Assembly: GCA_048205395.1 (NCBI GenBank)
Contig: DBEWUK010000050.1
Coordinates: 748-64,747 of the forward strand
From: Collinsella sp.
Lineage (GTDB): Bacteria > Actinomycetota > Coriobacteriia > Coriobacteriales > Coriobacteriaceae
Length of the DNA: 64,000 nt
Direction of reading: 5' to 3'
Positions 1 through 64,000 of the stretch are shown in pieces; the stretch's first letter is position 1, and every line of letters starts with the position of its first letter. A program made the translations under genes and the position numbers. The notes beneath the pieces were generated by a model, which made no database searches, had not been told where the DNA came from, and worked only from the letters and a program-made list of their open reading frames with translations.

Positions 1-201
1 GCTTCCTCATACGGTCCTTTCGCGGGAGAAGCAGGTAAGGCGCGCCTGTCCCTCTCCTGATAGGAGCAGGCACTGCGCACGCACACAGGAAGCTCGTCAG
101 CATGTGTGGCCCATATGGTCTCGTAACTCTGCCCCCGCCTAAACAAAGGGACCGCAATCGCGACCATGGCGGCGAGCTCGTCAGCGGTGAGACATAACCC
201 T

Positions 202-717
202 TCACGGGCCGCGGACAGGCGGGTGCGATAGGCAGCGTCGTAGCGACACTTGGGGTAACCGCACCCACTCCTGTTCCGACAGCCGAGATGACAGGCGTAG
301 GGCCATACCTCTGTGACGAGACAAACTGCGATAGAGCGTACGCGCGCGCAGCGTCTCGAAGGAGTGGCCACGCCCCATCATGTTAGTCTCGTTGATGAGG
401 CGGTTCGCGCATTCCGTGTAACCGTTCGAGATGCGGCTCGGACAATCCCGGTAGTTAAATATGAACTCGCGGTGGTTCTCCACGGCCTTCGCAAGCCCCC
501 GGAAGGGATCGTAGGCCTTGTCATCGGGGATGGATGCCTTCCACGCATCGAATGCATCCTCGGCATCCTCCCGCGAGAGCGGGTGCTCGTCGTAGATGTC
601 GAAGAAGTCCTCTTTGAGGTCGTATGCGGTCATGAGGCTCGAGCAGCCCGCCTCCGATCGAAGCTGGCACAATGCCGATGCCTCGTAGGGGCCGAGGTCC
701 CGGGCGCGCTTCCTCAA
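202..717 (-). pseudogene. ISL3-family transposase, C-terminal fragment
   Basis: 171-aa ORF. The block FIFNYRDCPSRISNGYTECANRLINETNMMGRGHSFETLRARTLY resembles the conserved C-terminal NGxxEGxNxxIKxxxRxxxGxxxFxxxRxR block of ISL3 DDE transposases. The N-terminal two thirds of such a transposase are absent, and the frame abuts an IS3 remnant. Confidence 0.5.
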
Positions 718-783
718 GGCGTAAGCCAGCGACCGCGGCGGCCACTACCGGTGGCAGGGCCGGATCGGCTATGCGCCGCCCAG

Positions 784-1020
784 GACCTCGCGCGCTCGAT
801 GTCGAGAAAGGGGTGCTCACCCGACAATTCAAGGACGGAGGGCTTCGGCAGGCTGAAGGTGGAGCTCTTCTACGGAAGGGGCTGGGACGATGTTGGCATG
901 AGGGAATTCATGAAGATGCTGTACGCCTATCTGGTCTGGTATCGCGACAAGCGCTGCAAGAGCGACCTGGGCTATATGAGCCCGATGCAGTACCGAAGAA
1001 GCCTAGGTCTTGTAGCGTAG
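784..1020 (+). pseudogene. IS3-family transposase (OrfB integrase core), C-terminal fragment
   Basis: Tail of ORF 313..1020: SRKGCSPDNSRTEGFGRLKVELFYGRGW...YLVWYRDKRCKSDLGYMSPMQYR. This is the classic IS3 OrfB end (SRxGxxxDNxxxExFFxxLKxE ... YNxxRxxxxLGYxSPxxY). The upstream part of the ORF is only antisense to the ISL3 stub. Confidence 0.6.
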
Positions 1021-1082
1021 GAACACGGTCCAGGATTTCCACCGCGCTCCCAATTGACCGATTTCCCATGAACGGTAACAGG

Positions 1083-1163
1083 AGGCAGAGGCCGACGCGC
1101 TGACCTACCTGGACTTCCCCTACGAGCGCCACGCGAGGCTGCGCACCGACAACGTTCAGTAGC
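1083..1163 (+). pseudogene. IS256-family transposase, short internal remnant (~26 codons)
   Basis: Hand translation gives EAEADALTYLDFPYERHARLRTDNVQ-stop. It resembles the xxFPxEHxxxxRTTNxxE block of IS256/mutator-type transposases. It is very short, so this is a weak call. Confidence 0.3.
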
Positions 1164-1166
1164 GCG

Positions 1167-1508
1167 TCAACCTTGAGCCATAGCACAGGCCCTTGAGAGG
1201 TTCACGAGCTCCCCCGCGATGCGGCAGATCCTCGGCTGCCCCTCAAAGAGAACGCAGAAGATACGGTCGAGGTCGACCGCGTCGACCAAACCGTAGTGAC
1301 AGTCCGCATGCAGCGTACAGGCCCTTTCGCGCGGGTCGCCATCCGAGCCCTCGTCCGGTTTATGATGGCGCACCTCGACCCAGAGGCCCTCCGACACGTC
1401 GTCGAACTTGAAATCGAGCTCTACCTGAACGCTTTCACCGAATACGTCGCCCAGAGCGAACTCCGGCACCTTCGTCACAAGCCCGTCCATCCACTCAATC
1501 TCGATCAT
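1167..1508 (-). CDS. hypothetical small acidic protein (113 aa)
   Basis: ORF 1167..1562. The best start is ATG 1508, preceded by GGAGGAGG. The protein MIEIEWMDGLVTKVPEFALGDVF... has no family I recognise. Confidence 0.4.
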   Translation of the reverse strand: MIEIEWMDGLVTKVPEFALGDVFGESVQVELDFKFDDVSEGLWVEVRHHKPDEGSDGDPRERACTLHADCHYGLVDAVDLDRIFCVLFEGQPRICRIAGELVNLSRACAMAQG

Positions 1509-2017
1509 CGCGCGCACGTCGCAACCTCCTCCGGTAGGAGGCCGGCACCTTAAGCCGGCCATTATCCATACGGACAGAATGCGACAGCAGGGTGAAGCTC
1601 ATTCGCACATCAGGGCGACGACCCCTCGCCTACCCCATGCATCGGAACCCCATGTTTCCGCAATCTGATCCGTCGGGCGATTCCCTGCTGGGACAACACG
1701 AAACTGGTCATCCTACGCATTAGACCAAGCGAAACCCGTTTTATCCCGAGAAGCCCTCCCCTAGATACCCATTAGCGATAAGGAACGCCGACAGGGACTC
1801 CACAGCGTCTTCGTCGCAAATCCGACAACGCCCCTCCCTATCGCACATGGAATCCAAGCCAGCTTCGGGGTCGCCGCAGAACTCATCCAGAGGGGTTATC
1901 CGAACGATCGACGACGGGGCACCCCGCCGCCAGCAGGCAGGGAGGCGATAACCTCGCGGGCACCCCGCACGCAGACCCCGAGCGCCTGGTAAACCAGATT
2001 ATTGAATACGGACTCCT

Positions 2018-2692
2018 TCAAACCGCCGCCCTGCAAAAACCCATCCCATCGTCCGGCTGGAGTCGACACAGATCGAGCTCCTTCAAAGTCGCGGTGAACT
2101 CGACAACATATGGGCGCGCGGCGTCCTTCCATCTCCAAACCGCCTCGTTCCCATGCCCGACGACCTCTTCCAGAGCCCATATGGCCTCGGGATACCGCGA
2201 AAGCGTGGAGTACTCCCGGATGCACGACTTGTGGATGAAGGAGTTCACGAGGGAGTCTTCCGCCAGAATGTACAGAAGTCCATCTATCGGCTCCGAGGAC
2301 TCCCGTCCGAGGAAGGCATCATCGACCAGGTCCAGGCTGAGCCTTCTCCCGTCGACAGACACGGTTCGGCTCGCCTTGTCGAAATGAACCCCGCAGCCCT
2401 CGAAAAGACGCGTAAGCGCACTAGGACGCGAGAGCACGTCCCCGATTCCGAGAATCCCGCTCTCGCGAATGGACGCGCAGCCATCCGTGTTGGCCGTGAC
2501 GTGCCTGAGGTGCAGCAGCAGGTCGTCGGGGGCGAGGGACTCCCCCAGCCTCTCCCGGACATCGGCGTACGTCCCAACCTCGTCGCTGCGAAAACGCAGC
2601 TGCATATCTCCGAACTCGCACCCATCGATGCGCAGGGCGTCGAACAAGAACCTCTTCACCCCGTCAATGGTAAAGATGCCGAAATCGATCAC
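2018..2692 (-). CDS. hypothetical protein (224 aa), possibly 3'-decayed
   Basis: ORF track entry with no recognisable motifs. Its start overlaps the end of the PglX-like fragment. Protein-like reading continues past its stop in two other frames down to ~1741 (see findings). Confidence 0.4.
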   Translation of the reverse strand: MIDFGIFTIDGVKRFLFDALRIDGCEFGDMQLRFRSDEVGTYADVRERLGESLAPDDLLLHLRHVTANTDGCASIRESGILGIGDVLSRPSALTRLFEGCGVHFDKASRTVSVDGRRLSLDLVDDAFLGRESSEPIDGLLYILAEDSLVNSFIHKSCIREYSTLSRYPEAIWALEEVVGHGNEAVWRWKDAARPYVVEFTATLKELDLCRLQPDDGMGFCRAAV

Positions 2693-3215
2693 GCTTATCC
2701 CTCAGTCCGATCGCAATCATTTGTTCTGCTAAATGGTGAATCTTCTCCCCAAAGGTTATAGTCTCAGCGAGCTGATCGTTGAGCTTCTTGATCTGCTTGT
2801 TCAACTTTACGCGTTGCGAGATATCAACTTGTGCCACGGCTTCCTCTAGGTGAGCGAGCTGCGTGCGGTACCGTTCTTGCTGTTCATGGACATAATTAGT
2901 GCGTACGCGGACCAGCAGGTCTGGCTGGTAGCGATGCATGTAAATAAGGCACTTGAAGCCGTTTTTCTTACCGAAATCAAGCATCCAGTAGATGGGGCGC
3001 TTCTGGTAGGTTGAGCAGTGATCCTTGTAGAAATCTTTGAGGAAGTAGTTGCGAATAATCTCACGCGGCGTGCACTTACCGTCCAGGGCATCAGACACAA
3101 AACGGAGATTCTCTTCCAGAGCATCCTCAGCACACACGTCGCGCACGAAGTCCACGAAGCGGCCGATCGCGTCGAAAATGTTGGTGTAAGGGTGACGCCC
3201 CAGCGGCCGCTTAAC
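2664..3215 (-). pseudogene. BREX PglX-like / type IIG N6-adenine DNA methyltransferase, C-terminal fragment
   Basis: ...FLKDFYKDHCSTYQKRPIYWMLDFGKKNGFKCLIYMHRYQPDLLVRVRTNYVHEQQ... matches the hallmark C-terminal block of PglX (YKKRPIYWxF...G.FxALIYMHRY.PDT). There is no methyltransferase N-terminal domain: homology stops about 70 nt before an IS256 stub at 3286. The composition is AT-richer than the backbone. Confidence 0.6.
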
Positions 3216-3285
3216 GAAGAGCGGCCCTCGTCCTAGAATCTGAAATCACCACAACAACAGGTTCTAGGAAAGGACGAGGACCGCT

Positions 3286-3468
3286 ATGGAAATCTTATCA
3301 GACCCGACGCCGGACATGCTCGCCATGCCCCGTTTCGACGACGGCGCCATCGACATGCAGGAGCTGCTCAGGCGCCTCGCCGAGCAGGTCGTGAACGCGG
3401 TGATGGACGCCGAGGCCGACCAGCTGTGCGGGGGCGGCATCAGAGCGGGCGAGCCAAATAAATACTAA
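3286..3468 (+). pseudogene. IS256-family transposase, N-terminal ~50-codon stub
   Basis: 60-aa ORF. ...LLRRLAEQVVNAVMDAEADQLCGGG... matches the N-terminal LLxxxxxxLMxAExDxxCGA block of IS256 transposases. It is truncated exactly where the protease gene ends. Confidence 0.55.
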
Positions 3469-4283
3469 TTTCCAGAAACGCTCAAGCGTTCCCTCACGAT
3501 GGGATCGAAGTCCCTCAGACGCTCGGATTTGATGACGATGCCGAGATTCAACATGTCCTGAACGCTCACGTGGGCAATCGTGGATACGGTGATGTCTCCG
3601 AGAAGAGTTCTGATGGGCACAGCCCGAAGGATGCCAAGTAGATAGAGCCTCTTGCCCATGACCACAGCATCGTTCTCCAAATAAGTACCCTCGTTGTAGA
3701 GAAAGACCGGGGAACCGCTCGATCCCGGGTAGCACGCCATGTCAACCAGGAACTCTTTCTGCCCCTGATAGTCGTACCTATAGGGCGTCGCCGTGATACC
3801 CCGACGGACGATCGGCAGGTTGTTGGCCTCATCCCAAATGCCGTTGGGGTATCCGACCATGGTCACCTCGTCCATACAGCCCATGTCTTGAATCTGCTTA
3901 TCCGTCGGCAGAAGCTCCAAGCTGAGCGGTATGGTAAGCAGATGCTTCCCCGCCCGGATAAAACCATTCAGTGCGGGACCGATGGGTAAGACGCACAGGT
4001 CAACACTTTCGTCAGGGTGTGCGATCCAGTCGCTCTCGGAGCCCCGCATGGTAAGTTGCTCGTTTATATTGAGCAGGTTTCCGTTCTCGTCAGATCTCGA
4101 AAAGATGACGCGATACTCGTACGCGCCCTCGACCACGTGCCTGTTGGTCACGATTGCCGGCACATAGGTCTTTCCGTCGTCGCAGAACTTGAAAAAGAAA
4201 CCCGTTCCAACTGAGCAACCTCCCGAGGCCAACGAAGCTTCGATGCGAATCGTCGTGTGCAGAAGCTGCTCAGATAGCTGCAT
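3465..4283 (-). CDS. trypsin-fold (S1, Trypsin_2-like) serine protease, no signal peptide
   Basis: 272 aa. The catalytic triad is in canonical order: His in IVTNRHVVEG, Asp in ESVDLCVLP, Ser in YPGSSGSPVFL. The protease fold starts within the first ~15 residues, with no signal peptide or TM segment. The ATG is preceded by AAAGGAAA. Confidence 0.8.
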   Translation of the reverse strand: MQLSEQLLHTTIRIEASLASGGCSVGTGFFFKFCDDGKTYVPAIVTNRHVVEGAYEYRVIFSRSDENGNLLNINEQLTMRGSESDWIAHPDESVDLCVLPIGPALNGFIRAGKHLLTIPLSLELLPTDKQIQDMGCMDEVTMVGYPNGIWDEANNLPIVRRGITATPYRYDYQGQKEFLVDMACYPGSSGSPVFLYNEGTYLENDAVVMGKRLYLLGILRAVPIRTLLGDITVSTIAHVSVQDMLNLGIVIKSERLRDFDPIVRERLSVSGN

Positions 4284-4438
4284 GGGTTTCCTTTCATTTG
4301 GACAAATAGTATATCGATTGCACCCTGAGATGCCCTTCCGTAATCAATCAGTATTGCCGCTTTGGGCACGTCCTCGCGCGGGGGGGGCGCGAGCCAAGTC
4401 GAAAAAGGCAGTTAACCGGCGGCTATTCATGCCTTGAT

Positions 4439-5557
4439 TTAGAACCGCTCGAGAATCTCCGCGGCATTCTCTCGCAGATAGATATCTAGGTCCGGCACGG
4501 CAAACTGCACGTAGCCCCTCTGTGGAGCCTGAATAACCTCTCTTTGTAGCAGCTTAGCCCTAATAGAGCTGACCTCATTGGTCTTTTTACCCATACGTTT
4601 AGCAATCTCAGATGATTTGGACTGCTGCTTATCCTCGCACATGGCCAAAAGATATTTGATATCGTTGAGTCCAAGTCCAGAAATCGCGGGCTCGTGAACA
4701 ACATCGTGAAAACGAGCCTCTGCCAGCGCAATGCCTTCGATAACATCGCGCTCGCTCACGTTGGCACTTTTGACACGATGCAAGTTGGCGCGCTGCCAAA
4801 TGGAGTAACCGACCAGTTGCACCAAATAGGCATAGCCCTTCGTGGCCTTAGCGGCTCTCGACAGCAGATCGTCCTCTATGGTCAAACCAGTCGCTATAAA
4901 GCTATCGCCCATAGAGAGCGCTACCTCCACCTGGTTGATAGGCGCCAGATCTTCGGGGAGGGCACGACGCAAGAATGTAAGTGCCTTGCCGTTAATAAGA
5001 TCCATAACACCAGCGGGCAATCCGGCAAATGCGAGAGCAATATCGACTTTCTCCCCTATTAGAAGCTGCACAGCAGAAGCAATAGCGCGCATATCGTCAA
5101 TCGGGGCATCCTGCACCTCATCTATTGCAATAAACAGGCCCTTGGAAGACTTTGCGGCCGAGCCAAGCAACTTTCTAAGACTCGACTCTTTTGGCACAAC
5201 GTCGAATTTAGCGGAAACAAAGCCGGCATTTACGCCGACTGAAGCATTGGTCGCAAGGGAGGATTCTGCAATCTGATCCTTCAGGTCCAGCAATAGGTTG
5301 GGACCAGCAGAAACAATAGCCGTCTTCCAGCCAAGCTCTCGTGCACGATCTCTAAGATCACAGAGCAAAACAGTTTTTCCGGAACCCCTTGGCCCGGCAA
5401 CGCGCATGAGCCTCGCAGGTGCACCAATTCCCGAATTCAAACTCTCGGTAAACTCAAGGGCAATATCATCACGACCAATTATGCGCGGAGGCTCAGCGCC
5501 GGCAGTGGGACGAAACGGGTTATGGAATATTGTGGCGCTCACTTGTTTGCCTCTCAA
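4439..5557 (-). CDS. AAA/ORC-Cdc6-like (Arch_ATPase-like) NTPase with C-terminal winged-helix
   Basis: 372 aa. It has an N-terminal NPFRP...PPRIIGRDD motif, Walker A GPRGSGKT, Walker B LFIAIDEVQD, and a C-terminal wHTH-like segment SSEIAKRMGKKTNEVSSIRAKLLQREVI. The track start is TTG 5557. GTG 5542, with GAGAGG upstream, is an alternative. Confidence 0.75.
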   Translation of the reverse strand: MRGKQVSATIFHNPFRPTAGAEPPRIIGRDDIALEFTESLNSGIGAPARLMRVAGPRGSGKTVLLCDLRDRARELGWKTAIVSAGPNLLLDLKDQIAESSLATNASVGVNAGFVSAKFDVVPKESSLRKLLGSAAKSSKGLFIAIDEVQDAPIDDMRAIASAVQLLIGEKVDIALAFAGLPAGVMDLINGKALTFLRRALPEDLAPINQVEVALSMGDSFIATGLTIEDDLLSRAAKATKGYAYLVQLVGYSIWQRANLHRVKSANVSERDVIEGIALAEARFHDVVHEPAISGLGLNDIKYLLAMCEDKQQSKSSEIAKRMGKKTNEVSSIRAKLLQREVIQAPQRGYVQFAVPDLDIYLRENAAEILERF

Positions 5558-5560
5558 GGA

Positions 5561-5668
5561 AATCGATTATCGGTCAATCTTAGCTTTATTAGTTTATCGC
5601 AACTATATCGGATTATATCGAGTTGTATAAGCCTGTACAAACTTATCGTAGAAGTATCGAGCCATCGT
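5561..5668. promoter_or_regulatory. AT-rich promoter/operator region with six TATCG repeats upstream of the ATPase gene
   Basis: TATCG occurs at 5568, 5595, 5606, 5616, 5644 and 5655, plus two further ATCG(A/T). All lie directly upstream of the ATPase start. Confidence 0.35.
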
Positions 5669-5752
5669 AATGTAAACTAACAAATAGCCTAAACGCTGCC
5701 TTCTTCCCAACTCATGGCGAAGTCAAGCTGAGGGCCTTCTAACAACCATTGT

Positions 5753-8239
5753 CTAAAGCGAGAAGTACTCACTCTCGGAAGACAAGTTAGGCCCCAACCA
5801 TGGATCACCCGTCAAGAAGAGCTCCGGCCAGCGCTGCATGAACAGCGCTTGCTCGCGCTTCCAGCGGCGCAGCTTTTTCTCGTTGGCCTCTTCCCTGCCG
5901 CGCGAGGTGAACTCGTAGTGATACAGCTCGGCATAGGGCGTATAGATGGTTCGATAGCCCGCCTCCCACACGCGCAGACAAAAGTCCGCGTCGTTAAAGC
6001 CGACGGCGAATTCCTCGTCGTAGCCTCCGACCCGCTCAAATACGTCGCGTCGGACCATCTGACAGGCACCAGTTACGGCGCTAAAGTTACCGGGGCGCAC
6101 AGCGCGGGCAAGATAGCCCTCGCGCTTTGCCGAGAAGTCCTGGTTGGCATGGGCAAGTGCGCCACGCACGCCAACCAAGATGCCGGCATGTTGCACCAGA
6201 TGATCGGCAAAGTAGAGTTTGGCGCCCACCACGCCCGCATCGGGACGCTGCAGATACCCCATCATCTCTTCGATAAAGTCCGGACTTATGACCTCGGTAT
6301 CGTTGTTGAGCAGCAGCAGATAGTCGCCCCTGGCATGCTCCACGCCAAAGTTAACGATCTTGGAGTAATTGAACTCACCCGGCCAGTACACAACGTGTGC
6401 GATGCCCTTACCTTCGGATGCAGCAGTCACGCGCTCTGGCAGGGTTTCGTAATACGCAAACGTCTCCGGGGCTTTGCTGTTGTTCTCCACCAAGACGATC
6501 TCGTAATTGGCATACGTTGCCTTCTGAGCGATCGACATCACGCAGGCATCGAGCGTCTCAACGTGGTCCTTGGTGGGAATCACAATGCTCACCAGCGGCG
6601 CAGACTCCGGCAGCGCATAACGCATGTGATAGACAAACGGCGTCTCGGTCTCCTCGACCGTTCCGCAAATGCCCAGCGCGTTAAAGTGGCGCTGAAGCGC
6701 AAGGCGCCCGGCTTCAATAGCATACGGCTTACTATCGGCAGAACCGTCGGCGGTCGATCCCGGATGCACGCGCCAGTGATACAGCACATGCTCAACGTGC
6801 TCAAAGCGCGCGCCGGCTGCAAGGCAGCGGAGCGTCAGGTCGTAATCCTGGGCGCCCGCAACGTCTTCTGGGGACATACCAATGTGATCGATGAGCGCCT
6901 TCTCCACCATCAGGAAATGCGTCACGCAGTTATGGCTATAGAGCAGATCGACGTTGAGCCGTGTCTTAAAGACCGGCTGGCCCCACTCCCCCGTTTTCTG
7001 AAACATGTCCTCGTCGCAGAACAAGACCTGGGGGCGCTCGCCCTCGGCCGCCTTATTCAGCGCGGAAACATACTGGAATAACGCGTCCGGCTCCAGAATG
7101 TCGTCATGGTCCAGGAACGCGATGTAGTCGCCCGTCGCTTGCTCGATACCTGCGTTGGTGTTGACCACAATGCCGCCGTTGCCGGGCAGCCCGATGCGAC
7201 GAACGCACTCGTCGTGAGCACCTGCCGCAAGGTCGGCAACCGCGTCCCATTCGGGCGAGGCATCCATAAGGAGCAGTTCCCAGTTGTCATAGCTCTGGGA
7301 TAGCACAGAGTCCAGCAGCTCGCGCAGGTAAACCCGATCGGTCTTATAGCACGGCACCACAATGCTCACGAGCGGTCTATAGGCAAAGGCCACCGAAGTG
7401 ACACACTGGCACGCCAAATCGCCCGGCTTTGCGCGATGCTGCTCAAACCAACGTCGATAAGCTGCGTCGTCTGCACGCGCGTCCTTCATACGGTTCCAGC
7501 TGTCGTCGACCATGCCGTTGTACAGGCGACCATCCATGGCGCAAAACCCGCTCTGGATCTGCTCTGTGGGATCGCTCACAATCGCGACAAAATCTCGTAT
7601 ATCCTGAGGCATCTCAACACTCAGATACGTTTTATTGACGCGGCAACCGTTGCGCTGCGGCACATCGACCTGCGATTCAAACACATGCACGGTGACATCG
7701 ATGGCATTCATATGCGCATCGAAGATCTGGAGCTCAGGCGCGCACTGGAGGTCTCCCGCCCATGTGACCTCATAGCGCCACACGGCGCCCGAATCGGCCG
7801 GAAGATAACGGACAGCATCGATCTCGTAGCGGCCGCAGCATTCGCCACGCTGCGCATCGCGGATAAGCGCGCACAGCGCAGGCTTTGCTTTGTAGTTAAT
7901 CTTGGATTCCAGCTTGGCCACGCGGCTATCGAGGCGAATGGAGCCCAACCTTTGGCCACCGGATGCAAAAACGACATCCATCGACGAGCCATCCAAAAAC
8001 GGAAGCACCAAGACGGCGAGCTCGTGCTCGTAACCGGAAACGAAAGGACAAAGCGCCAGCACACGGCCATGATCGACCGGGAGCACAAGCGACGGCACAC
8101 AAGAACCGCTCGTAGTCGCATGGGCAAACGCCTGAGAACCCTCCCGCTCGATAAGCGCGGCGACATCCTGACCGGCAAAACGAAGCAGTACAAACAGACG
8201 GCCCTGACTGCGGCAAAGTGCCAAACGTTTGATACTCAT
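5753..8239 (-). CDS. glycosyltransferase with two GT2 (GT-A) domains and a ~290-aa N-terminal domain of unknown function
   Basis: 828 aa with two GT2 signatures: LVSIVVPCYKTDRVYLRELLDSVLSQSY...FLDHDD and LVSIVIPTKDHVETLDACVMSI...LLNNDTE. The C-terminal part reads GFNDADFCLRVWEAGYR. The start ATG directly abuts the upstream stop. Confidence 0.85.
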   Translation of the reverse strand: MSIKRLALCRSQGRLFVLLRFAGQDVAALIEREGSQAFAHATTSGSCVPSLVLPVDHGRVLALCPFVSGYEHELAVLVLPFLDGSSMDVVFASGGQRLGSIRLDSRVAKLESKINYKAKPALCALIRDAQRGECCGRYEIDAVRYLPADSGAVWRYEVTWAGDLQCAPELQIFDAHMNAIDVTVHVFESQVDVPQRNGCRVNKTYLSVEMPQDIRDFVAIVSDPTEQIQSGFCAMDGRLYNGMVDDSWNRMKDARADDAAYRRWFEQHRAKPGDLACQCVTSVAFAYRPLVSIVVPCYKTDRVYLRELLDSVLSQSYDNWELLLMDASPEWDAVADLAAGAHDECVRRIGLPGNGGIVVNTNAGIEQATGDYIAFLDHDDILEPDALFQYVSALNKAAEGERPQVLFCDEDMFQKTGEWGQPVFKTRLNVDLLYSHNCVTHFLMVEKALIDHIGMSPEDVAGAQDYDLTLRCLAAGARFEHVEHVLYHWRVHPGSTADGSADSKPYAIEAGRLALQRHFNALGICGTVEETETPFVYHMRYALPESAPLVSIVIPTKDHVETLDACVMSIAQKATYANYEIVLVENNSKAPETFAYYETLPERVTAASEGKGIAHVVYWPGEFNYSKIVNFGVEHARGDYLLLLNNDTEVISPDFIEEMMGYLQRPDAGVVGAKLYFADHLVQHAGILVGVRGALAHANQDFSAKREGYLARAVRPGNFSAVTGACQMVRRDVFERVGGYDEEFAVGFNDADFCLRVWEAGYRTIYTPYAELYHYEFTSRGREEANEKKLRRWKREQALFMQRWPELFLTGDPWLGPNLSSESEYFSL

Positions 8240-9313
8240 CTACACTTCTCGCTTTCCCAGGGCGTTCGCTGCCATGCGTTTGCAGGCACCCAGGCGCCCA
8301 AACCTCAAGACGTCGTAATCGAACATGAGCTTTTTGCACAAACGAGCAGCAGGGGCCTTACCGATAAGTGCCGCGCGCACCATGGCGGCAACCGAAGGAG
8401 CACATTGTGCGAGCGCAGCATCGTTGTCCACGGCAGAACCGTTAAGCGCCGCGGCAACGGCAGCAAACACTTTGCCGCAGTCCGAACCCAGCAGCCTGAG
8501 CGCGTCGTACAGCACCAGATCGCACAGGAAATATGCCAGGTCATCGGCATGTTGAGCATCGAGACCGTCGCGCTGCCAGTCAGCCAGCACCGCGGAGTAA
8601 ATCTTCACGTGCTCCAGCAGGCGCGTCTCGTCGTCATAGCGCATGGTGTCCATGAGCGAGCCCTTGCGCGCCACGCGGTAGTCGTACAGCTTGTTCGAAA
8701 TAAGCGCGGTCTTGCGCGAGCGACCGTACACGGCAAAATCGAAGACCTGGTCCTCGCCATACTTGACGGTTTCGTCGAACACGATCCCGTTGCCCAGCAA
8801 AAACTCACGCTTGCAAGCGGTGCGCCATGCAAAGGGGCGAGACGCTTCTTTAAACAGCAGGTCGGAGCTATAGCCTTCAAACGACACATCGCGCGGGCTC
8901 AGCACATAGTTAAGCCACGGATACCCTGCCTCCAGCGGATACGGATTCGCGCCAAAGGTCAAAACGTCGCAGTCCTCGCGCCCAAAGGCATCGACGATCA
9001 CACGGCATGCATCGGGCGTAAAACGGTCGTCGGAATCCAAAAACGCGACGATAGGAGCCCAGGACGCAGCGATACCCGCGTTACGGGCGCTCGACAAACC
9101 ACCGTTGGGTTTATCAATCAGCGTAAAGCGCGCGTCCTTTTCGCAATAGGCAGCCGCAATATCGCGCGAACCGTCCGGCGAGCCATCGTTGACCAGCACG
9201 CCTTCCCAATCGGGCGTGTCCTGCGCAAGCAGGGAGTCCAGGCACCAGGCCAGGCACTCCTCCACTTTATAGATGGGAACGACAACGGAAATCTTGGGAG
9301 TAGCCATAGTCAC
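8240..9313 (-). CDS. glycosyltransferase family 2
   Basis: 357 aa: ISVVVPIYKVEECLAWCLDSLLAQ...VNDGSPDGS...FLDSDD. Confidence 0.85.
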   Translation of the reverse strand: MTMATPKISVVVPIYKVEECLAWCLDSLLAQDTPDWEGVLVNDGSPDGSRDIAAAYCEKDARFTLIDKPNGGLSSARNAGIAASWAPIVAFLDSDDRFTPDACRVIVDAFGREDCDVLTFGANPYPLEAGYPWLNYVLSPRDVSFEGYSSDLLFKEASRPFAWRTACKREFLLGNGIVFDETVKYGEDQVFDFAVYGRSRKTALISNKLYDYRVARKGSLMDTMRYDDETRLLEHVKIYSAVLADWQRDGLDAQHADDLAYFLCDLVLYDALRLLGSDCGKVFAAVAAALNGSAVDNDAALAQCAPSVAAMVRAALIGKAPAARLCKKLMFDYDVLRFGRLGACKRMAANALGKREV

Positions 9314-9319
9314 TCACTC

Positions 9320-10438
9320 CTACTGTGCGGCCGGAACGTCATCGGGATGCGGGTTGTCGCCGTAGGTGCGCTGATACGTCAGCACGCGCCAGACCAGCGG
9401 CAGGCCGCCAATCTTAAAGTAATGCTTAAACGTATTGAGCTTGCCCGGCTTCTTAAAGTCAAAGCGCGAATCGATATAGGCGCGGGGCGACTTGACCATC
9501 AGGCGCAAGTCGGTCTCGCCACGCGGATCGAACAGCGACAGGTCAAAGCGACCGGCATCCCAATCGGCCTTGAGCTCGGGAGATGCCTTCTTCCAAAACT
9601 GCTCACGCAGTTCATCGACCAGACGCTCGTCATTCCAGCGGTACGTATCGACCTTCATGCGCATTAAAATGCCCTGGAGCTGAGCCTTGAGCTCGGGACG
9701 CTCGGTCAAAAATCGCTGCATCTCGGCATATTCGTCGCACACGCAAAACACCTTGTTGGGCGAATTAACGGAGCTCTTCTCGTTATCCTGGCGATAGCAC
9801 AAAATGGGGTCCGCAATAAACGCGGCACGCTCGGCGCAAGCCCAAACCTTAAAGTTAAAGCCTGCGTCCTGATACGAGGCACCCGGTGTGGGAAGGAACC
9901 GAATCTGATTGTCGTTGAGGAACTCGCGCCGATAGATAGCCGACCAAATGGAAGGTTTGCGGTAGAAGATGCCCGGGCGATCGACGGGGCAATACGCGGC
10001 GCCCGTCATATGCTCGTCGATGATCCCAAACAGCTCACGGCGCTCGCTGGGCGTGGACCAATACAGATAGAAATCGCCTTTAACCACATCAGCGTGCTCG
10101 GTGTCTGCCTTGGCAACCAACTTTTGGAGCGAATCCTCGAACATAAAGTCATCAGACTCCAAAATGCCCACGTACTCGCCACGCGCCATCTCCAGGCCGC
10201 GGTTCATCGAGTCGCCGTAGCCGCTATTGGCCTTGTCAATCATCTTGACGCGCTCATCGCGTGCCATGTACTCGCGAATGATATCCGGTGAGCTATCGGT
10301 GGAGCCATCGTTGATGCAGATGATTTCGATGTCCTTGAGCGACTGTGTCACAGCGGAATCGAGGCACTCGCGCAGGTAGCGCTCAACATTGCAAATGGGA
10401 ATAAGCAACGAAACTTTAGGGGTATCAGAGTTCTGCAA
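9320..10438 (-). CDS. glycosyltransferase family 2 (paralog of 11560..12663)
   Basis: 372 aa: VSLLIPICNVERYLRECLDSAVTQSLKDIEIICINDGSTD...SGYGDSMN...ILESDDF. Confidence 0.85.
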   Translation of the reverse strand: MQNSDTPKVSLLIPICNVERYLRECLDSAVTQSLKDIEIICINDGSTDSSPDIIREYMARDERVKMIDKANSGYGDSMNRGLEMARGEYVGILESDDFMFEDSLQKLVAKADTEHADVVKGDFYLYWSTPSERRELFGIIDEHMTGAAYCPVDRPGIFYRKPSIWSAIYRREFLNDNQIRFLPTPGASYQDAGFNFKVWACAERAAFIADPILCYRQDNEKSSVNSPNKVFCVCDEYAEMQRFLTERPELKAQLQGILMRMKVDTYRWNDERLVDELREQFWKKASPELKADWDAGRFDLSLFDPRGETDLRLMVKSPRAYIDSRFDFKKPGKLNTFKHYFKIGGLPLVWRVLTYQRTYGDNPHPDDVPAAQ

Positions 10439-10512
10439 GAGAACCTCCTGTTGAATAGCGTGTAACAGGGTTATTTTAGCAGCCGAGTTGCGGCGGGCGG
10501 CAGCGCTTGGAA

Positions 10513-11553
10513 TTAGATAAAGCGCTCCAGGCAGGCTTTGAGACCGCGAGTCGAAAGATAGAACAGCGTGGCGTTTGCCATCGAAACGCCCGAGGTCGCC
10601 GCAACGAGCTTGTGGGCAACACGGCGAACGGCGCCCTTAGCAGGCATATCCGCCCACTCCGTTCCCAAAATCGTCGTGAGGTCCATGTTGACGCGAGCCG
10701 CCACGCGATGGAAGTCATCGGAATCCAAGCGCGCCAAATCAAACACGATAAGGTCCAAGAACCAGGTGATCAGCTCGCCGGGACACAGGTCCATAAGACC
10801 GTAGGCCGCCCAGTCCTCCAAGACCTCCTCGAGCATCCTCATATGGGCGTCAAGCTTTTTGGCGCGAGCCTCGGCACTGTTGAACTCGTGCGTCGCCGAT
10901 TCGCTCTCCATCACGTAGTGGTAGAACTTGTCCGGCATGACGACGGTCTTGTGGGCAAGCGCATAAGCCGCAAATTGGAAGACGACGTCCTCGCCCAAAG
11001 CCAGACCGGGGGCGAAGCGAATGCCTTCGCGATTGAGCAGCTCGCGCGAAAAAGCCGCACGGCAGGCATAGGGCTGCGCATTCGAATGGAACAGCAGTTG
11101 GGGATCACGGGCGCCGAAGGTACCGGCTTTGGGGCTCATGAGTTGCTGGACGCGTTTGGGGGCAGCATCGGCAGGTTCACAGACGCCGCCAAAAACGGCG
11201 GCCTCGGCATCTGCAGACACAATGGCATGCAGCACGCGCTCGACCGTCTGAGCATCGATGTAATCGTCGGCGTCCACAAAAAAGACGGTCTCGCCCTCGG
11301 CGGTATCGATACCGGCATTTCGAGCGCACGAGACGCCCGCGTTTTCCTGGTCAATCACCAGTACGCGGTCGTCGGCCTGCGCGATCTGGCGCAACACGTT
11401 CAACGAATCATCGGTCGAACCGTCGTTGACGCAGACAACCTGAATCGAGCGCTCGGACTGGGCCAACAGCGAATCGACGCATCGTTGAATGGAGCGCGCA
11501 GAGTTGTAAACGGGGACGACAATGGTAGCTTTAGGACACGAGGCCTCTCCCAT
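10513..11553 (-). CDS. glycosyltransferase family 2
   Basis: 346 aa: TIVVPVYNSARSIQRCVDSLLAQS...VNDGSTDDS...FVDADD. Confidence 0.85.
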   Translation of the reverse strand: MGEASCPKATIVVPVYNSARSIQRCVDSLLAQSERSIQVVCVNDGSTDDSLNVLRQIAQADDRVLVIDQENAGVSCARNAGIDTAEGETVFFVDADDYIDAQTVERVLHAIVSADAEAAVFGGVCEPADAAPKRVQQLMSPKAGTFGARDPQLLFHSNAQPYACRAAFSRELLNREGIRFAPGLALGEDVVFQFAAYALAHKTVVMPDKFYHYVMESESATHEFNSAEARAKKLDAHMRMLEEVLEDWAAYGLMDLCPGELITWFLDLIVFDLARLDSDDFHRVAARVNMDLTTILGTEWADMPAKGAVRRVAHKLVAATSGVSMANATLFYLSTRGLKACLERFI

Positions 11554-11559
11554 GCCGAC

Positions 11560-12663
11560 CTACCCCCTCAGCGATTCGATGAGGAAGGCGGCGACCACGC
11601 CTGGGCCTCCAACCGAGGCGTAATACTTAGCACGCCCCAATGCACCATCCGTCGCAAAACTCGGATGCTCGTCAACCCAGCCCTCAGGATCTTTGAGGAT
11701 GGCAGCGAGATTCGCGCGCTTCCACGGCTTGAGGTCGTCAAGCGAAAAGTCCCCGGCGTCCAAGGCCGCTTGGAACTCCTTGGCCATCTGAACCAGGAAC
11801 TCCTTATAGAACTTGGGCGCCAGGCGCACGTAGTTCCACATGTACGAATCGTACTTAATGAGCTGATTGAACTTGAGCATGCGCGCGACATCGCCGCTTG
11901 CGTGGCCGCGGGCATAATCCTCTCGAATCCAACGCTCAATCTCGGCATACTCGGTATTGACGCAAAAGACCTTAGCCGAAGAATTGACCGAGGAATTCTC
12001 GTTGTCCTGGCGATACGACAACACGGCATCGTGCAGGTAAATAGCCTTATCGGCGCACGCGATCACCTTAAAGGCGAATGACGTGTCCTGAAAGGATGCC
12101 CCCGGAGTCGGCAGGAACTTAATGCCGTTGCGCTCAAGAAAATCGCGACGGTACACTGCCGACCAAATCGACGGCTTTTGCTTAAAGAACTGCGTCGTAT
12201 CGCTCGGGTGCACTGGCTTGCCGCAGTCCTTGGCCTTAAACATCTCGTGCAGCGAACGGCGCTCCTCGGGCTTAGACCAGTAGAAATCAAAGTTAGCCTT
12301 CGCAAAGTCGGCATTATTGCTATCGGCGGCCGAGACAAGCTTTTCGAGTGCGTCGGGCGCCATAAAGTCATCGGACTCCAAGATGCCAACGTACTTGCCA
12401 CGCGCCATCTCCAGACCGTGGTTCATTGAGTCGCCGTAGCCGCTGTTGACTTTGTCGATCATCTTGACGCGTCCATCGCGCTCCATATACTCGCGGATAA
12501 TCGCCGGCGAGTTGTCGGTCGACCCGTCGTTAATGCAGATGATCTCAATATCCTTGAGCGTCTGCGTCAGGGCGGAATCGAGACACTCGCGCAGGTAGCG
12601 CTGAACATTGTAAATGGGAATAAGCAGCGACAGAACAGGGCTGCCAGAGGCGTTAGTAGACAA
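11560..12663 (-). CDS. glycosyltransferase family 2 (paralog of 9320..10438)
   Basis: 367 aa: LSLLIPIYNVQRYLRECLDSALTQTLKDIEIICINDGSTD...SGYGDSMN...ILESDDF. Confidence 0.85.
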   Translation of the reverse strand: MSTNASGSPVLSLLIPIYNVQRYLRECLDSALTQTLKDIEIICINDGSTDNSPAIIREYMERDGRVKMIDKVNSGYGDSMNHGLEMARGKYVGILESDDFMAPDALEKLVSAADSNNADFAKANFDFYWSKPEERRSLHEMFKAKDCGKPVHPSDTTQFFKQKPSIWSAVYRRDFLERNGIKFLPTPGASFQDTSFAFKVIACADKAIYLHDAVLSYRQDNENSSVNSSAKVFCVNTEYAEIERWIREDYARGHASGDVARMLKFNQLIKYDSYMWNYVRLAPKFYKEFLVQMAKEFQAALDAGDFSLDDLKPWKRANLAAILKDPEGWVDEHPSFATDGALGRAKYYASVGGPGVVAAFLIESLRG

Positions 12664-12919
12664 ATGTGCTCCTTAGGAAATACCTGTCGTTTCATGGTAT
12701 CAAAGGGTCAGCGCGCCAGCGGGCGTTTATATAATCTATGGAGCCTCTTGCGGGCAAAGCAGCCCCACGTCATGCGGCGGGCCCATGGCAGGTTCCTGCG
12801 TTTTATTCAAAGCTTGCCGTCAAGGCGCGCCGAGCCTTTACAATAGGACAGTCCCAAGGACGTATTCAATAGCTTCCGTGCGGCGCATGCGCGCCGCGCG
12901 TGAAAGGATATATTGCCCC

Positions 12920-13942
12920 ATGCCTTCAACCCTTCCCGCTCCCATCGATAAGCTCGCCATCGTCGTCGTTACGTACAAGCGTCAGGAACTCCTGGCCAAC
13001 TTGTTCGATTCCATGACCGAGCTCACGGCAACGCCCTGGCGCATCGTGATTGTCGATAACGAGAATTCGCGCGAGACCGAGGCCATGTGCACCGCATTCA
13101 ACGAGCGCGTGGCCAACCTGTGGGGCATCGACACCGAGCAGCCCGACGCGCAGTGCGGCACCGACCGTGTCATCTACGCCCCGCAGCTCGAAAACGGCGG
13201 CGGTGCAGGCGGCTTCTCCGCCGGCACTAAATGCGCCTACGACCTGGGCGCCCAGTGGTTCTGGGTGATGGACGACGACGTGCTCGTCATCCCCGAAGGC
13301 ATCGAGCGCTTGGCCAAATGGACTGACCGCTACGATGTTATCCAGGGTTCGCGCCTGGACTTCGACGGCGGCGCCTTCTTTTGGCAATACCAACTCATCC
13401 TTTCGCTCGGCATTCCCAACCCTGTCGCCAAGTGGGACTTGGGCCCCGAGGGCTACCGCGCCATGAACCAGCTGTGCTTTGAGGGCGGCATGTTCTCGCG
13501 CCGCGTGGTCGACAAGATCGGCCTGCCCGACGCGCGCTTCTTTATCTACGGCGACGATGCCTGCTACGGCTACGTGGCCAGCCAGCACTTCCCCGCCGCC
13601 GTTGTTGCCGACGTGGTGCTCAAGCGCGCCCGCGCCGTCTCTAACTGGGACATCGCCGGCAAACGACAGCTCAACTCCACGAGCGACACCAACCGCTACT
13701 ACATCATGCGCAACCGAGGCTTCCTCGCTCGCTATATGCAGATCTACGGTGACTACCACCCCATGCTGTTCCGCCTGGGCAATGCCGCGACCTTCTGCAA
13801 GGAATTCATTCGCCTGGCCGCCGTTGACAAGTGCTTTAAGACCGGCATTCCGGCGCTGCGCCGAGGCATGAAGGACGCCCGCAAGATCGTCAAGGATCCC
13901 AACTGGAAGCCCATGCCGCCCATGAAGGACGCGGAGCAGTAA
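12920..13942 (+). CDS. glycosyltransferase family 2 (rhamnosyl-/galactofuranosyl-transferase-like)
   Basis: Within ORF 12785..13942. The start is ATG 12920, after GAAAGGA. Motifs: LAIVVVTYKRQELL...IVIVDNENS...GGGAGGFSAG...WVMDDDV. It is divergent from the five-gene GT operon. Confidence 0.8.
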   Translation: MPSTLPAPIDKLAIVVVTYKRQELLANLFDSMTELTATPWRIVIVDNENSRETEAMCTAFNERVANLWGIDTEQPDAQCGTDRVIYAPQLENGGGAGGFSAGTKCAYDLGAQWFWVMDDDVLVIPEGIERLAKWTDRYDVIQGSRLDFDGGAFFWQYQLILSLGIPNPVAKWDLGPEGYRAMNQLCFEGGMFSRRVVDKIGLPDARFFIYGDDACYGYVASQHFPAAVVADVVLKRARAVSNWDIAGKRQLNSTSDTNRYYIMRNRGFLARYMQIYGDYHPMLFRLGNAATFCKEFIRLAAVDKCFKTGIPALRRGMKDARKIVKDPNWKPMPPMKDAEQ

Positions 13943-13959
13943 AGGGCTTTCGCCATCCC

Positions 13960-15759
13960 CTACAACCGTTGGCACACCACGGACACACGCTGCCCGTCAA
14001 AGCCAAAGCCCCAGCGCATCCGCCCGACGGCGGGGCGTGGCACGCGAATATCATCGATGCCGTTGCGCTCGATTTCGAGCAGCGCCTGAACCGCTAACAG
14101 TTCTAGGCCCAGGGCATCGACGCCAGGGTCGTACATCATGTTGATCGTTATCAGCGGGCGCTCGTCGAGTATGCCGAGCGTGTCGGCCACGTCAAACACC
14201 CGACCGGTGGGAATCACCTGGATATCCCAGCGATCCGAAACGCCACTTCGCTTGGAGCTGGGATTGCAATAGCCGGGCAGTCCAAAGCAGAGCCCCTGCA
14301 GCGCCAGATGATAGGCTGTCGGCATATCTGATTGGCCCACATCGATGCCCAGATCGCCGATAGCACAGCTCAAAGCTTGCTTTACAGCGTCCTCGTCTCC
14401 ACGACACAGCCCGTCATGGAACGAGTCGATAACTCGAACGTCCTCAACGGCGCACTCAAACCATTCCAGAATTACAAGACGGAGCGCCTGACGTACTTCG
14501 TTGTTAGGCAGACGCAGGGAACGAAGGCGCACGCCGTCCTCCGAATGCCCCGTCATGTCCGTGGTAAGGAATCCAGACAGATACAGCGCAGTCCAGATAT
14601 CTTCGGGCTTGGCGGCATCGGCCTCCTCGGCATGCACATGCACCGACGCCTCAATAAACCCATGCGGCTCAAGCAAATCGAACAATGCGGACAGGCGCAT
14701 GAGATTCCAGTCACCGACGTATGCGCTCAGACGATCGGCGCAACCATACAGATCTGTCCGAACGGGCGCGACGCAACCGCGATGTGCGTAGTCCACCACA
14801 CGCTCCGGGATCGAACAATAAAAACCACCAAACAGATAACCCTCGAGCCACTCACGCGCGTCATCCAGACAGCCGTTGCGACCGATGCGATCCAACAGTA
14901 CCTGGACTTCGTCGTCCGAAAAACCGAACCATCGATCACACCAACTCGACAGCGGCGTCGCCGACCGATAGGAAACCCCACGTTGGGACAACGCAAACTC
15001 GGCAGGACCGGGGCGCTCGCCCATAAGGCACGTCAATCGCAACAAATCGCCGGCGTCGGCAATGGTGTCGAACAACATCCGGCTGAGCGACTCTAGGGAA
15101 TCCATGCTACCGTAGTCCTTAGCGTCCAAACGCTTTGGACATACCGCGTCGTAGTCGTCTATCAGAAGAACAACCTGCTCATCGAAAGCTGTCTGGAGCA
15201 GCTTAATAAGCACGCCTAGCGCCGCATCGATCTCTCTATCGCTGGCCACCCCACGCGCCGCCCTCTCGATAAGACGAACCTCACGTCTTGACAGATCAGG
15301 CGCGGCAAGCAGCGGCAGCAATCGGGCGCACTCGTGCGCGACGGCGCTGCGAATAGCCGCCGCAGCATCAGCGTCGCGCCTCACAGCGACAGCTGAAAAG
15401 TCGAGCATGATGACCGGATAACACGCGTACTCATCACGATAGCGACCGCCACCCGCCTGCCAAATCTGGGTGCAGACGAACGGGCTTCGATCCGGCCGCC
15501 GGTGATCAGGTCGTTCCAAATAGCATTTGAGCATCGACAAGTTCATGCTCTTGCCAAAACCCTTGGGTCGGCAGCAAAACGCGACGGATGCCTCACAATC
15601 CAACATATCGGCAATAAACATGGTCTTATCGACGAGTAAATACCGATTGATTGCATCGGAAAAGTCGTGAACATCAACCGGTAGAGCTGCGTTATCCGCA
15701 TGATTGAGCAACCGCGCACAAAACGCATGAGTAAAACCACAATTCACCTGTTCAGACAC
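13960..15759 (-). CDS. AAA-ATPase_like (DUF1703-type) protein with C-terminal PD-(D/E)XK (PDDEXK_9-like) domain
   Basis: ORF 13960..15855. The N-terminal block LPVDVHDFSDAINRYLLVDKTMFIADML...CRPKGFGKSMNLSML matches the PF09820-type signature (YYVDKT ... RPRRFGKS.NLSM). The C-terminus has a nuclease-like DxxI...E.K pattern (DRWDIQVIP ... INMMYD). The likely start is GTG 15759, after GGGAGAG. The start is uncertain. Confidence 0.6.
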   Translation of the reverse strand: MSEQVNCGFTHAFCARLLNHADNAALPVDVHDFSDAINRYLLVDKTMFIADMLDCEASVAFCCRPKGFGKSMNLSMLKCYLERPDHRRPDRSPFVCTQIWQAGGGRYRDEYACYPVIMLDFSAVAVRRDADAAAAIRSAVAHECARLLPLLAAPDLSRREVRLIERAARGVASDREIDAALGVLIKLLQTAFDEQVVLLIDDYDAVCPKRLDAKDYGSMDSLESLSRMLFDTIADAGDLLRLTCLMGERPGPAEFALSQRGVSYRSATPLSSWCDRWFGFSDDEVQVLLDRIGRNGCLDDAREWLEGYLFGGFYCSIPERVVDYAHRGCVAPVRTDLYGCADRLSAYVGDWNLMRLSALFDLLEPHGFIEASVHVHAEEADAAKPEDIWTALYLSGFLTTDMTGHSEDGVRLRSLRLPNNEVRQALRLVILEWFECAVEDVRVIDSFHDGLCRGDEDAVKQALSCAIGDLGIDVGQSDMPTAYHLALQGLCFGLPGYCNPSSKRSGVSDRWDIQVIPTGRVFDVADTLGILDERPLITINMMYDPGVDALGLELLAVQALLEIERNGIDDIRVPRPAVGRMRWGFGFDGQRVSVVCQRL

Positions 15760-15960
15760 CGTAAACTCTCCCTCTAACGCAGCACGATGCCTATTGTAAC
15801 GAGCAGGCGGAGCGCAACAATATCGACCTGCAAAGGTTTCGGGCAACGGTAGCAACTGACGCCCCGGGGGGGCATAACAAATCGTTGCACAACAAAAACG
15901 AGGCCCGATGCCGCCGCACCGGACCCCGTCCTTAACTCTTATAGAAAACGATCTGAAAGA

Positions 15961-17787
15961 TTACTCCTCCGAGCCATCCTCCCCAGAATTCTTCTTCTGC
16001 TGATCGAGCTTATGCTTACCGCTCACGATGGACGTAGCGCCCAGCGTAGCCAAGCTCGCACTGGCAAGGCTCGCCATCACGATCAAGTCGCCCGTCTTTG
16101 GCATATTGCCGCCAGATGACTTGGTCGTTGTAGTCGTCGTGGTTGTAGTGGTCACCGTCTTGGAGTCATTTTGATCCTGATTCTGGTTATCAGCGCCGCT
16201 CTTGTCGTCGTCTTCGGACTGTTTCTTTTCGCCCTCGGTCTTGCTCTCGTCCTTCTTCTCAGATTCAGACTTCTTATCCTCGTCCTTCTTCTGAGCGGAC
16301 TTCTCGTTCTTCTCCTCAGAGCTAGAACCCTTATCGAATTCGGTCACCTCGGAAGCCTTGTCCTTGGAGTCGTCCCTTGCGGCCTCGGTCTTTTCCGTGG
16401 AACCCTGATCAGAGTTGTCCTTGTTCTGGGCCGAGCCGTTATTGACGCCAGCCATCAGCGAAGAACCCAGCGTAGAGCCAAGCTGCTCGGAGAAAGAAGG
16501 CTTCTTGTCCGGCGAAGCAACGGGAGCGTCCGGCGCCTTATTCGAGTCGTCCTTGGAAGCATCGGAATCAGGGGTCGTGTCAGAGCCGGAGCCGTTGTTA
16601 GAGCCGGTGTCAACGGACGAATCGCTCGAGCCGGTAGATGAGTTAGAGGTGTCAGCGCCGGTCGAACCAGAAGCGTCGCTGTCCGTATTGCCGGCAGAGC
16701 TTGAAGGCGAATCGCCCGCAGCAGAGCCGTTCGAATTGGAGCCGTTCGAGGTAGAGCCGTTCGAGGTAGAGCCGTCGTTGGTAGTGCCACCAGCAGAGCC
16801 ATTACCGTCAGCATCGGTCGAGGGCGCATCCATCCTGTCATCGTTGGCATCGTCACTCGAGTCGTCATTCGAATCAGGTGTCGGCGAGGGCGCCGGTGTG
16901 GGCTCGGGCTGCACGGGCGTCGCGGCGGCAGCCTCGTCCTCAGCGATATAAACCAAGCAGTCCTTTAGCTCGTTGCGGTAGCGGTTCTTCCAGCCCTCAT
17001 GATACTGGGGTTGGCTCGAATACTTGGTCGCCACGTTATTGACCACGCTGTAGGAAAGCGCCGTCACAAACTCACGATCGGACATATCGTTGGAAAGATT
17101 CGCCCAGCGGAAAAAGTCCCTGCAGCCACCAGTGCCGCACATGTTGGTAATGCTCCACACCATGCCCTTGACGCAGTCGGCGCGGCCCGAAATATCAATA
17201 CCCAGGCCGCTCTTGAGCCACGCCTCGGTCACCGCATAGTACGAGTTGTACGCATAAGCATCTTGAAGTGCTGAGAACTCAACAGGATCGGTGTTGTACG
17301 CACCTTGGAAGGCCTCCTGCGCAATACGGCCCAACTCGGTGAGCTGACCGTTCTCGTACATGGCATTGCTCGCGTTGGAAATCTCGCTGCCGCGATCAAT
17401 CGCATCCTTGAGCATGCTGTATTTTTCGGGGCTGTAGTTGTAGACCTGCTTCATAAACGGAATGAGCGACCAGCGGCGGTCGAACTGGTAATAGCCCAAC
17501 GCGTTATAGCCGTCACCGTACGAAAAGCCCTGGTTGTAGTTACCATGGCTCTCGTACTTGGTAAAGTACTTCATCTCGGGAGTCACGTTGACAAACGAAA
17601 CGCCCTGGACCGACCTCAGCACGCCCGAGAAGGACTGCTGGGTGTAAAGGCCCTTATCGATATCGGTGGCATCCGAGGCAACGCCCGGCGTGGGCTCCTC
17701 GGCGGCGGCGGGTGCCGGCGCGGAAACGGCACCAAACGAAAGCGCCAGCGTCAGGCCCGCAACAATCGCGGAATGCTTGGGCTGCAT
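15961..17787 (-). CDS. sortase-anchored surface protein with lysozyme/transglycosylase-like N-terminal domain and S/T/D/N-rich stalk
   Basis: 608 aa.
- Signal peptide: MQPKHSAIVAGLTLALSFGAVSAPAPAAA.
- An N-terminal ~270-aa globular domain contains ESHGNYN...GYNALGYYQF, an ES...G(L/Y)xQ pattern as in SLT/lysozyme-like folds. This is a weak call.
- About 280 aa of low-complexity sequence includes a T10 run.
- C-terminal sorting signal: MPKTG, a hydrophobic stretch, then a KHK tail. Confidence 0.75.
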   Translation of the reverse strand: MQPKHSAIVAGLTLALSFGAVSAPAPAAAEEPTPGVASDATDIDKGLYTQQSFSGVLRSVQGVSFVNVTPEMKYFTKYESHGNYNQGFSYGDGYNALGYYQFDRRWSLIPFMKQVYNYSPEKYSMLKDAIDRGSEISNASNAMYENGQLTELGRIAQEAFQGAYNTDPVEFSALQDAYAYNSYYAVTEAWLKSGLGIDISGRADCVKGMVWSITNMCGTGGCRDFFRWANLSNDMSDREFVTALSYSVVNNVATKYSSQPQYHEGWKNRYRNELKDCLVYIAEDEAAAATPVQPEPTPAPSPTPDSNDDSSDDANDDRMDAPSTDADGNGSAGGTTNDGSTSNGSTSNGSNSNGSAAGDSPSSSAGNTDSDASGSTGADTSNSSTGSSDSSVDTGSNNGSGSDTTPDSDASKDDSNKAPDAPVASPDKKPSFSEQLGSTLGSSLMAGVNNGSAQNKDNSDQGSTEKTEAARDDSKDKASEVTEFDKGSSSEEKNEKSAQKKDEDKKSESEKKDESKTEGEKKQSEDDDKSGADNQNQDQNDSKTVTTTTTTTTTTKSSGGNMPKTGDLIVMASLASASLATLGATSIVSGKHKLDQQKKNSGEDGSEE

Positions 17788-17926
17788 AAGATCCTCCCTG
17801 CATTGGTATAGTTAAAGTTCAGTTTGCAAAGATAAAAATAAGTATTGCAGCTCGCCCGTTGTTGCACAACAACCCCTCGGTAAACGGCAACAACCCTCCG
17901 CGAAATCTTAAGGAATTGCGCTCAAC

Positions 17927-18358
17927 CTACAGCTTAATGTCAAAGTTGATCTCGGGAACGGCGGCCAAGTCGGCCAACGTCACGCCGTCGACGTACTTTT
18001 CGATCACGTCGTCCAAACCGCGCCAGAACTTGACGGTGGAACACAGGTCGCTGCGGGCGCAGCTGTTGTCGATGCCATCGCACGCCACCGGAGCCGTGCT
18101 GCCTTCGACGGCACGCAGGATGTCGCCGGCACGCACCTCGGCGGGGTCCTTGGCCATCATGTAGCCACCGCCCTTGCCGCGCACGCTCTTAAGCAGGCCC
18201 GCCTTCATAAGCGGACGAACCAGCTGCTCCAAATACTTTTGTGAGATATGCTCGCGGTCGGCAACCTCGCGCAGGGCAATCTTGCCCTCGGCGTCACCGA
18301 GCGCCGCGATATAGATCATCAGTCGGAGGGCATAGCGGCCCTTGGAAGAAATGAGCAT
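17927..18358 (-). CDS. Rrf2-family transcriptional regulator (IscR-like, three-Cys cluster site)
   Basis: Within ORF 17927..18454. The start is ATG 18358, after GGGAGGG. The protein begins MLISSKGRYALRLMIYIA...ISQKYLEQLVRPLMKAGLL. It has a Cys triad CDGIDNSCARSDLC. It is divergent from the suf operon. Confidence 0.85.
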   Translation of the reverse strand: MLISSKGRYALRLMIYIAALGDAEGKIALREVADREHISQKYLEQLVRPLMKAGLLKSVRGKGGGYMMAKDPAEVRAGDILRAVEGSTAPVACDGIDNSCARSDLCSTVKFWRGLDDVIEKYVDGVTLADLAAVPEINFDIKL

Positions 18359-18378
18359 ACCTACCCTCCCATCGCATC

Positions 18379-18409
18379 TGGGACAATATAACCAGCTTTG
18401 TTTGTCCCA
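18379..18409. promoter_or_regulatory. inverted repeat TGGGACAA-N15-TTGTCCCA in the Rrf2/suf divergent promoter (candidate operator)
   Basis: Read directly: TGGGACAA at 18379..18386 and TTGTCCCA at 18402..18409. A third GTCCCA lies at 18448..18453. Confidence 0.35.
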
Positions 18410-18581
18410 AATCTTATGCACGCGGGGCAAACAAGCCTGATTATTATGTCCCACATCTAAAAAGTCGAGTGGGTTAGTCGGGTTTTCCCTTGACTAACGC
18501 CGAACCCATAGTAACTTTATTCCGAGAAGATTCCTAGGGTTTAGTACACCTATGAGTACACCATATACAGAGAGGGACAGC

Positions 18582-19382
18582 ATGAGCGCAAATCCGCTGC
18601 TTTCCATCGAAGGTCTGACCGCCTCCGTGGACGAGAAGACCATCCTCCACAACGTCAACCTCAACGTCGCCGCCGGCGAGACCCACGTGCTGATGGGCCC
18701 CAACGGCGCCGGCAAGTCCACCCTCGGCCACCTGGTCATGGGCGACCCCGTCTATACCGTCAACGACGGCCGCATCGTCTTTGACGGCCAGGACATCACC
18801 GAGCTCACCACCGACAAGCGTTCACGCGCCGGCCTGTTCCTGAGCTTCCAGGCTCCGGTCGAAATTCCGGGCGTGCCGCTGTCGAGCTTTTTGCGCGCCA
18901 GCATCGCCGGCCGCCCCGGCCTGGAGATGAAGGGCAAGGAGTTCCGCCGCCGCGTGAAGGAGCTCGCGGCCGAGCTCAACATGGATACCGCCTATCTCAA
19001 CCGCGAGCTGGGCGTGGGCTTCTCGGGCGGCGAGAAGAAGAAGGTCGAAATGCTCCAGCTTCTGCTGCTGCAGCCCAAGCTCGCCATCCTCGACGAGACC
19101 GACTCTGGTCTGGACGTCGACGCGCTTTCCACCGTCAGCCACGGCATGGACGCCTACCGCAAGAGCTGCGACGGCTCCATGCTCATCATCACGCACAACA
19201 CGCGCATCCTGGAGCACCTGGATGTCGACCGCGTCCACGTTATGGTCAAGGGCCACATCGTACGCGAGGACGACGCCTCGCTCATTCCCTGGATCGACAA
19301 GAACGGTTTTGAGACCTTCGAGCGCGAGGCCGCCGAGCAGCGCGCCCAGGCCGAAGCCGCCGCTGCCGAGCAGCAGGCGTAA
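18582..19382 (+). CDS. sufC: Fe-S cluster assembly ATPase SufC
   Basis: Motifs: LSIEGLTASVDEKTILHNVNLNVAAGETHVLMGPNGAGKSTL...LSGGEKKK...LAILDETDSGLD. The ORF track starts at 18552, but ATG 18582 has GAGAGGGA upstream. Confidence 0.9.
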   Translation: MSANPLLSIEGLTASVDEKTILHNVNLNVAAGETHVLMGPNGAGKSTLGHLVMGDPVYTVNDGRIVFDGQDITELTTDKRSRAGLFLSFQAPVEIPGVPLSSFLRASIAGRPGLEMKGKEFRRRVKELAAELNMDTAYLNRELGVGFSGGEKKKVEMLQLLLLQPKLAILDETDSGLDVDALSTVSHGMDAYRKSCDGSMLIITHNTRILEHLDVDRVHVMVKGHIVREDDASLIPWIDKNGFETFEREAAEQRAQAEAAAAEQQA

Positions 19383-19394
19383 AGGGGCGACGCA

Positions 19395-20807
19395 ATGACC
19401 AAGAACCGCACCGAGGTCGCGGACATCGACCGCAGCCTCTACGACTTCACCTATGGCGAGGAGGGATTCGAGCGCCTCGACGCCGGCATCACGCCCGACA
19501 TCGTGCGCGAGATCAGCGCCAAGAAGGACGAGCCGCAGTGGATGCTCGACCTGCGCCTCAAGTCCCTCGAGATTTTCAACCGCTTCCCGGATCCGACGTG
19601 GGGCCCCTCCATCGAGGGCTTGGACATGGACAACATCGTCACCTACGTCAAGCCCAACACCGACCAAAAACACGACTGGGAGTCGGTGCCCGACGACATC
19701 AAGAACACATTTGAGCGCCTGGGCATCCCCGAGGCCGAGCGCAGCTACCTAGCGGGTGTCGGCGCGCAGTACGACTCCGAGCTGGTCTACCACAACATGC
19801 AGGACACGGCGTCCAAGATGGGCATCGTCTACTCCGGCATCGAGGAGGCCCTGCACGACCCGCAGTGGGAGCCGCTCATCCAAGAGAAGTTCATGACGCT
19901 CATCCCGCCCACCGACCACAAGTTTGCGGCGCTGCACGGTGCCGTGTGGTCGGGCGGCTCGTTTGTCTACGTGCCCAAGGGCGCCAAGCTCGACTTCCCG
20001 CTGCAGAGCTACTTCCGCCTCAACGCCAAGGGCGCTGGCCAGTTTGAGCACACGCTCATCATCGTCGAGGACGATGCCGACCTGCACTTCATTGAGGGTT
20101 GCTCCGCGCCTAAGTACAACGTGGCAAACCTCCACGCCGGTGCTGTGGAGCTCTTTGTGGGCAAACGCGCACACCTGCGCTACTCGACCATCGAGAACTG
20201 GTCCAAGAACATGTACAACCTCAACACCAAGCGTGCGCGCGTGGACGAGGACGGCGACATCGAGTGGATCAGCGGCTCCTTCGGCAGCCACGTGGGCTAC
20301 CTCTACCCCATGAGCGTGCTCAACGGCCGCCGCGCCCGCTCGAGCTTTACCGGCATCACCTTTGCCGGCGCCGGGCAGAACCTCGACACCGGCTGCAAGG
20401 TCGTGCTCAACGCGCCCGAGACCTCGGCGACCGTCGAGACCAAGGGCATCTCCAAGAGCGGCGGCATCCAGACGTTCCGCAGCTCTATTGTGGCGACGCC
20501 CAAGGCCGAGGGCTCCAAGGCAACCGTGAGCTGCCAGTCGCTGATGCTCGACGACCAGAGCCGCTCCGACACTATTCCGGCCATGGACATCCGCGCCAAG
20601 AACGTCGACATCGGCCACGAGGCCACCATCGGCCGCATCGGCGACGACAAAGTGTTCTACCTCATGAGCCGCGGTATCTCGGAGGAAGAGGCCCGCACCA
20701 TGATCGTCAACGGCTTTGCGAACCCGGTCTCCAAGGAGCTGCCGCTGGAGTACGCCGTCGAGATGAACAACCTGATCAAGCTCGAGATGGAAGGAGCGAT
20801 CGGATAA
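19395..20807 (+). CDS. sufB: Fe-S cluster assembly protein SufB
   Basis: 470 aa. Typical SufB blocks are present: FEHTLIIVEDDADLHFIEGCSAP, NWSKNMYNLNTKRA, and a MSRGISEEEARTMIVNGF tail. Confidence 0.9.
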   Translation: MTKNRTEVADIDRSLYDFTYGEEGFERLDAGITPDIVREISAKKDEPQWMLDLRLKSLEIFNRFPDPTWGPSIEGLDMDNIVTYVKPNTDQKHDWESVPDDIKNTFERLGIPEAERSYLAGVGAQYDSELVYHNMQDTASKMGIVYSGIEEALHDPQWEPLIQEKFMTLIPPTDHKFAALHGAVWSGGSFVYVPKGAKLDFPLQSYFRLNAKGAGQFEHTLIIVEDDADLHFIEGCSAPKYNVANLHAGAVELFVGKRAHLRYSTIENWSKNMYNLNTKRARVDEDGDIEWISGSFGSHVGYLYPMSVLNGRRARSSFTGITFAGAGQNLDTGCKVVLNAPETSATVETKGISKSGGIQTFRSSIVATPKAEGSKATVSCQSLMLDDQSRSDTIPAMDIRAKNVDIGHEATIGRIGDDKVFYLMSRGISEEEARTMIVNGFANPVSKELPLEYAVEMNNLIKLEMEGAIG

Positions 20808-22078
20808 TGAAACAGACCACCAACACCGCTGCTACCACGCTCGAGCAGGTTAATGCGATGCCGGCCGCCACTTGGGGTTGGCTCAAGATGAACCAGACCA
20901 AGCTTGAGCTTTCGGACGAACTTGCCGCCGCTCCCGCCGAAACCATTGAGGTCGAGGGGCTGGACGAGCAGTTCCGCGGTTCTGCCGACGCCTTTGACGC
21001 CGCCATGGACGCCATGGCCGAGCACTTCCCCGAGCGCCGCGCCTCCGCCCCGGGTGATGCCGCCGACCGCGCCCGCATCACGCCCGAGACCGAGCTCGAC
21101 GTGCCCGCCACCTCCGTCTACCAGGCCGGTGCCATTAAGCTAGAGGAGGAGCTCTCCCCCGCCGAGGCCTTCGAGACTGGCATGGGCGAGGCTGCCTACA
21201 CCTACTTGGCCGACCACGCCACCAAGCGCATCGTCATCGATGTGCCCGCATACCAGCACGCCACGGTTACCGTGCGCGTGAGTGGCGTCGACGCAGCGGC
21301 TGCGATTGCCGCCATTGACGTCGTCGTCCGTCCCCAGTCGACGCTCGATCTGCATATTGCCCTAGACTCCCCCGTTGCCGGCCAAGGCGTCGTGGGCTCC
21401 GTGCTACGCGTGTGCGCCCACGAGTACGCCACCGTCAACGTGACCTGCACGCAGACGCTCGACGATAGCTGGATCGCGCTCGACGACACCGGCCTGTTCC
21501 TGGACGAGGGCGCCCGTGTCAACGTACAGCACACCGTCCTGGGTGCCGGCGCCAGCGCCACCGGCCTTGCCGGCGACCTGCTGGGCGATACCGCCAAGGT
21601 CACCATCGATACTGACTACCTGGGCGCCCGCGAGCAGGTGCGCGACTTTAACTACGAGCTGCGCCACCGCGGTCGCAAGACCGAGTGCGAGATCGACGCC
21701 AACGGCGTACTGACCGGCACGTCCAAGAAGGTCTACCGCGGCACCATCGACCTCGTGCACGGCTGCAAGGGTGCAACCGGCACCGAGCGCGAGACGGTGC
21801 TTTTGGCCAACAAGGGCGTCGACAACAAGACCGTTCCCGTCATACTGTGCGACGAGGACGACGTCGCCGGCAACCACGGCGCCACCATCGGTCACGTCCG
21901 CGACGAGCAGCTGTTCTACCTCGCCTGCCGCGGCCTTGACCAAAACGCCGCCGAGGACCTGTTCATCCGCGCCAAGCTGGAGGACGCCGCGCTTTCCGCC
22001 ACCGACGAGCGCACCCGCGCAGCCGTCGTCCGCTTGGGCAACAACCTGATCGACAACTTTGAAGAGGAGCTCGCATGA
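20807..22078 (+). CDS. sufD: Fe-S cluster assembly protein SufD
   Basis: The start ATG overlaps the sufB stop (TAATG). MKQTTNT... ends with the SufBD-type C-terminus GNHGATIGHVRDEQLFYLACRGLDQNAAEDLFIRAKL. The upstream part of ORF 20264.. is an out-of-frame overlap with sufB. Confidence 0.85.
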   Translation: MKQTTNTAATTLEQVNAMPAATWGWLKMNQTKLELSDELAAAPAETIEVEGLDEQFRGSADAFDAAMDAMAEHFPERRASAPGDAADRARITPETELDVPATSVYQAGAIKLEEELSPAEAFETGMGEAAYTYLADHATKRIVIDVPAYQHATVTVRVSGVDAAAAIAAIDVVVRPQSTLDLHIALDSPVAGQGVVGSVLRVCAHEYATVNVTCTQTLDDSWIALDDTGLFLDEGARVNVQHTVLGAGASATGLAGDLLGDTAKVTIDTDYLGAREQVRDFNYELRHRGRKTECEIDANGVLTGTSKKVYRGTIDLVHGCKGATGTERETVLLANKGVDNKTVPVILCDEDDVAGNHGATIGHVRDEQLFYLACRGLDQNAAEDLFIRAKLEDAALSATDERTRAAVVRLGNNLIDNFEEELA

Positions 22079-23400
22079 TCGACACCGAGCACGTTAAATG
22101 CGACACCTGTACTGCCCCCGAGCCCATGGAGCTCGACGCCAGCGACGAGGCTTCGCGCGGCTGGCCCACTGTGGACATCGAGACCAACCCCTACAAGGCG
22201 CAGTTCCCGCTGTTTCAGCAGCACCCCGAGATCGCCTTCCTCGATAGTGCCGCCACCGCGCAGCGCCCTGCCTGCGTGCTCGACGCCGAGCGCGACTTCT
22301 ACCAGCGTATGAACGCCAACCCCCTGCGCGGCCTGTACTCGCTGTCCGTCGAGGCCACCGAGGCCATCGCGAAGGTCCGCCAGCAGATCGCCGACCTCAT
22401 CGGCGCCTCACAGGCCAACGAGGTCGTCTTCACCCGCAACACGAGCGAGTCGCTCAACCTGGTCGCCAAGAGCTTTGCGCCAACGGTGCTCGAGCCCGGT
22501 GACGAGGTCGTCATTACCATCATGGAGCACCACTCCAACCTGATTCCGTGGCAGCAGGTCTGCCGCGAGACCGGCGCCAAGCTCGTCTACCTCTACCCCA
22601 CCAAAACCGGCCAGCTCACCACCGAGGAAGTTCTTGCCAAGGTTGGTCCCAAGACCAAGATCCTGGCCGTGGGCCAGGTCTCCAACGTGCTGGGCGTCGA
22701 GAACCCGGTCAAGAACCTCGGCAAACTCGTGCACAAGTACGGCGGCTACCTGGTCGTCGACGGTGCGCAGTCGCTGCCGCACATGCCGGTCAACGTGGCC
22801 GACCTGGGCGCCGACTTCTTTGCCTTTAGCGCGCACAAGGCCATGGGCCCCATGGGCATCGGCGTGCTGTGGGGCAAGATGGACCTGCTCAACGCCATGC
22901 CGCCCATGCTCACCGGCGGCGAGATGATCGATTCGGTCACCGAGCAGGACGCCGTCTGGGCGCCCGTCCCCGAGAAGTTCGAGGCCGGCACGCAGGACGC
23001 CGCCGGCATCTTCGCCACGGGTGCGGCACTCGACTACCTCGTCAACACGGTTGGCTACGAAAACATCCAGGCACGCGAGCAGGCACTCGTCCACTACCTG
23101 ATGGGCGAACTCATGCAGCTCGACTTTGTCCAGATCATCGGCTCCATCTACTGGGACAACCATCACGGCGTCGTCAGCTTTAACGTCAAGGGTATCCACC
23201 CGCACGACGTCGCGAGCATCATGGACATGGACGGCGTGTGCATCCGTGCCGGTCACCACTGCGCGCAGCCGCTGCTTACCTGGCTGGGCGTCGAGAACCT
23301 CGCCTGCTGCCGCGCCAGCGTGGCCTTCTACAACGACAAGGCCGACATCGATAAGTTCATCGCCGGCCTGCATCACGTTTGGAGCACGTTCAATGGGTAA
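22075..23400 (+). CDS. sufS: cysteine desulfurase SufS (class V aminotransferase)
   Basis: 441 aa. Motifs: FLDSAATAQRP, FSAHKAMGPMGIGVLWG (PLP lysine), CIRAGHHCAQPL (active-site Cys). An ATGA overlap with sufD supports the start. Confidence 0.9.
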   Translation: MIDTEHVKCDTCTAPEPMELDASDEASRGWPTVDIETNPYKAQFPLFQQHPEIAFLDSAATAQRPACVLDAERDFYQRMNANPLRGLYSLSVEATEAIAKVRQQIADLIGASQANEVVFTRNTSESLNLVAKSFAPTVLEPGDEVVITIMEHHSNLIPWQQVCRETGAKLVYLYPTKTGQLTTEEVLAKVGPKTKILAVGQVSNVLGVENPVKNLGKLVHKYGGYLVVDGAQSLPHMPVNVADLGADFFAFSAHKAMGPMGIGVLWGKMDLLNAMPPMLTGGEMIDSVTEQDAVWAPVPEKFEAGTQDAAGIFATGAALDYLVNTVGYENIQAREQALVHYLMGELMQLDFVQIIGSIYWDNHHGVVSFNVKGIHPHDVASIMDMDGVCIRAGHHCAQPLLTWLGVENLACCRASVAFYNDKADIDKFIAGLHHVWSTFNG

Positions 23401-23827
23401 TCTGTACACCTCCACCACGTTTATGGAGCACAACTCGCACCCCGACTACAAGTACGAGATGGATGCCCCCACGCACGAGCACGACGGCATCAACCCCAGC
23501 TGCGGCGACGAGCTCACCTTGCAGCTGCGCGTCGAGAACGGCGTGATCGAGGAGGCCTCCTTTACCGGCCACGGCTGCGCCATCAGTCAGGCCAGCGCCG
23601 ACATCATGGCCGACCTCATCACCGGCGAGACCGTCGAGGAAGCTCGCCGCCTAGCAGAGCTCTTCCTCGCCATGATCCGCGGCGAGAAGCTCTCCGAGGA
23701 GGACCTGGAAGACCTGGACGAAGCCGCCCAGCTCCAGGACATCTCGCACATGCCCGCCCGCGTCAAATGCGCCGAGCTCGCCTGGCGCACCCTCGACGGC
23801 ATGCTCGAGGGGCGAAATAATCAGTAG
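23393..23827 (+). CDS. sufU: SufU/IscU-type Fe-S scaffold / sulfur acceptor
   Basis: 144 aa. Motifs: NPSCGDELTLQLRV, FTGHGCAISQASADIM, HMPARVKCAELAW. It overlaps the sufS stop by 8 nt. Confidence 0.85.
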   Translation: MGNLYTSTTFMEHNSHPDYKYEMDAPTHEHDGINPSCGDELTLQLRVENGVIEEASFTGHGCAISQASADIMADLITGETVEEARRLAELFLAMIRGEKLSEEDLEDLDEAAQLQDISHMPARVKCAELAWRTLDGMLEGRNNQ

Positions 23828-23856
23828 TACTTGTCCCAAATCTTAAGATTTTTGTT

Positions 23857-23892
23857 GGCCGAATCGCTTGACAAGAGTGGTTCGGCCATTTT
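23857..23892 (+). terminator. possible intrinsic terminator after sufU
   Basis: GGCCGAA-17 nt-TTCGGCC followed by ATTTT. The loop is large, so this is a weak call. Confidence 0.35.
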
Positions 23893-24702
23893 CTATTCCG
23901 AGAGCTCAGTCTGTGCCTTCACCCGCGCATAAGCGCGCACGATACGAGAGACGGTACTTTTGCCAATCCCGGTATACCGCTCAATCTGGCGCACCGTAAA
24001 ACCGGCATCGTGCAATCCAAAAATAACGGTATCGCGCTGCGCAGGCGGTGCGTCTTTAACCCCATGGAGCGGAGCCCCGAGGCTCTTCGCCAACTTGTCG
24101 GCAAAGGCGTGGCGTTCCCACTCTGTCTCTTTCATATCGCGCAGCGCCGGTTCGCCGCCGTCGGGCGTCGAAAGCGAATAGGCAATAAAGCCCTCGGCAG
24201 AACCAAAAAGCTCAAGCACGCAAGAAGGATCAGAAAATCCCCTCGCGACATCGGCCGCGTCACCGTCGTAAGCGCACAAATGCTCCGGAAAGCTGCTCCA
24301 GGGATAACGCTCAATGAGACTGATGCCCGCCTCCTGCGGATCGGCGTGAACGGAGCGAATAGCCTCCATCACCTGCCAGTCGGTATCGAGCGAGCGCCGC
24401 TCAAAACGGTTCTGGAACAGATGCCCTGTGCGCCCCGTGCGTTTATTGAACCGCCGCGCGTACGTCAAAAGCAGCCGGTGCATCGCCGCGCTCATCGCGT
24501 CCTCGTAATCTGCAAGCACCAGACGCACGTGATTGCCCATAAGGCACCAGGCGATAACCGTCACGCCCGCCTTGCGGCAGCACTCACGCATCAGCTCCAA
24601 GAACTCCCACCGGTCTTCATCGCCCTCAAAGATGAGCTGCTTGCCCGTACCGCGGGCACAGACACGGTAAAAGCCGGTAACCGTTCTCCAAACGCGCTGC
24701 AT
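23893..24702 (-). CDS. IS200-like Y1 (HUH) transposase-family protein with C-terminal HTH; catalytic motifs degenerate
   Basis: Within ORF 23893..24915. The start is ATG 24702, after GAAGGGAG. It aligns by eye to the COG1943/RayT-like family: YRVCARG, CLMGNHVRLVL (HUH becomes HVR), GHLFQNRFERR, AIRSVHADPQEAGI (family RYIHxNP becomes RSVHADP), WSSF. The C-terminal HTH reads FTVRQIERYTGIGKSTVSRIV. Confidence 0.65.
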   Translation of the reverse strand: MQRVWRTVTGFYRVCARGTGKQLIFEGDEDRWEFLELMRECCRKAGVTVIAWCLMGNHVRLVLADYEDAMSAAMHRLLLTYARRFNKRTGRTGHLFQNRFERRSLDTDWQVMEAIRSVHADPQEAGISLIERYPWSSFPEHLCAYDGDAADVARGFSDPSCVLELFGSAEGFIAYSLSTPDGGEPALRDMKETEWERHAFADKLAKSLGAPLHGVKDAPPAQRDTVIFGLHDAGFTVRQIERYTGIGKSTVSRIVRAYARVKAQTELSE

Positions 24703-25105
24703 GGCGCTCCCTTCGCCGGGATCTGCTTGCCATCCAATACAGCACGATTGAAGCGTGCCATCAAAACATTCACGCAAAACAATTCGCTCGCGCGGCCAAA
24801 GGCAGTAAACAGGCGGCGAACGGCACCGTTGCAACAGGTCAACCCCTGCAACGCTTACAAAAGCTGACCAAAAGCTTGCCCAAGACGGACCCCCTCTACG
24901 GAAGTGCACGACCACAGAATATAGAGTTAAACCGTTTCAATTGAAAGTTCCGCGCATCTCGCTACGAAAACTGAGCCGTTCGCCGAATATTCCGTGCATT
25001 TCGCGGTATTATAGGGGCTGCATGTCATGTCCCTTTCGAAGGGTCGCCCGGCAATCGCCAGCCACGACCCCCAGACGGGACGCCAACACGATAGAGAGGA
25101 GAGGC

Positions 25106-25840
25106 ATGCAGTACTCACAGGAAGTGGAGAACATGTGCCCCGTTGCCAAGGGTGCATACCACGGCCCCGCACCCATCCCCGAGGAGGGCAAGTGGGTCCA
25201 GGCTAAGGAGATTTCCGACATCTCCGGTCTTACGCACGGTGTGGGTTGGTGCGCACCTCAGCAGGGCGCCTGCAAGCTCACGCTGAACGTCAAGGACGGC
25301 ATCATCGAGGAGGCCCTCGTTGAGACCATCGGCTGCTCGGGCATGACCCACTCTGCCGCCATGGCTTCCGAGATCCTTCCCGGTAAGACCATCCTCGAGG
25401 CCCTCAACACCGACCTCGTCTGCGACGCCATCAACGTTGCTATGCGCGAGATCTTCCTGCAGATCGTTTACGGCCGCAGCCAGACCGCGTTCTCCGAGGG
25501 CGGCCTGCCCGTGGGCGCCTCCCTCGACGACCTCGGCAAGGGCCTTCGCTCTCAGGTCGGCACCATGTTCGGCACCAAGGCCAAGGGCGCTCGTTACCTC
25601 GAGCTCGCTCAGGGCTACGTCACCCGCATGGCTCTCAACGACAAGAACGAGATCATCGCATTCGAGTTCCTGAACCTCGGCAAGTTCACCGACGCCGTCA
25701 AGGCCGGCAAGACCCCCGAGGAGGCCATCGCTGGCGCTATGGGCCACTATGGTCAGTGGGAGAACGCTGCCAAGTACATCGACCCGCGCACCGACGAGGA
25801 GACTCACTCCGTCGCCAGCGTGTTCCCGGTTCACGAGTAG
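25106..25840 (+). CDS. NifU-N/IscU-like domain protein with ~130-aa C-terminal extension (uncharacterised)
   Basis: Within ORF 24941..25840. The start is ATG 25106, after GAGAGGAGAGG. The Cys pattern is GWCAPQQGACKL / IGCSGMTHSAAMASE / LVCDAINVA, as in IscU scaffolds. Confidence 0.7.
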   Translation: MQYSQEVENMCPVAKGAYHGPAPIPEEGKWVQAKEISDISGLTHGVGWCAPQQGACKLTLNVKDGIIEEALVETIGCSGMTHSAAMASEILPGKTILEALNTDLVCDAINVAMREIFLQIVYGRSQTAFSEGGLPVGASLDDLGKGLRSQVGTMFGTKAKGARYLELAQGYVTRMALNDKNEIIAFEFLNLGKFTDAVKAGKTPEEAIAGAMGHYGQWENAAKYIDPRTDEETHSVASVFPVHE

Positions 25841-25858
25841 AAAGGGAGGGAAATAACT

Positions 25859-26863
25859 ATGACTGTTACGTTCGAAGGTTACGAGCGCCGCGCTGACAAG
25901 ATCAACAAGTGCCTCGCCGACAACGGCATCGCCTCCCTCGAGGAAGCTCTGCAGATCTGCACCGACAAGGGCTTCAACCCGCGTGAGATCGTCAACAACA
26001 CCCAGTCCATCGCCTTCCAGAACGCCGAGTGGGCCTACACCCTCGGTTGCGCTCTCGCTGTCAAGCGTGGCGCCAAGTCCGCTTCTGAGGCTGCCGCCAT
26101 CATCGGCGAGGGCATCCAGGCCTTCACCGTTCCCGGCTCCGTCGCCGAGGACCGCAAGGTCGGTCTGGGCCACGGCAACCTGGGCGCTATGCTGCTCTCC
26201 GACGACACCGAGTGCTTCGCCTTCCTGGCCGGTCACGAGTCCTTCGCTGCCGCTGAGGGTGCTATCGGCCTGGCTCTAAACGCCAACAAGGCTCGCAAGA
26301 AGCCGCTGCGCGTCATCCTCAACGGTCTGGGCAAGGACGCTGCTCAGATCATCGCCCGCATCAACGGCTTCACCTACGTGAAGACCCAGTTCGACTACTT
26401 CACGGGCGAGCTCAAGGTCGTCGAGACCATCCCCTACTCCGATGGTCCCCGCGCCGCCGTCAACTGCTACGGCGCCGACGACGTCCGCGAGGGCGTTGCC
26501 ATCATGTGGCACGAGAACGTCGACATCTCGATCACCGGTAACTCCACCAACCCCACGCGCTTCCAGCACCCCGTCGCTGGCACCTACAAGAAGGAGCGCC
26601 TCGAGGCTGGCAAGAAGTACTTCTCCGTCGCTTCTGGTGGCGGCACTGGTCGTACCCTGCACCCGGACAACATGGGCGCCGGCCCTGCCTCTTACGGCAT
26701 GACCGACACCATGGGCCGTATGCACTCCGACGCCCAGTTCGCCGGTTCTTCCTCCGTGCCTGCGCACGTCGACATGATGGGTCTCATCGGCATGGGCAAC
26801 AACCCCATGGTCGGTGCCACCGTCGCCTGCGCTGTCGCCGTCGAGGAGGCCCTCAAGGCCTAA
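25859..26863 (+). CDS. GGGtGRT family protein (function unknown)
   Basis: 334 aa. It contains the name-giving motif SGGGTGRTLHPDNMGAGPASYGMTDTMGRMH. The RBS is AAGGGAGGGA. It starts 18 nt after the NifU-like gene. Confidence 0.75.
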   Translation: MTVTFEGYERRADKINKCLADNGIASLEEALQICTDKGFNPREIVNNTQSIAFQNAEWAYTLGCALAVKRGAKSASEAAAIIGEGIQAFTVPGSVAEDRKVGLGHGNLGAMLLSDDTECFAFLAGHESFAAAEGAIGLALNANKARKKPLRVILNGLGKDAAQIIARINGFTYVKTQFDYFTGELKVVETIPYSDGPRAAVNCYGADDVREGVAIMWHENVDISITGNSTNPTRFQHPVAGTYKKERLEAGKKYFSVASGGGTGRTLHPDNMGAGPASYGMTDTMGRMHSDAQFAGSSSVPAHVDMMGLIGMGNNPMVGATVACAVAVEEALKA

Positions 26864-26898
26864 TCGCGCCCGCGCGATGCTCATATAGTTGAGCTTTG

Positions 26899-26931
26899 GA
26901 GCCGCTACCCACCCGGGTAGCGGCTCTTTTT
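26899..26931 (+). terminator. intrinsic terminator after the GGGtGRT gene
   Basis: GAGCCGCTACCC-ACCC-GGGTAGCGGCTC followed by TTTTT. Confidence 0.7.
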
Positions 26932-27119
26932 GTTTGCGCTGTCGCAGGGTAGCTAATGCCGATATATCAGTTGGGGCGAAATACAAGATGTGATGAGATG
27001 GAGCGTCAGAGCGTCCATGACGCCCACCTGCCATATTTGCCCTTTACCGATTTGCCGAGTCTTTGCGGCCCCATTGCCGATCACCCGTGCGACAATGCGC
27101 CGGACGAGAAAGGAATCCG

Positions 27120-28646
27120 ATGGAATCGACTGATGTACTGGTAATTGGATCTGGCATTGCGGGCCTTTGTGCCGCCATCGAAGCGGCACGCACGGGTGCA
27201 ACCGTCACTGTGGCAAGCGCCGGCAAGACCATGAGTGGATCGAGCTTCTTCCCGGGTACCTGGGGCCTCGGCCTCATCGGTCCCGTCGACGAAGACGACG
27301 AGCAGGACCTCATCGACACCATCCTGGCCGTCGGCGGCGGCGTTGCCGACCCCGAACTCGTCCAAACGTTCGTCCACGGCATTCCCCAAGCGATTGACTG
27401 GCTCGAGCAAGACCTGGGCGTTGAGCTCCAGCGTCCGCAAAGCGCCAAGAGTGCTCAACAAAAGCAATTTATCCCCTGCTTTGACCACAAGACGCGCATG
27501 TGGCGCGGCCTCACCCGCAAGCCCCTTGAGGACGCTCTGACGACCTGGATCGAGTCGCTCGGCATTCGCCTGCTCCCCCGCCATGAGCTTATCGACCTTG
27601 TTGAGGACACGAACGGCAGAATAACCGGAACCGTACTCTACGACCTTACCGAAAATCGAATCGTGCCCTTTGCTGCCAAGGCCACGATCATCGCAGCCGG
27701 TGGCACAGGCGGCCTGTTCGAGCGCAGCCTTACGTCGGCTGATGTGCTCAGCTCCTCGCAGGCCATCGCACTGGCGCACGGCGCAACACTTACTAATATA
27801 GAGTTCATGCAGATGATGCCTGGCTTCATCGAGCCCAGGCGTAACTTGGTCTTCAACGAGAAAACCTGGCGCTACGTGCATGTAGACCAGCCGGTAGATA
27901 TTGCCGACGACAAGCTGGACGACCTGCTCGAGCAGCGCTCTGGATATGGTCCCTTCACGTCACGCTTGGCCTCCCGCGCTATCGATCTCGTCATCGAACA
28001 GGCAGGTGCCGAAGGCCTGGCACTCCACTACGACTTCCCCCGCGAGGATGTCCCAGAGTTTGTGCAGACCTTTGCCACCTGGCTGCAAGACGAGCACGGC
28101 ATCGCGCCGACCGACGAGATGCGCGTTGCGATGTATGCCCACGCCGCTAACGGCGGCATCAAGATCGATAAGACCGCGCACACGGGCGTTGAGGGCCTCT
28201 ACGCTTGCGGCGAGGCGACAGGCGGCATGCACGGCGCCGACCGCATTGGTGGCTTGTCAAGCGCCAACGGCATCGTGTTCGGGCGCGTCGCGGGCGCATC
28301 GGCAGCCCTTGCAGCGCAGAAGGAGCCTGAGGCAGCCCTGAAGGCGGATATCACCCTCCCCCAGTACGGCATTGCCACAACAGATGCCGAACGCCTGACA
28401 CACAGCCTTAGGCACACGATGAGCACCTATTGCATGATCAACAGGACCGAAACAGGCCTATCCGAGGCCCTGCAACAGCTTGAAAGCCTGCAAGACGAAG
28501 CCACGGCTCTAAATAAGCCACATGCCAACGACAGCGAAATCGCTGCCCTCGCCCGCCTGCAATCGCAGATTCGACTAGCACAGGAAATGGTCAAAGCCAT
28601 GCGCAAGCGAACTGAAAGCTTAGGTTCGCACTATCGAGCAGACTAA
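27120..28646 (+). CDS. FAD-dependent oxidoreductase (fumarate reductase / L-aspartate oxidase flavoprotein family)
   Basis: Within ORF 27063..28646. The start is ATG 27120, after GAAAGGAA. Motifs: DVLVIGSGIAGLCAAIEAA (dinucleotide fold) and GLYACGEATGGMHGADRIGGLSSANGIVFG. Confidence 0.8.
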   Translation: MESTDVLVIGSGIAGLCAAIEAARTGATVTVASAGKTMSGSSFFPGTWGLGLIGPVDEDDEQDLIDTILAVGGGVADPELVQTFVHGIPQAIDWLEQDLGVELQRPQSAKSAQQKQFIPCFDHKTRMWRGLTRKPLEDALTTWIESLGIRLLPRHELIDLVEDTNGRITGTVLYDLTENRIVPFAAKATIIAAGGTGGLFERSLTSADVLSSSQAIALAHGATLTNIEFMQMMPGFIEPRRNLVFNEKTWRYVHVDQPVDIADDKLDDLLEQRSGYGPFTSRLASRAIDLVIEQAGAEGLALHYDFPREDVPEFVQTFATWLQDEHGIAPTDEMRVAMYAHAANGGIKIDKTAHTGVEGLYACGEATGGMHGADRIGGLSSANGIVFGRVAGASAALAAQKEPEAALKADITLPQYGIATTDAERLTHSLRHTMSTYCMINRTETGLSEALQQLESLQDEATALNKPHANDSEIAALARLQSQIRLAQEMVKAMRKRTESLGSHYRAD

Positions 28647-28819
28647 ATCGATTCTCACTTTGAGTTTGATCACAACTTCTCAACATGCATCGAGCCCCGT
28701 AAGCATGATTCCCCTAAGGAGAACACGCCTACGGGGCTTTAGCCGTGTTTCCCTAAGGGAATCACGGTGCAGATTACTCAGCTCCGCGCCCTTTCGGGTT
28801 CGACCCCATGCGTGGTCAA

Positions 28820-28851
28820 CAAAAAAGCGACCAGCCTGAGCCAGTCGCTTT
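28820..28851 (-). terminator. intrinsic terminator downstream of the tRNA-His/tRNA-Lys pair
   Basis: On the minus strand: AAAGCGAC-12 nt-GTCGCTTTTTTG. Confidence 0.6.
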
Positions 28852-28864
28852 AACGATCTTTGGG

Positions 28865-28937
28865 TGGGCCGTCAGGGGGTCGAACCCTGGACCTTGGGAT
28901 TAAGAGTCCCCTGCTCTACCAACTGAGCTAACGACCC
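28865..28937 (-). tRNA. tRNA-Lys (anticodon CTT)
   Basis: Hand-folded 73-nt cloverleaf. Acceptor GGGTCGT/ACGGCCC, D arm GCTC-AGTTGGTA-GAGC, anticodon loop CTCTTAA, T arm CAGGG-TTCGACC-CCCTG. CCA is not encoded. Confidence 0.9.
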
Positions 28938-28959
28938 GATAACAACACGAAGCAAGAAC

Positions 28960-29037
28960 TGGGGTGGGTAAAGGGACTCGAACCCTCGACCTACGGGACC
29001 ACAACCCGTCGCTCTAGCCAACTGAGCTACACCCACC
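28960..29037 (-). tRNA. tRNA-His (anticodon GTG), with encoded G-1 and CCA
   Basis: Hand-folded. G-1 plus GTGGGTG/TACCCAC acceptor, anticodon stem-loop ACGGG-TTGTGGT-CCCGT, T loop TTCGAGT. The 3' end is C-CCA. Confidence 0.9.
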
Positions 29038-29202
29038 GTGTCCTGTGCGCTTCGCGCTCGACTATTATTGCAAGGAACGCCACGCGATGCAAGCCCCAAT
29101 TTTCAAGAATTTTGAAAAGAGTTTTTCGAGCGCGTTTCGAGCAATTCCCACCGGTTCCATAGGAGTAAACTTGCCCCACTGCAAATCCTCGAAAGGACCG
29201 GC

Positions 29203-30384
29203 ATGAAAGAACTCTCCAACCGCACGGCAACATTTACCGATTCGGTCATCCGCCGCATGACACGCATCTCCAATAAGTACGATGCCGTCAATCTCTCGCA
29301 GGGCTTCCCCGACTTCGATCCTCCGGCGCAGCTGCTCAACAGCCTGAGCACCATCGCCGCCGACCCCAAGCCGCTCTACCACCAGTACTCCATTACCTGG
29401 GGCTCCCAGGCCATGCGCGAGGCGCTCGCCGCCAAACAGGAGCACTTTATGGGCATGCCGATCGACCCCAACCAGAATATCGTGGTCACCTGCGGCTCCA
29501 CCGAGGCCATGATGGCCGCCATGATGACGGTTACGAACCCCGGAGACAAGGTCGTCATCTTCTCGCCGTTCTACGAGAACTACGGCGCTGACACCATTCT
29601 CTCGGGTGCCGAGCCCATCTATGTGCCGCTCAACCCGCCCACATTCGACTTTGACCGCGAGGCGCTCGAGGCTGCCTTCCGCGACAACGACCCCAAGGCC
29701 ATCGTCCTGTGCAACCCTTCCAACCCCTGCGGCAAGGTCTTTACGCGCGAAGAGCTCACCTTTATCGCCGACCTGTGCAAAAAGTACGACGCGTACTGCA
29801 TCACCGACGAAGTCTACGAGCACATCGTCTACGCGCCCCATGAGCACGTCTACATGGCCACGCTGCCCGGCATGTTCGAGCGAACCATCAGCTGCAGCTC
29901 GCTGTCTAAGACGTACTCCATCACCGGCTGGCGTCTGGGCTACACCATCGCCCCAGCCCAGATCACCGAGCGCATCAAGAAGGTCCACGACTTTCTCACC
30001 GTGGGTGCCGCCGCTCCCCTGCAGGAAGCCGTTGTCACCGCCCTCAACTTCGACGACAGCTATTACGATGAGGTCCTCGACCTCTACACCGCCAAACGCG
30101 ACCTGTTCTGCCAGGGGCTCGATAGCATCGGTCTTGAGCATAACGTGCCGCAGGGCGCCTACTACGTCATGATGGACATCTCTGAGTTTGGCTATGACAG
30201 CGACCTCGAATTCTGCGAGGACCTCGCATCCAAGGTGGGCGTGGGCGCCGTGCCCGGCTCGAGCTTCTTCCGCGAGCCCGTCAACCATCTGATTCGTTTC
30301 CACTTTGCCAAGCGGGACGAGACGCTTAACGCGGCACTGGAGAACCTCAAGTCGCTACGTGATAAAATCAAGCCGCGCGGGTAA
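29203..30384 (+). CDS. PLP-dependent aminotransferase, class I/II (methionine/kynurenine aminotransferase-like)
   Basis: 393 aa. Motifs: NLSQGFPDF, CNPSNPCGKVFT, SLSKTYSITGWRLGY (PLP lysine). Confidence 0.85.
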   Translation: MKELSNRTATFTDSVIRRMTRISNKYDAVNLSQGFPDFDPPAQLLNSLSTIAADPKPLYHQYSITWGSQAMREALAAKQEHFMGMPIDPNQNIVVTCGSTEAMMAAMMTVTNPGDKVVIFSPFYENYGADTILSGAEPIYVPLNPPTFDFDREALEAAFRDNDPKAIVLCNPSNPCGKVFTREELTFIADLCKKYDAYCITDEVYEHIVYAPHEHVYMATLPGMFERTISCSSLSKTYSITGWRLGYTIAPAQITERIKKVHDFLTVGAAAPLQEAVVTALNFDDSYYDEVLDLYTAKRDLFCQGLDSIGLEHNVPQGAYYVMMDISEFGYDSDLEFCEDLASKVGVGAVPGSSFFREPVNHLIRFHFAKRDETLNAALENLKSLRDKIKPRG

Positions 30385-30410
30385 GGACGGCCCGGCAACT
30401 AAAGCAACCA

Positions 30411-30452
30411 AAGAAGCCCCGCACCGCCCGCCACGTTGCGAGGCTTCTTTTT
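30411..30452 (+). terminator. intrinsic terminator after the aminotransferase gene
   Basis: AAGAAGCCCCGCA-13 nt-TGCGAGGCTTCTT with one mismatch, followed by TTT. Confidence 0.55.
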
Positions 30453-30525
30453 ATAGCGCTTTCTTAAATGGTTTAGAGCCCTATACTTTAGTCACGGAGC
30501 AACTCGTCCCAGAGAGAGGAATACT

Positions 30526-31416
30526 ATGGCAGAACAGCAGCTTATCGGAGCGCTCGAGGCCGGCGGCACCAAGATGGTCTGCGCCACGGGCTATGCAGAC
30601 GGTACGGTCCTGGAGCGTGAGCAGATCGCGACCACGACCCCGCAGGAGACCGTTGAGGCCGTCAATGCATGGTTTGCCGACAAGGGCATCGCCGCGCTGG
30701 GCATCGGCGCCTTTGGCCCCACCGCAGTCAACCCTGCCTCGCCCCAATACGGCAAGATCCTGGAGACGCCCAAAACGGCATGGCGCTACTTTGACCTGCT
30801 GGGCACTATCCAAAACGAGCTCAATATCCCCTGCGGCTACGACACCGACGTCAACGTCGCCTGCCTGGGCGAGGTCACCTTTGGTTGCGCCCAGGGCCTC
30901 ACTGACGTTGTGTATCTGACCATCGGCACCGGCGTGGGCGCCGGCGTGCTCTCGGGCGGCCAGCTTGTGCACGGCATGATGCATCCCGAGGCCGGCCACA
31001 TCCTGGTCACGCGCGACCCGCGCGACACCATCGGCGAGCATAGCGCCTGCCCCTTCCACGACAACTGCCTCGAGGGCCTCATCGCCGGCCCCGGCGTTAA
31101 AAAGCGCTGGGATGGCAAGAGCGCCGGAGACATGGCCGATGACCCGGAGGCCATGGACCTGCTCGCCGGCTATCTGGCACAGGCGCTCATGACCTACACG
31201 CTGTGCTACGCGCCGCAAAAGATCATCATCGGTGGCGGCGTGGCCGACCACACCCCCATCGTGCCGCTCGCGCGCAAGAAGTGTGCCGAGATGCTCAACG
31301 GCTATATCGTCACGCCCGAGGTCAACGACATCGATAACTACATCGTCAACAACAGCCTCGAGGGCAAGCAGGGCATCATGGGCTGCCTGGCCCTGGGCGC
31401 ACAGGCGCTTCAGTAG
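30526..31416 (+). CDS. ROK-family sugar kinase (fructokinase-like)
   Basis: 296 aa. Motifs: LEAGGTKMVCA, DTDVNVACLGE, LTIGTGVGAG, HPEAGH...CPFHDNCLEG (ROK zinc motif). Confidence 0.8.
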   Translation: MAEQQLIGALEAGGTKMVCATGYADGTVLEREQIATTTPQETVEAVNAWFADKGIAALGIGAFGPTAVNPASPQYGKILETPKTAWRYFDLLGTIQNELNIPCGYDTDVNVACLGEVTFGCAQGLTDVVYLTIGTGVGAGVLSGGQLVHGMMHPEAGHILVTRDPRDTIGEHSACPFHDNCLEGLIAGPGVKKRWDGKSAGDMADDPEAMDLLAGYLAQALMTYTLCYAPQKIIIGGGVADHTPIVPLARKKCAEMLNGYIVTPEVNDIDNYIVNNSLEGKQGIMGCLALGAQALQ

Positions 31417-31498
31417 CAGACGCACCCACAGGGCGTGGCGCGTCCGGCAAATCCGATCTACGGAACGACGCCACCACGCCTCATATAAGCCCTCAAAT

Positions 31499-31544
31499 AA
31501 AAAGGCCGCCTAGGAACAAACAATACGTCCTAGGCGGCCTTTTT
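31499..31544. terminator. bidirectional intrinsic terminator between the ROK kinase and vanZ
   Basis: AAAAAGGCCGCCTAGGA-12 nt-TCCTAGGCGGCCTTTTT. The vanZ stop codon lies inside the right arm. Confidence 0.7.
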
Positions 31545-31979
31545 GGTGCACATCAGCGACCGTAAGAGATATCGGAGCACAACGCCCGTTGCAGCTCCAC
31601 AGCAGTCGATCATCACATCGGTGATCATGCCGGCGCGTCCCGGCACAAAGAGCTGAATCGTTTCGTCGATCGAGGGAATCAGCAGCAGGAACACCGCCGT
31701 GGGCAGCAGCACGTCAAAGGTGCGCCGGCCCTCAAAATCAAAGGCGTGCGTTGCCAAGATGCCGAGCACCATATACTCGGTAAAATGCGCGCACTTGCGA
31801 ACAACAAAGTTGGTCACCCATTCATATGGAAGTCCCACGCCGTGCAGGAAACCGCGGAAAGCTTCCATGACCGTCAGGCTCAGCGAGCCCGACCCCGAGC
31901 CGGGAACCAGCGAATTGCCCCAGATCAAGAGCGCCATCAGGCAGGTTACAACCGCCCATTTTCGATTGATCTTAACCAT
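31530..31979 (-). CDS. VanZ-family membrane protein
   Basis: 149 aa with 4 TM-like segments: RKCAHFTEYMVLGIL...DETIQLFVPGRAGMITDVMIDCCG. Confidence 0.75.
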   Translation of the reverse strand: MVKINRKWAVVTCLMALLIWGNSLVPGSGSGSLSLTVMEAFRGFLHGVGLPYEWVTNFVVRKCAHFTEYMVLGILATHAFDFEGRRTFDVLLPTAVFLLLIPSIDETIQLFVPGRAGMITDVMIDCCGAATGVVLRYLLRSLMCTKKAA

Positions 31980-31986
31980 GCAGAAG

Positions 31987-33387
31987 TTATGCCTCCGCGC
32001 GGAGCGGCGCGAAGCTGGCGGTACCGCCCTCGATAACGCTCAAATAGGCACGGCCCGTACGCTTGGCGGTAGAGGACTGCAGGCGCTCGATCTCTTCCTC
32101 GAGGATCTGATTGACGCGCTCGTGACGACGATTTTCCATAATGCCGGCGGCAATAGCCTCGGCCCGCTCGATGCTCTCGCGCGAGATGCGGGCAGTATCC
32201 TCAGGGAACACAGCGCTGTGACGGCCGACATAGGCGGGGGCAGCAGGCTGAGGGGCAGCGACGGGAGCGGGGGCTGCAACAGAAGCAGGCTCGTCAATCT
32301 CATCCAGAATCGCGGTAGCGGCGGCCCACATGTCCTCGTGGCCCGAGTAATCGGCCATGGGAACATCAACCTCGAGCGAGGCGTCCGGAAGGTCGCCGGT
32401 GTCGATGCGATCTTGGGCATCAATCGATGCGGTGATGGCTGCAGGCTCATCGAGGTCATCAAGATCGATGTCCGCGGCACCGGAGATGATAGGCATGCTG
32501 GCGAGGTTTGCATTGTACGGCGCAGCCTCAGCCGCCTGCTGCTGGGCAGGAGCGCCCCAAAGCGAGCTTTCGGCGGCACGGCGGGCGGCAACGGCCTCCT
32601 CGTCCGCGGCCATGGCTTCATCAACGTACGAATTGTCGGCAGAAGCGTTCGCGTCCGCCGAGGTAGCGCTGTAGGCGTTATTGGCTGCCGCGTTGGCGAC
32701 GAGTGCCACGAAAGCCGCCGTGCTGCCCGCAGGGGCGGCCTGGGAGCCAGACACGGCGCGTGCCGCGGCGGCGATGTCGTCGCGATTGAAGGAGCCGGTC
32801 TGCCCGCCGTTGGTGAGCTCGTCGATGGCGACTTGATAGACGTCGCGCGAGTGTGCAGGGTCGCAGCTCACCGGCGAATCGTCGTCGAGCATACCGTCGA
32901 TCATGGACCAAGCCTCGTCCTCGTCCATAGCATCTGCGGCTCGAGCGATGGTAGGGACACCATCATCGGCATGACGGCGCTGGAACGCACCAGTCAGGCC
33001 GGAAAGGAATGCCGAGGTAGACTGCTCCGCCTGAGCCTGAGAAGCAGAAGCCACAGCGTAAGGAATCGCATCCTGCTGCTGAGCTGGAATCGAGGCGGTC
33101 TTGAACTCGCTTTGATGCTGATTGAGATTGGCGGCACCGCCCATGGCATCGGGCTGGAACAGACGCTCTTCACGCTGCGCACGGTACTCGGAGATACCCA
33201 GCGAGGCGGCATAGATACCCACGCCCGCCACCGCGCCCACGGCGAAGGGAACCGCACCCGCCACGACCGTCTCGTTCACCGACGAAAACGGCAGCGTCGC
33301 GGCATACATAACCACGGGAGCGGCAAGGCCGATCCCGCACGAAAGTCCGGCAAGGACTGCTCGTTGTGTTGCATCAGAAGAAGCCAT
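31987..33387 (-). CDS. hypothetical membrane-anchored, Ala/Asp/Glu-rich low-complexity protein
   Basis: Within ORF 31987..33414. The start is ATG 33387, after GGGGAGAG. Two N-terminal hydrophobic segments are followed by about 380 aa of acidic low complexity. The gene ends 8 nt before vanZ. Confidence 0.5.
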   Translation of the reverse strand: MASSDATQRAVLAGLSCGIGLAAPVVMYAATLPFSSVNETVVAGAVPFAVGAVAGVGIYAASLGISEYRAQREERLFQPDAMGGAANLNQHQSEFKTASIPAQQQDAIPYAVASASQAQAEQSTSAFLSGLTGAFQRRHADDGVPTIARAADAMDEDEAWSMIDGMLDDDSPVSCDPAHSRDVYQVAIDELTNGGQTGSFNRDDIAAAARAVSGSQAAPAGSTAAFVALVANAAANNAYSATSADANASADNSYVDEAMAADEEAVAARRAAESSLWGAPAQQQAAEAAPYNANLASMPIISGAADIDLDDLDEPAAITASIDAQDRIDTGDLPDASLEVDVPMADYSGHEDMWAAATAILDEIDEPASVAAPAPVAAPQPAAPAYVGRHSAVFPEDTARISRESIERAEAIAAGIMENRRHERVNQILEEEIERLQSSTAKRTGRAYLSVIEGGTASFAPLRAEA

Positions 33388-33628
33388 GAGCTCTCCCCAT
33401 CTTCCAGCACCCAAATCGCATCATTCAGTTGGCTGCGCGAGAGAAGATGAAGCGGGGCTATGCCCCAAAGCAACGGTATATGGTTCGTTTCATCTGCGTT
33501 TTCCGTCGCGAAGCTTGAAAACTATTATGCGAAACCGCCCTGTCGATTGCAAGCGACGATGTCGGATTGAAACGGAAACCTGCTGCTCATCGGTCTTATG
33601 GTCGATAACTGGCGCCGAGTGGCGATAT

Positions 33629-33657
33629 AAAAAGGGCCGAGGCGCAAGCCCCGACCC
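33629..33657 (-). terminator. intrinsic terminator after rho
   Basis: On the minus strand: GGGUCGGGG-CUUGCG-CCUCGGCCC with two G-U pairs, followed by UUUUU. Confidence 0.6.
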
Positions 33658-33696
33658 TTCATCGCGCCGGCAATAACGCCGCGTGCGGTTGACGAC

Positions 33697-36270
33697 TTAG
33701 AACGTCTGCTCGTAATCGCTATGCTTTTTGGCCGAACGCACCAGGAACTCCTGGTTGGTGTTGGTGCCCTTAAGACCCTTGATAAACGACGCGGCTGCGC
33801 GCTCGGTGTTGTTCATGCCGGCAAGAATGCGACGCAGGCCAAAGACAAACGGACGCATCTGCTCGTCGACCAACAGGTCCTCGTTACGCGTACCGGAGGC
33901 AACGGGGTCGATAGCCGGGAAGATACGGCGGTCGGCCAGGTCGCGGTCGAGCTTAAGCTCCATGTTGCCGGTGCCCTTGAACTCCTCAAAGATGACCTCG
34001 TCCATCTTGGAACCGGTATCGATGAGTGCGGAGGCCAGGATGGTGAGCGAGCCGCCGTTCTCGATATTGCGGGCTGCGCCCAGGAAACGCTTGGGCGGAT
34101 ACAGTGCCGCCGAATCAACGCCGCCCGAAAGGATGCGGCCCGAGGCGGGCGCCGCCAAGTTGTAGGCGCGGGCAAGACGCGTGATGGAGTCGAGCACCAC
34201 CACAACATCGCCGCCCAGCTCCACGATGCGCTTGGCGCGCTCGATGACGAGCTCTGCCACGCGAGTGTGGTTGTCGGCGGGCATATCGAAGGTCGACGCC
34301 ACGACCTCGCCCTTGATGGAACGCTGCATATCGGTGACCTCTTCGGGGCGCTCGTCGACGAGCAGACAGATGAGGTGCACCTCGGGATTGTTAATCGAGA
34401 TAGATTGGCAAATCTTCTTGAGGATCGTGGTCTTGCCGGCCTTGGGCGGGGACACGATCAGGCCACGCTGACCCTTGCCGATCGGCGACACGATGTCGAT
34501 GGCGCGACCGGTAATGGAGTCCTTGCCGTGCTCCATGCGCAGCGGCTCATTGGGATAGACCGGGGTGAGGTCGCCGAACTTGGGACGGTTGCGAATCTGC
34601 TCGGGGTCCAGACCGTTGACGGTCGTGATTTTGGCGAGGCCGGCGCGCTTGTCGCCGCCGCGCGAAGGACGCAGCGAGCCCTCGATGACGTCGCCCGTGC
34701 GCAGGCGCGCGGAGCGGATGAGGTAGGCGGGCACGAAGGCGTCGTCGTTGGACTTCATGTAGCCGTGGGCATGGATGATGCCGGAGCTATCCGGGCGAAT
34801 CTGCAGGATGCCCTTGATGTCGCGGAAGCCCTCGGCCTTCGCGGCGGTGGTGTAGATCTCCTCGACGAGCTCGGCCTTCTTCTTGCCGGTCGTCTCAATC
34901 TCGAACTCCTTGGCCTTCTCGCGCAACTCGGCGACCTTCATGGCCGCGAGCTCCTCGCGCGAAAGCGTGGGCTCAGTCGGAGCGACATTGCGCTCCTTAT
35001 TGCGCTGCTTGCGGTCGCGCTGACGGTTGCGGCGATCGTTGTTGCGCTCGTCCTTGCGCTCGTTGCGCTCCTCGTTGCGCTTGTGCTGGCGACGGTTGGA
35101 ACGAGTGCCGTCTTCGGCCTCGGCGGGCGCGGCACCATCGGTTGTGGCGGCGCCGGCATTGGCCGCAGCGGCGTCATTGGCCTCGGCGCCGGAATCAATC
35201 TGCGCTTCGGCATCAGCCTGCTGCTCGGACGCCTTGGCCTTAGCGGACTTCTTGCGACCGCGCTTGGGCTTCTCGGACGCAGACTGTTCGACGTCTTGGG
35301 GCTCGGCGGCATCAGTCGATGCATCGGCGGTCGTCTCGGCGGAAACCTCGGACGCACCCTTCTTGGCAGCCTTGGCCTTGGACGTGCGCTTAGCAGCAGT
35401 ACGATGGCTGCGACCAGGACGGACGTCGACGGGCTCGACATCGGCAGAAACGGCCTCGGAAGTCGTGGCATCCTGGACGGGCGCGTCGGCAGCGGTTGCA
35501 GGCTCGGCGGTCGCCGCAGCATCCCGCGCGGCGGCGGCTGCGGCTGCGGCCTTCTCGGCCTCGACGAAAGCCTTGGGCTTGCGACCGCGACGGTGCGGGC
35601 GCAAAGCCGGATCGACAACGGGAACTTCGCTGGCCTCGACAGGCGCAGCGGGCTCAACAGGCGATGTGCCCTCCCCTGCCGCGGAACGGACCGAAGCCTC
35701 AGCGAGCTCGGGGGTTACCTGATCGGCAACCTGCTCGGCCTTAGCAGCCGTGCGACGACGTGTGCGCGGTACCGGCTTCTCGGTCGGCTGGTCGGCGACA
35801 GGGGTCTCGGTGGCGGCAGGCGTCTCGGGCACAGACGGAGCTGCGAGCTCGGTCAGAGCCGCGGCCTCGCGCTCGGCAGCACGACGGCGGGCGCGCACCA
35901 CCTGAGCCTCGCTAATCTGCGCCAACGCACGTGCCTGCGCGACCTCATCGGAAATCGGCGCCGAGGAGTCAGCTGCAACGGTGCGCTTGGCGCGCGTCGT
36001 GCGCGTGGTACGGCGCTTGGGCTTGGTGACCTCCTCGCCGTCAGCAGCAGGCTTGGCCGTGCGGCGCGTACGCTTGGGCTTTGCCGGAGCAGCCTCCTCA
36101 CCAGTTGCAGGCACGGCCTTCTCAGCCGTTGCAGGCGTAGGCGTCGAAGCAGCCTTAGGCGTCTCAGGAGCCGAGGCTTGCGCGGGCGCCGTGGCCTGGT
36201 CCGACGCAACCGGTGCAGCGGGAGCGGCTTGCGTCGTCGTTATTTCGTTTTCTTGCTGTTGATCAGACAC
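33697..36270 (-). CDS. rho: transcription termination factor Rho with ~430-aa disordered N-terminal extension
   Basis: 857 aa. The C-terminal ~420 aa is canonical Rho: Rho_N LSREELAAMKVAELREKAKEF, an RNA-binding CSD, Walker A SPPKAGKTT, LLVDERPEEV, and RIFPAID. The N-terminus is low-complexity, rich in A/P/T/E/R/K. The start codon is GTG as read. Confidence 0.9.
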   Translation of the reverse strand: MSDQQQENEITTTQAAPAAPVASDQATAPAQASAPETPKAASTPTPATAEKAVPATGEEAAPAKPKRTRRTAKPAADGEEVTKPKRRTTRTTRAKRTVAADSSAPISDEVAQARALAQISEAQVVRARRRAAEREAAALTELAAPSVPETPAATETPVADQPTEKPVPRTRRRTAAKAEQVADQVTPELAEASVRSAAGEGTSPVEPAAPVEASEVPVVDPALRPHRRGRKPKAFVEAEKAAAAAAAARDAAATAEPATAADAPVQDATTSEAVSADVEPVDVRPGRSHRTAAKRTSKAKAAKKGASEVSAETTADASTDAAEPQDVEQSASEKPKRGRKKSAKAKASEQQADAEAQIDSGAEANDAAAANAGAATTDGAAPAEAEDGTRSNRRQHKRNEERNERKDERNNDRRNRQRDRKQRNKERNVAPTEPTLSREELAAMKVAELREKAKEFEIETTGKKKAELVEEIYTTAAKAEGFRDIKGILQIRPDSSGIIHAHGYMKSNDDAFVPAYLIRSARLRTGDVIEGSLRPSRGGDKRAGLAKITTVNGLDPEQIRNRPKFGDLTPVYPNEPLRMEHGKDSITGRAIDIVSPIGKGQRGLIVSPPKAGKTTILKKICQSISINNPEVHLICLLVDERPEEVTDMQRSIKGEVVASTFDMPADNHTRVAELVIERAKRIVELGGDVVVVLDSITRLARAYNLAAPASGRILSGGVDSAALYPPKRFLGAARNIENGGSLTILASALIDTGSKMDEVIFEEFKGTGNMELKLDRDLADRRIFPAIDPVASGTRNEDLLVDEQMRPFVFGLRRILAGMNNTERAAASFIKGLKGTNTNQEFLVRSAKKHSDYEQTF

Positions 36271-36445
36271 AGTGTTTGCTCAACTTTCTTTTCAAGCCCT
36301 GTGATCACATGCTCCCTGCATAAACCTTCAGGGCGGCTAAACAGTCTAGCTCCGTCAAATACCGACGGACATCATTGATCTGTATCGAGATATTTGCGTC
36401 ATATACGCAGCGTTAGTGTAACACAACCGCCGCCACCTGCAACTT

Positions 36446-36494
36446 AGTCATTGGGGACGTTCTTAAACGACTATTCAAAAGGGACACTCTTTGG
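36446..36494. repeat. 27-nt unit AGTCATTGGGGACGTTCTTAAACGACT plus a degenerate second unit
   Basis: 26/27 identical to 55854..55880. It is followed by ATTCAAAAGGGACACTCTTTGG, which resembles 55881..55907. Confidence 0.7.
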
Positions 36495-36526
36495 TTTACC
36501 GCCCACAAATCTGACTGCCTCCGCCA

Positions 36527-36676
36527 AAACTATGGCGGTTTACTACGATGAATCGCTCAACCGTGACCACTCCGAAACTTGTTGAACTAAAACCGCAGGT
36601 AGATGCCTTGCACTTTTTAGCGAAAAGCCGGCGTGGTTGGAGTATCTCAATTCATCGTAGTAAACCAGCATAGTTT
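36527..36676. other. 150-nt long-stem element (8+17 bp stem) with conserved core; structured RNA or DNA element of unknown function
   Basis: AAACTATG-gc-GGTTTACTACGATGAAT (36527..36553) pairs with ATTCATCGTAGTAAACC-ag-CATAGTTT (36650..36676). The 96-nt interior holds AAAACCGCAGGT (36589..36600) and GTGGTTGGAGTAT (36633..36645). Confidence 0.6.
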
Positions 36677-36721
36677 CGTATTTCCAGCAGCCCCAAATTC
36701 GCCAACACGCCGGCGTTTATG

Positions 36722-36753
36722 CAAAAAGCCCGACCTCCGCATGGAGATCGGGC
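36722..36753 (-). terminator. intrinsic terminator after argS
   Basis: On the minus strand: GCCCGAUCUCC-AUGC-GGAGGUCGGGC followed by UUUUU. Confidence 0.65.
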
Positions 36754-36801
36754 TTATAGGGCTCAGCAAAGCCGAACCTACACGGTCAAATGACTCGCAG
36801 A

Positions 36802-38655
36802 TTACATCTGCTCGGGTGCGGAAACGCCAACGAGGGTGAGCACCAGGGCGAGCGTCACGCGGACGGCATCGCAAGCGGCCAGACGGGCACGCGAAAGCTC
36901 GGGGTCGACGGGACGGCCCTCGCTCGGCAGCACCTGGCAGGCAGCGTAGAAGCTGTGGAAGTCGCCGGCGAGCTCCTCGGCAAAGTGCGTCAGACGGAAC
37001 GGGGCGCGGTCGCGAGCGCAGCTGGCAATCAGGTCGGTGAGCTCGTTGAGCTTACGCGAAAGGGCGAGCTCGGTCGGATCGGTCAGCAGCGAGTAATCGA
37101 CGTTCTCACCGATGGCCTTGGCGGCGACGGCCTTCATGCCCATCTCGTCAGCCTGCTCGGGCGTAACGTCAGCGGCACGGCGCAGGATGGAGCACACGCG
37201 GGCGTGAGCGTACTGCACGTAGTACACCGGGTTGGAGTTGTCGCGCTTCTTAACGGCCTCGATGTCGAAGTCGACCATCTGGTTGGAGCTCTTGGAGATG
37301 AGCGTGTAGCGAGCGGCATCGGAGCCGACCTCGTCGACGAGCTCCTGCAGGGTCACCATGGTGCCCTTGCGCTTGGACATACGGACGGGCTTGCCGTTGC
37401 GCAGCAGGTTGACGAGCTGGCCCAGCAGAACCTCAAACTTGCCGGGGTAACCCAGAGCGTCGCAGACGCAGCGGACGCGCTCGATGTAGCCGTGGTGGTC
37501 GGCGCCCCAGATGTCGATGACGTGGTCGACGCGCTGGAACTTATCCCAGTGATAGGCAACGTCGGAGGCGAAGTAGGTGTACTCGCCGTCGGACTTGATC
37601 AGGACGCGGTCCTTGTCATCGCCCAGGTCGGTGGAGCGGAACCACAGGGCGCCGTCCTTGGTGTAGAGGTAGCCCATCTTGTCGAGCTTCTCAAAAGCGC
37701 GGTCGACGGCGGAGGTGCCGGCGGTCTCGCCCTCGGTGTCCTTCACGTACAGGGAGCGCTCGGAGAACCAACGATCGAAGTCGCAGTTAACGGCGTGGCA
37801 AAGGTCGCGCATGTTGTCGACCATCTTTACGTAGCCGCGCTCGCGGAAGCTCTCCATGCGCTCCTGCGGATCGGCGTTGACCCACTTATCGCCGTCGGTG
37901 CGCCAGAACTCGGCAGCCTCGTCGATGATGTAGTCGCCGCCGTAGGAGTCCTTGCCCAGGGTCTCGGCAAAGTTGTCCTGATACGGATGGGTCTCGGGAT
38001 GCTCGTCCTTCTCGTCGGCAACGAAGGCGTCGCGGTCGGCGATCAGCAGCTTGTGAGCCTCATCGATATCCACGCCCTGCTTGGCAATGATGTCGGCAAG
38101 CTGCATATAGCGCGTGCTGATGGAGTTGCCGAAGGTGTTCATCTGAGAGCCGTGGTCGTTGATGTAGAACTCACGCTGGATGTCGTAACCGGCGTGGTCC
38201 ATGACGCGGCAGAGCGAGTCGCCCAGCGCGGCCCAGCGGCCGTGGCCGATATGCATGGGGCCGACGGGGTTGGCGGAAACGAACTCAACCTGGGTCTTCA
38301 GGCCACCACCGACGTTGGACTTAGCGAAGTCCATGCCCTTCTCGCGAGCCTCGCCAAAGATGGCATTCTTGACGGCAACGGAGAGGTAGAAGTTGATGAA
38401 GCCGGGGCCTGCGATCTCGACCTTCTCGATCGCGGGGTCCTCGGGCATATGGGCAACGATGGCCTCGGCGATCTTGCGCGGGGCGCAGTGGGCCAGCTTG
38501 GCGGACTTCAGGGCCATGGTAGAGGTCCACTCGCCATGAGAAGTGTCAGCCGGTCGCTCGATAGCGCAATCGTCAAGTTCAAATGCGGAAAGGTCGCCGG
38601 CCTCCTGGGCCGCAGCAAGCGCAGCGCGTACCAGCTCTTCAATCTTCTCGGGCAT
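36802..38655 (-). CDS. argS: arginine--tRNA ligase
   Basis: Within ORF 36802..38745. The start is ATG 38655, after AAGGAGGA. Motifs: FVSANPVGPMHIGHGR (HIGH), MSKRKG (KMSK-like), and a DALR-type C-terminus. Confidence 0.9.
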   Translation of the reverse strand: MPEKIEELVRAALAAAQEAGDLSAFELDDCAIERPADTSHGEWTSTMALKSAKLAHCAPRKIAEAIVAHMPEDPAIEKVEIAGPGFINFYLSVAVKNAIFGEAREKGMDFAKSNVGGGLKTQVEFVSANPVGPMHIGHGRWAALGDSLCRVMDHAGYDIQREFYINDHGSQMNTFGNSISTRYMQLADIIAKQGVDIDEAHKLLIADRDAFVADEKDEHPETHPYQDNFAETLGKDSYGGDYIIDEAAEFWRTDGDKWVNADPQERMESFRERGYVKMVDNMRDLCHAVNCDFDRWFSERSLYVKDTEGETAGTSAVDRAFEKLDKMGYLYTKDGALWFRSTDLGDDKDRVLIKSDGEYTYFASDVAYHWDKFQRVDHVIDIWGADHHGYIERVRCVCDALGYPGKFEVLLGQLVNLLRNGKPVRMSKRKGTMVTLQELVDEVGSDAARYTLISKSSNQMVDFDIEAVKKRDNSNPVYYVQYAHARVCSILRRAADVTPEQADEMGMKAVAAKAIGENVDYSLLTDPTELALSRKLNELTDLIASCARDRAPFRLTHFAEELAGDFHSFYAACQVLPSEGRPVDPELSRARLAACDAVRVTLALVLTLVGVSAPEQM

Positions 38656-38997
38656 AGATCCTCCTTGTGTTAAAGCCCCCGAGCTCTTGGTCACTCGTAG
38701 GGCAAAAGCCAGAGTTTGTAGCACTCTATCACAAGCGACGGGCACTGTCGCAGGGTAAAGCTAATAGATATTGCATATGCACAAAAATGACTACAGCTTG
38801 TATGGAGTCACTCAAAGATGCCAGTCTGCCTGCAGATTATGCAGGCGTTGAAAATGCATAAAGGTGTGAATGAGCTGCGTCTGTTATCGAATACTCTTAC
38901 CTATCAGAGTTGTGTGCTTTTCCTGCATAAAGTAAGGGTTTGCGCACGTCAGCGTGTTATTCTAGACATACGTAAATTCGTATAAGTTGGAGGTAGC

Positions 38998-39483
38998 ATG
39001 TTCTCAATCGGTCAACACGTCATTCATCCGGGCCAGGGAGTCTGCACCGTCGTCGGTTTTAGGGACGACACACCGCAGCCCATGCTGCTGCTCGAGACCA
39101 AGCAGGGACATGCGCAGACGATCCTCATGTACCCCGTGGCGCAGGCCGACCGTTTGCACGCCGCTATCTCGCAGCAAGATGCCGAGCACCTGCTGAGCCA
39201 CTATGACGAGCTGGAGTGCGACACCTTTACCGAGCGCAACAGCTCACTTGAGGAGACGCACTTTAAGCAGCAGCTCAAGCTTGGCGCGCCCGAGACGGTC
39301 CGCGTGGCAAAGACCATGATGCACCGCATTCGCCAGGCCGAGGAAGCTGATAAAAAGCCCAGCTCCTACTACATGCGCGTACTCAAGGAGGCCAAGCGCC
39401 GCTCCATCGAGGAGTTCGCCGTGGCCCTTGGCGTCACCGAGGAGGCCGCCGAAGCTCGCCTAGCCCAAGCTGCCCTCAACTAA
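38998..39483 (+). CDS. CarD/CdnL-family RNA polymerase-binding regulator
   Basis: 161 aa. It begins MFSIGQHVIHPGQGVCTVVGF... (Tudor-like CarD_CdnL_TRCF N-domain) and has a helical C-domain. Confidence 0.8.
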   Translation: MFSIGQHVIHPGQGVCTVVGFRDDTPQPMLLLETKQGHAQTILMYPVAQADRLHAAISQQDAEHLLSHYDELECDTFTERNSSLEETHFKQQLKLGAPETVRVAKTMMHRIRQAEEADKKPSSYYMRVLKEAKRRSIEEFAVALGVTEEAAEARLAQAALN

Positions 39484-39495
39484 CCCATCCGCGCC

Positions 39496-39537
39496 AAAAA
39501 CCACCACAAAGGGGACAGGCACCTTTGTGGTGGTTTT
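39496..39537 (+). repeat. conserved terminator-like hairpin, copy 1 (AACCACCACAAAGG-GGACAGGCA-CCTTTGTGGTGGTT)
   Basis: Read directly. It is flanked by A5 and T4 and lies 13 nt after the carD-like stop. Confidence 0.85.
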
Positions 39538-39591
39538 CTTGTTCTAGTAGTATTCATTCTTATCGATACCCACGAGCACAAGGAGTCTCCT

Positions 39592-40191
39592 ATGGCAGAG
39601 CCGCTTACCGCCGGAATCACCCGCGACCGCGCGTTCGAACTGCTCAATGAGCACAACAAGGACCCGTTCCATATCACCCATGGCGAGACGGTCGAGGGCA
39701 CTATGCGCTACTTTGCGCGCGAGTTCGACCCCGAGAACGAGGAGTTTTGGGGCATCGTCGGTCTGCTGCACGACCTGGATTGGGAGGAGCATGAGGACGA
39801 CCCCATGAACCACACCATCTATGCTGCCGAGATTCTTGAGGGTGAAGGTGCGTCTCCCGAGCTCATTCGCGCCATCCAGACGCACACGTCGGACTTCAAC
39901 ACCTCGCTGCCCAAACCCGAGCTGCAGATGGAAAAGATCCTGTTTGCCTGCGATGAGCTCACCGGCCTGATCGGCGCTGCAGTCATCATGCGCCCGAGCA
40001 AGAGCGTTATGGACTTTACGACCAAGTCGCTCAAGAAGAAGTTCAAGGACAAGCGCTTTGCCGCCGGCTGCTCGCGCGACGTGATTTCGCAGGGCGCCGA
40101 GATGTTGGGCTGGGAGCTCCCCGAGCTCTTTGACCGCACCATCGCGGCCATGCAGTCCTTCGCCCCCGACCGCGATACCTTCCAGGCCTAA
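39592..40191 (+). CDS. HD-domain metal-dependent phosphohydrolase
   Basis: 199 aa. Motifs: HITHGETV...VGLLHDLDWE (HD motif)...IQTH. Confidence 0.8.
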   Translation: MAEPLTAGITRDRAFELLNEHNKDPFHITHGETVEGTMRYFAREFDPENEEFWGIVGLLHDLDWEEHEDDPMNHTIYAAEILEGEGASPELIRAIQTHTSDFNTSLPKPELQMEKILFACDELTGLIGAAVIMRPSKSVMDFTTKSLKKKFKDKRFAAGCSRDVISQGAEMLGWELPELFDRTIAAMQSFAPDRDTFQA

Positions 40192-40207
40192 CCGCCCACG
40201 CCACCTA

Positions 40208-40247
40208 AATCCACCACAAAGGGGACAGACACCTTTGTGGTGGTTTT
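40208..40247 (+). repeat. conserved terminator-like hairpin, copy 2
   Basis: AAATCCACCACAAAGGGGACAGACACCTTTGTGGTGGTTTT, lying between the convergent HD gene and proA. Confidence 0.85.
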
Positions 40248-40261
40248 CGTTTACGAGGGGT

Positions 40262-41548
40262 TTAGGGGCGGACCTGGCCGGTGCCGCGGAGCTTGTATTT
40301 GTAGGTGGTGAGGGCCTCGGCGGCGAAGGGGCCGCGGGCGTGGAGCTTTTGGGTCGAGATGCCGATCTCGGCACCCAGGCCAAACTCGCCGCCGTCGGTG
40401 AAGCGCGTGCTGGCGTTGGCGTACACGGCCGAGGCATCGACCGCATCCAGGAAGCGCTCGCAAGCATCCGTGTCCTCGGCAACGATGGCCTCGGAGTGCA
40501 TCGTGCCGTAGCGGTTGATGTGTGCGATGGCCTCGTCCTCGTTTGCCACGACCTTCACGCTCATCTCGAGAGCCAGGTACTCGCGACCCCAGTCCTCCTC
40601 AGTCGCGGCGACGTAGTCATCACCCTCGGCAAGCCCGGCATCGGCGCATGCGGCGCAGGTTGCCTCGTCGCCGTGAATGAACACGCCGTGGTCATGCAGC
40701 ACGGCCACGACCGCAGGCAAAAACGCATCGGCCACAGCACGGTCGACCAGCAGCGACTCGGCGGCATTGCACACGCCTACGCGCTGGGTCTTGGCATTAA
40801 CGATAATGTTGAGTGCCTTATCAAAGTCGGCGGATTCATGCACGTAGATGTGGCAGTTGCCCGTGCCCGTCTCGATCACCGGCACGAGCGACTCGCGCAC
40901 GCAGCGCTGGATCAGGCCTGCACCGCCACGTGGAATGAGTACGTCGACGATGCCGCGGAGCTTCATGAGCTCGCCAGTGGCCTCGCGGTCGGTGGACTCG
41001 ATCATCGACACGGCCTCGCGCGGGAAGCCCTTGGCCTCGAGCGCATCGGCCAGCAGCTCGGCGATCATGGCACACGAGTGATAGGCCAGCGAGCCGCCGC
41101 GCAGAATGCAGGCATTGCCGGTGCGGATGCAGATGCCCGCGGCGTCGGCCGTCACGTTGGGGCGCGCCTCGTAGACCATGGCGACCAGGCCCAGCGGCAC
41201 ACTCACACGGGTCAGGTCCACGCCGCTTGCAAGCACGCGGTGGTCGAGCACGCGGCCCACGGGATCGGGCAGCTCGGCGAGCTTTTCCAGGCCGGCGGCC
41301 ATGCCCTCGACGCGCTCGGGCGTCAGCAGCAGACGATCGAGCAGTCCGGCCGAGGTACCCGCATCGCGCGCGGCGGACATATCGAGCTCGTTGGCGGCAA
41401 CGATGGAGTCGACACCGTTGCGCAGTGCTGCGGCCATGGCGCGCACGGCCTCCTGACGCTGCTCATCGCTCGCCGTGGCAAGCGAGGCCGACGCTGCCTT
41501 GGCGGCAACGGCAAGATCGTGGACATACGTGGCTATATCGACCGACAT
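40262..41548 (-). CDS. proA: glutamate-5-semialdehyde dehydrogenase (gamma-glutamyl phosphate reductase)
   Basis: 428 aa. Motifs: IPRGGAGLI, GNCHIYV, VCNAAESLLV, ASTRFTDGGEFG. Confidence 0.9.
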   Translation of the reverse strand: MSVDIATYVHDLAVAAKAASASLATASDEQRQEAVRAMAAALRNGVDSIVAANELDMSAARDAGTSAGLLDRLLLTPERVEGMAAGLEKLAELPDPVGRVLDHRVLASGVDLTRVSVPLGLVAMVYEARPNVTADAAGICIRTGNACILRGGSLAYHSCAMIAELLADALEAKGFPREAVSMIESTDREATGELMKLRGIVDVLIPRGGAGLIQRCVRESLVPVIETGTGNCHIYVHESADFDKALNIIVNAKTQRVGVCNAAESLLVDRAVADAFLPAVVAVLHDHGVFIHGDEATCAACADAGLAEGDDYVAATEEDWGREYLALEMSVKVVANEDEAIAHINRYGTMHSEAIVAEDTDACERFLDAVDASAVYANASTRFTDGGEFGLGAEIGISTQKLHARGPFAAEALTTYKYKLRGTGQVRP

Positions 41549-41660
41549 GGGCGGCCCTTTCTCCTAGAAGTTTGCAACCATGGTAGCCGATTTGCGCATG
41601 GCCTCGCCCACGGCGGTAGAATTGGTCAACCCGAAACACCGCAACGAACGGAAGACTCAC

Positions 41661-43079
41661 ATGGCCCTCATCACTTCGTACCACGTCCCCGGCCTTTATG
41701 TCGAGGACCACAGCATCGACGTCCCCCTTGACTGGCGCGGCCTGGAGCCGATGCTCCTGGCCGTCGGCAGCACCATGCGCCGCGGCGCTATGCCGGCACC
41801 CATCGCCGGCGCGCCCGAGAGCATCAAGCTCTTCTACCGCGTGGTTTGCGCGCCCGACCGCATCAACGACGATCTGCCACTACTCCTGTTTTTGCAGGGC
41901 GGCCCCGGCGGCGAGAGCCCGCGTCCGCTGTCGCCCACAAGCGACGGCTGGATCGAGGAGGCCGTCAAGCACTTCCGCGTGGTCCTTCCCGACCAGCGCG
42001 GCACCGGACGCAGTAGCTGCGTGGACGGACGCACGATCAAGGCACTGGGTGATCGCGCAACGGCCGCCGGCGCCGATACAGCACGCTCGCAGGCGGACTT
42101 CCTCAAGCGCCACCTCGCCAGCTCCATCGTGCGCGATTTTGAGTACCTGCGCCTCGTGGGCTTTGGCGGCAAGCCGTGGGTCACGCTCGGCCAGAGCTAC
42201 GGCGGCTTTTTGACGCTGAGCTATCTATCGCTCTTCCCCGAGGGCGTGGCGGCGAGCTTTACCTGCGGCGGCATCCCCCACGTGCCGGCGAGCGCCAGCG
42301 AGGTCTACGCGCACACCTTCCCGCGCATGGCAGCCAAGACGCAGCAGTACTACAACCGCTACCCCGCTGACGTCGAGCGCGTGGCAGCCCTGGCCGATGC
42401 GCTCGAGGCCCAGAAGCCCGTGCTGCCCGACGGCTCGCTGATGACGGTCGAGCGTCTACAGCTCATGGGCAGCGACTTTGGCATGAAGCCGAGCTTTGAG
42501 CGCATGCATTGGATTATCGATCACGCGTTTGTTGACGGCGACGGCACGCTGACCTGCGGCGCCTCGGTATCTGACAGCTTTTTGATGCGCGCCTTCGAGC
42601 GCACCAACACGCGCACGAATCCGCTGTACTGGACGCTGCAGGAGTTCATATACGCCGACGGCGACACTATGCCCATTCGCTGGGCCGCGGCAGAAGAGAA
42701 GGCTCATCGTGCCGAGTTCGACACACTCGCGCGCCCGCTCATGTTTACCGGCGAGGCCATGTTCCCGTGGATGTTTGAGCAGATGCCCGAGCTCAAACCC
42801 TTCAAGCCCGCGATGGATCTGCTGATGGAAGACACGAGCTGGGACAAGATCTACGACCCGCAGCGCCTGGCTTGCAACGAGGTGCCGCTCCAGGCCGCGG
42901 TGTACTTCGATGACATGTACGTGGACTCGGGCATGCAGCTCGACACGCTCGACCGCGTGGGCAACTCGCACGCCTGGGTGACCAACGAGTTCGAGCACGA
43001 CGGCCTGCACGGCAGCGTGGTATTCAAGCACCTCTTCGACGAGGCCCTCAACCGCGGAGACCTGCGCCGAATCTTCTAG
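41661..43079 (+). CDS. alpha/beta hydrolase, prolyl aminopeptidase (S33) family
   Basis: Within ORF 41580..43079, starting at ATG 41661. Motifs: FLQGGPGGES, LPDQRGTGRS, LGQSYGGFL (nucleophile elbow). Confidence 0.8.
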   Translation: MALITSYHVPGLYVEDHSIDVPLDWRGLEPMLLAVGSTMRRGAMPAPIAGAPESIKLFYRVVCAPDRINDDLPLLLFLQGGPGGESPRPLSPTSDGWIEEAVKHFRVVLPDQRGTGRSSCVDGRTIKALGDRATAAGADTARSQADFLKRHLASSIVRDFEYLRLVGFGGKPWVTLGQSYGGFLTLSYLSLFPEGVAASFTCGGIPHVPASASEVYAHTFPRMAAKTQQYYNRYPADVERVAALADALEAQKPVLPDGSLMTVERLQLMGSDFGMKPSFERMHWIIDHAFVDGDGTLTCGASVSDSFLMRAFERTNTRTNPLYWTLQEFIYADGDTMPIRWAAAEEKAHRAEFDTLARPLMFTGEAMFPWMFEQMPELKPFKPAMDLLMEDTSWDKIYDPQRLACNEVPLQAAVYFDDMYVDSGMQLDTLDRVGNSHAWVTNEFEHDGLHGSVVFKHLFDEALNRGDLRRIF

Positions 43080-43096
43080 CAAAGGAGTATCCCCAC

Positions 43097-43144
43097 CTGC
43101 CGGCACAAAGGGAACGTACCCAAGTGCCGAACAAGTGCCGGCAA
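43097..43144. repeat. GTGCCG(G)CAC / GGGAACGTACCC palindromic module
   Basis: CTGCCGGCAC-AAAG-GGAACGTACC-CAA-GTGCCG-AACAA-GTGCCGGCAA. It is related to the units at 55915..55991. Confidence 0.6.
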
Positions 43145-43176
43145 CGACAATGCCGCAGGTAGAGAACGGAAAGCGA

Positions 43177-43274
43177 AAACGCCCCTAAGCGAGCAAGGTG
43201 ACGTGAAAGAGGAGGGCATTGACCTTTTGGTCATGCCCGACGATTGAACGTCAGATTGCCGCTTAGGGGCGTTT
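43177..43274. repeat. 15-bp perfect inverted repeat (AAACGCCCCTAAGCG / CGCTTAGGGGCGTTT) with 68-nt loop
   Basis: Read directly. It lies between the convergent pip-like gene and proB. It is preceded at 43151..43163 by TGCCGCAGGTAGA, which shares CCGCAGGTAGA with 36593..36603. Confidence 0.6.
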
Positions 43275-43288
43275 GCAGCGTCAATTGG

Positions 43289-44416
43289 TTATGCGAAGAC
43301 GATTAAATTATCCCTGTGTATCGCGGGCTTCTCGGCCAGGTCTGCCAGCAGGCGGTTGCTGGCGATCTGGTCCTGGCGGCGTCCGGCTGCAAGCTCCAGC
43401 ACGTCCGAATCGGCCTCAGCGATACCGCGGGCGACAACCATGCCGCTCGGGTCGCACACGTCGAGCACATCGCCCTCGGCAAACTCGCCATCGACCTCGC
43501 GAATACCCACCGCAAGCAGGGAAGAGCCGCGGCTGACCAGCGCCTTCGCAGCACCATCATCGACCGTCACCGAGCCATGCGCCTTGTCGCCCAGTGCGAT
43601 CCACAGCTTGCGGGGTGCGATGTCCAGACGCTCCGCCGGCGGATCGAACAGCGTGCCCACGCTCTCGCCGCGGGCGAGGCGCACGAGAGCATCGGGCTCC
43701 TCGCCCGAGCAAATCACGCTCTGAATACCCGCCGTCATCAGGATGCGGCTCGCGCGAATCTTGGTGATCATGCCGCCCGTGCCCACCGATGTGGAAGAAT
43801 CGCCCGCCGAGGCGATAATCTTGGCATCAATCTTATGCACGACCGGGACGAACTCGGCCGTGAGGTCCTCATGCGGATTGGCAGTATAGAGACCATCGAT
43901 GTCCGAGAGCGTCACGCACAGATCGGCAGAAACCAGGCAGCTCACAAGCGCCGCCAGCGTGTCGTTGTCACCGAACTTGATCTCATCAACGGTAACGGTA
44001 TCGTTCTCGTTGACGACCGGCACCACGCCAAGCTCCACGAGGCGCAGCAGGGCGTCGCGCGCGTGCAGGTAAGACGTGCGGCGGGCCGTATCGTGGCGCG
44101 TGAGCAGCACGAGCGAGGTGAGCAGGTCGCGCGCATGGAACTCCTCGTCGTAGGCCGACGAGATGATGCACTGACCGGCCGAGGCGCAAGCCTGCAAGCT
44201 CGGAAGGTCGCCGACCGGCTTGCGGTCGAAGCCCAGCACGGGATAGCCGCACGCAATGGCGCCCGAGCTCACCACGACCAGACGCCAGCCGAGCTTGCGC
44301 AGCGCTGCGGCCTGATCGGCAAGCCCGCCGATAAAGGCGCGGTTGACCTTGCCATCGGCGCCCACCACCGTGGACGAACCAATCTTTACCACCATCGTTT
44401 TATAAGAAGTCGTCAT
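43289..44416 (-). CDS. proB: glutamate 5-kinase (with PUA domain)
   Basis: 375 aa. Motifs: VVKIGSSTV, VVSSGAIA, FGDNDTLAALV, and a C-terminal PUA domain (GSVTVDDGAAKAL...GIAEADS). Confidence 0.9.
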   Translation of the reverse strand: MTTSYKTMVVKIGSSTVVGADGKVNRAFIGGLADQAAALRKLGWRLVVVSSGAIACGYPVLGFDRKPVGDLPSLQACASAGQCIISSAYDEEFHARDLLTSLVLLTRHDTARRTSYLHARDALLRLVELGVVPVVNENDTVTVDEIKFGDNDTLAALVSCLVSADLCVTLSDIDGLYTANPHEDLTAEFVPVVHKIDAKIIASAGDSSTSVGTGGMITKIRASRILMTAGIQSVICSGEEPDALVRLARGESVGTLFDPPAERLDIAPRKLWIALGDKAHGSVTVDDGAAKALVSRGSSLLAVGIREVDGEFAEGDVLDVCDPSGMVVARGIAEADSDVLELAAGRRQDQIASNRLLADLAEKPAIHRDNLIVFA

Positions 44417-44495
44417 ACGTCAAACCAATCAACTGTTCAGCGAGCGGCCGAGCTGGCGGCCAAGGGAGCGTGACTCGCCCCTACCGCCCAAGGAA

Positions 44496-46001
44496 TTAGT
44501 GAGCCCAGGGAAAGGCAGAGGCCGCGGCCATGTTCTTGCGCACGAGCTCGTCGCGCACCTGAGCCAGGCCCTGCTCCATGCCCACCACATAGGTCTGCGG
44601 GTACAGGAAGCGCTTGAAAGCTGCATCCAGATGATCGAGCGCCCAAGCACAGCGCTCGCGCGCGTCCTGGATGCTCTCACGCGGAGCCACCGCACTGCCA
44701 TCGCGCACGATCGGCACCAGCAGCTCGCGATACTCAAGTTCGGACACGTCGGTCACCAGGGCGGCATCGTTCACGGCCACGAGGGTATTGCCGCGCGCGG
44801 CGCCCTCCCCCGCCAGATGGTCCTCGTCGTAGATCATGTCGCAGACCGGGCCGCCAAAGCCGTCGTAATAACGGCGCACGCGTTGCACACCCGGGATCGT
44901 GCGCTTGTAGGGCTGCTCGGAGAGCTTGACCACCGGCGTCCATGGATCTGCCTCGCTCGCACGGCGGGCGGAAAGCTTGTACACGCCGCCCAGCGCCGGC
45001 TGGTCGTAGCAGGTCGCGAGCTTGGTGCCCACACCAAAGCTATCGATGGGCGCGCCCTGGTCGATCAGTGACTGAATCGTATACTCGTCAAGATCGTTGG
45101 AAACCGAGATCCCCACATAGGGCAGGCCCTCGGCATCAAAACGGCCGCGCACATACTTGGAGAGCTTGGCGAGATCGCCGGAGTCAATGCGAATGGCCGA
45201 CAGGCGCTCGCCCACCGCTTCCATCTCCTTGGCAACCGTAATGGCATGTTCGCAGCCCTCGCGCACGTCATAGGTATCGATGAGCAGCGTGCAGTTCTTG
45301 GGGCTCGATTTGGCAAAGGCACGGAAGGCCTCGAGCTCGGAATCGAAGCTCATCACCCAGCTGTGCGCATGCGTGCCAAAGACGGGAATACCGTAGCGGC
45401 GGCCGGCGAGCACATTGGACGTAGAGGAGCAGCCGGCAACGTAGCTCGCGCGCGCGACGGCCAGGCCACCATCGGGACCCTGGGCTCGGCGCAGGCCAAA
45501 CTCCGCCACGGGGCGACCGTCGGCGGCGAGCACCACGCGCGCCGTCTTGGTGGCGACGAGCGTCTGGAACCCGACGATGTTGAGCAGCGCTGTCTCGAGC
45601 AGCTGGCACTCCAGCGCGGGGCCGGTGACGCGCACCATGGGCTCGCGCGGAAAGACGAGCTCGCCCTCGGGCACGGCGTCGATGTTTACATGCGCACGAA
45701 AATCGCGCAGGTAGTCGAGGAATCCAGGCTTGAACATCGCGCCGCCGGCAGGGGCCTGGAGCGAGGCGAGGTAGTCGATATCCTCGGCCGTAAAGCGAAG
45801 GTTCTCGACCAGCTCGGGCAGTTCGGCGGTGCCGCACATGACGGCATAGGCGCTGCCAAAGGGATGGTCGCGGTAAAACGCGGTAAAACAACCCTGTTCA
45901 TTGGCCTTGCCGCTCTCCCACAGGCCCTGGGCCATAGTGAGCTCGTACAGATCGGTGAGCATTGCAATGTCGGTGGGATGAGAGATGTCGGTCAAAGCCA
46001 T
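44496..46001 (-). CDS. pncB: nicotinate phosphoribosyltransferase
   Basis: Within ORF 44496..46058, starting at ATG 46001. Motifs: MLTDLYELTMAQG, FGLRRAQGPDG, GTHAHSWVMSF, IRIDSGDL. Confidence 0.85.
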   Translation of the reverse strand: MALTDISHPTDIAMLTDLYELTMAQGLWESGKANEQGCFTAFYRDHPFGSAYAVMCGTAELPELVENLRFTAEDIDYLASLQAPAGGAMFKPGFLDYLRDFRAHVNIDAVPEGELVFPREPMVRVTGPALECQLLETALLNIVGFQTLVATKTARVVLAADGRPVAEFGLRRAQGPDGGLAVARASYVAGCSSTSNVLAGRRYGIPVFGTHAHSWVMSFDSELEAFRAFAKSSPKNCTLLIDTYDVREGCEHAITVAKEMEAVGERLSAIRIDSGDLAKLSKYVRGRFDAEGLPYVGISVSNDLDEYTIQSLIDQGAPIDSFGVGTKLATCYDQPALGGVYKLSARRASEADPWTPVVKLSEQPYKRTIPGVQRVRRYYDGFGGPVCDMIYDEDHLAGEGAARGNTLVAVNDAALVTDVSELEYRELLVPIVRDGSAVAPRESIQDARERCAWALDHLDAAFKRFLYPQTYVVGMEQGLAQVRDELVRKNMAAASAFPWAH

Positions 46002-46085
46002 GGGGCGACCTTTCGAATGTGTGGTGCAGAATTTGAAGGTTGGACGAGAGCAGAGCATGCGGACATGACGCCCGATGCAAATCGG

Positions 46086-46544
46086 TTAGAGCAGGCCCAT
46101 GCTGGTCAGGATCGTGTAGCCCATAAAGATGACAAACGCGATGAGGGCAAGGACAATGATGATTTTTTGAGCCGGCGCCATGCCAGGGATCTCGTTCTCG
46201 CCCGTAGGCTCCTTGGAGGTAACCATGCGCTGGGCAAAGGTCATCTCGTCACGGCTCGGCTTGGGCTCGACGGACTTGGGACGAGCGGCCTTTTTAGGCT
46301 GAGGTTTGGGCGCGGCAGGTGCAGGCTTCGCAGCAGCGGGCTTGGGTGCGGGCGCGGGCGCCGATGCGGATGCGGCGTTCGTGGCGGCCTCCTCGGCCTT
46401 CGTGCGCTCGGCACGCAGGGCAGCCAGCTCCTCACGCTCGCGACGGGCCTCTTCCCGAGCCTCGCGGCGGGCCTTCTCAGCGCGGAGCTCTTCCAACTCG
46501 GCGCGCTCCTCGTCGGACAATGGTTGGGACTCAAGCTCGGCCAT
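46086..46544 (-). CDS. hypothetical tail-anchored coiled-coil protein
   Basis: The start is ATG 46544, after GAAAGGG. An E/R/A-rich helix and a P/A/K-rich linker are followed by a single C-terminal TM segment (IIIVLALIAFVIFMGYTILT). Confidence 0.5.
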   Translation of the reverse strand: MAELESQPLSDEERAELEELRAEKARREAREEARREREELAALRAERTKAEEAATNAASASAPAPAPKPAAAKPAPAAPKPQPKKAARPKSVEPKPSRDEMTFAQRMVTSKEPTGENEIPGMAPAQKIIIVLALIAFVIFMGYTILTSMGLL

Positions 46545-46608
46545 GGTATAGCCCTTTCTTTTAAAAAAAGCCGCCGACACAATGTCAGCGGCTTATCAAA
46601 TCCAAGGG

Positions 46609-46681
46609 TGGAGACGAAGGGAGTCGAACCCTCGGCCTCTGCCATGCGACGGCAGCGCTCTCCCAACTGAGCTACGTCCCC
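46609..46681 (-). tRNA. tRNA-Ala (anticodon CGC)
   Basis: Hand-folded, 73 nt. Acceptor GGGGACG/CGTCTCC with the G3:U70 Ala identity pair, anticodon stem-loop CTGCC-GTCGCAT-GGCAG, T loop TTCGACT. CCA is not encoded. Confidence 0.9.
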
Positions 46682-46788
46682 AAGACAAGTCGATATTTTA
46701 CCTACGGCTCGCCAACTGTCAACGCCCAATAACCAGTCTTTTTGGAGCGCGGCTATTTTGACAACTTTTCGAACAGGCGATCCTCTCG

Positions 46789-46820
46789 ATGATTATTTAA
46801 TCCCCGTCCCAGAAAAATCA
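46789..46820. repeat. 32-nt dispersed repeat ATGATTATTTAATCCCCGTCCCAGA(A/G)AAATCA, copy 1
   Basis: 31/32 identical to 57890..57921. It lies just 3' of the radical SAM gene. Confidence 0.8.
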
Positions 46821-46832
46821 TCGACGAACGTA

Positions 46833-47786
46833 CTACTTTGCGCTGGTGAGGACGCCGGTGGTGTCGAATGCTGGGGTGAAGCTCTCGTCCACCGCACCGC
46901 CCTCTTGCCAGAACATCGTCGTAAAGCCCAGGTCGTCGGCATGGTCGAGCACCCGCTCGTACTCCTCGCGCGTCACGGCACGCGCCAGGTCGCCGCCCTG
47001 CTCGCGCATGAGGGCATTGGGCGTGTACTGGTTCATGACCGAGATCGGCACGTCGCCCACCGTCTGCCACACCAGGTCTAACACGCGGCACGAGTCATCC
47101 GCATGCCCCGGCAGTACCAAGTGGCGCACGATGATGCCGCGCTTCATGAGCCCGTCGTCGTCCACCAGCTCTCCCCCGCGGCGCTCAATCTCTCGCGCCA
47201 TCTGCGCCAGGCCCGAAACGGCCACGCGCGGGTAGTCCTTAATATGTGAGAGCGACTGCGCAAGCCCTGCGTCGGCATATTTAAAGTCGGTAAGCCATAC
47301 GTCGACCAAATCGCCCAGCGCCGCCACGGCACTCGCGCGCTCGTAACCGCTCGTGTTGTAGACGATCGGGATGACCAGCCCGCGCGTCCGTGCCGCGGCA
47401 ATCGCGGCAGGCAACAGGTGTGCATAGTGCGTCGCCGTCACCAAATTGATGTTGTTGGCACCCTGGTCCTGCAGTTCCAGCATAATCTCGACCAGGCGCT
47501 CAGGCGAAATCTCAAGGCCAAAATTGCCGGTCGAGATCTCGTGGTTCTGGCAGTAGATACATTTAAGCGAGCAACCGCTAAAGAAGATCGTGCCCGAACC
47601 GGCCTCGCCCGAGATAGGCGGCTCCTCCCACATATGAAGCGCCGCGCGGGCCACCCTGATCGTATCGTTAGCACCGCATACGCCGCGCGCGCCCTCATCG
47701 CGCGCCGCACCGCAACGGCGCGGACACAAATGGCAGGCGGGCGAAAAAAGTTCGGTCAACGACGTCGGCATAAAAACATGCTCCAA
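46833..47786 (-). CDS. radical SAM protein (PflX-like, pyruvate formate-lyase-activase homolog)
   Basis: 317 aa. It has an N-terminal Cys cluster CHLCPRRCGAARDEGARGVCG and the radical SAM motif FFSGCSLKCIYCQN. Confidence 0.8.
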   Translation of the reverse strand: MEHVFMPTSLTELFSPACHLCPRRCGAARDEGARGVCGANDTIRVARAALHMWEEPPISGEAGSGTIFFSGCSLKCIYCQNHEISTGNFGLEISPERLVEIMLELQDQGANNINLVTATHYAHLLPAAIAAARTRGLVIPIVYNTSGYERASAVAALGDLVDVWLTDFKYADAGLAQSLSHIKDYPRVAVSGLAQMAREIERRGGELVDDDGLMKRGIIVRHLVLPGHADDSCRVLDLVWQTVGDVPISVMNQYTPNALMREQGGDLARAVTREEYERVLDHADDLGFTTMFWQEGGAVDESFTPAFDTTGVLTSAK

Positions 47787-47899
47787 AACAACGATTCAGC
47801 AGCTCAAACGTAAAGGGCCAGACCGCGTAGACGGCTCCGTCCCTAAGGCGCCGTAATCGTCCGACACGATTTTTGTAATGTCAAGACTGGAATCGATAA

Positions 47900-48066
47900 A
47901 GTGCCGCTTTATGATGTAGGTATTCCGCCCCCCGCGGAGCAACTGGGTGAACCGTCGCGTTTATTTAGGGAGCCCACACAGTCGTGCCTAGTACAGGTAT
48001 CCTTCGTTGTTAAGGACGCTGGAACAGTCGATGAGGGCACCCACCTGTTTTAGGTGGGTTCATTTT
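47900..48066 (+). promoter_or_regulatory. candidate structured 5' leader ending in an intrinsic terminator (possible riboswitch/attenuator) upstream of the GT4 gene
   Basis: The terminator is ACCCACCT-GTTTT-AGGTGGGT followed by TCATTTT (48039..48066). Upstream motifs GGGUGAACC (47945..47953) and ACAGUCGUGCCUAGUACAGG (47978..47997) loosely recall the ydaO/c-di-AMP class. This is unverified. Confidence 0.3.
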
Positions 48067-48279
48067 CGTAACGTGGGGGGTGGTTTTCTTTTGCCGAAAA
48101 TCGCCATTACAGTCCATATGGATCCCCGCCGGCATCCCGACAAGCCATCGACAACATCCCAATATCTGGTAAGCGCGTGATTATCGCTGCGTGCAATTAC
48201 ATGCACCCCCCTTGGTCGAGTATTATGGTTCGGCTATGCCCTTTGCGCATGGCGTTCTTCTGACCTTTTCCTTCGACGC

Positions 48280-49497
48280 TTGGCGGTTTTTAGATTCATG
48301 GCTTCATCCCCGAGCTACATACCGTACCTATGCGTGGCAGCGGCGGCCTTTATCACGACCTTCCTCGCGGTGCCCCTGGTCAAGCGCTTGGCAATTAAAC
48401 TCGATGCCGTCGACTATCCTTCTAAGCGCCGCATCAACACCAAGCCCATCCCGCGTTTGGGCGGAACGGCGGTGTTTTTGGGCCTGGTAGTTGCCTGCAT
48501 TGTGCAAATCCTAGGCACCTGGCACCTAGGCTGGCCACCCGTCCTGGTGCCGCACCCGCGCCTTCACATTAGCTATCCCATGCTGGCGCTCTCCTTTACC
48601 GTCATCTTTGCGACCGGCGCTATCGACGACGTCTTCCAGCTCAAGCCCAAGCAAAAGCTGGCCGGACAGGTCCTCGCCGCGCTCATCGCCTGTATCGGCG
48701 GCCTGCGGATCGGCGTCATCGTCAACCCGTTTGCCCCCGGCGAAATCATGCTCGGGTGGCTCGCCTACCCCATCACCGTAATCTATCTGGTGGCATTCAC
48801 CAACATCATTAACCTCATCGACGGCCTCGACGGCTTGGCCACGGGCATCTGCGGCATCGCCTCGTTCACCATGTTTTCGATGGCCGTTCTCTCGGGCCGC
48901 ATCGACGCCGCCGCGCTCTCCATTGCGCTCTTTGGCGCCTGTCTGGCCTTTTTGCGCTACAACTTCAACCCCGCAAGCATCTTCTTGGGCGACTCGGGGT
49001 CACTGCTTCTGGGCTTTGCACTGGGCTCCATCTCGCTGCTCAACGTGAGCCGCACCGCCGCGCTCACCTCGCTTATCATCCCGCTCATCGTTGCCGGCGT
49101 GCCCATCATCGACACGTTTAGCGCCATCGTGCGCCGCAGGCGCGCCCACATTAGCATTGGGCAGGCCGACAAGGGCCACATCCACCACCGCCTGATCCAA
49201 GAAGGCTACAACCAAAAACAGGCCGTGCTGCTCATCTATGCCTGGTGCATCATGCTTTCGGCCGGCGCCGCCGCGATTAACCAGGTCGAGGTGCCCATGC
49301 GTGTGCTCATCTTTACCGTGCTCGCCATTGGCTCGGCGGCCTTTGCCAAGCATCTACATCTGTTTGAGCCCGTGCTGCGCCACCATTACAACAAGCGCAC
49401 GCACGAGGACGAGCTCGTCACCCCCGACGACCCCGCCTTTAAGCAGGAGGAGCAGGCAGCCGAGGAGCGCAAAGAAGAGCGCCGCCACAAGCTCTAG
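48280..49497 (+). CDS. glycosyltransferase family 4, undecaprenyl-phosphate HexNAc-1-phosphate transferase (WecA/TagO-like)
   Basis: 405 aa, polytopic. Motifs: KPIPRLGGTAVFLG, GAIDDVFQLKP, NIINLIDGLDGLA, FLGDSGSLLLGF. The start is uncertain (TTG 48280 or ATG 48298). Confidence 0.85.
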   Translation: MAVFRFMASSPSYIPYLCVAAAAFITTFLAVPLVKRLAIKLDAVDYPSKRRINTKPIPRLGGTAVFLGLVVACIVQILGTWHLGWPPVLVPHPRLHISYPMLALSFTVIFATGAIDDVFQLKPKQKLAGQVLAALIACIGGLRIGVIVNPFAPGEIMLGWLAYPITVIYLVAFTNIINLIDGLDGLATGICGIASFTMFSMAVLSGRIDAAALSIALFGACLAFLRYNFNPASIFLGDSGSLLLGFALGSISLLNVSRTAALTSLIIPLIVAGVPIIDTFSAIVRRRRAHISIGQADKGHIHHRLIQEGYNQKQAVLLIYAWCIMLSAGAAAINQVEVPMRVLIFTVLAIGSAAFAKHLHLFEPVLRHHYNKRTHEDELVTPDDPAFKQEEQAAEERKEERRHKL

Positions 49498-49667
49498 GGC
49501 AAGCTGCCGAGGATGTGCCCAGGCGCCGCTGGCCAAGCTCAGCCGCGCCGCACCCATCGCACATGCCGCACCACGCGCGTCCCTCTCCCGCCCCTCGCCT
49601 ACTTACGCACCACCCCTCCAATAAACGCGTTATCATCTTGACCCATGAACATACGTTAGGAGCAATC

Positions 49668-50717
49668 ATGCCAAACGAGAACAGCTACGAAGTCGCGCTG
49701 CAAAAGAGCAACGCCATTCGCGAGGGCCTGGCCAAGACGCCCGAGAAGTTCACCATGCTCACCGGCGACCGCCCCACCGGCCGTCTGCACCTGGGCCACT
49801 ACTTCGGCACCCTCAAGGGCCGTGTTGAGCTGCAGAACATGGGCGCAAAGACCAACGTGCTCATCGCCGACTATCAGGTCATCACCGACCGCGACACCAC
49901 CGAGCACATCCAGGACAACGTGTACAACATGGTCATGGACTACCTTGCCTGCGGCATTGACCCCGACAAGACCATGATCTACGCGCACTCCGCCGTGCCC
50001 GCCGCCAACCAGCTCATGCTGCCGTTCCTGTCGCTGGTGTCCGAGGCCGAACTGGCGCGCAACCCCACGGTAAAGGCCGAGATGGAGGCCTCGGGCCACG
50101 AGCTCACCGGTCTTCTGCTCACCTACCCGGTACATCAGGCCTGCGACATCCTGTTCTGCAAGGGCAACGTGGTGCCCGTCGGTCGCGACCAGCTGCCGCA
50201 CATCGAGCTTACCCGCACCATCGCTCGCCGCTTTAACAATCGCTACGGCAAGGTGTTCCCCGAGGTCGACGCGTTGCTGTCCGAGACCCCGCTGCTGCCG
50301 GGCCTGGACGGTCGCAAGATGAGCAAGAGCTACGGCAACGCCATCAACATCTCGATGACCGCCGAGGAGACGGCCAAGCGCATCAAGAAGAGCCAGACTG
50401 ACTCCGAGCGCATGATCACGTTCGATCCCGAGAACCGCCCCGGCGTGTCTGGCCTGCTTTCGACAGCCGCCATCTGCACCGGCCGATCCGAGGTCGAGAT
50501 TGCCGAGGAGATTGGCATGGGCGGCTCCGGCCAGCTCAAGAAGTACGTGACCGAGGCCGTCAACGAGTACTTCGCACCTATCCGCGAGCGTCGCCAGCGC
50601 TACGAGAACGATCTGGATTACGTGAAGGACGTGCTGCACGAGGGCAACCGTCGCGCCAACGAGATCGCCGAGCAGACCCTGGCAGAGGTTCAGGACGCCA
50701 TGGGTATGGTGTACTAG
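49668..50717 (+). CDS. trpS: tryptophan--tRNA ligase
   Basis: Within ORF 49515..50717. The start is ATG 49668, after TAGGAG. Motifs: TGDRPTGRLHLGHY (HIGH) and KMSKSYGN (KMSKS). Confidence 0.9.
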   Translation: MPNENSYEVALQKSNAIREGLAKTPEKFTMLTGDRPTGRLHLGHYFGTLKGRVELQNMGAKTNVLIADYQVITDRDTTEHIQDNVYNMVMDYLACGIDPDKTMIYAHSAVPAANQLMLPFLSLVSEAELARNPTVKAEMEASGHELTGLLLTYPVHQACDILFCKGNVVPVGRDQLPHIELTRTIARRFNNRYGKVFPEVDALLSETPLLPGLDGRKMSKSYGNAINISMTAEETAKRIKKSQTDSERMITFDPENRPGVSGLLSTAAICTGRSEVEIAEEIGMGGSGQLKKYVTEAVNEYFAPIRERRQRYENDLDYVKDVLHEGNRRANEIAEQTLAEVQDAMGMVY

Positions 50718-50752
50718 ACCGATCTGCTGGCTTGAGCTTTCGATTGCTATAG

Positions 50753-50780
50753 GGCGGGCGCTACGGCGTCCGCCTTTTTT
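50753..50780 (+). terminator. intrinsic terminator after trpS
   Basis: GGCGGGCGC-TACG-GCGTCCGCC followed by TTTTTT. Confidence 0.7.
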
Positions 50781-50827
50781 GGAGCCGGACCGCTTCGGCT
50801 CCGTCCATCGCACTCCCCCGACAAACA

Positions 50828-50869
50828 GGAACAGGCCCGCTGGCAGATAGTTGCCAGCGGGCCTGTTCC
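50828..50869. repeat. 18-bp perfect palindromic hairpin (GGAACAGGCCCGCTGGCA-GATAGT-TGCCAGCGGGCCTGTTCC)
   Basis: Read directly. It is intergenic and has no flanking T-tract. Confidence 0.7.
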
Positions 50870-51044
50870 CGAAGTACACCGTTGAATCGCACAGAGGGGA
50901 GGGATGCGAATCAAACTCAACAGGGCAGGCTTTTTCATCGCCTATTGCCTGCTCCGTTGCTGAATATAATATAGTTCACCGTGGTTTACTTTGTAGCAAC
51001 AATATGCGCCGCCACACCTTCTCCATAAGTTAGCTCCGGTAAAC

Positions 51045-51085
51045 TAAAACCACCACGAAGGGGACAGGCACCTTTGTGGTGGTTT
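51045..51085 (+). repeat. conserved terminator-like hairpin, copy 3
   Basis: AAAACCACCACGAAGGGGACAGGCACCTTTGTGGTGGTTTT, lying 15 nt beyond the MGMT gene stop. Confidence 0.85.
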
Positions 51086-51100
51086 TGACGAAGCCCGCCA

Positions 51101-51421
51101 CTACAGCCCGGCCGGCCAACGACAGGCGGCCAGATCAACATGCATGGGATCGGCAAACGTCACGCCCTCCCCCATTAAGAGCTCGCGCTGAGCATCGGGG
51201 CCACCAAAGGCAAAGCCCTCACAGATACGGCCGTCGGCAAACACCACGCGATGGCAGGGAATCTGGCCGGGGCGCGGATTGCTGTGCAGCGCGTAGCCCA
51301 CATACCGCGCACTTCGTGGACGACCGGCAAGCAGTGCCACCTGACCGTAAGTGGCGACCATCCCCTCGGGGATCTGCTCGACCACCTCGTACACCCGTTC
51401 AAAAAAGCCCTCAGACGCCAT
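51101..51421 (-). CDS. MGMT-family protein (single DNA-binding/active-site domain, PCHR present)
   Basis: 106 aa. Motifs: VPEGMVATYGQVALLAG and IPCHRVV (active-site Cys motif). Confidence 0.8.
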   Translation of the reverse strand: MASEGFFERVYEVVEQIPEGMVATYGQVALLAGRPRSARYVGYALHSNPRPGQIPCHRVVFADGRICEGFAFGGPDAQRELLMGEGVTFADPMHVDLAACRWPAGL

Positions 51422-51448
51422 TGCTCGCTCCCTTCCACCCGGAAAGCA

Positions 51449-51489
51449 TAAACCACCACAAAGGTGTCTGTCCCCTATGTGGTGGTTTA
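51449..51489 (-). repeat. conserved terminator-like hairpin, copy 4 (inverted orientation, one stem mismatch)
   Basis: The plus strand reads AAACCACCACAAAGGTGTCTGTCCCCTATGTGGTGGTTTA. It lies 12 nt beyond the degV stop. Confidence 0.8.
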
Positions 51490-51500
51490 TGGCAGGTCGG

Positions 51501-52355
51501 TTAGTTGGCGGGCTGGAAGAAGGCTACTGCTACGGCGCCGGGGCCTACGTGGGTGCCGATGGTGGCGCCAATGGTGTGAACGGGCAGTTCGCCCTCGGTG
51601 TGACCAGCCCACAGTGCCGCGCTGTCCTCGATATACTTCTTGAGCACCGCATCCGAAAGACCCGTATAGCCGAGCGCCAGCGGCATGGAAAAGTCGATGC
51701 CGCCCGCCTTTTCGACCTTTTGGTTCAGCAGGTTGCGGCCGTTCTTGGAACCGCGCGCCTTGCCCAGCTGCACGATCAGACCGTCCTCGACAGCCACCAC
51801 AGGCTTTACGTTGAGCAGCGTGCCCACGGCGCCGGCCGCAGCAGACAGACGACCGCCGCGCACCAGGTACTCCAGCGTCTCGAGCAGGCCGATGACGACC
51901 ACGCGGTCACGGACGGCCTCGACGGCCGCCGCGATCTGGGCCGCACTACGGCCCTCGTCCACCAGGCGCAGGGCATATTCGACCAGGACACGCTCGCCCA
52001 GAGTGACGTTGTTGCTATCCACCACGTACACGTCGCCGCCCGGCGCCTCGGCAAGTGCGGTACGGGCACTCTGATTGGTGCCCGAAAGCTTAGCGCCCAC
52101 GGTAATAATCACAGCCTCATCGCCGGCCTCACGCGCCTCGGCAATAGCCTGCGAAAACGCGTACGGGTTGACCTGGCCGGTCTTGGGCAGCTCATCGCGC
52201 TCCACGAGCATCTCGTAAAAGCGCTGGTGATTGATATCGACGCCATCCATGTACACATCGGTGCCAAAGGTGACGGACAGCGGCAGAACACGCAGAGCGG
52301 GGTGCTCAGCCGGCGACATATCGCTCGCGGAATCGGTAATAATACGAATGGACAT
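51501..52355 (-). CDS. DegV-family fatty-acid-binding protein
   Basis: Within ORF 51501..52460. The start is ATG 52355, after GAAAGGA. Motifs: IRIITDSASDM, VVDSNNVTLG, HVGPGAVAVAF. Confidence 0.85.
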   Translation of the reverse strand: MSIRIITDSASDMSPAEHPALRVLPLSVTFGTDVYMDGVDINHQRFYEMLVERDELPKTGQVNPYAFSQAIAEAREAGDEAVIITVGAKLSGTNQSARTALAEAPGGDVYVVDSNNVTLGERVLVEYALRLVDEGRSAAQIAAAVEAVRDRVVVIGLLETLEYLVRGGRLSAAAGAVGTLLNVKPVVAVEDGLIVQLGKARGSKNGRNLLNQKVEKAGGIDFSMPLALGYTGLSDAVLKKYIEDSAALWAGHTEGELPVHTIGATIGTHVGPGAVAVAFFQPAN

Positions 52356-52474
52356 AGCGAATCCTTTCTTGCGCAGGTCCCGTGCAGGGAATTTTGACAG
52401 CAATGCCCCGGCACGGCATACGCGCTCAAACGGGACTATGCAGTTGTTAATTGGAAACAAATGCCTTGGCGGCC

Positions 52475-52924
52475 TTAGATCTCGCGCAGGGTATTGAGAA
52501 TCGTGCGCAGCGACGCATACATCTGCTCGCGCTGCTCCACACCCATAGCCTTACCGGTGGTATCGAGCACCTCGCGAATGATGCGGTCCGCCTCGCTCAT
52601 GCTCTCGCCGCCCAGAGCGGTCAGGCGCACCGGAGCACGATACTTAACGGCGGCATCGCCCGAATCATCGACCTCGACGTAGCCACCCTCCTCCAGATGC
52701 GCGAGCGTACGCGAGACGGCGGCGCGGGTCACGCCTGCCATGCGAGCCAGGTCGGCGCCAGTCAGGCCATCCTTGCTGCGCTCAAGATAGTACAGGCACA
52801 TAACGTCGGAGCCCTTGAGACCCAGCCTAGCGCCCTCAGACGTCTTAATGCGCTGGATCTCCTTGTAGAGACCGCTGATCAGTCCGACAAAGTCCTCGAA
52901 ACGTGTCTCGTCGCTCTGCTGCAT
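52475..52924 (-). CDS. MarR-family transcriptional regulator
   Basis: 149 aa with a wHTH: LTGADLARMAGVTRAAVSRTLAHLEEGGYVE. Confidence 0.8.
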   Translation of the reverse strand: MQQSDETRFEDFVGLISGLYKEIQRIKTSEGARLGLKGSDVMCLYYLERSKDGLTGADLARMAGVTRAAVSRTLAHLEEGGYVEVDDSGDAAVKYRAPVRLTALGGESMSEADRIIREVLDTTGKAMGVEQREQMYASLRTILNTLREI

Positions 52925-53028
52925 GGGAGACGACCGCCTTTCGCTTGCATAATGCTAACGGGTAAACATCTTAGTCGCATAAGGCGACACCCGTACCCAA
53001 ATACCCCATTTGTTAACCCATCAACATA

Positions 53029-53069
53029 AAAACCACCACAAAGGGGACAGGCACCTTTGTGGTGGTTTG
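53029..53069 (+). repeat. conserved terminator-like hairpin, copy 5
   Basis: AAAAACCACCACAAAGGGGACAGGCACCTTTGTGGTGGTTT, lying 26 nt beyond the B3/B4 gene stop. Confidence 0.85.
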
Positions 53070-53094
53070 GGGCATCAATAGGTTCTAGGCGCCG

Positions 53095-53814
53095 CTACAG
53101 CTCCACGCAAGGATTGTCGCGGGTCACAAGCGTCTTAATGACAACCGTCGCTCCCAGATAGCGCTCAAGCAGCTCGGCTAAGCGATCGATCGCAGCCTGG
53201 CAATCCCCCATCCGCTCGGGCTCAACACATTCAATCGCCAAAAACGCGTCGGCCGAATCGTCGGACAGAGCCGTTCGAACGCCGTCGCGCCAGTTCCAGC
53301 AGCGGCACACGGCGCCCGCATCGTCGATGTAGGCCAGCTCGCCGGGCAGCGTCGGGTCATCCGCTTCCTCGCCAAGCGGCAAGAACGCATCGCCACCATC
53401 GGTCACCTTCAAGCGAAGATCTCCCTCAATCGCATGCAGGTCCTCGCCGCCAACGGGCAGCGCATAAGTCAACGAAATCGTGTTGTAGATATCCACCGCC
53501 GGTGTGATGTGGCCGACCGGCTTGCCTTTGAGCACGCGCTTGAGCAGGTTCTCAACTGAGCAACGCGCGCCCTTCTTGGTCTTGAACAGGCGATACGCCT
53601 CGCGCCATGCCTTAACCGGCGCGTTCTCGCTGATAGTGTCGCTGGTCAGATGACGCTCCGCATCGATATTGGCGCGGTCGAGCAACGCCGCAATCGCATC
53701 CACGTCCTCTTGAGGAATCTGAGCCGTGGGCTTCATGCCCTCCACGACCACAACACCGACCGCTGCCTGCGGAAACAGCTCCCAGAATGAATCCTCGGCA
53801 ATAAAGCTCTTCAT
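53095..53814 (-). CDS. B3/B4 domain protein (PheT B3/B4-like, COG3382-type)
   Basis: Within ORF 53095..53829. ATG 53814 is preferred, with AAGGGAGAG upstream. Motifs: VKAWREAYRLFKTKKGARCSVENLLKRVLKG...VDIYNTISL...CRCWNWRDG. Confidence 0.7.
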   Translation of the reverse strand: MKSFIAEDSFWELFPQAAVGVVVVEGMKPTAQIPQEDVDAIAALLDRANIDAERHLTSDTISENAPVKAWREAYRLFKTKKGARCSVENLLKRVLKGKPVGHITPAVDIYNTISLTYALPVGGEDLHAIEGDLRLKVTDGGDAFLPLGEEADDPTLPGELAYIDDAGAVCRCWNWRDGVRTALSDDSADAFLAIECVEPERMGDCQAAIDRLAELLERYLGATVVIKTLVTRDNPCVEL

Positions 53815-53985
53815 ACGCTCTCCCTTCATTATGCGCGCCCGAGTGAGGGCGCCTAAACAAAAAGCGCCCTCACGACGGCCACCTTCAAAGTCCTACGGTG
53901 CCGTCACAAGAACGCTTGCGCTGTCCCCATCCGGAGAAGGGGACGATATGTCAGGCGTATTGTAACCCGAGTCATCCACGCGAGC

Positions 53986-54022
53986 AAAACCACCACAAAG
54001 GCGCCTGTCCCCTTTGTGGTGG
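53986..54022 (-). repeat. conserved terminator-like hairpin, copy 6 (inverted orientation)
   Basis: The plus strand reads AAAACCACCACAAAGGCGCCTGTCCCCTTTGTGGTGG. It lies 20 nt beyond the pckA stop. Confidence 0.8.
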
Positions 54023-54041
54023 ATATGGACTCACGGCGAAG

Positions 54042-55712
54042 CTAGTGGCGAAGTCCCAGCAACCCGCGGCCGCGATGACGGGCGTCGGCGTGTACTTGAG
54101 CGTGCGGGCCGGCGGCTTTGACGGACTCGGGCAGGTGCGAGTACTTCTTCTCGAAGTTCTCCTCGAACATCACTGCCAGGTTGTGCGCGGCCTCGTCATA
54201 GCGCGCGGTGCTCTGCCAGTATTGGCGCGGCACCAGGATGCCATCGGGCACGCCGTGGCACGTCGTGGGAATGTCGACGTTAAAGATGTCGTCGTGCACG
54301 AACTCGCTGTCCTCGATGGTGCCGTCGAGGGCGCGCGCGACCAGCGAGCGCGTGTAGGCAAGCTCGATGCGATGGCCCACGCCGTAGCCGCCGCCAATCC
54401 AGCCGGTGTTGACCAGGTACACGCGCGTGCGGCCGTCGGCAATGCGCTCGCCAAGCATCTTGGCGTAAACCATTGGGTCGAGCGGCATAAACGGCTCGCC
54501 GAACAGCGAAGAGAACGTGGGCGTGGGCTCGGTGACGCCGACCTCGGTGCCGGGAATCTTAGCCGTAAAGCCCGTCACAAAGTGGTACATAGCGGCATCG
54601 GCCGTCAGGCGTGAGATGGGCGGCAGCACGCCAAAAGCGTCGCAAGTCAGGAACAGCACGACACTCGGAGTGGTGCCCATGCCCTTAGTCCACGCGTTAG
54701 GAATGTGCTCCACGGGATAGGCCACGCGCGTGTTGTGCGTGATCGAGATGTCGTCGTAGTTGGGTTTGCGGTTCTCATCGAGCACCACGTTTTCGCAAAT
54801 GGCGCCAAAGCGGACAGCGTTGAAGATCTCGGGCTCGTGGAAGGCGTCCAGGCCCTCGCATTTTGCGTAGCAGCCACCCTCGATGTTGAAGATACCCATG
54901 TCGGACCAACCGTGCTCGTCGTCGCCGATCAGCAGGCGCGTGGGATTGGCCGAAAGCGTGGTCTTGCCCGTGCCGGACAGGCCAAAGAACACGGCAGTCT
55001 CGTGCGTGACGGGATCCATGCTGGCCGAGCAATGCATGGGCAGCACGTCGTCCTCGACGGGCAGCAAGTAATTCATAACGCTGAAGATGGACTTTTTGAT
55101 CTCGCCGGAGTAGCCGGTACCCGCGACCAAAATCACGCGCTCCTGGAAGTTGATGACCACGGCGGCGCTGGAGTTGAGGCCCTTGATGGCAGGGTCGCAT
55201 TGGTAGCCCGGCGCGGCGAGCACGCAGAAGTCCGGCTCGCCGGTGCGCGCGATTTCGCGGGCGAGCGGGCGGGCGAGCATCTGCTTAATGAAGAGCGCCT
55301 GGCTGGCACGCTCGCAGGCGACGAGCAGGCGGCGCGTATGGTTGCGGTCGGCGCCGGCCATGCCGCGGGTGACGAACACATCGCGCTCGTTGAGATAGTC
55401 GACGATGCCGGCTTTGATGACCTCGTAGCTTTCGACGGACAGCGGGCGGTTGACGGCGCCCCAGGCAATCTTGTCGTGGACATCGGGGGTGTCAACGATA
55501 AAGCGGTCGTTGGGCGAACGTCCGGTACGCTCCCCCGTCTCGATCACCAGCGCGCCGTTGGATGCCATGCGGCCTTCGTTGCGGCGGATGGCATGCTCGA
55601 CGAGCTCGGCTGCCGGCAGGTCAACCAGCAGGCGGGGCTGGTTCTCAGCGGGGTCTTCGACCAGCGTAATGCCAAAATTGGACAGAACTTCTGCAGGGGT
55701 AACACCAGGCAT
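54042..55712 (-). CDS. pckA: phosphoenolpyruvate carboxykinase (ATP)
   Basis: Within ORF 54042..55826. The start is ATG 55712, after AAGGAGG. Motifs: TGRSPNDRFIV, FFGLSGTGKTTLS (kinase-1a), IGDDEHGW, NIEGGCYAK. Confidence 0.9.
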   Translation of the reverse strand: MPGVTPAEVLSNFGITLVEDPAENQPRLLVDLPAAELVEHAIRRNEGRMASNGALVIETGERTGRSPNDRFIVDTPDVHDKIAWGAVNRPLSVESYEVIKAGIVDYLNERDVFVTRGMAGADRNHTRRLLVACERASQALFIKQMLARPLAREIARTGEPDFCVLAAPGYQCDPAIKGLNSSAAVVINFQERVILVAGTGYSGEIKKSIFSVMNYLLPVEDDVLPMHCSASMDPVTHETAVFFGLSGTGKTTLSANPTRLLIGDDEHGWSDMGIFNIEGGCYAKCEGLDAFHEPEIFNAVRFGAICENVVLDENRKPNYDDISITHNTRVAYPVEHIPNAWTKGMGTTPSVVLFLTCDAFGVLPPISRLTADAAMYHFVTGFTAKIPGTEVGVTEPTPTFSSLFGEPFMPLDPMVYAKMLGERIADGRTRVYLVNTGWIGGGYGVGHRIELAYTRSLVARALDGTIEDSEFVHDDIFNVDIPTTCHGVPDGILVPRQYWQSTARYDEAAHNLAVMFEENFEKKYSHLPESVKAAGPHAQVHADARHRGRGLLGLRH

Positions 55713-55853
55713 GGGGCCTCCTTTAAAAACGCGGCACGTGGACGCGGCGCGCACTTTACTCACGTAAAGCCCGTTGTACCCGATATGCAAAAACGTTTTT
55801 GCGGCAAGGGCGGCAAGCCCGCCCAACGGTCAAAAATCGCAGGCAAGCGGCCC

Positions 55854-55907
55854 AGTCATTGGGAACGTTCTTAAACGACTAGTCATTGGGGACACTCTTG
55901 AACAGGC
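55854..55907. repeat. two tandem 27-nt units (AGTCATTGGGAACGTTCTTAAACGACT / AGTCATTGGGGACACTCTTGAACAGGC)
   Basis: Read directly. The first unit is 26/27 identical to 36446..36472. Confidence 0.75.
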
Positions 55908-55914
55908 AACATTC

Positions 55915-55991
55915 AAGGAGCGTCCCCGGATGCCGGCACTTAGGGACGTTCCCAAAGTGCCGGCACATAAGGAACGTCCCTAAGTGCCGAC
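55915..55991. repeat. three ~26-nt GGRACGTYCC...GTGCCGRC units containing a 19-bp perfect inverted repeat around a GTGCCGGCAC palindrome
   Basis: CGGCACTTAGGGACGTTCC (55934..55952) pairs with GGAACGTCCCTAAGTGCCG (55971..55989). The 18-nt spacer contains GTGCCGGCAC (55957..55966). The region lies in the pckA / flippase-like divergent region. Confidence 0.75.
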
Positions 55992-56040
55992 TACTGAATG
56001 GCGCCGCCGAAATTATTGAACAACCTGTTCAAAAACACGA

Positions 56041-57672
56041 ATGGATACCACCGCGACTATACTAGAGCGCAGCAATAGAAAGGACCCCGCTTTGAGCATC
56101 ACGCCCCTCGATAGCATTCGCCGCGCCATCGCCCGCCGCAACGGCATCTCCAACCCCGCTGCATTGAAAGACGGCGCCGCGAAGGCCCAGGGCGGCCGCA
56201 TCGAGAACGGCCTCTTCCCTGCCTCCCACACGGCCGAAGAGCTCGCACGCATCCAGGAGCTGAGTCAGCGCAACGCCGGCGGACCCGATAGCAGCCAAGC
56301 CACACGTCGCCGGCGCGAACGCGATCAGGAGCCCGGCCCCGTCCGCCGCATGGTCAACGCTTGGTGGAACCGCCTGCTCGGCGCCATCTACGGCGGCGGC
56401 TTCTCCATGCAGGAAGCGGAATACGAGGAGCACGCCACCCGCCGCGACTATCTCTGGAATACCCTGGGCACCGCCGTGTGGGGCATGGCGTTTCCTCTGC
56501 TCACCATCGTGTCCACACAGCTCGTGGGCGCCGAAGAAGCAGGCAAATTCTCCATCGCCTTCGTCACCGGCACGCTCATCATGATCGCGTGCAACTACGG
56601 CGTGCGCAATTTCCAGGTCTCAGACATCGACGAAAAGACGTCCTTTGCCTCCTACCAGCTCAACCGCTGGCTTTGCGGAGCGCTCGCCCTAGGCTGCGGC
56701 CTCATGTACAGCAGCGCCCGCGGCTATGACGCGCATATGGCGACGATCGGCCTGGGCGTCTACCTCTACAAGGTGATCGACGGCGTCGCCGACGTGTACG
56801 AAGGCCGCCTGCAGCAGGCCGACAAGCTCTACTTGGCTGGCATGAGTCAAACGCTACGCTCCGTCGGCGTCATCGCGGTCTTCAGCGTGGCGCTGTTCCT
56901 CACGCGTAGCATGCCCATCGCGGCCATGGCCATGGGCATCGCCGCGATCGCCTCGCTCGTGCTGGTCACCGCGCCGCTCGCCCTGCTCGAGACCGAAAAA
57001 TCGCGCCGCGTAAGCCTGCGCGAGGTCGGCCACCTGTTTGTCCAGTGCGCCCCACTCTTTGGCGCGCTATTCCTGTTCAACCTAATTGAGAGCATGCCCA
57101 AGTTTGTGATGGAAGGCAAGCTGGCATACAAATATCAGCTGTACTTTAATGCCCTGTTCTTTCCGGCGCAGGCTATTCTGTTGAGCATTGGATTTATCTA
57201 TAAACCGCAGCTCCTGCGCTTGTCGAGCATTTGGGCTAATCCTCGCAAGCGTCGTCGCTTTGACCTGATTATTGTTGCCGTTATGGCGCTGATCGTGGCC
57301 ATCACCGGCGTGTGCGCCGCATTTATGGCAGGTCCCGGTATTCCCCTCATGAGCTTTATGTACGGCCTCAGCTTTGAGCACTACCGTACGCTGGCGTTGC
57401 TGATGGTCGTCGCCGGCGGCGTCACCGCGGCCATCGACTTTATCTACGCCATCATCACGGTGCTACGCCACGCTGGAGACGTCACCAAGATCTACCTGAT
57501 CTGCTTCGCCGTAAGCGTGGTGCTGCCGGTGATCTTGATTAAGCTGCTGGGTCTGATGGGCGCTGTGGTGAGCTACCTAGCCATCATGGCCCTACTCCTG
57601 GTGCTACTGATAATCGAGTACGCCCACATCCGCCAGCGCATAGAACGCGACCGCAACCCATACGGCGCCTAA
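56041..57672 (+). CDS. MOP/Wzx-like polysaccharide or lipid-linked oligosaccharide flippase family membrane protein
   Basis: 543-aa ORF. About 12 predicted hydrophobic segments start from residue ~125. The N-terminal ~100 aa is hydrophilic and the start is uncertain (alternative ATG 56350). Confidence 0.65.
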   Translation: MDTTATILERSNRKDPALSITPLDSIRRAIARRNGISNPAALKDGAAKAQGGRIENGLFPASHTAEELARIQELSQRNAGGPDSSQATRRRRERDQEPGPVRRMVNAWWNRLLGAIYGGGFSMQEAEYEEHATRRDYLWNTLGTAVWGMAFPLLTIVSTQLVGAEEAGKFSIAFVTGTLIMIACNYGVRNFQVSDIDEKTSFASYQLNRWLCGALALGCGLMYSSARGYDAHMATIGLGVYLYKVIDGVADVYEGRLQQADKLYLAGMSQTLRSVGVIAVFSVALFLTRSMPIAAMAMGIAAIASLVLVTAPLALLETEKSRRVSLREVGHLFVQCAPLFGALFLFNLIESMPKFVMEGKLAYKYQLYFNALFFPAQAILLSIGFIYKPQLLRLSSIWANPRKRRRFDLIIVAVMALIVAITGVCAAFMAGPGIPLMSFMYGLSFEHYRTLALLMVVAGGVTAAIDFIYAIITVLRHAGDVTKIYLICFAVSVVLPVILIKLLGLMGAVVSYLAIMALLLVLLIIEYAHIRQRIERDRNPYGA

Positions 57673-57751
57673 TTAGCTGCCCGGTCACCGGAATTTGCGA
57701 TGGAATCACCCCGTCTGGGGTCTCGTTGCGGACAATATTCATCACGCAAAA

Positions 57752-57874
57752 CTAAGTGAGTAGACTTTTACCGAATCTCCGACCACACCAACAGAGCACA
57801 AGTCTGTGACCTGCGGTTTTATTGAGGCAAATATGTTGGGTGCTCGGCATTTCCAAAAAAGTCTACTCACTTAG
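57752..57874. other. 123-nt long-stem element (18-bp perfect stem) homologous in core to 36527..36676, opposite orientation
   Basis: CTAAGTGAGTAGACTTTT (57752..57769) pairs with AAAAGTCTACTCACTTAG (57857..57874). The interior carries ACCTGCGGTTTT (57809..57820), the reverse complement of AAAACCGCAGGT. It also carries AATCTCCGACCAC (57774..57786), the reverse complement of GTGGTCGGAGATT. Confidence 0.6.
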
Positions 57875-57889
57875 CCAGCGGGCAGCCAA

Positions 57890-57921
57890 ATGATTATTTA
57901 ATCCCCGTCCCAGAGAAATCA
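57890..57921. repeat. 32-nt dispersed repeat, copy 2
   Basis: ATGATTATTTAATCCCCGTCCCAGAGAAATCA is 31/32 identical to 46789..46820. A further CCCCGTCCCA lies at 57957..57966. Confidence 0.8.
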
Positions 57922-57988
57922 ATTAGCGGGCAGAAGGGCAAAAGTAGTCAAAAAAGCCCCGTCCCAAATTAGCTACCCCTTGCACCGA

Positions 57989-58828
57989 TTATTCGCCCGG
58001 GTTGATGTTCGCGTAGAACTCCGCCCCGTCGTCCAGGCGCAGGATGCCCACGCGACCGAACTCGGAGCCGGTGGCGGCAGCGCAGTCGATGTCGATGCGA
58101 TCGGGCACACCGGCGGCATCCTCGCCGCCCAGGCGCACGATCTGCCCGCGGCCCGACTCCTCATCGAGCCCCGCAAGACCACCGACCTCGCAATAACGCC
58201 CGAGCGACACCGTTGGCGTGTGACCGCTCACCACGACCGGACCCTTGCCCTCGGCAGAAAGCAGCCCGGTCGGCACATCCCAATAGCCGTGACGAATCCA
58301 CAGCAGGTCATCGGACGACTGCACTGCGAGCATCTGCTGCAGCAGCTCGCGATCAGCACCCACCGCTCCGACGCCATCGGCACAATCGACACCATGCTCA
58401 AGCAAAAACGCACGCGCCGCCTCGGTCTGAATGCCGGCGTGCACCAGCAGGTACGGCCGCTCGGCAGTCTCGACCACCGCGTAGAGCGGCAGCGCGGCCA
58501 TCCATCGCACGAGCTCCTCGTATGCCTCAAATTCCATGTCGTTGAGCTGCTCGCGCGTCGTCCAGCCACCGTTGATATCCCAGGTCTCGGCATCGAGCGG
58601 ATCCTGGCCAATGATGGCATCGAGCATGATCTGCTCGTGATTGCCCTTGAGCACGCGGGCGTTGGGCAGCGAGCGCACGAGCTTAATAACACCGACCGGA
58701 TCGGGCCCGCGATCGATCATGTCGCCCAGCACGTACAGTGTGTCGTCGGACGTCAACGAGATCTTAGACAGGGCCTCGTCAAGCGCACGCACGTGCCCGT
58801 GAGCGTCAGATGTCACATAGATCGCCAT
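57989..58828 (-). CDS. metallophosphoesterase (PPP-family Ser/Thr phosphatase / ApaH-like)
   Basis: 279 aa. Motifs: YVTSDAHGH, VLGDMIDRGPD, LKGNHE, VSGHTP. Confidence 0.8.
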   Translation of the reverse strand: MAIYVTSDAHGHVRALDEALSKISLTSDDTLYVLGDMIDRGPDPVGVIKLVRSLPNARVLKGNHEQIMLDAIIGQDPLDAETWDINGGWTTREQLNDMEFEAYEELVRWMAALPLYAVVETAERPYLLVHAGIQTEAARAFLLEHGVDCADGVGAVGADRELLQQMLAVQSSDDLLWIRHGYWDVPTGLLSAEGKGPVVVSGHTPTVSLGRYCEVGGLAGLDEESGRGQIVRLGGEDAAGVPDRIDIDCAAATGSEFGRVGILRLDDGAEFYANINPGE

Positions 58829-59081
58829 GGTACGCCTCTCCTTGCATTGCGGCCGAAGCCCGGTGCCGCAACTAAAACTTCAAGTTGAACTTAAACGTTA
58901 CCCATTGTACTCCGTTGCAATAAAGCTGGAAAGGGTTTCCGAGCAGAGGCAAAGACGGCAGCCGTCTATGACGATATCGCGCACGCCCGCAATCCAACCC
59001 CATAAACCCACCATCTTTGGGTACAAATAACCGCAGACAACTGACCGTGCCACGCCAACCACCCAGGAGCGGACACCATCT

Positions 59082-60683
59082 ATGAACCAGATCCTTCTCT
59101 TTATCGGCCTCGTCATCATTTTGTGCCTGACCATCAAACCCGTCGGCAAAAAACTCCCCTTCCCCACCCTGCTCATCTTTATCGCGCTCGGCATGCTGTT
59201 GGGCGTCAACGGCCCGGCGCATATCGACTTTAGCGACTACGCGCTCACCGAAACCGTCTGCAGCACGGCGCTGCTGTTCATCATGTTCTACGGCGGCTTT
59301 AACACCAACATCGACCGCGCCAAGCCCGTCGCCGTGCCCGCGGTGCTGCTGAGCACGCTCGGCGTCGTCATCACCGCAGGCATCACCGGCGTGTTCGCCC
59401 ACTTCGTGCTGGGCTTCGACTGGATCGGCGGCCTGCTGCTGGGATCAGTCGTGGCATCCACCGACGCGGCCAGCGTCTTTAGCGTTCTGCGCGAGCACAG
59501 CCTGTCGCTGAAGGGCGGCACCGACTCGCTGCTCGAGGTCGAATCGGGCTCCAACGATCCCGTCGCCTATATGCTCACCGCCGTGCTCGCCACACTCGCG
59601 GCCGGCGGCGACATCAACATTCCCGCACTGCTGGCCAAGCAGATTATCTTGGGCGTGGGCCTGGGCCTCGCCATCGGCTGGGCGGCGGGCCGCCTGATTG
59701 AACGCGCGCACGCAACGGCCGAGGGCGCGCAGACCATCTTTTTGTTCGCCGTGGCCATCGTCGCCTACGCGCTGCCGAGCTACCTGGGCGGCAACGGATT
59801 TTTGGCCGTGTACCTGGCCGGCATTGTGCTGGGTGCGAGCGACATCACCGGCAAGGTCGAGATGGCGCACTTCTTCGATACCCTCACCGAGATGGCCGAG
59901 ATGACGATCTTCTTCTTGCTCGGCCTGCTCGTAACGCCCGCACGCCTGCCGCAGATGCTGCTGCCGAGCCTGGCACTCATGGCGTTTATGCTCTTTGTGA
60001 GCCGCCCCATCGCCGTCGGCGTGCTCCTAGCGCCCTTTAAGACGAACCCTCGCCAGGTTGCGCTCGTAAGCTGGGCGGGTCTGCGCGGAGTAGCTTCGGT
60101 CGTCTTTGGTCTCTTTGCCGTGGTTGCCGGCGTTCCTGGCGGACACGACCTATTTGACCTGGTGTTTGTGATTGCCGTGTCGAGCATTGTGGTGCAAGGC
60201 TCGCTGCTGCCGGCGGTGGCGAAGAAGCTCGATATGATCGATGAGACCGGCGACGTGCGCCGCACCTTTAACGACTACCGCGACGAGGACGGCATGTCGT
60301 TTGTAAAGCTCAAGGTGGGCGCTGGACATCCGTTTGCCGGACGCTCGCTCGCGGACATTGGCAGCGCTACAGATATGCTCGTGGTCCTGGTACTGCGCGA
60401 CGGGGCGCACCCGGTGCTGCCCAACGGCGATACCGTGATCCAGGAAGGCGATCTACTGGTGATGGCCGCCCCAACATTCGAAGAGCGTGCCGAGGTTACA
60501 CTGCGCGAGGTCACCGTGACCCCCCACGGTCGCCTGGCCGGTCAGCGCCTGCGCGACGTGCCGCAAGGCAAGCATCCGTTTATTGTGGTGATGCTCAAGC
60601 GCGAAGGCCAGACGATCATCCCCGATGGCGACACCCTCATATACGCCGGCGACGAAGCCGTCATCGCCACACTGGCGTCGTAG
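59082..60683 (+). CDS. potassium/proton antiporter, CPA1 family (NhaP2/CvrA-like) with two C-terminal TrkA-C domains
   Basis: 533 aa with about 12 TM segments. Motifs: ASTDAASVFSVL and VESGSNDPVAYMLT. The C-terminus has two RCK_C-like repeats (GAGHPFAGRSLADI..., GRLAGQRLRDV...). Confidence 0.85.
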   Translation: MNQILLFIGLVIILCLTIKPVGKKLPFPTLLIFIALGMLLGVNGPAHIDFSDYALTETVCSTALLFIMFYGGFNTNIDRAKPVAVPAVLLSTLGVVITAGITGVFAHFVLGFDWIGGLLLGSVVASTDAASVFSVLREHSLSLKGGTDSLLEVESGSNDPVAYMLTAVLATLAAGGDINIPALLAKQIILGVGLGLAIGWAAGRLIERAHATAEGAQTIFLFAVAIVAYALPSYLGGNGFLAVYLAGIVLGASDITGKVEMAHFFDTLTEMAEMTIFFLLGLLVTPARLPQMLLPSLALMAFMLFVSRPIAVGVLLAPFKTNPRQVALVSWAGLRGVASVVFGLFAVVAGVPGGHDLFDLVFVIAVSSIVVQGSLLPAVAKKLDMIDETGDVRRTFNDYRDEDGMSFVKLKVGAGHPFAGRSLADIGSATDMLVVLVLRDGAHPVLPNGDTVIQEGDLLVMAAPTFEERAEVTLREVTVTPHGRLAGQRLRDVPQGKHPFIVVMLKREGQTIIPDGDTLIYAGDEAVIATLAS

Positions 60684-60909
60684 TGACCAGGAGGTAGCTA
60701 ATTTGCGGCGAAGAGATCAAGCGCCTAGAGAACCTCATGCCTTCGCTCGCAGATTCGGATTTGCCCGAGGAGTAAAGCACCCCTCCCCCATGTAACCATC
60801 CTGTAAATCATAGCAGCGCACTCGAGTTTTACCGTGATGCGGTCGCACCTGGCGCTCCACTGTGCTAAAGTATCCCGAACGTTCAAACGACTACGAGGGG
60901 GACTAGAAG

Positions 60910-62034
60910 ATGGCACGTGTGCACAACTTCTCAGCTGGCCCGGCCGCACTGCCTACAAGCGTGCTCGCCGAGATCGCCGACGAGATGATGGACTACCGCG
61001 GTTGCGGCATGTCCGTGCTCGAGATGAGCCATCGATCTAGCATGTACCAGCAGATCATCGACGACGCCGAGGCAACCCTGCGTCGCCTGCTGAGCATCCC
61101 CGACAATTACCGCGTCCTGTTTTTGCAGGGCGGCGCCACGCTGCAGTTTGCGGGCATCCCCATGAACCTCATGCGCCGCGGCCGCGCCGGCTACATCGTG
61201 ACCGGCAACTTTGCCAACAAGGCATACAAAGAAGCCGCCAAGTACGGCGAGGCCGTGCTGCTCGCGAGCTCCGAGGACACCAACTTCGACCGCATTCCCA
61301 ACATGGCCGACATCAACGCGCGCATTGCCGACGAGGCTGCGGGCGACGGGCTCGACTACGTCTACATCTGCCAGAACAACACCATCTTTGGCACCATGTA
61401 CCACGAGCTGCCCAACTGCGGCGACGTGCCGCTGGTCGCCGATGTCTCGAGCTGTTTTCTGTCGCAGCCGCTCGACGTCGAGCGCTACGGCCTCATCTAC
61501 GCCGGCGCGCAGAAAAACGCTGGTGCCGCGGGCGTGACCGTGGTCATCGTGCGCGACGACCTCATCGCCGACGGCCCCGCCTTTGCGCAGACGCCGCAGT
61601 ACATGGACCTTAAGACCCAGGCCGCCAAGGGCTCCATGCTCAACACGCCTAACACCTTTGGCATCTACGTGTGCGGCAAGGTGTTCCATTGGGTCGAGGA
61701 GACCGGCGGACTTGCCGCCATGGCCGAGCGCAACTGGGCCAAGGCCAACCTGCTCTATGAGCTGCTCGAGCACAGCGAGCTGTTCCATAGCACTACGCAG
61801 GCCGACAGCCGCTCCATCGCCAACGTCACCTTCCGCACCGGCGACGCCGAACTCGACGCGGCCTTTGTCGCAGGCGCGGCCAAGCACCAGATTCAAAACG
61901 TCAAGGGCCATCGCCTGGTGGGCGGTATGCGCGCCAGCGTCTACAACGCCGTAACCATGGAAGACGTGCAGGCACTGGCCTCGTACATGAAGGACTTCGA
62001 AGCGCAGCATAGTTTGAGTCCGCGATCTAACTAG
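60910..62034 (+). CDS. serC: 3-phosphoserine aminotransferase
   Basis: 374 aa. Motifs: HNFSAGPAALP, MSHRS, YAGAQKNAG (PLP lysine), GHRLVGGMRAS. Confidence 0.9.
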   Translation: MARVHNFSAGPAALPTSVLAEIADEMMDYRGCGMSVLEMSHRSSMYQQIIDDAEATLRRLLSIPDNYRVLFLQGGATLQFAGIPMNLMRRGRAGYIVTGNFANKAYKEAAKYGEAVLLASSEDTNFDRIPNMADINARIADEAAGDGLDYVYICQNNTIFGTMYHELPNCGDVPLVADVSSCFLSQPLDVERYGLIYAGAQKNAGAAGVTVVIVRDDLIADGPAFAQTPQYMDLKTQAAKGSMLNTPNTFGIYVCGKVFHWVEETGGLAAMAERNWAKANLLYELLEHSELFHSTTQADSRSIANVTFRTGDAELDAAFVAGAAKHQIQNVKGHRLVGGMRASVYNAVTMEDVQALASYMKDFEAQHSLSPRSN

Positions 62035-62104
62035 CCCGCAACGCGCGGGCCGACCAGCCACTTCAAACCACCTGTTTAAACCAAACCTGCTAAGGAGTTT
62101 TTCC

Positions 62105-63268
62105 ATGCGTAAGATTAAGACCATCGACGACATCACCAAGGACGGCAAAGTCGAGTTTGGCGAGGGCTACGAATTTGTGAGCACCGCCGAAGAGGCCGAC
62201 GCCATCCTGATGCGCTCGACCGACCTGCACGGCTACGAGCTGCCCGAGGGCATCCGCGCCATCGCCCGCTGCGGCGCCGGCGTCAACAACATCCCCGTCG
62301 AGGAGTACGCCAAGAAGGGCGTCGTCGTCTTTAACTCCCCCGGCGCTAACAGCAACGCCGTTAAGGAGCTCGTCCTAGGCATGCTGGTGCTCTCGAGCCG
62401 CGGCGTGGTGCAATCGATGAACTGGGTGCGCGACAACGCCGACGACCCCGAGATTCAGGTCGATGCCGAAAAGGCCAAGAAGGCCTTTGTGGGCCGCGAG
62501 CTTAAAGGCAAGCGCATCGGCGTCATCGGCCTGGGCAACGTAGGTTCCAAGGTCGCCAACGCCTGCGTCGACCTGGGCATGGACGTTTACGGCTACGACC
62601 CGTTCATTTCCGTCGAGCACGCGTGGGTGCTGAGCCGCGAGGTGCAGCGCGTGGGCACGCTCGAAGATCTCTGCCGCGGCTGTGATTACCTCACGGTGCA
62701 CGTGCCCAGCAAGGCCGACACCATCGGCATGATCAGCACCGAGCAGATCAACCTGCTGGCCCCGGACGCCGTGCTGATCAACTACGCACGCGAGACCATC
62801 ATTGACGAGGACGCCGTCGACGCCGCCCTGCGTGCAGGCAAGCTCAGCTGGTTTAGCTGCGACTTTGCCACGCCCAAAACCGTCAAGATGCCCAATACGT
62901 TTATCACCACGCACTCGGGCGCAGGCACCGGCGAGGCCGAGGCCAACTGCGCCGACATGGCCATCAGCGAGCTCAAGGATTACCTGGAGAACGGCAACAT
63001 CGCACACAGCGTCAACTACCCCGCCTGCAGCATGGGCAAGGCGCGCGCCGCAAGCCGCATCGCCTGCCTGCACGCCAACGTGCCCAACATGATCGGCCAG
63101 ATCACGGCAATCCTTGCCAAGGACAACGCCAACGTGCAGCGCATGACCAACGAGTCCGCCGGCGAGAACGCCTACACCATGTTCGACACCGACGAGCACC
63201 TTGACACCAGTACCATCGAAGCACTCAAGCAGATTCCCTCGATGTATCGCGTGCGCGTGATCAAATAG
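62105..63268 (+). CDS. serA: D-3-phosphoglycerate dehydrogenase (2-hydroxyacid dehydrogenase with C-terminal ACT domain)
   Basis: 387 aa. It has the NAD fold GVIGLGNVGSKVA, an HSGAGT catalytic region, and an ACT-like tail (IACLHANVPNMIGQITAILA). It is adjacent to serC. Confidence 0.85.
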   Translation: MRKIKTIDDITKDGKVEFGEGYEFVSTAEEADAILMRSTDLHGYELPEGIRAIARCGAGVNNIPVEEYAKKGVVVFNSPGANSNAVKELVLGMLVLSSRGVVQSMNWVRDNADDPEIQVDAEKAKKAFVGRELKGKRIGVIGLGNVGSKVANACVDLGMDVYGYDPFISVEHAWVLSREVQRVGTLEDLCRGCDYLTVHVPSKADTIGMISTEQINLLAPDAVLINYARETIIDEDAVDAALRAGKLSWFSCDFATPKTVKMPNTFITTHSGAGTGEAEANCADMAISELKDYLENGNIAHSVNYPACSMGKARAASRIACLHANVPNMIGQITAILAKDNANVQRMTNESAGENAYTMFDTDEHLDTSTIEALKQIPSMYRVRVIK

Positions 63269-63331
63269 CGCCGGGTGATCTGACGGGCAGTTCCCCATGT
63301 GGCCCGCCCGTCGCTGACATTGAATGCCCGC

Positions 63332-63366
63332 GGGGGCGCCTTTCGCACGAGAGGCGCCCCCATTTT
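63332..63366 (+). terminator. intrinsic terminator after serA
   Basis: GGGGGCGCCT-10 nt-AGGCGCCCCC followed by ATTTT. Confidence 0.6.
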
Positions 63367-63444
63367 GTGAGCGCTCCATTAAATGCACCGAGCCGCTTCT
63401 TGGCATACAATCTGTATGTTGACCTAACTATCTGTGAGGTGCCT

Positions 63445-64000
63445 ATGGTTGATACAGATTGTGCTTGGCGGCTTACGCAAGGGCTCGTGCGGATCGACAG
63501 TTCCGACCCAGGTGTATGAGGGCGAGATTGAACGCCATATCAAAGCGTTGGTTGAGGAACGGTTGGCGCAGCTGAGCCATCCGGTACTCGATGCCGTGCA
63601 GATTGCAGAGCTCGAAGTACTCCCTGGGCGCCGCGATCTTATGGTCACCGTGCCCGGTTTGAACGACGAGCCACGGCTGGTCTATATCTGCCATATGGAC
63701 ACCGTCACCTTGGGTGATGGCTGGGACGCGGACATTGCGCCGCTCGGGGCGGTCGTGCGCGACGGCAAGCTCTACGGCCGCGGTGCCTGCGATATGAAGA
63801 GTGGCCTGGCCTGCGCCATTGCCGCACTGGTCCATACGCTCGAGCGCGTGGCGGCGGATGGCGCGCTGCCCCGCCGCGGCTTTTCACTCATCTGCTCGGT
63901 CGACGAGGAAGACTTTATGCGCGGCTCAGAGGCCGCGATCGATGCTGGCTGGGTCGGCTCGCGCGAATGGGTGCTGGACACCGAGCCCACCGACGGACAG
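63445..64000 (+). CDS. M20-family metallopeptidase (ArgE/DapE/ACY1-like), 5' partial running off the window
   Basis: This is not in the ORF track because there is no stop within the window. Hand translation from ATG 63445 gives MVDTDCAWRLTQGLVRIDSSDP...LVYICHMDTVTLGDGW...GKLYGRGACDMKSGLA...CSVDEE, the classic M20 metal and catalytic motifs. Confidence 0.75.

What the first reader, a model, noticed from the sequence alone, without database searches (positions are those of the whole stretch)
25106..28646. Uncharacterised NifU-like + GGGtGRT gene pair (with an FAD oxidoreductase downstream) next to the suf operon
Seen:
- A 244-aa protein with an IscU-type three-Cys N-domain and an extra ~130-aa C-terminal region is followed 18 nt later by a 334-aa protein. 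That second protein carries the SGGGTGRTLHPDNMGAGPASYGMTDTMGRMH motif. Both have strong RBSs.
- A clean terminator (26899..26931) closes the pair.
- A fumarate-reductase/aspartate-oxidase-type flavoprotein follows as a separate unit.
- The pair lies 1.3 kb from sufU, separated from it only by the degenerate Y1 gene.

Established: to my knowledge the GGGtGRT family is named only after its motif and has no assigned function.

Inference: the tight coupling to a scaffold-like protein, and the position beside SUF, suggest a dedicated metallocluster or cofactor maturation system in anaerobes, or a cluster-dependent enzyme with its own scaffold.
Basis: partly seen in the sequence, partly recalled or inferred. 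Interest (0 to 1): 0.65.

Follow-up and report, generated by a model that had tools for sequence, protein, structure and literature searches.

The report
Abundant two-gene iron-sulfur module, function unknown
Collinsella carries a very highly expressed, extremely conserved gene pair found in strict anaerobes of several phyla; it most likely makes a two-subunit iron-sulfur protein of unknown function, and it sits next to the suf operon only in Collinsella.

Summary
A 244-aa IscU-fold protein (25106-25840) and a 334-aa GGGtGRT protein (25859-26863) form one bicistronic unit with its own start and terminator.

The link to SUF is not supported. In 94 of 94 testable loci from other organisms (GC 28-70%) the partner gene lies directly upstream of GGGtGRT. 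No suf gene and no homologue of the downstream flavoprotein is nearby outside Collinsella.

RNA-seq shows a separate transcript about 30 times more abundant than suf and about 200 times more abundant than the flavoprotein gene.

Published data show strong induction by iron sufficiency in Bacteroides and Clostridium, which is not what I would expect of an assembly system.

The partner lacks IscU's hallmark residues but has four invariant cysteines. GGGtGRT has a confident predicted fold with no solved relative.

A divergent clade is always clustered with phosphoglycerate mutases.

Best reading: an abundant two-subunit Fe-S protein, probably an enzyme near the phosphoglycerate node. It is less likely a maturation system. 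The function remains unproven.

The parts
25007..25105 (+). Promoter-proximal region and 5' leader of the pair. It holds the -10-like TATTAT at 25007-25012, and RNA 5' ends between about 25020 and 25049.
   Evidence: The sequence is. RNA-seq fragment ends pile up at 25042-25049 and a transcript contig starts at 25020. No sigma-70 consensus hit was reported by the simple scan, so the promoter assignment is inferred.
25106..25840 (+). Partner gene: a 244-aa IscU-fold protein with four invariant Cys (C49, C56, C77, C106), an invariant His44, and a roughly 120-aa C-terminal beta-rich domain.
   Evidence: ORF and RBS. NifU_N scores 21.3 bits, below the cut-off of 22. The AF2 model has pLDDT 66.5, and Foldseek matches ISCU/IscU/SufU with probability up to 1.0 and TMt about 0.5.
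25841..25858 (+). 18-nt spacer carrying the RBS (AAGGGAGGG) of the second gene. Both ORFs are in the same reading frame.
   Evidence: A database protein, P0029 (585 aa), is exactly the read-through fusion with TAG read as Gln.
25859..26863 (+). GGGtGRT gene, 334 aa: an N-terminal helical domain plus a Rossmann-like alpha/beta domain, with glycine-rich loops after the strands. The motif S259-GGGTGRT-266 lies in one of these loops.
   Evidence: PF14057 at 631 bits. The AF2 model has pLDDT 86.2 and pTM 0.88. The invariant residues are listed.
26898..26937 (+). Intrinsic terminator closing the bicistronic unit.
   Evidence: RNA 3' ends lie at 26869-26905, and depth drops by more than 99%.

Best explanation
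The two genes encode the two subunits of one abundant iron-sulfur protein complex. This self-contained module is found in strict anaerobes of several bacterial phyla and in some methanogens.

**Partner subunit.** It is an IscU-fold protein remodelled from a transient scaffold into a permanent cluster-binding subunit. It has four invariant cysteines. IscU's destabilising Asp39, its His105 and the LPPVK chaperone-docking motif are all absent.

**GGGtGRT subunit.** It has a fold with no solved relative: a helical domain plus a Rossmann-like sheet whose strand ends carry glycine- and Ser/Thr-rich loops (AGHES, GLGK, TGNST, SGGGTGRT, GSSS). In known folds, loops of this kind bind phosphate groups.

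**Likely interface.** The most conserved segments of each protein are the ones that do not fold confidently alone: partner residues 123-150 and GGGtGRT residues 261-280. They probably meet at the subunit interface around the cluster and the ligand.

**Likely role.** The complex most likely acts as an Fe-S-dependent enzyme on a phosphorylated central metabolite near the 3-/2-phosphoglycerate node of fermentative metabolism. It is made in large amounts when iron is plentiful and dropped when iron is scarce.

**Shown:** the operon structure, the universal pairing, the very high expression, the fold results and the conserved residues.

**Inferred:** complex formation, cluster binding, enzymatic function and the substrate class.
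For: **Pairing**
- The partner lies directly upstream on the same strand, with gaps from about -14 to +44 nt, in 94 of 94 testable loci whose GC runs from 0.28 to 0.70.
- The same holds in the loci, and in three lineages searched from the partner side.
- No third gene recurs in the main clade.

**Expression**
- The pair forms one transcript at depth 5200-8400. Comparison depths are suf 110-280, the flavoprotein gene 19-47 and arginyl-tRNA synthetase about 1100.
- Both cistrons show similar depth.
- Both proteins are reported as abundant in gut and rumen metaproteomes.
- A monoclonal antibody raised against Segatella copri recognises GGGtGRT.

**Iron response**
- Expression falls 11- to 12.8-fold under iron deficiency in B. 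thetaiotaomicron.
- It is 7.1-fold higher with excess iron in C. pasteurianum, where hydrogenase and PFOR (pyruvate:ferredoxin oxidoreductase) behave the same way.

**Conservation**
- Amino-acid identity is 71-79% between Collinsella and other main-clade members, which include named Clostridia and a Methanobacteriaceae MAG.
- At 50% clustering the whole family collapses into two or three full-length clusters.
- Within Collinsella the pair is 99.2-99.7% identical at the nucleotide level, against about 95% for the flanking genes.

**Structure**
- The partner's N-domain has the IscU fold.
- Its invariant residues include H44, C49, C56, C77 and C106.
- IscU's C37 position is Gln, D39 is deleted, and LPPVK and H105 are absent.
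- The GGGtGRT model is confident, yet there is no PDB match with E below 1e-3 and no TM above 0.29.

**Metabolic link**
- All five divergent-clade lineages sampled carry a true ApgM (517 and 508 bits against a cut-off of 489 in the two that were scored) and a His_Phos_1 phosphatase/mutase around the pair, even where the gene order is rearranged.
- One of these lineages adds a bacterial iPGM.
- One main-clade locus has iPGM 62 nt upstream, and one lineage has a PduL phosphotransacylase 52 nt upstream.
- B. thetaiotaomicron BT0173-4 transposon mutants came out of the same screen as pfkA mutants, with a 2-fold effect and normal growth on glucose.
Against: - No biochemical data exist. Cluster binding and heteromer formation are inferred.
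- I could not model the complex.
- The phosphoglycerate-mutase association is solid only for the small divergent clade, which may be a specialised paralogue. In the main clade, which includes Collinsella, it appeared once in roughly 60-70 distinct loci, so it could be chance there.
- The B. thetaiotaomicron phenotype is weak and could be indirect.
- Iron-replete induction and high abundance fit an iron or Fe-S store equally well.
- GGGtGRT has only one invariant cysteine (C203) and no recognisable catalytic signature.
- Profile comparisons with DhaK and with an acylating aldehyde dehydrogenase were negative.
Confidence: 0.45

Rival explanations
1. Iron or Fe-S storage and delivery. The pair is an abundant reservoir or carrier that holds clusters on the IscU-like subunit when iron is plentiful and passes them to client proteins.
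For: - The partner has the IscU fold.
- Expression rises strongly with iron sufficiency, as I would expect of a ferritin-like store (my own expectation).
- Abundance is very high.
- The pair is dispensable for growth in vitro.
- In Collinsella it sits next to suf.
Against: - The residues that make IscU clusters labile and transferable are missing: D39, H105 and the LPPVK chaperone site.
- No cysteine desulfurase, chaperone or A-type carrier recurs nearby.
- This reading does not explain a 334-aa partner with a Rossmann-like domain and phosphate-type loops, conserved at about 75% across phyla.
- It does not explain the phosphoglycerate-mutase clustering either.
Confidence: 0.2
2. Oxidative or nitrosative stress protein of anaerobes, of the same kind as rubrerythrin or the hybrid-cluster protein. 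It would use an Fe-S centre to detoxify a reactive species.
For: - Rubrerythrin lies 20 nt downstream in L160 (identified by eye from its sequence).
- Rubredoxin lies nearby in a Methanobacteriaceae MAG.
- Mn-catalase/CotJ lies upstream in L091 and L093.
- A Fur-family gene sits beside the divergent operon in L084.
- The pair is down-regulated together with hcp in B. thetaiotaomicron.
- It is listed alongside rubrerythrins among commonly expressed proteins.
Against: - Each of these neighbours occurs in a single lineage, and none recurs.
- No PerR or Fur box enrichment was found upstream.
- There is no similarity to any known detoxifying enzyme.
Confidence: 0.12
3. One reading: a dedicated maturation system that builds a special metallocluster or cofactor for another enzyme, working together with SUF.
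For: - The partner has a scaffold-like fold.
- In Collinsella the pair is adjacent to sufCBDSU, in 80 of 80 loci.
- The two genes are always coupled.
Against: - Adjacency to suf is absent in 94 other loci.
- The pair is a separate transcript, with no shared Rrf2 operator.
- There is no recurrent client gene nearby.
- From my own knowledge, maturases are normally low in abundance, and Fe-S assembly systems are induced by iron limitation rather than repressed. Here the RNA is about 30 times that of suf, and expression falls 11- to 13-fold in low iron.
Confidence: 0.1

Closest known systems
IscU / NifU N-terminal domain scaffolds (Pfam PF01592; E. coli IscU, human ISCU)
   Same: - The N-domain of the partner (about residues 41-121) has the same fold. 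Foldseek gives probability 0.99-1.0, TMt about 0.5 and 20-30% identity.
- The GCxG cysteine (IscU C63, partner C77) is conserved.
- A cysteine at the start of the last helix plausibly corresponds to IscU C106.
   Different: - The partner falls below the Pfam gathering score (21.3 against 22) and far below the IscU, NifU and SufU equivalog cut-offs.
- IscU C37 is Gln, D39 is deleted, and H105 and LPPVK are absent.
- Two extra invariant cysteines (C49, C56) flank the loop.
- It has an extra invariant linker and a roughly 100-aa beta-rich C-domain with no match.
- It is always paired with GGGtGRT and never with a cysteine desulfurase.
SufU of the neighbouring suf operon (window 23471-23827; TIGR01994)
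   Same: It belongs to the same fold superfamily and lies 1.3 kb away in Collinsella.
   Different: - SufU passes its equivalog cut-off (135.5 bits against 92.5), and the partner does not (18.1 bits).
- The two are on different transcripts, with about a 30-fold difference in RNA level.
- The adjacency is specific to Collinsella.
Two-subunit Fe-S hydro-lyases, such as L-serine dehydratase alpha/beta and tartrate dehydratase TtdAB. This comparison rests on established knowledge and was not tested here.
   Same: This is a 'works like' analogy only. These are two adjacent genes that make one oxygen-sensitive Fe-S enzyme of central metabolism, made by anaerobes when iron is available.
   Different: - Neither Foldseek nor the profile searches returned any such enzyme.
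- Those enzymes ligate a [4Fe-4S] cluster with three cysteines in a different fold.
DhaK subunit of dihydroxyacetone kinase (its SGGGSGHEP loop)
   Same: There is a local resemblance: a beta-strand followed by SGGG[ST]G, then a His-Pro. Identity is 40% over 40 aligned columns.
   Different: hhalign gives a probability of 1.3%, and DhaK structures are not among the Foldseek hits. This is a shared motif type, not homology.

Membership tests
GGGtGRT protein family (Pfam PF14057) | Full-length match to the family HMM above the gathering score | tested here: met
   631 bits against 27, covering residues 5-331 on profile positions 1-327.
GGGtGRT protein family (Pfam PF14057) | The GGGtGRT motif and its flanking invariant block | tested here: met
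   S259-GGGTGRT-266, H268, P269 and D270 are invariant in 67 aligned members.
GGGtGRT / IscU-fold partner two-gene module | The partner gene lies immediately upstream on the same strand | tested here: met
   The window has an 18-nt gap. The arrangement holds in 94 of 94 testable loci elsewhere.
IscU/NifU_N scaffold (PF01592; TIGR01999, TIGR03419) | Score above the curated cut-off | tested here: not met
   NifU_N scores 21.3 bits against 22. NifU_clost scores 26.6 against 187.9, and IscU scores 22.4 against 192.4.
IscU/NifU_N scaffold | IscU fold | tested here: met
   Foldseek matches ISCU, IscU and SufU with probability up to 1.0 and TMt about 0.5. The model is of only moderate quality, pLDDT 66.5.
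IscU/NifU_N scaffold | Canonical ligand set (C37, D39, C63, H105, C106) and the LPPVK chaperone motif | tested here: not met
   Only the C63 equivalent is in register. C37 is replaced by Gln, D39 is deleted, and H105 and LPPVK are absent. C49 and C56 are extra cysteines.
SUF Fe-S assembly operon | Co-transcription with sufCBDSU, or conserved synteny with it | tested here: not met
   The pair has its own 5' end and terminator and about 30-fold higher RNA. No suf genes lie within 6 kb in 94 loci outside Collinsella.
L-aspartate oxidase / fumarate reductase flavoprotein (the downstream gene) | Equivalog-level score, and association with the pair | tested here: not met
   The domains are present (FAD_binding_2, Succ_DH_flav_C), but NadB scores 165 bits against 453 and TfrA 186 against 718. 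The gene is not co-transcribed and is absent next to the pair elsewhere.
Dak1/DhaK | Profile-level homology | tested here: not met
   hhalign probability is 1.3%.
Aldehyde dehydrogenase superfamily (the top weak Foldseek hits) | Significant fold or profile similarity | tested here: not met
   Foldseek gives E = 0.008, TM about 0.2 and rmsd 18 Å. hhalign against E. coli EutE gives a probability of 0.1%.
Fe-S cluster-binding protein (any type) | Bound cluster shown by spectroscopy or iron/sulfide analysis | not testable with these tools
   Only indirect support is available: four invariant Cys plus one His, and iron-dependent expression.

The most novel reading that the evidence does not exclude
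The pair is a previously unrecognised two-subunit Fe-S enzyme with a new catalytic fold. It would provide an iron-dependent step at the triose-phosphate/phosphoglycerate node of glycolysis in strict anaerobes. Possible examples are a ferredoxin-linked or dehydratase-type reaction that makes or uses 3-/2-phosphoglycerate. It would be switched off under iron limitation in favour of iron-free isoenzymes.
Probability: 0.2. Interest if true: 0.85.

Novelty: new member of a known kind. Interest (0 to 1): 0.6.

Why it matters
This pair is among the most abundant and most conserved proteins of gut and rumen anaerobes that still lack a function.

- Identity is about 75% across phyla.
- In Collinsella its RNA is six to seven times that of a tRNA synthetase gene.
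- It is repressed 11- to 13-fold by iron limitation in Bacteroides.
- One subunit has no solved structural relative.

If it is an enzyme of central fermentative metabolism, metabolic models of gut anaerobes are missing a major iron-dependent reaction. If it is an Fe-S store, it is a new element of iron homeostasis in the gut. In both cases it would be a useful marker of iron status in microbiome transcriptomes and proteomes.

For this window specifically, the finding corrects a tempting guilt-by-association inference from the neighbouring suf operon.

Tried and rejected
1. **Modelling the complex.**
   - P0029 is a natural read-through fusion of both ORFs, so I tried to build a block alignment on it.
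   - MAFFT always aligned the two families to each other, whatever subset, order or duplication I used.
   - I therefore modelled the two proteins separately.
2. **The genome-contig scan.** I ran it with the single Collinsella protein, and it returned only Collinsella. I obtained diversity instead by querying with divergent members.
3. **Sequence and profile searches of the PDB for GGGtGRT.** Nothing was found. Foldseek gave no hit with E below 1e-3.
4. **Homology to DhaK**, suggested by the SGGG[ST]G loop, **and to acylating aldehyde dehydrogenase**, the top weak Foldseek hits. hhalign probabilities were 1.3% and 0.1%, so I rejected both.
5. **Regulatory sites upstream of the pair in 45 distinct loci** (Rex, Fur, PerR, cre, FNR/CRP, IscR) **and a de novo palindrome count.** No convincing enrichment appeared. 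The Rex-like hits were poor and scattered.
6. **Shared Rrf2 operator with suf.** The palindrome TAGTC-N12-GACTA occurs only at 18475-18496.
7. **Pfam at E up to 10** for the partner's C-domain, the GGGtGRT proteins and the roughly 320-aa gene of the divergent operons. Nothing was found.
8. **Rfam on the whole window.** Only tRNAs were found, and no riboswitch lies in the leader.
9. **Long 'fusion' proteins in the representative search.** They proved to be frameshifted, duplicated or chimeric assemblies, not domain fusions.


Full report
**What is in the window**

The window comes from Collinsella aerofaciens or a very close relative: 80 genome loci from that genus match the region at or near 100% protein identity.

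- **Partner:** a 244-aa ORF on the plus strand (25106-25840), preceded by a strong Shine-Dalgarno sequence.
- **GGGtGRT:** a 334-aa ORF (25859-26863) follows after 18 nt and a second strong Shine-Dalgarno sequence. It matches Pfam PF14057 over its full length at 631 bits and carries the named motif at residues 259-289.
- **Terminator:** a 13-bp GC-rich hairpin plus T run at 26898-26937 closes the unit.
- **Upstream:** an Rrf2 regulator gene and a sufC-sufB-sufD-sufS-sufU operon with its own terminator at 23856-23888. A minus-strand Y1-transposase-like gene (23893-24915) follows.
- **Downstream:** a 508-aa flavoprotein of the fumarate reductase/aspartate oxidase type (27120-28646). It reaches no equivalog cut-off.

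The first protein is not a standard three-Cys IscU.

**Transcription**

I laid stranded RNA-seq reads of the same species on the window (run X24, raw reads).

| Region | Depth |
|---|---|
| The pair, 25112-26939 | 5200-8400 |
| suf genes | 110-280 |
| Y1-like gene | 17-48 |
| Flavoprotein gene | 19-47 |

- Fragment ends pile up at 25042-25049, and a transcript contig from another run starts at 25020.
- 3' ends lie at 26869-26905.
- Transcript contigs from three further runs cover just 25020/25045/25103 to 26853/26873/26900.
- Across the 51.5 kb of the window that I examined, the next-highest gene is arginyl-tRNA synthetase at about 1100.

The pair is therefore an autonomous, very highly expressed bicistronic mRNA. 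It is read together with neither suf nor the flavoprotein gene. The palindrome TAGTCGGGTTTTCCCTTGACTA between the Rrf2 gene and sufC is a plausible Rrf2 operator. It occurs nowhere else in the window.

**Is the pairing general, and is the SUF neighbourhood general?**

Within Collinsella the whole arrangement (suf, Y1, pair, flavoprotein) is conserved.

To look outside the genus I queried with divergent family members and collected two sets of loci:

- 15 loci by exact-protein look-up;
- 80 metagenome loci, with GC ranging from 0.28 to 0.70.

Results:

- In 94 of these 95 loci a partner homologue lies directly upstream of GGGtGRT on the same strand, with gaps of about -14 to +44 nt. The one exception has only 88 bp of upstream sequence.
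- Look-ups that started from three partner proteins also found GGGtGRT immediately downstream.
- suf genes, the Y1-like gene and the flavoprotein occur next to the pair only in the single Collinsella contig of that set.
- Clustering of up to three neighbours on each side found no recurrent third gene in the main clade. The few families seen in three to five loci are housekeeping genes: ABC-F, GluRS, IleRS, a pseudouridine synthase, MatE and integrases.

The two-gene module is thus the conserved unit. Its position beside suf is a lineage-specific accident.

**Conservation**

- An exhaustive search of 1.84 billion representatives clustered at 50% identity gave 1842 hits. Nearly all are fragments or mis-assemblies.
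- Full-length members fall into only two or three clusters.
- The Collinsella protein is 71-79% identical to other main-clade members, including named Clostridia and a Methanobacteriaceae MAG, and 50-57% identical to a small divergent clade.
- The partner behaves alike: 67-76% and 45-53%.
- Among Collinsella species-level genomes the pair is 99.2-99.7% identical at the nucleotide level, while sufS, sufU, the flavoprotein gene and the aminotransferase gene are about 95%.
- Synonymous changes per codon are five to six times rarer in GGGtGRT than in sufS. This fits strong codon selection on a very highly expressed gene. The loci were chosen for protein similarity to GGGtGRT, which may inflate the effect somewhat.

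**The partner protein**

- Pfam NifU_N scores 21.3 bits against a cut-off of 22. The IscU, NifU and SufU equivalogs are missed by a wide margin. The genuine SufU of the neighbouring operon passes its cut-off.
- The AlphaFold model is of moderate quality (pLDDT 66.5). Residues 41-121 match ISCU, IscU and SufU structures with probability up to 1.0.
- Alignment with E. coli IscU shows four differences. IscU C37 is replaced by Gln. D39 is deleted. The LPPVK motif and H105 are absent. C63 corresponds to C77.
- Across 59 diverse members, H44, C49, C56, C77 and C106 are invariant.
- From established knowledge of IscU, D39 and the chaperone motif serve cluster lability and release. Their loss, together with a fourth cysteine, points to a permanently bound cluster rather than a scaffold. 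This is inference.
- The invariant stretch 123-150 (YGRSQTAF...) is modelled with low confidence.
- The C-terminal beta-rich domain has no significant match.

**The GGGtGRT protein**

- The model is confident (pLDDT 86.2, pTM 0.88). It has a helical N-domain (8-113) and a Rossmann-like alpha/beta domain.
- The motif loop 261-280 is the only segment below pLDDT 50.
- Foldseek against 350,542 PDB chains gave no hit with E below 1e-3, and TM never exceeded 0.29. The weak hits are generic Rossmann-type domains: acylating aldehyde dehydrogenases, PFK, CODH, transhydrogenase dIII and GT-B enzymes.
- Sequence and profile searches of the PDB found nothing.
- Invariant residues sit in glycine- and Ser/Thr-rich loops that follow beta-strands: AGHES, GLGK, TGNST, SGGGTGRT-HPD and GSSSVPAH. 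There are also several invariant His, Asp and Arg residues and a single invariant Cys203.
- Loops of this kind typically bind phosphates. This is inference from general structural knowledge.
- Two specific homology ideas were tested and rejected: DhaK (probability 1.3%) and EutE-type aldehyde dehydrogenase (0.1%).

**Published evidence**

- No paper in the library assigns a function. A 2024 proteomics study and a 2025 antibody study both call the protein poorly characterised.
- In B. thetaiotaomicron the same pair (BT0173-BT0174) falls 11- to 12.8-fold under iron deficiency.
- In C. pasteurianum the protein is 7.1-fold higher with excess iron. This matches the direction of hydrogenase and PFOR and is opposite to GapN.
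- A 2026 preprint isolated BT0173-4 transposon insertions in a screen for loss of glucose-dependent silencing of the regulator Cur. pfkA insertions came from the same screen. The effect was 2-fold and growth on glucose was normal.
- Both proteins are abundant in chicken-gut and rumen proteomes.

**A metabolic lead**

The small divergent clade was sampled in five lineages: L081-83, L084-86, L184, L186 and L188. Each keeps the same set of genes around the pair:

- a bona fide archaeal-type phosphoglycerate mutase, ApgM (517 and 508 bits against a cut-off of 489 in the two scored);
- a histidine-phosphatase-family protein that resembles phosphoserine phosphatases and dPGM, though below their cut-offs;
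- one or two proteins of about 304-332 aa with no Pfam match.

Further observations:

- In L186 the gene order is rearranged and a bacterial iPGM is added.
- One main-clade locus has iPGM 62 nt upstream on the same strand (L162).
- One widespread Firmicute lineage has a PduL phosphotransacylase 52 nt upstream.

Together with the pfkA-like phenotype, this points to the phosphoglycerate region of glycolysis. The evidence is strong only for the divergent clade, and I treat the link as a lead rather than a result.

**Weighing the explanations**

| Reading | Confidence |
|---|---|
| One abundant two-subunit Fe-S protein, probably an enzyme acting on a phosphorylated metabolite | 0.45 |
| Fe-S or iron store/carrier | 0.20 |
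| Stress-defence protein | 0.12 |

- **Two-subunit Fe-S protein.** The support is equal and very high expression of both genes, abundance of both proteins, obligate adjacency, extreme conservation, repression under iron limitation, loss of the scaffold-specific residues, and a second subunit with ligand-binding loops.
- **Store or carrier.** This reading fits the iron response and the abundance equally well.
- **Stress defence.** It is suggested only by scattered single-lineage neighbours: rubrerythrin, rubredoxin, Mn catalase and a Fur-family gene.
- **Maturation system.** It is the least consistent with the abundance, the direction of iron regulation and the absence of any recurrent client or desulfurase.

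**Novelty**

The Collinsella locus is an ordinary member of a catalogued family, and the pairing has been mentioned for Bacteroides. What remains open is the function of the family. Its breadth, abundance, conservation and lack of any structural relative make it a good target for experiment.

Noticed in passing
window 23893-24915 (-): A 340-aa ORF with an IS200-like Y1 transposase domain (31.8 bits) plus a C-terminal HTH. It falls below the REP-associated tyrosine transposase cut-off. It is kept at this position in nearly all Collinsella loci that reach it, at 71-99% identity, and is weakly transcribed. It looks like a domesticated or decaying element rather than an active IS.
   Followed up: partly
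window 18475-18496: A perfect palindrome, TAGTC-N12-GACTA, lies between the divergent Rrf2 regulator gene and sufC. It is unique in the window (0.08 expected by chance). It is a candidate Rrf2/IscR-type operator for suf.
   Followed up: partly
window 25838-25861; protein P0029: The two ORFs are in the same frame. One metagenome contig encodes a 585-aa read-through fusion in which the TAG stop is read as Gln. This is either a natural variant or a sequencing error.
   Followed up: partly
window 28865-28937 and 28963-29036 (-): Two tRNA genes. In RNA run X24, 486 reads, and also a contig of run X9, join position 28937 back to 28863. This is a head-to-tail junction of one tRNA, which could be circularised RNA, template switching or a library artefact.
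   Followed up: no
window 14257-15444; 16245-16279: No RNA reads at 90% identity or more fall over about 1.2 kb, so this region may be absent or untranscribed in the sequenced strain. About 420 reads skip 33 nt at 16245-16279, which points to an in-frame length polymorphism between strains.
   Followed up: no
window 36445 and 43172: About 134 RNA reads join these two places on opposite strands. This suggests an inverted repeat or an inversion of about 6.7 kb between the window strain and the strain used for RNA-seq.
   Followed up: no
L081, L084, L184, L186, L188 (divergent GGGtGRT clade): A conserved cluster in spore-forming Firmicutes: HTH_3 regulator, ApgM, partner, GGGtGRT, an unknown protein of about 304-332 aa, and a His_Phos_1 protein. 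In the two lineages whose sequences I read (L081, L084) the unknown protein starts with hydrophobic stretches that look like transmembrane helices. L186 additionally carries a bacterial iPGM, so three different phosphoglycerate-mutase-type genes sit in one locus.
   Followed up: partly
window 27120-28646 (+): This NadB/fumarate-reductase-like flavoprotein is the most variable gene of the neighbourhood among Collinsella genomes (86-99% aa identity). It is barely transcribed in the RNA run examined.
   Followed up: partly
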